Of a stretch of 62,373 nt of DNA, positions 1 to 62,373 are shown in pieces. The notes under the pieces were generated by a model. That model worked only from the letters and a program-made list of their open reading frames with translations. It was not told the origin of the DNA and made no database searches. The stretch covers positions 7,150 through 69,522 of the forward strand of contig CAZUPO010000003.1 in NCBI GenBank assembly GCA_964621595.1. The letters are read 5' to 3'. Source of the DNA: an uncultured Candidatus Saccharibacteria bacterium (GTDB lineage: Bacteria; Patescibacteriota; Minisyncoccia; Phycocordibacterales; UBA5272). The stretch's first letter is position 1. Every line of letters starts with the position of its first letter. The position numbers and the translations under genes are program-made.

Positions 1-26106: not shown

Positions 26107-28124
26107 AATGCTTTGTCGTTTGGTTTGCGACCAAGGAAGTTTGTAATAAGCGCCATCTCGTCAACGCTCCCCCCTTTTTCAAGAACTTCTTTTCTCCAAC
26201 GTAGTCCGACTGTCGTGTTAGTCATTACATTTTTATTTCCTTTCAATTCAAATTGTTTATAGGCATCACAAGCGTACACAAGTGCCCACAAGTACGAGTA
26301 ATACCCAGCGTCATATCCAACCAAGTGACCAAATCCTGCAGGGAATAATGTTTCCTTTTCTGGAAGTGTGATGTTGAAGTGTAGTTTGTTCATCGCAATC
26401 CATGCTTTTCTTCCATCCTTGACGCGCCCAGTGTGTAAGTCCATATCCATCTTTCCTTGGAGGAGTTGTCTTGTGTAGAAAAGTCCATTCTGAAACTTTT
26501 TCCCTTGAATAATTCTTTCAATCATTGTCGGTGGCATCCGCTTCCCCTTCATGTAGTGATGTGATAATTTTGTAAGCACCATCTTGTTCCAGACCCAGTT
26601 CTCCATAATCTGTGAAGGTGTCTCAACAAAGTCCCATGCAACGTTCGCTCCTGCCTGTGACTGAATGCGTGCTCGCGTGATAGTCATGTGAAGCAAGTGT
26701 CCGAATTCATGGAACAATGTTTCCACCTCACCGATTGAGAGTAGTGATGGTGTCTTCTTGTGTGGTGCTGGAAAGTTACACACCATAACAGAATATGGCG
26801 CAACATATTCTTCACTCTTGTATTCTTTTTCATATGGCACCACAACATCGAACATTCCCGCATGGGAGAACTTCCCCTCTCGAGGAAATAGATCCATAGA
26901 AAAATATCCCAAGAGTGAATTTGAGGGTGAATTCTTCCCTTTTTTATCATGTATTTCAAATGTTTCCACATCTTTATGCCAAAGGGATACGTTTCTCTTC
27001 TTGATACTTAGTGAAAATAAATTTGAAAACATAGTAAACATAACATCTCGAACATGGTTAAGAGGAAAATATGTACGCACGGTCTCTGGGTCAAGGTCGT
27101 ACAACTTCTTTTTAAGTTCTGTACCTACGTATCCAAGATCATAGTGTTCAAGTTCTGTGATACCAAGGGTCTTTGCATGTGCACGGAGATCTTTCATATC
27201 TTTTTCTTTGTACGGAGCGAGACGCTTCAGAAGTTTGTCTTGAAATTCATCAACTGTTGTTGCATTCTTTGCCATGCGTCGCTCGGTAACAAAGTCAGCA
27301 TGGTGGTTATAAGAAAGAATAGATGCAATCTTGTGACGGATGACGACGAGGTCGTGAATGATTTTCAAATTTTTCGCCCCTCCTTTCTTCAAATTCTTCT
27401 CCGCTAACTCTTTTCGCTTTGCTCTATTCTTTGCCTCACCTAAAAATGGACCGATGTGTGGGTATGCGAGGGTAACGATATAGCGACCATCAGTGTGTCG
27501 TGGAAGTGAAGAGATAAATCTCTGCGAAAGACCAGCAAGTTCTTCTTCCGTACAGAGAATATAGTCCTGGTACTCGGTAATATACTGACGAAACTTGGTT
27601 GAAAGGTCTGTTGCTTGCTTTAATAACTTTTTTAATTCATTCTGCTTTTTTTCTGATAGATCAAATCCCATACGACGAAAATCACGCATCGTATCCTCAA
27701 GAAGCAAGATATCTTCTGCCCGGAGATTTTTCTTTTCTTGTAGATAGTTGCCTTCGTAGTACTCTTTCATCGCGCGATAGAGGTCTTTGTCGTACACTAC
27801 ATCCACTACTTTTTGTGACACATCTGTTGCTACGGCGTGCGCGGTATCGCGGATCTTTTTGTTAGTGGACACTTCGGAGAGTAGCGCCATCTTGCTGAAA
27901 AAACTTTCGAACTTGTCATCACAACGTTCAAGAGCGTAGAGGGTGTTGAGATATGTCCTCTTTTCTTTCTTGATCTTTTTTATATCGCCAAATACCTTCT
28001 TTTTGTGAGAGATGTACTCCCTTGCGACACGCTTCATATCGCCCTCGGTCATGTGTATCCATGCAAAATCTTTATTGGAAAGTGGGATAGTGATTTGTCG
28101 TTTTACACTCTGTTTTGTATTCAT
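26085..28124 (-). CDS. M3-family zinc oligopeptidase (thimet/oligopeptidase A-like)
   Basis: 'HEFGHLLH' zincin motif in an M3-like context. 679 aa. Confidence 0.88.
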   Translation of the reverse strand: MNTKQSVKRQITIPLSNKDFAWIHMTEGDMKRVAREYISHKKKVFGDIKKIKKEKRTYLNTLYALERCDDKFESFFSKMALLSEVSTNKKIRDTAHAVATDVSQKVVDVVYDKDLYRAMKEYYEGNYLQEKKNLRAEDILLLEDTMRDFRRMGFDLSEKKQNELKKLLKQATDLSTKFRQYITEYQDYILCTEEELAGLSQRFISSLPRHTDGRYIVTLAYPHIGPFLGEAKNRAKRKELAEKNLKKGGAKNLKIIHDLVVIRHKIASILSYNHHADFVTERRMAKNATTVDEFQDKLLKRLAPYKEKDMKDLRAHAKTLGITELEHYDLGYVGTELKKKLYDLDPETVRTYFPLNHVRDVMFTMFSNLFSLSIKKRNVSLWHKDVETFEIHDKKGKNSPSNSLLGYFSMDLFPREGKFSHAGMFDVVVPYEKEYKSEEYVAPYSVMVCNFPAPHKKTPSLLSIGEVETLFHEFGHLLHMTITRARIQSQAGANVAWDFVETPSQIMENWVWNKMVLTKLSHHYMKGKRMPPTMIERIIQGKKFQNGLFYTRQLLQGKMDMDLHTGRVKDGRKAWIAMNKLHFNITLPEKETLFPAGFGHLVGYDAGYYSYLWALVYACDAYKQFELKGNKNVMTNTTVGLRWRKEVLEKGGSVDEMALITNFLGRKPNDKAFLEEVVG

Positions 28125-28186
28125 GGTTGTTCCATTCTAGCATATATAATTAAGCAAACTGAGAGCAACTATTTTTATACAATTAG

Positions 28187-28207
28187 AAAACCGAGCGCGG
28201 GGCTCGG
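28187..28207 (-). terminator. Terminator of GC-island B
   Basis: Minus strand CCGAGC-cccgc-GCTCGG followed by TTTTCTAATT. Confidence 0.6.
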
Positions 28208-28340
28208 GATTCCTGGTTCATCCTTCTAGGGGATTGGCAATGTGGTGCTGGCGGGGGATTCTTGTTTCTTTTTCTTTTTTATTTTCTTTTTTTTCTTGTT
28301 TTCCCCCGCCTCTTTACCGACTTCTTGCCTTGGCTGGATC

Positions 28341-28457
28341 TTACTGCGCCAGCCGCGCCACGTAGGCGATCTTCTTCTCGGCAGCCTTGACGTCCGTGCT
28401 CGCAGCGCCGATCTTCAGCTTCTTGGCGGTTTCCGTGGCGTGTTTCTTCGCAGCCAT
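28341..28457 (-). CDS. Candidate 38-aa basic protein in GC-island B (MAAKKHATETAKKLKIGAASTDVKAAEKKIAYVARLAQ)
   Basis: GAGGAG SD 6 nt upstream of ATG 28457. 33 of 38 codons end in G/C by hand count (ORF ~61% GC) in an AT-rich genome. TAA at 28341-28343. Confidence 0.5.
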   Translation of the reverse strand: MAAKKHATETAKKLKIGAASTDVKAAEKKIAYVARLAQ

Positions 28458-28548
28458 TGCGATCTCCTCACAGGTTGTTGACCAGGATACGGGTTGATAC
28501 CGCGACCACCGATGTGACAGGTGGCCGTGGAAACATCCCGCAAATATG

Positions 28549-28576
28549 AGTGTACTCCCTTGTCCACTTTTTGCAA
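28549..28576 (-). promoter_or_regulatory. Possible promoter of GC-island B
   Basis: Minus strand TTGCAA - 16 nt - TACACT, inside/next to the palindrome CCACTTgcaaaAAGTGG that directly follows the tag stop codon. Confidence 0.3.
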
Positions 28577-28580
28577 GTGG

Positions 28581-29120
28581 CTATCTTTTTCTGTACTTCT
28601 TACACTTTAGATCATGACTTCCGGGAAGCATGTTGATGCTCATTAGAAATTCACCCACTATCTCCCCTCCGACAAATTTAAAATGTTGTTTAAACATGTG
28701 CACCCATGCTTTCTTATCTTCTTGTGCTTCTTGTTTACATAGCAGTAACCACTTTTTAAAACTACCACATTCTTTTGTGATCTTTGCTATTGCTTGTGCG
28801 TTATATATCGCCGCGTGTATCTTGAGGCGATTACGGATAATGCTTGCATCATTCATGAGTCGCACAATATCTTTCTCTTTATACTTGGCAACTTTTGCAA
28901 TAGAAAAATTATCATACGCTTTTCTAAACCCCTTCTCCTTGAGTAAAATAGTTCGCCATGAAAGCCCTGCCTGGTTAATCTCCATCACAAGTCGTCCAAA
29001 AAGTTCGTCATCATCATCAATCGGTACACCATAATGATGATCATGATATATCCGATCAACATCATGCGGATCAGTAATGGTCGCAACATACTTACAGTAT
29101 GGATGGAAAAGTTTTTTCAT
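28581..29120 (-). CDS. tag: DNA-3-methyladenine glycosylase I
   Basis: 'YHDHHYGVP..DD.ELFG.LV.EINQAGLSW.TIL.K...FR.AY..F' is typical of Tag. 179 aa. Confidence 0.9.
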   Translation of the reverse strand: MKKLFHPYCKYVATITDPHDVDRIYHDHHYGVPIDDDDELFGRLVMEINQAGLSWRTILLKEKGFRKAYDNFSIAKVAKYKEKDIVRLMNDASIIRNRLKIHAAIYNAQAIAKITKECGSFKKWLLLCKQEAQEDKKAWVHMFKQHFKFVGGEIVGEFLMSINMLPGSHDLKCKKYRKR

Positions 29121-29130
29121 ATTCTATGCG

Positions 29131-30387
29131 TTATATCTTTGGGATTACTAAATACTCTTCTTTATCATTCCCTAATCCTTCATACATTCCACCAAGATAA
29201 AAGAGTCCAACGATTGCTGAGGTAATAGCATCGAGTTCATCATGCGAAACATTTTCCTTGTACCACTTCCCTTCTTTCATACCGAACTCTTTGAGACCAT
29301 TTTTAAGATAAGGGAGTCCTGCATGTTTGCGTGGTATCTGCATGATGTCTTGTGCTGCCCCTGGGTAACTTTCTATAACTCGTATACCAGCCCTGCGTAA
29401 ACGTTTAGCAAGTTGCATCCCTCGAAACGTGAGACGTTGCATACTTGGGATAAGGCATGGGTATACGTTTACCCCGCGACGCTTTAACTCTCGCTCCGCT
29501 TCGCGCATGATGCCATAGGTTTGTCTTCCTGGATCATCGTCAAAACATGTTGTCCGTCCCTTTGGTATACCAAGTGGAGAGTCGAGTGAAACAAGAAGTG
29601 GTTTGTACTTCTTACAGAGTTGTATGATCTCATCATCGGTGTTTACTTGCATCGTTTCCAGTGTGTTATCTTTATGAAGCACAGCAAACCCACTTGGTCG
29701 CACTTCGCTTCCTGTTAGATCAATACCGATAATGGCACCGTGCTTCCCTTTTACTTTTTTCCATAAATCCTTTGCATATACTTTCGGTTTAGGAACTTCA
29801 CTTTGTTTCGTTATCTTAGGCTTTACGAAACGTTGTTTGGGAAAGCGTGCTGGACGAACTTTAAACGTCTCTTGAATTTTTTCATGCTTAAGCAATACTT
29901 CAAGCATGTGCTTCATCCCTTGAATATCGGCATGATTATACGCAAGTAGTTGCTCAAGTGACTCTATGCTCCCTCGACGATACTCATGCCAAAGTACCAC
30001 TGCTTCATACCCCGTAAGACCACGAACTTCTTCTTCACGTTTTAACCCGAGAGAAACTTCTATCGCCTTTTGTCCGCCAGTGTACCCAATGCGTCGCATG
30101 AGAAAACGAAGATCAATGTGATGCGGAGGAAATACCAAGTCCTTGAAATGATGTTGTAAAAATTTTACATCAAAGAGTGTACCGTTGAAGGTAACAAGTG
30201 TATTCGCGCCACGCAACATCTTGTGAACCTTTTCCATGCTATCCCCTTCTTTATGTGCGTGATACACACCATTTCTTTCAATACCAATGACCGTCACATA
30301 GTCATACACCCGCGATAATCCTGTTGTTTCAATATCCAAAAATACAATATCTTCTTTCCTACGAAGCGCTTGAGCGAGGTCGACCAT
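29131..30387 (-). CDS. Fusion of a YprB/PolB-exonuclease-like RNase H-fold domain with a second RNase H-fold (DUF429/COG2410-like) nuclease domain
   Basis: N-terminal 'IVFLDIETTGLS....VTFNG..FD..FL....YNH.DI'. C-terminal 'AIIGIDLTGSE.RPSGFAVL....LVSLDSPLG'. 418 aa. Confidence 0.65.
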   Translation of the reverse strand: MVDLAQALRRKEDIVFLDIETTGLSRVYDYVTVIGIERNGVYHAHKEGDSMEKVHKMLRGANTLVTFNGTLFDVKFLQHHFKDLVFPPHHIDLRFLMRRIGYTGGQKAIEVSLGLKREEEVRGLTGYEAVVLWHEYRRGSIESLEQLLAYNHADIQGMKHMLEVLLKHEKIQETFKVRPARFPKQRFVKPKITKQSEVPKPKVYAKDLWKKVKGKHGAIIGIDLTGSEVRPSGFAVLHKDNTLETMQVNTDDEIIQLCKKYKPLLVSLDSPLGIPKGRTTCFDDDPGRQTYGIMREAERELKRRGVNVYPCLIPSMQRLTFRGMQLAKRLRRAGIRVIESYPGAAQDIMQIPRKHAGLPYLKNGLKEFGMKEGKWYKENVSHDELDAITSAIVGLFYLGGMYEGLGNDKEEYLVIPKI

Positions 30388-30434
30388 ACATCCTGCAGTA
30401 TACCACCCACCACTACCGCAACTCCTTGCATATT

Positions 30435-30923
30435 TTATACCCCAAGTATCCGGTACGTTGCTATACCAAATGCTATTGTCACGTTAAGTGACTCTTTTGT
30501 CCCAAGCATAGGAATCTCTGCAATAACATCACTTTGCTCCAAAATATCCTTCCCGATGCCATCCACTTCATTCCCAACGACAAAAGCAATGTTATCTTTT
30601 TCTTGAATATCTACATCGTTATAGTTCGTTGAGTTACTTGCTTGCTCGAGTGAAATAATGTAATATCCCTCATTCTTTAATTCTCCTATCGTGCTCCTTA
30701 TTTCTTCTCTATATTCCCAAGAAAGAGTGTCTTCAGCACCGAGTGCTACTTTAGCAAAGTCTTTTCGTTTGTTCCCCTTTTTATCAAGCGGGGTTGGGGT
30801 TGTGCCACAAAGTACTATCTTTTCTATACCCACCGCATTACAGGTACGAAAAATAGACCCGACATTATACACCGATCGAAGATTATCTAGTACTGCTAGT
30901 TTCATGGGCAAAAGTATGGGCAC
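30435..30923 (-). CDS. SpoU/TrmH-family RNA 2'-O-methyltransferase
   Basis: 'LDNLRSVYNVGSIFRTCNAVGI..IVL' and the C-terminal 'ESLNV..A.GIA.Y' SPOUT knot motifs. Confidence 0.85.
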   Translation of the reverse strand: MPILLPMKLAVLDNLRSVYNVGSIFRTCNAVGIEKIVLCGTTPTPLDKKGNKRKDFAKVALGAEDTLSWEYREEIRSTIGELKNEGYYIISLEQASNSTNYNDVDIQEKDNIAFVVGNEVDGIGKDILEQSDVIAEIPMLGTKESLNVTIAFGIATYRILGV

Positions 30924-30943
30924 CTATCGTACGTTAGAAACAA

Positions 30944-31459
30944 CTATTTTTTCTGCATACTCAACCCCCCTGAAAAATCAACCTTCCCGATAGCGACACC
31001 GTTACTACGCAAAATATCGTATGCAGTAACTACGTGAAAAGTATTATTAGGTAACACAAACTCGTGAATGAAATCTTTTCCAAGCACATATGAATCACCC
31101 ATCCAATACAATGATATGTGTCGATCTTCTGCACCGTCTAAATCTTCAACGCGTAGCGTCTTAATGAGATCTTTTGTCTTTTTGATTCTTTCTTGTAGCG
31201 CTACAAGAGTTGTTTCATTATCTTCGAACTTACTATGTTCTTTACCTGCGAGGAGAAACAAATTGCGACGAGCATCGTCCGTTGCTACTTGAATCTGCTT
31301 TCTAAAATCAAACATATCTTCCCACAACTTCCAACCGAGAATATCGCCTTCTGGAATATTCTTTTCTTTACTATGGACTTCTGCCTTAGCAACAATGCGT
31401 GACAACGCATCCATATTTCTTATAATACCGTCAATGATAAATGAGTGTACTTCTTGCAT
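30944..31459 (-). CDS. DUF1993 family protein
   Basis: 'FHVVTAYDILRSNGVAIGKVDF' and overall similarity to DUF1993. Start at ATG 31459 (MQEVHSF). Confidence 0.8.
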   Translation of the reverse strand: MQEVHSFIIDGIIRNMDALSRIVAKAEVHSKEKNIPEGDILGWKLWEDMFDFRKQIQVATDDARRNLFLLAGKEHSKFEDNETTLVALQERIKKTKDLIKTLRVEDLDGAEDRHISLYWMGDSYVLGKDFIHEFVLPNNTFHVVTAYDILRSNGVAIGKVDFSGGLSMQKK

Positions 31460-31487
31460 AGAAATACAGTATACACAAAAATAAAAT

Positions 31488-31799
31488 TTAGAGAACCACT
31501 CTGTCGCCATCTGTAAATCTAACCCCTTCCTTTTTTAAAATATTCATCTTACTCTTTCCACGAAGACCGTTGTAGGCGCCAATACTTCCATCCGCCTTCA
31601 CAACTCTGTGACAAGGAATATGTTTATCTTTGTTATTCGCCATAATGGTACCAACTGCACGAGACGCTTTTGTATTCCCCGCTCTTTTGGCAACTTCTTT
31701 GTAAGTCATCACAGTCCCTGGCTTGATTGAGGAAACAATGGCACGAACACGAACAGTAAAAGAGTTATATTGTTTTTTCATGTGATAGATAGTTACCAA
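31488..31799 (-). CDS. ogt: Methylated-DNA--protein-cysteine methyltransferase (C-terminal MGMT domain only)
   Basis: 'IPCHRVV' active site and 'TYKEVA...G...ASRAVG'. 103 aa. Confidence 0.85.
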   Translation of the reverse strand: MVTIYHMKKQYNSFTVRVRAIVSSIKPGTVMTYKEVAKRAGNTKASRAVGTIMANNKDKHIPCHRVVKADGSIGAYNGLRGKSKMNILKKEGVRFTDGDRVVL

Positions 31800-32677
31800 C
31801 TCCCGCTTGCCCCTCCGCCACCAGAAGACCCTCCACCAAATCCACCAAACGAAGATCCTCCGCTTCTACCTCCACCGCCGACCCACCATGGAACCGATCC
31901 GCCTCGAGAGATTGCTCGTGTATACGCATTTGATACAACATAATCAAATACAAGACCAAGCAAAGTTAATACTACGGTCACAATAATTCCAATAAATGTA
32001 GTAATTCCAAGTACACCAACGTACGTGATGATCGCACCAGCGACAGCGCCGAGAACTCCCCCTGCCCACCAACTTTTACTCCGCCCCAGAATCGCAGCAA
32101 GGAATTGAACGGCAACTATTATAAGAATAAATGCATGTTCTATAGAAGCACCACTTACACCGCCACCCTCCTTGGAACTGACATACTCCCCTTTTGTCGC
32201 TTGCATCACATCGGTAAGCCCAGCCTGAATTCCACCGTAATAATCATTTTGTTTAAATAGAGGCGTGATGTCATTGCGTATGATATCTGACGCAAGGGCA
32301 TCTGGCAGTGCACCTTCTAGGCCGTACCCGACTTCCAAACGAACCTTGTGTTCATCAAGCGCAATAAGAAGGAGAACGCCGTTATCTTGCTTTTCTTTTC
32401 CAATCTTCCAATCTTCAAAAAGTTTTACCGCGTAGTGTTCAATATAATCACCTTGAAGAGAGGGCACAGTAACCACCGCGATTTCATTCGTAGTGCTTGC
32501 ATTAAACTCTCTAAGTTGCTGCTCGAGAGAATTGACTTGATCTTGCGTCAGCACATGAGCGAAATCGTTAACGAACCCGCTTGGCTTCCCAGGAGACACG
32601 TATGCAAATAGAAGCGAAAAACTGCTCAACAGTATAAGTGAGAGGATTGCTCTTACTTTCATAGTACCACTCCTCAT
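31793..32677 (-). CDS. TPM (YgcG-like) domain membrane protein with Gly-rich tail
   Basis: 'FVNDFAHVL...Q...LE..L.EF...T..EIAVVTV.SL......YA..LF..W.IG....NGVLLL.A...H.VR.EVGYGLEG.LPD'. Confidence 0.85.
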   Translation of the reverse strand: MRSGTMKVRAILSLILLSSFSLLFAYVSPGKPSGFVNDFAHVLTQDQVNSLEQQLREFNASTTNEIAVVTVPSLQGDYIEHYAVKLFEDWKIGKEKQDNGVLLLIALDEHKVRLEVGYGLEGALPDALASDIIRNDITPLFKQNDYYGGIQAGLTDVMQATKGEYVSSKEGGGVSGASIEHAFILIIVAVQFLAAILGRSKSWWAGGVLGAVAGAIITYVGVLGITTFIGIIVTVVLTLLGLVFDYVVSNAYTRAISRGGSVPWWVGGGGRSGGSSFGGFGGGSSGGGGASGSW

Positions 32678-32689
32678 GCGAAGAGATTA

Positions 32690-33262
32690 CTAGAAATTTA
32701 CCTTTGGTGCCTTTGCTGCACCTTCTTCGGACTCAAATGCTTTCTTTGCTTCAAAACCAAAAAGTTTTGCTACAAAAATACCTGGGAATGTTTTCACTTT
32801 CACATTCCATGCATTAACAAGTTCGTTGTAACGCATGCGTTCGACGGAAACACGATTCTCTGTCCCCTCTAGTTGCGCCATAAGTGATTGAACATTTTCA
32901 CTTGATTTAAGTTGAGGGTAATTTTCAGTGATCACAAGAAGGCGAGAAAGTGCCGATTCCATCTGTCCAGCAGCTAGAGCCTTCTCGTCTGTTGTGCGCG
33001 CACCAGCATACCCCTGACGAGCATTAGCGATGGCAGTAAAAACAGTGGTCTCTTGCTTCATAATACCCTGAACTGAAGCAACAAGATTCGGAATGAGATC
33101 GAAACGACGTTGATACTGTGTTTCCACCTGCGCCCACTGAGTATTTACAGACTCATTAAGAGAAACGAGTGAATTGTACGAACCAACCACCCATAATAGA
33201 AGAGCAAGAACAATCCCACCACCAATAATGAGACCCTTATGTTGTGTAAAAAATGTTTGCAT
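32690..33262 (-). CDS. lemA: LemA family protein
   Basis: 'YNSLV...E.V...WAQVETQYQRRFDLIPNLV' after one TM segment. Start at ATG 33262. The longer ORF to 33481 runs through noncoding element L2. Confidence 0.9.
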   Translation of the reverse strand: MQTFFTQHKGLIIGGGIVLALLLWVVGSYNSLVSLNESVNTQWAQVETQYQRRFDLIPNLVASVQGIMKQETTVFTAIANARQGYAGARTTDEKALAAGQMESALSRLLVITENYPQLKSSENVQSLMAQLEGTENRVSVERMRYNELVNAWNVKVKTFPGIFVAKLFGFEAKKAFESEEGAAKAPKVNF

Positions 33263-33323
33263 ATATAAAGTGTAACATAGAATAATAGTTGCAAATATAT
33301 AATTTTTACTTGCACGAAAAGAG

Positions 33324-33457
33324 GTTCGGTCACAAATCTGCCTCTTAGACAACTGGCGAATTGAAGCATTCTCGAACACCTCACGGTGCGATTTACTAAT
33401 CACCCGTATTCGAATCCCTCCGTAAAGCCAAGCAGTTGGCTTTACTTCTCTCCGCCA
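33324..33457. repeat. tRNA-linked noncoding element L2 (homologous to L1)
   Basis: Exact 21-mer GTTCGGTCACAAATCTGCCTC (33324-33344). Shared blocks GAAGCAtTCtCGA and CCCgTATTCG. Inverted copy of the tRNA-Ser 3' end, TTCGAATCCCTC (33409-20) ... TCTCTCCGCC (33447-56), split by a perfect 10-bp hairpin (33422-45). Confidence 0.7.
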
Positions 33458-33460
33458 AAT

Positions 33461-33489
33461 AAAAAATGCATGCGTCTGCATGCTTTTTT
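33461..33489. terminator. Bidirectional terminator 3' of tRNA-Ser
   Basis: AAAAAATGCATGC-gtct-GCATGCTTTTTT. Confidence 0.8.
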
Positions 33490-33496
33490 ATACCGG

Positions 33497-33583
33497 CGGA
33501 GAGAGAGGGATTCGAACCCTCGAACCGGTTACCCAGTTGCCACCTTTCCAAGGTGGTCGATTAAACCACTCTCGCATCTCTCC
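33497..33583 (-). tRNA. tRNA-Ser (GGA), class II with long variable arm
   Basis: Acceptor GGAGAGA/TCTCTCC, anticodon arm CCACC-TTGGAAA-GGTGG, variable arm AACTGG-gtaa-CCGGTT, T arm GAGGG-TTCGAAT-CCCTC. 87 nt. Confidence 0.9.
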
Positions 33584-33604
33584 AAATATTAAACCAAACT
33601 CTAC

Positions 33605-34042
33605 TTACGAAGAGGAAGGCTTCTCCTCCCCCTCCACCAATTCTTCAAGAGTTAAATCTTCTTCTTTTTTCTCCTCTTGTGCTTGCACCCCTTCTTCTAC
33701 TTCAGTCTTTTTTTCTTCCTGTGCTTGTGGCGCTTGCTCTTCCTTCTTCTCTTCACTCTTCTTTGTATGTTTTCGCTTCTTTGGAGCCTTTTCATGCTGC
33801 TCTTCTGTTTCTGAAGTATGAAGATGATGAATTGGGGCCCGAGCATACTCATGTTTCTTTTCAGTGAAATAGTATGCCGCCGGTCCGATAACAGGAACGC
33901 CGATAACAACTGTTAGCCACCAGAAACGATCCTGCTTAGCGGCATCCACTGCCATCCAGACAGTAAAGGCAATAAGCAAGACGTAACAAAAAGCAACCAC
34001 AATACTCATAATTCCCCCAAGTACAAGCGCAACGAATGTCAT
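33605..34042 (-). CDS. PLDc_N-type small membrane protein with Lys/Glu-rich tail
   Basis: 'WMAVDAAKQDRFWWLTVVIGVPVIGPAAYYF' resembles the phospholipase_D-nuclease N-terminal membrane domain. The C-terminal half is low-complexity K/E-rich. Confidence 0.65.
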   Translation of the reverse strand: MTFVALVLGGIMSIVVAFCYVLLIAFTVWMAVDAAKQDRFWWLTVVIGVPVIGPAAYYFTEKKHEYARAPIHHLHTSETEEQHEKAPKKRKHTKKSEEKKEEQAPQAQEEKKTEVEEGVQAQEEKKEEDLTLEELVEGEEKPSSS

Positions 34043-34068
34043 ACTGAGATACTAGTATACACTAAAAT

Positions 34069-34992
34069 TTAAATAGTTGTCTTTCCTGTAAGCGCCTTGA
34101 TTCTCTCCTCTACAGGGGGGTGAGTCATGAATAATTTTTGAACCCAGGAAACCTTATCACCATCACGCTCTTCTGATACATCATTAACACCACTTGGATC
34201 AGAGATAAAGAGATGGGCAATAGCCGCATGCTGAACCTTCATTGGTTGATGGAAGTTGCTTATTTTTTGCAGCGCTGATGCAAGTCCTTCTGGATAACGA
34301 GTAATGAGGGCTCCTGTTGCGTCCGCTAAAAACTCTCGTTCGCGTGAAATAGCAAGTTTGATAATCATCGCCGCAATTGGCGCAAGAATAATCGCCGCAA
34401 TCCCAAGAATAAGAAAGATCGGGCTCTTCTTTTCGTTGTCGCGTCCGCCAAACATAGACGCGTGAAGTGCCATATCCGCAACAAATGAAATAAGACCTGC
34501 GAAAACGACGACAACAGTTTGTACGAGCATATCGCGATTACCAATGTGCGCAAGTTCATGAGCAAGAACACCTTCTAATTCTGATTTGCTAAGTAAAGGC
34601 AAGAGTCCTGTTGTCACCGCAACAACTGCATGATCTTTATCACGACCAGTAGCGAAAGCATTCGGTGCTGGGTCATCGATAACATACAACTTCGGCATAG
34701 GAAGGCCTGCTGCAATACACAAATTTTCAAGGGTGTTCCAGAGTTCCGGGTACTCTTCCCTGCTTGCAATTGCTCGAGCGTTCGCCATTGAAAGTACCAG
34801 TTTGTCAGAGAACCAGTACGCACCAATATTGGTGAGAATCGATACCGCAAGCGCAACATACAAGAACATCGAATTGCTGTAGATATAGGAAAGTACAAAT
34901 CCGACGATGATCACAAGGAGTAAAAACCCTGTCATCATAAACCAAGTCTTCCGAATATTCCCTGATTGATTGGTGTAAAGATTAGTGTTCAT
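34069..34992 (-). CDS. htpX: Membrane zinc protease HtpX (M48)
   Basis: 'HELAHIGNRD' HExxH, four TM segments, C-terminal 'THPP.EERI..L'. Confidence 0.9.
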   Translation of the reverse strand: MNTNLYTNQSGNIRKTWFMMTGFLLLVIIVGFVLSYIYSNSMFLYVALAVSILTNIGAYWFSDKLVLSMANARAIASREEYPELWNTLENLCIAAGLPMPKLYVIDDPAPNAFATGRDKDHAVVAVTTGLLPLLSKSELEGVLAHELAHIGNRDMLVQTVVVVFAGLISFVADMALHASMFGGRDNEKKSPIFLILGIAAIILAPIAAMIIKLAISREREFLADATGALITRYPEGLASALQKISNFHQPMKVQHAAIAHLFISDPSGVNDVSEERDGDKVSWVQKLFMTHPPVEERIKALTGKTTI

Positions 34993-35048
34993 AGATTTGT
35001 GGCAATGTGAACAAAGTATACTACTAATACATGCTCGTTAATGGATTC

Positions 35049-35609
35049 TTAGAATTTCACCGCGACTGGATTACGTGCTACGTTTTCCCCTTCTGCTAAT
35101 TCAAAGAATTCTTTTTCCGTGAAGGAAAAAGTTTTTGCAATAAAGTTTGATGGGACTGTTTGAATCTTAGTGTTATACGTCATTACTGTACTATTATAGA
35201 ATCTACGCGCTGCTTGAATTTTGTTCTCAGTATCTGAGAGTTCATTTTGGAGTGAAAGATAATTCTGATTTGACTTCAAATCTGGGTAATTTTCAGAAAG
35301 TGCAAAAATACTTTTAAGAGTACTACTTAATACTGTTTCTGCCTCAGCATGTTCTTTCGTGGTCTCTGCTCCCATGGCCTTGGAGCGAGCCTCCACAACT
35401 TTTTCGAGGGTTGAAGATTCGAAACCAGCAGAACCTTTTACAGTTTCTACTAAATTTGGGATAAGGTCGTAGCGACGCTTAAGTTGTACATCGATATCCG
35501 CCCACGCTTCTTTAACTTGTTGACCTGCAGTAACCAGCCCGTTATACATACCAATAATGACAAAACCAATGATAACAACGATCGCAATAATAATATAAAT
35601 AGTGGTCAT
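35049..35609 (-). CDS. lemA: LemA family protein (second copy)
   Basis: 'YNGLV...Q.V.EAWADIDVQLKRRYDLIPNLVE' after one TM segment. 186 aa. Confidence 0.9.
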   Translation of the reverse strand: MTTIYIIIAIVVIIGFVIIGMYNGLVTAGQQVKEAWADIDVQLKRRYDLIPNLVETVKGSAGFESSTLEKVVEARSKAMGAETTKEHAEAETVLSSTLKSIFALSENYPDLKSNQNYLSLQNELSDTENKIQAARRFYNSTVMTYNTKIQTVPSNFIAKTFSFTEKEFFELAEGENVARNPVAVKF

Positions 35610-35878
35610 TTGTTTTTATTTTTTAGAGTAATTGTAGATTATATGATAGCTACTTGATAAATTACATGATAGTAAATCAATAACGAAACTAAATCTGCTT
35701 CGGACGCCATTTCATTCGTTTCTGTCAATACCACCTTCCTCCGCAGTACTACCATAGTACAAAAAAGGGTATGGAAGTCAATGGGGAGAACGTATTCCCC
35801 TGACAAGAGTTAAGAACCTCCACAAAATAGAGATTTTCTGATACTATAGAAGAAATTCTCTATAATTTATTTACTACC

Positions 35879-37642
35879 ATGTCACATCCCAACCAATTGA
35901 CAGAACTCTTTAAAAAACGACATTCTCTGGCCCATGTTCTCCTCATGGCAATTAAACATCACTTTCCCCATGCCCTTCCTACGATTGGACCTGTGACTGA
36001 AACAGGTTTCTACTACGACATCGACTTCAGCGGAGAAACAAAAATCGGTAATGACGATCTTCCAAAAGTGGAGAAAACTATGCGCGAAATTATCGCAAAA
36101 AATCTTCCTTTCGCTGTGAAAGAAGTAACTATTCACGAAGCAGAAGGGATGTTCACATTAAATCCATTCAAACTCGAACTCATACAACAAATTGAGAGTA
36201 CTGGGTCTCCAATAACTATCTATTCAACAGGAAATGATTTTTCTGATCTCTGTGAGGGACCTCACGTCGCCAATACAAGTGAGTTGAAAAATGTTGGATT
36301 TTCTCTTACACACATCGCAGGAGCATATTGGCGAGGAGATGAGAAGAATCCGATGCTCACAAGAATTTACGGCCTTGCCTTTGATACTCAACAAGAACTA
36401 GATGACTACAAGGTCCAGCAAGAGGAAGCAAAGAAGCGCGATCACCGACTACTTGGCAAGCAACTAAAACTCTTTACCTTCAGCGACCTCGTAGGAAGCG
36501 GTTTGCCGCTTTGGACACCACGCGGAACATTTATCCGTGAGGCGCTAAATGACTTTGTCTGGTCACTACGCAAGAAGCAAGGATATCAGAAAGTAACTAT
36601 TCCCCACATCACCAAGTCAGATCTGTATGTAAAAAGCGGTCACTGGGCAAAATACGCTGAAGATCTCTTCAAGATAAACACGCGTGATGGACATGTCTTT
36701 TGTATGAAGCCAATGAACTGCCCTCATCACGCACAGATCTATGCAAGTGAGTTACGCTCATACAAGGAACTCCCTCTTCGTTTTTGTGAGACCACCATGG
36801 TGTATCGTGATGAACAATCAGGAGAACTCTCCGGACTACAGCGAGTACTTTCCATCACCCAAGATGATGCCCATGTATTTTGTCGTGAATCACAACTCGA
36901 AGAAGAAGTGGGTCGTGTGTGGGACATCATCAGTGAATTTTATGGGACGTTTGGATTCACGCTTGTTCCACGCTTCTCACGTCGTGATATAAACGAAAAA
37001 GAAAAGTATCTCGGGACCGATGCTGGTTGGGAGAAGGCGGAAGGATCAATAAAAAGTTTAATCGAGAAGCGAAGTAGCGCTAACTGGATCGATGGACCAG
37101 GAGAAGCAGCGTTTTATGGACCAAAAGTGGACTTCATGGCAAAGGATTCCATCGGCCGAACATGGCAAGTTGCAACCATACAAATAGACTTTGTTCAGCC
37201 AGCCAACTTCGGACTTGAATGTGTGAATGAAGAAGGTAAGCGAGAGCAGCCTGTCATGATCCACTGCGCAGTGATGGGCTCTCTCGAGAGATTCATGTCG
37301 ACATTCATCGAACACACCGCGGGGAATTTCCCTCTTTGGCTCTCTCCTACTCAGGTTGCGATACTTCCTATTTCTGACAAACACCATGCGTATGCCAAAG
37401 ATGTAAAAGAAAAACTAGAACTAGAAAATATCCGCACTGAACTAGAAACAGGAAAAGATGGGCTTGGTAAAAAAATACGTGCGGCACGAGAAATGAAAAC
37501 ACCCTACTGCCTGGTTATAGGAGATGCTGAAATGACCAACGGTACAGTAACTGTTGAACATATTACAAAAGGGAAACTTGGTGAAGTGTCTCTAGAAAAC
37601 CTTATTGGAACCCTTACAAAAGAAGTATCTACTAAGTCCTAA
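35879..37642 (+). CDS. thrS: Threonyl-tRNA synthetase (lacks N-terminal TGS domain)
   Basis: 'KRDHRLLGKQL.LF', 'MKPMNCPHH', class II motifs and a C-terminal anticodon-binding domain. 587 aa. Confidence 0.95.
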   Translation: MSHPNQLTELFKKRHSLAHVLLMAIKHHFPHALPTIGPVTETGFYYDIDFSGETKIGNDDLPKVEKTMREIIAKNLPFAVKEVTIHEAEGMFTLNPFKLELIQQIESTGSPITIYSTGNDFSDLCEGPHVANTSELKNVGFSLTHIAGAYWRGDEKNPMLTRIYGLAFDTQQELDDYKVQQEEAKKRDHRLLGKQLKLFTFSDLVGSGLPLWTPRGTFIREALNDFVWSLRKKQGYQKVTIPHITKSDLYVKSGHWAKYAEDLFKINTRDGHVFCMKPMNCPHHAQIYASELRSYKELPLRFCETTMVYRDEQSGELSGLQRVLSITQDDAHVFCRESQLEEEVGRVWDIISEFYGTFGFTLVPRFSRRDINEKEKYLGTDAGWEKAEGSIKSLIEKRSSANWIDGPGEAAFYGPKVDFMAKDSIGRTWQVATIQIDFVQPANFGLECVNEEGKREQPVMIHCAVMGSLERFMSTFIEHTAGNFPLWLSPTQVAILPISDKHHAYAKDVKEKLELENIRTELETGKDGLGKKIRAAREMKTPYCLVIGDAEMTNGTVTVEHITKGKLGEVSLENLIGTLTKEVSTKS

Positions 37643-37655
37643 TTTCAAGATTACC

Positions 37656-38633
37656 ATGCAAGAACAAGGTCCTGATGCTAATACAAAAGAAGAGTGGCGA
37701 GGATCTCATTACAGAGAGCGAGGACTCTTGGATATAAAAAAATTCCTAGAAGAAAGCCTGGGGACCGAGGCTCAGCAACAATTTGAAGCGGAAGCATTTT
37801 TTGGTACCATTCTTGCAACACCCAATGATCAAACTACTAACACAAGCCCATGGGGTACCGAGTATAGAAAAACACCAACCGGACTTCTTACAAAAGAAGA
37901 GGTGGCAGACTTCACTTTGTTTGCCAGACGGGCGATCAAACGAATACTAAACGCTTTTCAACATAAATATAAAGATCCCACGTGGACAAAAGATTCCATT
38001 AACGCACGTTCCTTATTCCACGACGTATCACATGCTGCTGGCATGATTGCTTCTGGCAAGTATAAGCAACAAGACAATTCTATAGTCTTACCATTTCTTC
38101 ATACCCCTCTTGGAGAAGACTTTAGTAATCGAGAATTCATGGAGGATGAACTCTACGGCATACTCTGGAATGTAATACAAATTGATAAGAAACCAGGACA
38201 ATATGTACTTAAGACTTTGCGAGAATCTAGCACTGAGTCTGAATTTATTAAAGCCTATGTAGAGGGAGTTATGAGTGCTGCTGTTGGAGCCAACAGAAAT
38301 CATATTTACAGACGCCTGGCTGCTGTGCGAAAAGATCTCTCCCCAGAAGAACTTGAGCAGGAGACTACTGCTCTAAGAAGCAAGGCCATTGAGACCGCAA
38401 AAGAGATAGAGAACAATCCACCAACAAAGATTATTGAGATACTGCACTACATATGGGAACATCGAGACAATAAACGAGTGCTGGCAGATTTATTCTTCCG
38501 TGAAGTTGGTCCATATATTGAAGAACTAAAGAAACGGGACGAATATAGTGATCGACCACTAGAAGATATTGTTGACGGTAGAGAAAGTGTGGCGGGAGGT
38601 ATAGAAGACACCCCACTACGCGAAGCGGCTTAG
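37656..38633 (+). CDS. Hypothetical protein (325 aa from ATG 37656)
   Basis: Long ORF. The TTG at 37605 would overlap thrS, so the ATG 'MQEQGPD' is preferred. No family recognised. Confidence 0.5.
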   Translation: MQEQGPDANTKEEWRGSHYRERGLLDIKKFLEESLGTEAQQQFEAEAFFGTILATPNDQTTNTSPWGTEYRKTPTGLLTKEEVADFTLFARRAIKRILNAFQHKYKDPTWTKDSINARSLFHDVSHAAGMIASGKYKQQDNSIVLPFLHTPLGEDFSNREFMEDELYGILWNVIQIDKKPGQYVLKTLRESSTESEFIKAYVEGVMSAAVGANRNHIYRRLAAVRKDLSPEELEQETTALRSKAIETAKEIENNPPTKIIEILHYIWEHRDNKRVLADLFFREVGPYIEELKKRDEYSDRPLEDIVDGRESVAGGIEDTPLREAA

Positions 38634-39142
38634 ATCGTATATTTTTTGTGCACACTTACAGGTAGTCCTGCCTGCTTTGCCTTGTCTATTGTATCTTGAG
38701 TTCCGGTACTATTATTTACCTGAAAGGCATACACATCGTCTGAAAAAGTAACTTCTTCATTATGACGAATATCATACTCTTCTTGAGTGATGTCTCCGGA
38801 ATCTTTTCGTACTTCAAAAATGGCACTTGGGTTTCGTTCTTTTATGAGGGCAAGTACGTATTCAATATCGTCGATGTCTCGATCTGTAACTGGGTCATGC
38901 TTCCAATTTTTTCTATAATCTCTAATGAAATGATCTAATCTGGCGGGAATAAAAATTCTGATCTTGGTACACTCTGGGTTAAGTTTGAGCCACTCATCCA
39001 TCGCAAAAAAGTCCACTCCCGTTGCACCTCCTGTCACCATACCATCCCCACGTTCAAAAACCTTGCGAGCGTACATTCTCACATCGTGTTCAACTTCTTT
39101 ATTCGTTAGCCTCCATGTGCCTGTAAAAATAATCCACTTCAT
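38630..39142 (-). CDS. SLOG-superfamily (DprA/LOG/YpsA-like Rossmann) protein
   Basis: 'GDGMVTGGATGVDFFAMDEW' GGAxGxD glycine loop after a beta-strand 'MKWIIFTG'. Its stop overlaps the convergent gene's stop (cTTAg). Start at ATG 39142. Confidence 0.55.
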   Translation of the reverse strand: MKWIIFTGTWRLTNKEVEHDVRMYARKVFERGDGMVTGGATGVDFFAMDEWLKLNPECTKIRIFIPARLDHFIRDYRKNWKHDPVTDRDIDDIEYVLALIKERNPSAIFEVRKDSGDITQEEYDIRHNEEVTFSDDVYAFQVNNSTGTQDTIDKAKQAGLPVSVHKKYTI

Positions 39143-39151
39143 AATGTAGCG

Positions 39152-39203
39152 CGCCCCGGTCACTACTTCGTGGACCGTTGTTCGGTCCTTTCGTGCCGGG
39201 GCG
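39152..39203 (-). other. GC-rich nested hairpin between the island-C ORF and the SLOG gene
   Basis: Outer stem CGCCCCGG/CCGGGGCG (39152-59 / 39196-203) encloses the inner hairpin GGACCG-ttgtt-CGGTCC (39172-88). No T-run follows. Confidence 0.6.
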
Positions 39204-39228
39204 TTTCCTTCGTTGTTCTGTGCGCGGA

Positions 39229-39393
39229 TCAGGGGTTCTCGTCCCCTTCCTCCGCCGGCGTCACCTCGAGGAGGTGGCGGGTACGGCAGAGCATCGCTGC
39301 CTGCACGTGCCGGTCGGGCATCGGGCGGCAGCCGCCCTCGACGGGCTTCAGGCTGCCTTTCTGCGGGGTCTGGCCAGCGGGGGTCGTGTCCAT
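39229..39393 (-). CDS. Candidate 54-aa protein in GC-island C (MDTTPAGQTPQKGSLKPVEGGCRPMPDRHVQAAMLCRTRHLLEVTPAEEGDENP)
   Basis: GGAGGA SD 5 nt upstream of ATG 39393. ~71% GC, with 49 of 54 codons ending in G/C (hand count). The three plus-strand ORFs here look like Arg/Ser-rich mirror frames. Confidence 0.45.
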   Translation of the reverse strand: MDTTPAGQTPQKGSLKPVEGGCRPMPDRHVQAAMLCRTRHLLEVTPAEEGDENP

Positions 39394-39423
39394 CTGTTTC
39401 CTCCAGAACTTGTAGGGACCACC

Positions 39424-39452
39424 ATTATACATGAAAAATTAAGAGAAGTAAA
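39424..39452 (-). promoter_or_regulatory. Possible promoter of GC-island C
   Basis: Minus strand TTTACT - 17 nt - TATAAT, ~30 nt upstream of the ATG. Confidence 0.4.
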
Positions 39453-39468
39453 GGTCAACCAAGAAACC

Positions 39469-40206
39469 CTATTTCTTCCCTTCTATAAGTAAAATAACGT
39501 CTTTTGCGGAATTTTCCCCCACAAAGTGTTCAAAGAGATGTAACACATCGAGGTGATATAAAATACTTGCCACAGAGAACAGCGACACGCCGTAGGCAGA
39601 TTTGAGCACACTTTCAAGCAGTAGTCCTTCGGAAGGAATAGCCGCTATTGCCACAAGGAGCACTAGAATGAAAAATGAAATGACAAACCAGTGAAACTGT
39701 GGGATACGTTCTTCGTGGAGCATCACCATATTTTTACGAGCAACTTCACAATCAGATAGATTACTAATGATACGCGCAAGAGAGTGAGTCTTGAGTGGTG
39801 TTAGAGATTTTTTATCCATGTACTTCTCAAGAGCAGCATGGATGGAGATGAGCGTCTCTGATTTATGAGTGAAATGGTAATCCCATTCTTTTTTACCCAA
39901 GACCACGTTGTAATGTTTTACAATTATTTCACCGATGTGTTTTTGTGCTTCTCCACTTATGTTCCCTGCAGAGCGAAATACGCTTGAGATCCTTCCATCA
40001 AACGTACTGATGACTTCGCGAATCTTTGCATAGCGCGCAACCTGTTGCGCAATGAAAAATCCAGTAACAATAGAAAAGAAAAATGTGGTGGTAGTTAGAT
40101 ACACTCGATCAATCTGAGGTAATACAACCGGAACAGTATAAAAAAGATAAGAGAACGTCCCTAGGATTATTAACAACGACCACTGAGTAACATGGTACTT
40201 TCGCAT
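39469..40206 (-). CDS. Hypothetical membrane protein (245 aa, DUF4239-like architecture)
   Basis: Two N-terminal and two C-terminal TM segments around a soluble middle. The family call is tentative. Confidence 0.5.
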   Translation of the reverse strand: MRKYHVTQWSLLIILGTFSYLFYTVPVVLPQIDRVYLTTTTFFFSIVTGFFIAQQVARYAKIREVISTFDGRISSVFRSAGNISGEAQKHIGEIIVKHYNVVLGKKEWDYHFTHKSETLISIHAALEKYMDKKSLTPLKTHSLARIISNLSDCEVARKNMVMLHEERIPQFHWFVISFFILVLLVAIAAIPSEGLLLESVLKSAYGVSLFSVASILYHLDVLHLFEHFVGENSAKDVILLIEGKK

Positions 40207-40253
40207 ACAAACGAGTATATATGTGTGTGCGCACTCTTACCAGTGGAAGAACA

Positions 40254-42329
<2,076 letters not shown>

Positions 42330-42409
42330 TTATAGCATATTTATGCTCAAAAATAAAGGAGTCAACTGAGGAAAAGATGTGGTTCTCGGGCTTATTTTTA
42401 AAGGACTTT

Positions 42410-43672
42410 TTACGCAAATTGAACTGTATCAACGACCTCAAAAGCATTCCCAGCACCAATGTTGAGAACGACGGTATTTTTATCCTCGATTGATTCGATA
42501 ACATTTTTTATATCTCCAAGAGTATGTAGTTTTTGCGCATGTCCACCTAGATCATTAATAGCAGATACAAGAGCATCTTCACTTGTGACCGTAGTATCCT
42601 CTAGTCGCGCACGGTAAATTGGTAGAATATACACCATATCTACTTCTTTGAGCACACGTATAAAATCATCGAATAATAATTTTGTACGTGAATACAAGTG
42701 AGGCTGGAAAAGCATCACAATTGTATTCTTGTCTTTTGGATAGGCCTCACGAAGTGCAGCATAGGTCACGGCAATTTCTTCTGGATGGTGTCCATAGTCA
42801 TCGTATACGCGCACTCCTTTTTGTGTCTTTCCTTTGTACTCCATTCTTCGCCATGTTCCCAAAAATTCTTTAAGCCCCTTACGTACATCTTCTTCTTTAA
42901 ATCCAAGTGACATCAGCATCGTGAGTACCAGTGACGCGTTCTTTTTGTTATGTGCGCCAAGAACTTGTAACTCGATTGACTTGGGATCAACTTGCGGAGT
43001 AACTATATGGCTACCTTGTAATTGTGAACTAAATTCTGTATGAGTAGCCACAAACCCGTTTGGTTCAACTTTTTGAATAAACTCCTGGAAGGCGGAAGCA
43101 ATATCATGAATGTCTTTATAGTAATCCAGGTGATCCTCGTCAATATTGGTAACAATTACGTGTGATGGAAATAGATTACAAAATGACCGCTTGTACTCAC
43201 AGGCCTCAACAACCATCCATTCGCTATCTCCTGCCACAAAGTTCGTCCCCCCTTCGGATAGCAAACTACCAAGGATGAGTGTTGGTTTCACCCCGCATGC
43301 ACGCAGTGCATAGTACGTCATAGCAGTCGTTGTAGTTTTACCATGTGTACCGCAGATGGCGATTGTTTTCTTTTCTTTTGTTATCTCACCGAGGGCTTCT
43401 GGGTATGTTTTACATAGGGCACCTAGGGATTTTGCTCGCTTTAGTTCTTCGTTTTCTGTAGGAATAGCGATGGTGTAAATTACCATATCAATATCCTCTG
43501 GAATATTCTCAGCGTGGTGTCCGAGAAAAATATGTATTCCTTCATTTCGCAAATCTTCCAAAAGAGCAGAGTCTGCCTGATCAGAACCGAGTACATCGTG
43601 TCCGCTATTTTTATAGTAACGAGCGAGCGCTGAGAGCCCTATTCCTCCTATTCCAATACAGTAGATCTTCAT
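42410..43672 (-). CDS. murC: UDP-N-acetylmuramate--L-alanine ligase
   Basis: 'IGIGGIGLSALARYY...G..V.GSD' and 'GTHGKTTTTAM'. 420 aa. Confidence 0.9.
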   Translation of the reverse strand: MKIYCIGIGGIGLSALARYYKNSGHDVLGSDQADSALLEDLRNEGIHIFLGHHAENIPEDIDMVIYTIAIPTENEELKRAKSLGALCKTYPEALGEITKEKKTIAICGTHGKTTTTAMTYYALRACGVKPTLILGSLLSEGGTNFVAGDSEWMVVEACEYKRSFCNLFPSHVIVTNIDEDHLDYYKDIHDIASAFQEFIQKVEPNGFVATHTEFSSQLQGSHIVTPQVDPKSIELQVLGAHNKKNASLVLTMLMSLGFKEEDVRKGLKEFLGTWRRMEYKGKTQKGVRVYDDYGHHPEEIAVTYAALREAYPKDKNTIVMLFQPHLYSRTKLLFDDFIRVLKEVDMVYILPIYRARLEDTTVTSEDALVSAINDLGGHAQKLHTLGDIKNVIESIEDKNTVVLNIGAGNAFEVVDTVQFA

Positions 43673-43717
43673 ATGTATAGTTGTAGCAAAAAGTCATCAA
43701 AATATCCAGGATGGACC

Positions 43718-62373: not shown

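What the first reader, a model, noticed from the sequence alone, without database searches (positions are those of the whole stretch)
28187..28576. GC-island B: 38-aa basic ORF with structured leader and a 3' UTR containing a 43-nt polypurine loop clamped by a 9-bp G/C stem
Seen in the sequence: directly after the tag stop codon lies a ~390-nt GC-rich block. On the minus strand it has a possible TTGCAA-16-TACACT promoter and a ~90-nt leader with GC hairpins (e.g. CCACGGCCACC...GGTGGTCGCGG). GAGGAG then sits 6 nt before ATG 28457, opening a 38-codon ORF (MAAKKHATETAKKLKIGAASTDVKAAEKKIAYVARLAQ). Of its 38 codons, 33 end in G/C. Downstream, GGCGGGGGA (28310-28302) pairs with TCCCCCGCC (28258-28250) around a loop consisting mostly of A with some G and C (AAAACAAGAAAAAAAAGAAAATAAAAAAGAAAAAGAAACAAGAA). 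A CCGAGC/GCTCGG terminator follows at 28207-28191. Inference: this is a foreign or specialised micro-gene. Its N-terminus (MAAKK...) echoes the Lys/Ala micro-ORF at 10408-10473. The clamped poly-A/G loop could be a protein- or ribosome-binding platform, or a slippery Lys-coding tract.
Basis: partly seen in the sequence, partly recalled or inferred. Interest (0 to 1): 0.65.

Follow-up and report, generated by a model that had tools for sequence, protein, structure and literature searches.

The report
Captured remnant of betaproteobacterial H1-like gene
The GC-rich block between tag and the M3 peptidase gene of this wastewater Paceibacterium (a CPR bacterium) is real foreign DNA: a rearranged, transcribed leftover of a lysine-rich histone-H1-like gene from a Burkholderiales-type betaproteobacterium, and its 38-codon ORF is a chimeric orphan rather than a member of any known protein or RNA family.

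Summary
The host is a roughly 42% GC Paceibacterium from wastewater and activated sludge. ORF38 has the codon signature of a high-GC donor (GC3 0.87, against 0.30-0.43 in native genes). It has no protein homologue in 5.8 billion or 1.84 billion sequences and no Rfam, Pfam, NCBIfam, PHROG or PADLOC match.

The origin can be traced. A 70-nt block (24 nt of 5'UTR including the SD, the ATG, and about 15 codons) is 87% identical to the start of a conserved, about 100-aa Lys-rich "histone H1-like" gene in a 67% GC Burkholderiales-type MAG. The 9-bp G/C "clamp" is that gene's own terminal hairpin, with the GCAA tetraloop replaced by a 43-nt A-rich tract. The Lys-rich body and the conserved C-terminus are missing.

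Independent assemblies cross both borders, so the block is not a chimera. The tag-M3 slot is hypervariable: the sister lineage carries an unrelated GC3-rich micro-gene there. In two activated-sludge metatranscriptomes, the island core is the only specific part of the 62-kb window recovered.

Best reading: a horizontally acquired, rearranged gene remnant that is transcribed and possibly translated, with no demonstrated function. Interest is moderate to low.

The parts
28150..28590 (.). Variable segment of the tag-M3 slot. Homology with the sister lineage (L007) stops inside the last codons of tag and resumes at the M3 promoter and start.
   Evidence: blastn of the window slot against the L007 slot matches only the flanks. 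L007, L009, L010, L029 and L030 each carry different content here.
28549..28576 (-). Putative promoter: TTGCAA (28576-28571), 16-nt spacer, TACACT (28554-28549). The predicted transcription start is about 28541-28543.
   Evidence: Read from the sequence. It matches 8 of 12 consensus positions and was not flagged by the scan. RNA contigs end at 28521 and 28531, while DNA contigs run through this region.
28458..28542 (-). 5' leader, containing an 8+2-bp GC hairpin at 28530-28500. The SD GAGGAG lies at 28469-28464.
   Evidence: The hairpin folds at -16.8 kcal/mol, z -3.0. The whole leader has z -1.5 only.
28412..28481 (-). Block homologous to the 5' end of the betaproteobacterial histone-H1-like gene: 24 nt of 5'UTR including the SD, the ATG, and about 15 codons.
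   Evidence: 61 of 70 positions identical to L012:4708-4777, E 3e-17. Orthologues in other lineages have different leaders.
28341..28457 (-). ORF38 (38 codons plus TAA). It is chimeric: residues 1 to about 15 are H1-like, and residues 16-38 are of unknown origin. It is predicted to form a single helix.
   Evidence: GC3 0.87; no homologue; helix over residues 3-37, pLDDT 73.7.
28311..28329 (-). GGCAAGAAGTCGGTAAAGA: a short colinear match to the SGKKKSVKK-coding part of the H1-like gene. Its TCGGTAAAGA also resembles the TCGGGAACGA that lies just before the donor's terminal hairpin.
   Evidence: The microhomology-deletion reading is inference.
28250..28310 (-). 9-bp G/C stem (28310-28302 and 28258-28250) enclosing a 43-nt A-rich loop (28301-28259). 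The arms and flanks are homologous to the donor gene's GGCGGGGGGC-GCAA-GUCCCCCGCC hairpin.
   Evidence: (16 of 18 and 12 of 12 flank/arm matches). The tract is also present in the relative seen in run X14, with a 1-nt deletion.
28185..28207 (-). Canonical intrinsic terminator: CCGAGC-cccgc-GCUCGG followed by UUUUCU.
   Evidence: The two substitutions in the X14 variant both fall in the loop.

Best explanation
Island B is horizontally acquired DNA. It is a rearranged remnant of a lysine-rich histone-H1-like nucleoid-protein gene from a high-GC Burkholderiales-type betaproteobacterium living in the same wastewater and activated-sludge communities. It sits in a hypervariable intergenic slot (tag to M3 peptidase) of a Paceibacterium.

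What is retained from the donor: the last ~24 nt of the 5'UTR with the Shine-Dalgarno, the start codon and about 15 codons, a short internal piece, and the terminal GC hairpin. What is lost: the Lys-rich repeat body and the conserved C-terminal ARTALNPAAAWPFPTG motif. About 83 nt of unknown, high-GC3 coding-type sequence now follows codon 15 and supplies a stop codon. This creates a chimeric 38-aa basic helical ORF. The hairpin's GCAA tetraloop has been replaced by a 43-nt A-rich tract.

How it probably works (inferred): transcription starts at about 28541 from the weak TTGCAA-16-TACACT promoter at the island border. The transcript runs through the clamp hairpin and ends at the CCGAGC/GCUCGG-U terminator, giving an RNA of about 350 nt. 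The intact donor SD and AUG probably allow ORF38 to be translated.

What is shown: the foreign origin, the homology blocks, the real genomic junctions and the presence in RNA libraries. What is inferred: the transcription start, the termination site, translation, and my view that the unit is a young and probably near-neutral by-product of DNA uptake rather than a specialised device.
For: Host identity:
- M3 peptidase relatives are named Candidatus Paceibacterota or Parcubacteria. The runs are from wastewater and activated sludge.

Foreign signature:
- ORF38 has GC3 0.87, against 0.30-0.43 in native genes. No native 38-codon window out of 10,087 reaches that value.

Homology to the donor gene:
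- 61 of 70 nt are identical (E 3e-17) to L012:4708-4777.
- There are colinear matches to GGCAAGAAG(AAG)TCGGTAAAGA and to TCGGnAAnGAGGCGGGGG...TCCCCCGCCAGC.
- The L012 gene is a ~100-aa Lys-rich protein that is syntenic (nrdA-nrdB-DUF2442-X-SLT) in several betaproteobacterial loci.
- It hits NCBIfam hist_H1_lk_Burk at E 3e-12.
- Neighbouring proteins cluster with Burkholderiales and Nitrosomonadaceae entries.
- Only the L012 lineage shares the leader.

Not a chimera:
- Eight contigs are identical, and DNA contigs in runs X5, X6 and X7 cross the borders.

Slot variability:
-.

RNA:
- Exact contigs of 215-217 nt (28305-28521 and 28317-28531) are the only specific part of the 62-kb window recovered in two independent metatranscriptomes.
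- The M3 gene is absent from those runs.

No family membership:
-.
Against: - Residues 16-38 of ORF38 and the 60-nt upstream leader have no identified source. The true donor sequence, or the order of rearrangements, is therefore unknown.
- A 97%-identical variant (run X12) has only one change in the ORF, and it is synonymous. The leader has 5 substitutions and 1 indel (Fisher p 0.016-0.047). This hints at constraint on the ORF and argues against pure neutrality.
- In runs X8 and X9 neither the Paceibacterium's 5S rRNA nor any of its mRNAs is recovered. The RNA contigs could therefore come from another carrier of the same sequence.
- In the study where the organism is abundant (runs X1-X4), depth over the island equals that of the flanks. 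That is uninformative and may reflect DNA carry-over.
- The promoter match is weak.
Confidence: 0.65

Rival explanations
1. A domesticated, functional micro-protein gene. The captured H1-like 5' end drives strong expression of a 38-aa basic amphipathic helix. The peptide acts in the Paceibacterium, or on its host, as a nucleic-acid-, ribosome- or membrane-binding peptide and is kept by selection.
For: - The SD (GAGGAG), its 6-nt spacing and the ATG are intact.
- Period-3 GC pattern is present.
- The peptide is predicted as a single helix.
- The X12 variant has 1 synonymous and 0 non-synonymous changes in the ORF, against 6 changes in the leader.
- The island core is the only part of the window seen in two metatranscriptomes.
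- The donor-type mRNA is extremely abundant (depth ~1100), so its initiation region is probably strong.
Against: - There is no homologue in 5.8 billion or 1.84 billion proteins.
- The GC3 signature reflects donor history, not present selection.
- The X14 relative has replaced the 5' part, and the sister lineage carries an unrelated gene in the slot.
- The variant statistics rest on only 7 changes.
Confidence: 0.22
2. A structured non-coding RNA (sRNA). The A-rich 43-nt loop, held open by the G/C clamp, serves as a binding platform, for example for S1-, Hfq-like or other A-tract-binding proteins. On this reading the ORF is incidental.
For: - The predicted transcript folds better than shuffles (z -4.8).
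- The clamp hairpin has z -5.9.
- All five changes in the X14 variant avoid both stems.
- The polypurine tract is unique in the window.
Against: - No Rfam match, even at E<=10.
- The stems are inherited from a protein-gene terminator.
- The leader alone is not significantly structured (z -1.5).
- The period-3 GC pattern indicates a coding history.
- 5 of 5 changes outside 30 of 167 stem positions is expected by chance 37% of the time (my calculation).
Confidence: 0.08
3. An artefact. Either the assembly is a chimera that joins betaproteobacterial reads into a Paceibacterial contig, or the RNA signal belongs entirely to another organism.
For: - The GC jump is sharp.
- The run X5 contig breaks at 28481-28489, exactly at the border of the homology block.
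- No Paceibacterial flanks are recovered in X8, X9 or X12.
Against: - Eight contigs from different samples and two assemblers have identical junctions.
- Contigs in X6 (27811-28359), X7 (28312-28707), X3 and X4 span both borders.
- The island is only 87% identical to the nearest betaproteobacterial sequence over 70 nt and is otherwise unique, so it cannot have been assembled from that organism's reads.
Confidence: 0.03

Closest known systems
Histone H1-like DNA-binding proteins of Burkholderiales (NCBIfam NF038053 hist_H1_lk_Burk; Lys-rich, Pfam HC2-like). The specific subgroup here is the ~93-106-aa form encoded downstream of nrdAB-DUF2442.
   Same: DNA homology covers the last 24 nt of the 5'UTR, the SD, the ATG and about 15 codons (87% over 70 nt). 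A short internal piece and the arms and flanks of the terminal GC hairpin also match.
   Different: ORF38 does not hit NF038053 or HC2. It lacks the (K/A)n repeat body and the conserved ARTALNPAAAWPFPTGSRP C-terminus. It is 38 aa rather than about 100. Its residues 16-38 have no counterpart in the family. It resides in a 42% GC CPR genome.
Horizontally transferred genes and genomic islands in Patescibacteria (Gios et al. 2025, mSystems, PMC12455944)
   Same: A compositionally atypical insertion in a streamlined CPR genome, with a donor outside the recipient's lineage.
   Different: This one is sub-genic (about 0.4 kb), rearranged and non-metabolic. It lies in a slot that holds different micro-genes in sister lineages. 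The donor is traced at the nucleotide level rather than by gene trees.
Intrinsic terminators and 3' stabilising GC hairpins with GNRA tetraloops
   Same: The 28191-28207 hairpin plus U-run is a textbook intrinsic terminator. The clamp stem corresponds to the donor's 10-bp hairpin with a GCAA loop.
   Different: The clamp's loop is 43 nt of A-rich sequence, and no U-run follows it. I know of no described terminator class with such a loop (own knowledge, not searched exhaustively).
Orphan or de novo small ORFs created from gene fragments (pseudogene-derived sORFs)
   Same: A lineage-restricted short ORF that uses an inherited SD and start codon, with a new C-terminus produced by rearrangement.
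   Different: The inherited part here comes from another phylum by HGT rather than from a resident gene.

Membership tests
hist_H1_lk_Burk (NF038053) / HC2-type histone H1-like proteins | Protein scores above the family HMM cut-off (80 bits for NF038053; 40 bits for PF07382) | tested here: not met
   ORF38 gives no hit at E<=1 in NCBIfam and no hit at E<=0.1 in Pfam. The L012 donor-type protein itself scores 47 bits, E 3e-12, which is below the cut-off.
hist_H1_lk_Burk (NF038053) / HC2-type histone H1-like proteins | Long Lys/Ala-rich repeat region | tested here: not met
   ORF38 has 8 K and 11 A in 38 residues, and only the first 15 residues are Lys-rich. L012 has about 50 K in its first 55 residues.
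nrdAB-DUF2442-linked H1-like subgroup (L012, L015, L018, L022, L032) | Conserved C-terminal motif ARTALNPAAAWPFPTG(S/T)RP | tested here: not met
   The motif is absent from ORF38, and no DNA similarity to that region was found by blastn of the island against L012.
nrdAB-DUF2442-linked H1-like subgroup | Nucleotide homology of the 5'UTR/start region and the terminal hairpin | tested here: met
   61 of 70 identical (E 3e-17), plus 16 of 18 and 12 of 12 at the hairpin flanks and arms.
Any Rfam RNA family (riboswitch, sRNA, tmRNA and others) | Covariance-model score at or above the gathering threshold | tested here: not met
   There is no hit at gathering thresholds. The best sub-threshold hit is SAM_alpha at 14.8 bits against a threshold of 36, E 1.1. 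ARAGORN finds no tmRNA.
Intrinsic (Rho-independent) terminator | GC-rich hairpin immediately followed by a U-run | tested here: met
   28207-28191 followed by TTTTCT is flagged and folds at -11.5 kcal/mol. The clamp hairpin at 28310-28250 has no U-run, so it does not meet this definition.
Type I toxin-antitoxin small toxin | Short hydrophobic or transmembrane peptide with an overlapping antisense RNA | tested here: not met
   The peptide is hydrophilic and basic, and is predicted as a soluble helix. No antisense promoter or terminator pair was found apart from a terminator-like hairpin on the + strand at 28564-28580. There is no PADLOC hit.
Integron-type gene cassette or site-specific insertion module | A shared recombination site (attC-like) or repeats at cassette borders across different cassettes | tested here: not met
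   The window island and the L007 island share only the tag and M3 flanks. The island has no repeat elsewhere in the window. No integrase lies nearby among the ORFs.
Phage or plasmid moron | Similar sequence present on phage or plasmid records | tested here: not met
   There is no blastn or tblastn match in the phage collection, and no meaningful match in plasmids (only a 35-nt, E 2e-3 hit to two Rhizobium records; tblastn none). There is no pattern match in IMG/VR and no PHROG hit.

The most novel reading that the evidence does not exclude
The tag-M3 slot may be a capture point where Paceibacteria repeatedly install and strongly express small pieces of DNA taken from a high-GC partner. The sister lineage carries an unrelated GC3-rich micro-gene at the same place, and two more high-GC micro-gene islands lie elsewhere in the window.

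Island B would then be both a molecular record of a physical Paceibacterium-Burkholderiales (host) association in activated sludge and a newly born gene. Its H1-like N-terminal peptide and A-tract RNA would be the organism's most abundant transcript, used to interact with host or self nucleic acids.
Probability: 0.1. Interest if true: 0.75.

Novelty: new member of a known kind. Interest (0 to 1): 0.4.

Why it matters
Hosts of Paceibacteria are almost entirely unknown. A nucleotide-level trace of recent DNA flow from one specific Burkholderiales-type lineage gives a testable host or partner hypothesis for this CPR organism. In the same sludge, that lineage's H1-like mRNA is among the most abundant transcripts.

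The island also gives a clean example of how a streamlined genome can turn a fragment of a foreign, highly expressed gene into a new transcribed micro-ORF. It shows that a single intergenic slot can turn over quickly between sister lineages.

For annotation, it warns that a GC-rich 'micro-gene' with a perfect SD and terminator can be a gene remnant.

Tried and rejected
Searches that found nothing for the island or ORF38:
- Rfam at gathering thresholds and at E<=10: nothing credible.
- tmRNA: none found by ARAGORN.
- No match in Pfam, NCBIfam, PHROGs, PADLOC or PDB.
- Plasmid and phage blastn and tblastn: no phage match; in plasmids only a trivial 35-nt match to two Rhizobium records.

Searches that gave limited results:
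- The metagenome pattern scan for the leader found only two more copies from the L012 species.
- I sampled five more betaproteobacterial orthologue loci looking for a closer donor. None has the window's leader, the ORF38 middle or an A-rich loop.

Ideas considered and rejected:
- Retro-transfer of a polyadenylated mRNA. The homology does not begin at the donor's mRNA 5' end: the donor contig extends at least 60 nt further upstream. The A-tract also sits inside the hairpin loop, not after it.
- The polypurine tract as a decayed Lys-coding repeat. The alignments are low-complexity only, and the tract lies between the two hairpin arms.
- Programmed frameshift into the Lys/Arg-rich -1 frame (…GKKSVKRRGKTRKKRK*). 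I saw no slippery site before the stop codon.
- Specific homology between island B and the 21-aa ORF at 10408-10473.

Left unresolved:
- The depth comparison in study P1 (runs X1-X4) was uninformative, because the contigs are long and evenly covered.

Full report
**1.

Reading both strands confirms every element at the stated coordinates.
- tag ends with TAG at 28583-28581, and the M3 peptidase starts at 28124.
- The 456-nt spacer between them reaches 55-62% GC, in a window that averages 41.7%.
- On the minus strand, in order:
  - TTGCAA (28576-28571), 16 nt, TACACT (28554-28549).
  - A leader with a GC hairpin at 28530-28500.
  - GAGGAG at 28469-28464.
  - ATG at 28457, opening a 38-codon ORF that ends with TAA at 28343-28341.
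  - A 9-bp stem, GGCGGGGGA (28310-28302) with TCCCCCGCC (28258-28250), around a 43-nt loop (A35 G5 C2 T1).
  - A hairpin plus T-run terminator at 28207-28191, which the scan flags.

The features are more than chance would give.
- 33 of 38 codons end in G/C. No 38-codon window out of 10,087 in native genes exceeds 25.
- The clamp hairpin has z -5.9.
- The polypurine tract is unique in the 62 kb.
- The promoter is only an 8-of-12 match and was not flagged.

**2. Host and context**

- Relatives of the M3 peptidase are annotated Candidatus Paceibacterota, Parcubacteria or similar.
- The sequence occurs in wastewater and activated-sludge runs.
- Eight independent contigs (JGI and Logan) carry the ORF with identical sequence and the same neighbours.
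- DNA contigs in other runs cross both island borders.
- The island is therefore real and not an assembly chimera.

**3. No family membership**

- Rfam gives nothing at gathering thresholds or at E<=10, and ARAGORN finds no tmRNA.
- ORF38 has no homologue in the 5.8-billion-protein word search or in the exhaustive HMMER scan of 1.84 billion representatives.
- It has no Pfam, NCBIfam, PHROG, PADLOC or PDB match.
- AlphaFold without an alignment predicts one helix over residues 3-37, at pLDDT 73.7.
- GC1/2/3 of 0.58/0.45/0.87 is the coding signature of a high-GC genome. Native genes have GC3 of 0.30-0.43.

**4. Where it came from**

Laying contigs from activated-sludge metatranscriptomes on the island exposed a very abundant foreign contig. 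Its depth was about 1100 in X8 and 55 in X9, and it matched 28420-28481. Its flanking 30-mer led to a 67% GC MAG contig, L012. Its NrdB and DUF2442 neighbours cluster with entries named Burkholderiales, Nitrosomonadaceae and similar.

L012 encodes a 100-aa protein, MAAKKKAKKTAKKKKKKKASGKKKSVKKK…ARTALNPAAAWPFPTGSRP.
- It hits NCBIfam hist_H1_lk_Burk at E 3e-12, which is below the family cut-off, and hits Pfam HC2 weakly.
- The gene is syntenic (nrdA-nrdB-DUF2442-gene-SLT) in every betaproteobacterial locus sampled.

The island aligns to it in three colinear places.
- 61 of 70 nt (E 3e-17), covering 24 nt of 5'UTR with the SD, the ATG and about 15 codons (28481-28412).
- GGCAAGAAGTCGGTAAAGA (28329-28311).
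- The hairpin with its flanks, TCGGnAAnGAGGCGGGGG…TCCCCCGCCAGC.

In the donors the hairpin is a 10-bp stem with a GCAA tetraloop. In the window the loop has been replaced by the 43-nt A-rich tract. Only the L012 lineage shares the leader; the other orthologues differ. The source was therefore close to that lineage. The direction of transfer, from betaproteobacterium to Paceibacterium, follows from the composition and from the conserved synteny in the donors.

**5. What is missing or unexplained**

- The Lys-rich body and the conserved C-terminus are absent.
- About 83 nt (28411-28330), encoding ORF38 residues 16-38 and the stop codon, have no identified source. The same is true of the upstream leader (28482-28542).
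- One plausible step is inference only. In L012, TCGGTAAAGA (4806-4815) and TCGGGAACGA (5046-5055) are imperfect direct repeats. A deletion between them would produce the window's junction …GTCGGTAAAGA|GGCGGGGG.
- The A-tract has CAAG at both ends, and CAAG is part of the donor loop. This is compatible with an insertion or expansion inside the loop, but I cannot show the mechanism.

**6. The slot is hypervariable**

- The closest relative (M3 80% identical; L007/L008) carries an unrelated GC-rich micro-gene between tag and M3. It has its own promoter (TTGACT…TATAGAAT) and two terminators, and its ORF has GC3 of 0.84-0.90. The two islands share only the flanks.
- More distant relatives carry other content in the slot:
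  - L009 has a 56-aa ORF on the opposite strand (my reading).
  - L010 and L011 have two hydrolase genes.
  - L030 has a 57-aa ORF plus coaE.
  - L029 has a different upstream neighbour.
- A freshwater run (X14) contains a contig that shares 28159-28325. That stretch holds the native M3 upstream region, the terminator and the A-tract hairpin. It differs by 3 substitutions and 2 one-base deletions, none in a stem. Upstream of 28325 it diverges completely. The 3' module is therefore older than the present 5' part, or the 5' part has been exchanged.

**7. Expression**

- In two independent activated-sludge metatranscriptomes, exact or 1-mismatch contigs cover 28305-28521 (X8) and 28317-28531 (X9).
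- The rest of the 62-kb window yields only conserved tRNA and 23S fragments. The M3 gene is not indexed in those runs.
- The RNA contigs stop 10-20 nt short of the predicted transcription start, whereas DNA contigs (X12, X7) run through the -10 box.
- The 3' ends coincide with the low-complexity tract, where assembly breaks.
- This supports a discrete, relatively abundant transcript.
- However, the organism's 5S rRNA is also missing, so I cannot exclude that another carrier of the same sequence produced the RNA.
- In the study where the organism is abundant (X1-X4), coverage is flat across island and flanks, which is uninformative.

**8. Constraint**

- A 97% variant (X12) has one change in the ORF, and it is synonymous (GCT to GCC at codon 2).
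- The leader has five substitutions and one insertion. Fisher p is 0.047 for ORF against leader, and 0.016 when the 3'UTR part is included.
- This is suggestive but rests on only seven events.

**9. Verdict**

I can now name the donor gene family and a donor lineage.
- The 'clamp' is an inherited terminal hairpin with an A-rich insertion. It is not an evident purpose-built platform.
- ORF38 is a chimeric orphan.
- I rate the explanations as follows:
  - Transcribed and possibly translated HGT remnant, probably near-neutral: about 0.65.
  - Functional domesticated micro-protein: about 0.22.
  - Functional sRNA: about 0.08.
  - Artefact: about 0.03.
- HGT into Patescibacteria is known (PMC12455944), so this is a new member of a known kind.
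- The residual interest lies in three things: the possible host signal, the repeated capture of high-GC micro-genes in one slot, and the unexplained A-tract.

Noticed in passing
window 10701-11338 (ORF 10762-11319, minus strand): A second high-GC island. It holds a 185-aa ORF (GC 57%, GC3 0.72) with a GGAGG RBS and a GC hairpin terminator. It has no Pfam, NCBIfam or PHROG hit, only a negligible PADLOC hit (E 0.046), and no match in plasmids, phages or IMG/VR. It is found only in this same Paceibacterial context.
   Followed up: partly
window 39130-39445 (ORF 39229-39393, minus strand): A third island, up to 74% GC. It holds a 54-aa ORF (MDTTPAGQTPQKG…) behind GGAGGA, with GC3 of about 0.9 in the correct frame, and is followed by a long GC hairpin just before the next gene's start. 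It has no family hit, and the product is not on record in the gene index.
   Followed up: partly
window 10408-10473 (minus strand), terminator about 10352-10375: A 21-aa Lys/Ala ORF, MAAKKKAAKKKTAKKKSAKRA, of native composition (44% GC), followed by a clean intrinsic terminator. It resembles H1-like proteins only through low-complexity repeats that match in many registers, and has no specific similarity to island B.
   Followed up: partly
L007:4687-5000 (also L008:203-520): The sister Paceibacterium (M3 80% identical) carries an unrelated GC-rich micro-gene in the same tag-M3 slot. It has a TTGACT-17-TATAGAAT promoter and two terminator hairpins. Its ORF is (MLAKTGDH)MQKNHGNDVDCLQLQTPTQKKAGRPIKRI, with GC3 of 0.84-0.90.
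   Followed up: partly
L012:4732-5034 and orthologues L015, L018, L022, L032: A conserved betaproteobacterial family of ~93-106-aa Lys-rich proteins with an invariant C-terminal ARTALNPAAAWPFPTG(S/T)RP motif, always located downstream of nrdA-nrdB-DUF2442. Its mRNA is among the most abundant contigs in one activated-sludge metatranscriptome (depth about 1100).
   Followed up: partly
run X1, a 547-nt contig matching window 28445-28480: A third sequence context shares the 36-nt SD/start core (2 mismatches) but has different flanks on both sides. It suggests further relatives of the donor gene in the same wastewater.
   Followed up: no
window 61990-62065: ARAGORN calls a tRNA with an undetermined two-base anticodon ('ac'), while Rfam scores the same region as a normal tRNA (56 bits). 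It sits between the 5S and 23S rRNA genes.
   Followed up: no
window 28564-28580: The hairpin CCACTT-gcaaa-AAGTGG lies directly after the tag stop codon and overlaps the island's putative -35 box. On the + strand it is followed by a T-rich run and is flagged as terminator-like, so it could stop antisense transcription.
   Followed up: no

What the first reader, a model, noticed from the sequence alone, without database searches (positions are those of the whole stretch)
33300..33520. Element L2: homologue of L1 beside tRNA-Ser, carrying an inverted, hairpin-split copy of the tRNA-Ser 3' end that ends in CCA
Seen in the sequence: L2 shares three blocks with L1. These are the exact 21-mer GTTCGGTCACAAATCTGCCTC (33324-33344), GAAGCA(g/t)(a)TTC(g/t)CGA (33363-77 versus 17978-92), and CCC(c/g)TATTCG (33403-33412 versus 17993-18002). 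As in L1, the last block runs into an imitation of the neighbouring tRNA's own T-loop/acceptor strand. Here that imitation is TTCGAATCCCTC (33409-20), then a perfect 10-bp hairpin GTAAAGCCAA-gcag-TTGGCTTTAC, then TCTCTCCGCC-A (33447-57). It is the reverse orientation of the real tRNA-Ser 3' end (33497-33518), with a bidirectional terminator between the two copies. The 21-mer pairs with a downstream segment in both elements (AATCTGC/GCAGATT in L1, AATCTGCC/GGCGAATT in L2) around different loops, which hints at a conserved stem. Because each copy imitates its own adjacent tRNA, the tRNA-like parts must be generated locally, by integration, gene conversion or templated repair. Possible roles include att-site remnants with a conserved element end, antisense or decoy RNAs against the tRNA 3' region, or tRNA-trailer processing structures.
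Basis: partly seen in the sequence, partly recalled or inferred. Interest (0 to 1): 0.7.

Follow-up and report, generated by a model that had tools for sequence, protein, structure and literature searches.

The report
Relic of a tRNA-targeting mobile element
L2 is a decayed, cargo-less end-piece of a previously undescribed family of small mobile DNA elements in Saccharibacteria that insert into the T-loop region of tRNA genes, and whose full-length relatives carry a large serine recombinase and a filamentous-phage-type replication protein.

Summary
The 21-mer, the 12-nt and 10-nt inverted copies of the tRNA-Ser 3' end, the perfect 10-bp hairpin between them and the bidirectional terminator all lie at the stated coordinates.

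L1 and L2 belong to a family of over 80 copies in Saccharibacteria-type genomes and metagenomes. About 50 lie 29-66 nt past the 3' end of a convergent tRNA gene, covering at least 20 tRNA species. Each unit has four parts:
- a direct repeat of the tRNA 3' end;
- a conserved core hairpin;
- an inverted tRNA-end copy, split at the T-stem/acceptor junction by a covarying hairpin with a GCAG loop;
- a terminator.

Units occur in tandem, with cargo genes, and at the far end of 3-7 kb elements. In nine of nine related loci those elements encode a G2P-type rolling-circle Rep, plus a large serine recombinase whose gene abuts the tRNA.

L2 is therefore best read as a degenerate miniature derivative of such an element. 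Its core hairpin is broken and its direct repeat has decayed. The CCA ending is probably coincidence.

Why the inverted, hairpin-split copy exists remains unexplained. So does how near-identical cores, and 70-90% identical recombinases, sit at different tRNAs. No Rfam family or paper matched.

The parts
33495..33583 (-). tRNA-Ser(GGA), the target gene. Its last ~20 nt (T loop C56 to the 3' end, + strand 33495-33514) are the sequence 'X' that the element copies.
   Evidence: ARAGORN; Rfam tRNA at 54.3 bits.
33458..33494 (.). Bidirectional intrinsic terminator: stem GCATGC/GCATGC with A- and T-tracts. It forms the tip of a long palindrome joining the tRNA 3' end to its inverted copy.
33447..33457 (+). 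Inverted copy of the acceptor 3' strand of tRNA-Ser (TCTCTCCGCC, then A).
   Evidence: Inverted repeat I1.
33421..33446 (+). The 'hp' module, C-GTAAAGCCAA-gcag-TTGGCTTTAC-T, inserted at the T-stem/acceptor junction of the inverted copy. It is a family-wide feature with a conserved GCAG loop.
   Evidence: All 9 stem pairs covary and 98.8% of cells are paired in 27 copies. List of hp variants.
33409..33420 (+). Inverted copy of the T loop plus T-stem 3' strand (TTCGAATCCCTC). It is the right arm of helix P1.
   Evidence: Inverted repeat I2, 100% complementary.
33385..33404 (+). Small extra hairpin 'S' (GGTGCGATTTACTAATCACC). It looks like a ~23-nt insertion in L2. The same hairpin occurs at other positions in other copies.
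   Evidence: Also seen in L007, L010 and L046 and in L003.
33328..33380 (+). Core helix P2 of L2. The 5' arm GGTCACAAATCTGCCTC (33328-33344) is intact. The 3' arm (GAAGCATTCTCGAACACC, 33363-33380) is degraded, so the helix no longer forms.
   Evidence: Comparison with L109.
33310..33327 (+). Decayed direct repeat of the tRNA-Ser 3' end, ending in GAGG-TTCG. It is the left arm of P1.
   Evidence: In an ungapped comparison 7/9 match next to the core and 3/13 further out.
17925..18092 (+). L1, an intact alpha-type copy beside tRNA-Arg(CCT). Its parts are: direct repeat 17925-17941; P2 17946-17994; T-loop/T-stem copy 17999-18009; hp 18012-18033; decayed acceptor copy 18035-18044; terminator palindrome 18045-18093.
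   Evidence: (87.5 bits).
18093..18165 (-). tRNA-Arg(CCT), the target gene of L1.

Best explanation
L2, like L1, is a miniature cargo-less unit of a family of integrative mobile elements that insert into the T-loop region of tRNA genes in Saccharibacteria and related Patescibacteria.

Full-length elements:
- They are 3-7 kb long.
- They encode a large serine recombinase whose gene ends on the tRNA 3' end.
- They also encode a filamentous-phage-type (G2P) rolling-circle Rep.

Proposed mechanism:
- Integration supplies a replacement tRNA 3' end, called X, plus a terminator next to the tRNA.
- It pushes the original 3' end outward, where it becomes the direct repeat.
- The element's far end is a structured non-coding module: an inverted X copy split by the hp hairpin, then a conserved core hairpin (P2), abutting the displaced repeat.
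- Mini units keep only X, the terminator and this module.
- They arise either by deletion between the tRNA's X and an internal pseudo-X of a full element, or by insertion in trans.

L2 is an old copy. Its P2 is broken, it has acquired an extra hairpin, and its outer repeat has decayed.

Shown: the family, its anatomy, its position beside tRNAs, the repeats, the tandem and cargo arrays, and the linkage to the recombinase and Rep.

Inferred: that the serine recombinase performs the insertion, where the crossover lies, and that the hairpins are cis-acting sites of the element (recombinase arm and/or single-strand origin).
For: Size and position of the family:
- There are over 80 alpha-type copies.
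- About 50 lie 29-66 nt from the 3' end of a convergent tRNA, across at least 20 tRNA species.
- An inverted copy of the T loop plus T stem lies downstream of 30/77 tRNAs in these loci, against 4/77 in the control. In unrelated Patescibacteria loci the figures are 2/35 against 3/35.

Repeats and arrays:
- Perfect direct repeats of the tRNA 3' end measure 17-33 nt.
- Tandem units decay progressively away from the tRNA. Each unit's inverted arm matches the trailer of the X copy preceding it (L018; L014).
- Cargo arrays occur, with promoters directly after each repeat (L013; L016).

Link to full-length elements:
- In L008, 2.9 kb carrying a Phage_CRI Rep lies between tRNA-Leu and an alpha copy, flanked by a perfect 22-nt repeat.
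- All nine Rep-homologue loci have a 483-556 aa Resolvase+Recombinase(+Zn ribbon) protein ending at or overlapping a tRNA 3' end.
- The distal modules of L131 (alpha type, 70 bits) and L137 (perfect 19-nt repeat) have the same architecture.
- In L135 a mini unit sits between the recombinase end and the tRNA.

Evidence of exchange between sites:
- L1's core, hp, acceptor copy and terminator are about 95% identical to a copy beside a different tRNA-Arg in another genome. Copies at orthologous tRNA-Arg(CCT) sites differ in these parts.
Against: - No recombinase or Rep lies in the 62-kb window or beside most mini copies. Action in trans is assumed.
- Only three full-length elements were tied directly to a distal module of this architecture.
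- Canonical serine-integrase recombination on duplex DNA needs neither the inverted X copy nor the hp hairpin.
- Nearly identical alpha cores sit at over 20 tRNAs, and recombinases 67-90% identical sit at different tRNAs. This is unusual for normally site-specific serine integrases.
- The 9 nt of the repeat next to the core are conserved (81%) while the rest decays (48%). Three A.C positions in P2 read as G.U on the tRNA-sense strand (199 versus 9 cells). Both point to a constraint on a folded single strand, DNA or RNA, that the simple model does not explain.
- L2's own direct repeat is barely recognisable.
Confidence: 0.68

Rival explanations
1. The units are genes or trailers for a structured RNA read from the tRNA-sense strand. 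This would be a mini-tRNA-like RNA with an acceptor-like stem, one hairpin replacing the D and anticodon arms, and a T-stem carrying a large insertion. It would be made by terminator read-through or co-transcription, cut out by tRNA-processing enzymes, and act on tRNA metabolism or on the element itself.
For: - P2's non-Watson-Crick positions are G.U on the tRNA-sense strand (199 versus 9 cells).
- P2 variants show fully compensatory changes, and all 9 hp pairs covary.
- Copies after tRNA-Cys lack a U-tract terminator, so co-transcription is likely there.
- Copies are kept at orthologous tRNAs in several genomes.
- The minus-strand RNA fold of L1 has z = -7.0.
Against: - Most copies lie between a strong bidirectional terminator and the next gene's promoter.
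- An RNA role does not explain the direct repeats, the tandem and cargo arrays, or the link to recombinase/Rep elements.
- The acceptor part of the outer repeat is decayed in most copies, so a tRNA-like 3' end is usually absent.
- There is no Rfam match.
- Inverted-repeat symmetry for a dimeric DNA-binding protein would give the same covariation.
Confidence: 0.15
2. The module is a recombination site that works as folded single-stranded DNA. The inverted X and the direct X pair to imitate the duplex tRNA target, as in integron attC sites or the CTX-phage attP hairpin. An excised mini unit would be a ~170-nt dumbbell circle produced by the rolling-circle Rep. The recombinase could be the linked serine enzyme or a host enzyme.
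For: - The order X - spacer - inverted X - core - X is what single-strand exchange with a folded hairpin would leave.
- One unit folds almost completely as DNA, with z = -10 to -14.
- There is strand asymmetry.
- The linked Rep is of the single-stranded filamentous-phage type.
- Cassette-like arrays exist.
Against: - Serine recombinases are known to act on duplex DNA.
- No tyrosine recombinase or integron integrase was found.
- The attC consensus boxes are absent: GTTCGGT does not fit GTTRRRY.
- The acceptor pairing is often decayed.
- No circular or free forms were found.
Confidence: 0.12
3. The similarity is an accident of palindrome extension around tRNA terminators, by template switching during replication, and has no element behind it.
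For: - The inverted acceptor copy is contiguous with the terminator palindrome and often reproduces the tRNA trailer exactly.
- Quasi-palindrome correction is an established mutational process (own knowledge).
Against: - It cannot produce an identical ~50-nt core and a conserved hp module in over 80 places.
- It explains neither the outer direct repeats nor the link to recombinase/Rep elements.
Confidence: 0.03

Closest known systems
SCC elements of staphylococci (CcrAB large serine recombinases integrating at the 3' end of rlmH/orfX); own knowledge
   Same: - A large serine recombinase is involved.
- Insertion occurs at the 3' end of a conserved housekeeping gene, which is restored.
- Direct repeats flank the element.
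- Tandem accretion occurs.
- Recombinase-less derivatives are presumably moved in trans.
   Different: - The target here is the T-arm of many different tRNA genes.
- The elements also carry a rolling-circle Rep.
- Mini units are only ~170 bp.
- The far end carries an inverted, hairpin-split copy of the target.
tRNA-targeting genomic islands such as tycheposons (bioRxiv 10.1101/2020.12.28.424599) and ssrA islands of Dehalococcoides (PMC3146451, title and abstract only)
   Same: - Partial tRNA copies flank the elements.
- New arrivals push older ones outward.
- Degenerate remnants accumulate beside the tRNA.
   Different: - In tycheposons each tRNA has its own tyrosine integrase.
- Here one nearly invariant core is found at over 20 tRNAs, and 70-90% identical serine recombinases sit at different tRNAs.
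- The inverted split copy has no counterpart there.
Integron attC sites and the CTX-phage folded attP hairpin; own knowledge
   Same: - An imperfect palindromic site sits at the far end of each unit.
- There is a bulged extra-helical feature and a variable apical region.
- Arrays lie beside a fixed primary site.
- A single strand appears to matter.
   Different: - There are no R'/R'' consensus boxes, no integron integrase and no dif-like site.
- The arms are 20-nt copies of a tRNA end.
- The linked enzyme is a serine recombinase.
Non-autonomous derivatives of mobile elements (MITEs, CIMEs, solo LTRs, Ff miniphage); own knowledge
   Same: Short cargo-less units keep only the cis-acting ends and outnumber the autonomous elements.
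   Different: - There are no terminal inverted repeats of the usual kind.
- Part of each unit is specific to its own target gene.

Membership tests
Alpha-type L elements (family defined here; covariance model R1) | Match to the model built from 27 copies | tested here: met
   L1 scores 87.5 bits (E 3e-17). L2 scores 30.7 bits (E 7.6e-5) and the alignment skips its interior.
Alpha-type L elements (family defined here; covariance model R1) | Position 29-66 nt past the 3' end of a convergent tRNA gene, with a terminator palindrome between | tested here: met
   L2 lies 52 nt and L1 54 nt from its tRNA. Terminator.
Alpha-type L elements (family defined here; covariance model R1) | Intact core helix P2 (17 pairs) | tested here: not met
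   For L2 the 3' arm is degraded and no P2 forms in the folds. L1 has it.
tRNA-integrating island (att sites) | Direct repeat of the tRNA 3' end at the far side of the insert | tested here: inconclusive
   L1 has a perfect 17 nt repeat. In L2 only about 7 of the 9 nt next to the core match, and 3/13 further out.
tRNA-integrating island (att sites) | Recombinase gene linked to the insert | tested here: not met
   None is in the window. A large serine recombinase is present in related full-length elements L130-L138.
Large-serine-recombinase integrative element | attP x attB exchange at a central dinucleotide catalysed by the linked enzyme | not testable with these tools
   This needs recombination assays. 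Repeat boundaries only place the junction in the T loop.
Inovirus (filamentous phage) | G2P-type Rep plus morphogenesis (Zot-like) and coat genes | tested here: inconclusive
   A Rep is present in related elements (Phage_CRI, E down to 1e-15). Its only phage relative is the filamentous phage WC36-1. None of the other ORFs scanned had a Zot-like or coat-protein match; one had only weak, sub-threshold matches to unrelated domains.
Integron attC site | R'' RYYYAAC and R' GTTRRRY boxes, and an integron integrase nearby | tested here: not met
   The junction sequences are GTTCGGT or NNCGGTC and ATTCGAA. No tyrosine recombinase motif was found.
Known RNA families (tRNA, T-box, Y-RNA-like, riboswitches, ribozymes) | Rfam covariance-model match | tested here: not met
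   Nothing over L1 or L2 at gathering or E-value thresholds. Only the flanking tRNAs match.
MITE | Terminal inverted repeats and a fixed-length target-site duplication | tested here: not met
   Repeats vary from 7 to 33 nt. The unit's ends are not inverted repeats of each other.

The most novel reading that the evidence does not exclude
The inverted, hairpin-split copy of the tRNA end may be a working target-recognition device. By folding against the tRNA-end copy it would let one recombinase/Rep system insert at any tRNA that shares the T-arm. Mini units would then be active ~170-nt dumbbell-shaped satellites that replicate and integrate in trans. That would amount to a nucleic-acid-programmed way of retargeting a serine integrase.
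Probability: 0.15. Interest if true: 0.85.

Novelty: new variant of a known kind. Interest (0 to 1): 0.6.

Why it matters
Saccharibacteria have tiny genomes, and little is known about how they exchange genes. This family marks many of their tRNA genes as insertion sites. It also links those sites to a compact element type that combines a large serine recombinase with a filamentous-phage-type (G2P) rolling-circle Rep.

Closely related serine recombinases sit at different tRNAs, and the elements carry the matching tRNA end themselves. If that reflects relaxed or programmable targeting, it would interest people who use serine integrases for genome engineering. The conserved hairpins are also a ready marker for finding such elements in metagenomes.

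Tried and rejected
- **Riboswitch or leader for the downstream genes.** The genes differ (a Vut_1/YhhQ-like transporter after L1, LemA after L2) and there is no Rfam hit.
- **T-box or primer-binding-site idea (pairing with mature tRNA, CCA).** The copies reproduce the gene trailer, not CCA.
- **tRNA-primed retroelement, retron, IS200/605, IS110 bridge RNA, casposon-like target duplication.** None fits. No RT or transposase shares the ends, and repeat lengths vary.
- **Search for a conserved neighbouring protein by all-against-all BLAST and a tyrosine-recombinase motif scan.** Both were negative. The one hit was an IS256-type transposase.
- **Using LemA synteny to find an empty tRNA-Ser site.** The closest relative is only 73% identical and the gene order differs. 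This gave empty sites in distant genomes but no precise before/after pair.
- **Viral contig scans for the core and for the Rep.** Nothing was found.
- **Literature searches.** No description of this family was found.
- **Resemblance of L009 1500-1540 to the Ff-phage plus-strand origin.** This rests on memory only and was not tested.

Full report
**1. Observation**

- The 21-mer occurs exactly twice in the window, with none expected by chance.
- The repeat finder confirms the 12-nt perfect inverted copy of the T loop and T stem (33409-33420 against 33505-33516).
- It confirms the acceptor copy running into the terminator palindrome (33447-33473 against 33478-33504).
- It confirms the perfect 10-bp hairpin between them.
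- The terminator scores on both strands.
- The neighbouring genes are tRNA-Ser(GGA) and, for L1, tRNA-Arg(CCT).

Three corrections apply.
- L1 also has a perfect 17-nt direct repeat of the tRNA-Arg 3' end on its far side.
- The stem proposed for L2 is weak, and the conserved partner arm is degraded there.
- The CCA is probably accidental.

**2. A family, not a pair**

Exact-pattern scans with the two conserved blocks found copies only in Saccharibacteria-type MAGs and metagenome contigs. None were found in viral contigs.

A covariance model built from 27 copies finds 69 strong matches (E ≤ 1e-5) in about 350 kb of these loci plus the window. It finds none in 408 kb of other Patescibacteria sequence.

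Combining nhmmer with ARAGORN, about 50 copies lie 29-66 nt beyond the 3' end of a convergent tRNA gene. At least 20 tRNA species are involved. The remaining copies are second or third units of tandems, or are separated from the tRNA by 1.2-3 kb of inserted genes. L2 is a weak but significant member and L1 a strong one. Rfam has nothing like it, and literature searches found no description.

**3. Anatomy**

In the window's + orientation a unit consists of:
- the reverse complement of the tRNA 3' end, as a direct repeat of the gene's own end, 7-33 nt long;
- a core helix P2, GGTCACAAATCTGCCTCG...CGAAGCAGATTCGCGACC;
- CC(G)TA;
- TTCG-NN plus the T-stem 3' strand;
- the module AC-G-N8-GCAG-N8-C-T (hp);
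- the acceptor 3' strand plus trailer;
- a bidirectional terminator;
- the tRNA gene.

The hp module interrupts the inverted copy one base before the T-stem/acceptor junction. All nine hp pairs covary.

P2 is highly conserved, but variant copies replace its middle with fully complementary alternatives. Its three conserved non-Watson-Crick positions are A.C on the + strand, which is G.U or G.T on the tRNA-sense strand. That gives 199 cells against 9 of the opposite kind.

The 9 nt of the outer repeat that pair with the inner T-stem copy stay 81% identical to the tRNA. The next 13 nt fall to 48% (ungapped, so both figures are slight underestimates).

One whole unit folds almost completely as a single strand, with z = -10 to -14.

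Other core types (called beta, gamma and so on here) share the same layout.

**4. Signs of insertion**

- Tandem units show increasing decay away from the tRNA. Each unit's inverted arm matches the trailer of the repeat that precedes it. This is what successive insertions at the tRNA would produce.
- L013 shows units alternating with small genes. A TTGACA-17-TATAAT promoter follows directly after the first repeat, and a TTGACA-17-TATACT promoter after the second.
- L016 and L009 have 1.2-1.3 kb of genes between the tRNA and the unit.
- The variable parts of L1 (hp, decayed acceptor copy, terminator) are about 95% identical to a copy beside tRNA-Arg(GCG) in another genome. Copies at orthologous tRNA-Arg(CCT) sites all differ. 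The module has therefore moved or been exchanged between sites.
- Many relatives have an empty flank after tRNA-Ser(GGA).
- The inverted-copy signature is enriched only in the loci that carry the family: 30/77 against 4/77 in the control, and 2/35 against 3/35 elsewhere.

**5. Full-length elements**

In L008 the 2.9 kb between tRNA-Leu(CAA) and an alpha copy encodes a G2P/Phage_CRI rolling-circle Rep. The whole segment is flanked by a perfect 22-nt repeat.

Searching with that Rep gave nine further loci. In every one, an ORF of 483-556 aa follows the Rep and ends at or inside the 3' end of a convergent tRNA gene. Nine different tRNAs are involved. Each ORF is a large serine recombinase. L008 retains only the last 105 codons of such a gene.

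The Rep's only phage relatives in the phage collection searched here are filamentous-phage records (24% identity, E 5e-12). No morphogenesis gene was recognised, so whether these elements are phages or plasmid-like remains open.

Evidence at the far ends:
- L131 ends in an alpha-type unit 5.7 kb from tRNA-Val(GAC).
- L137 ends in a beta-like unit with a perfect 19-nt repeat 6.6 kb from tRNA-Trp.
- In L135 a mini unit lies between the recombinase end and the tRNA.
- Full elements carry a decayed internal pseudo-copy of the tRNA end next to the inverted arm. Deletion between it and the tRNA would leave exactly a mini unit. This last step is inference.

**6. Interpretation of L2**

L2 has the family's position, terminator, perfect inverted arms and hp. 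However, its P2 3' arm is degraded and resembles a different P2 type seen in L109. It carries a 23-nt extra hairpin, and its outer repeat is almost gone. No recombinase or Rep lies within the window, which is otherwise made of housekeeping genes. I read L2 as an old, immobilised mini unit whose terminator now serves tRNA-Ser.

**7. What remains unexplained**

- Duplex-DNA serine recombination does not require the inverted copy, the hp or P2. Yet these are the conserved parts, and one strand seems to matter.
- Recombinases 67-78% identical over their length, plus an 89.5% identical 105-residue C-terminal remnant in L008, sit at different tRNAs. One core type occurs at over 20 tRNAs.

Two readings stay open. 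One is a folded single-strand site or origin linked to the rolling-circle Rep. The other is an RNA made from the tRNA-sense strand, which is plausible where no terminator intervenes. Neither can be settled without experiments.

**8. Verdict**

The finding is real and is not an RNA of a known class. It is best filed as a new variant of tRNA-targeting integrative elements, with L2 a relic of it. Interest is moderate to high because of the unusual end structure and the apparently flexible tRNA targeting.

Noticed in passing
window 33385-33404; also L007 1276-1408, L010 ~3960-4030, L046 ~10130-10170, L003 ~1470-1500: A small hairpin, GG(Y)(K)CGATTTACTAATC(R)CC, recurs at different positions inside and beside units: in the P2 loop, after the T-stem copy, inside hp and in flanks. 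It behaves like a tiny insertion module.
   Followed up: partly
L016 3225-4524: Two single-gene cassettes (a GNAT acetyltransferase and a HAD hydrolase) lie between tRNA-Ser(GCT) and the L unit. Each is followed by an ~85-nt imperfect palindrome (GACCCACATAC...GTGTGGGTAC) and preceded by the repeat CCGCCATAAWGTAAAAGTATCG. This may be a second, different cassette system at the same tRNA.
   Followed up: partly
L044 230-404; L077 4541-4720: At tRNA-Ser(GGA) in two genomes, a copy of the tRNA 3' half (anticodon arm to 3' end, ~55 nt) lies 17-30 nt from the full gene. This is the signature of a different insertion class that crosses over in the anticodon loop.
   Followed up: no
L130-L138 (recombinase ORFs listed): Serine recombinases 70-78% identical lie at tRNA-Ser(TGA), tRNA-Val(CAC) and tRNA-Ser(GGA). 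These three tRNAs share the 12-nt T-arm sequence GAGTTCGAATCT but differ in the acceptor. A 67% identical pair lies at Val(GAC) and Ile(GAT).
   Followed up: partly
L009 1500-1540 (minus strand as shown): GTGGACTCTAG TTTTTTG AACTGGAACA, next to the unit's terminator, resembles my recollection of the Ff phage plus-strand origin (GTGGACTCTTGTTCCAAACTGGAACA). This rests on memory only. The motif CTCTGTGGACTCTA also recurs about 270 nt away, inside an ORF.
   Followed up: no
window 61990-62065: For the tRNA between the 5S and 23S rRNA genes, ARAGORN cannot assign an anticodon ('ac'), although Rfam scores it as a normal tRNA (56 bits).
   Followed up: no
window 32690-33262 and 35049-35609: Two LemA-family genes flank the tRNA-Ser/L2 locus. 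In relatives the order is LemA - two genes - tRNA-Ser. The LemA gene just after L2 may therefore be a later addition or duplication at this tRNA.
   Followed up: partly
window 17900-17925 versus L014 2255-2275: About 25 nt to the left of L1's direct repeat (CTTCGGTCTATC...TAAC) resembles the spacer between the two tandem units of L014. This suggests L1 once had, or derives from, a tandem neighbour.
   Followed up: no
L024 5632-6669 (-) and L026 9480-10589 (+): Two loci that carry alpha copies also encode serine-recombinase homologues (33-36% identity to the tRNA-linked ones). These are not next to a predicted tRNA.
   Followed up: no
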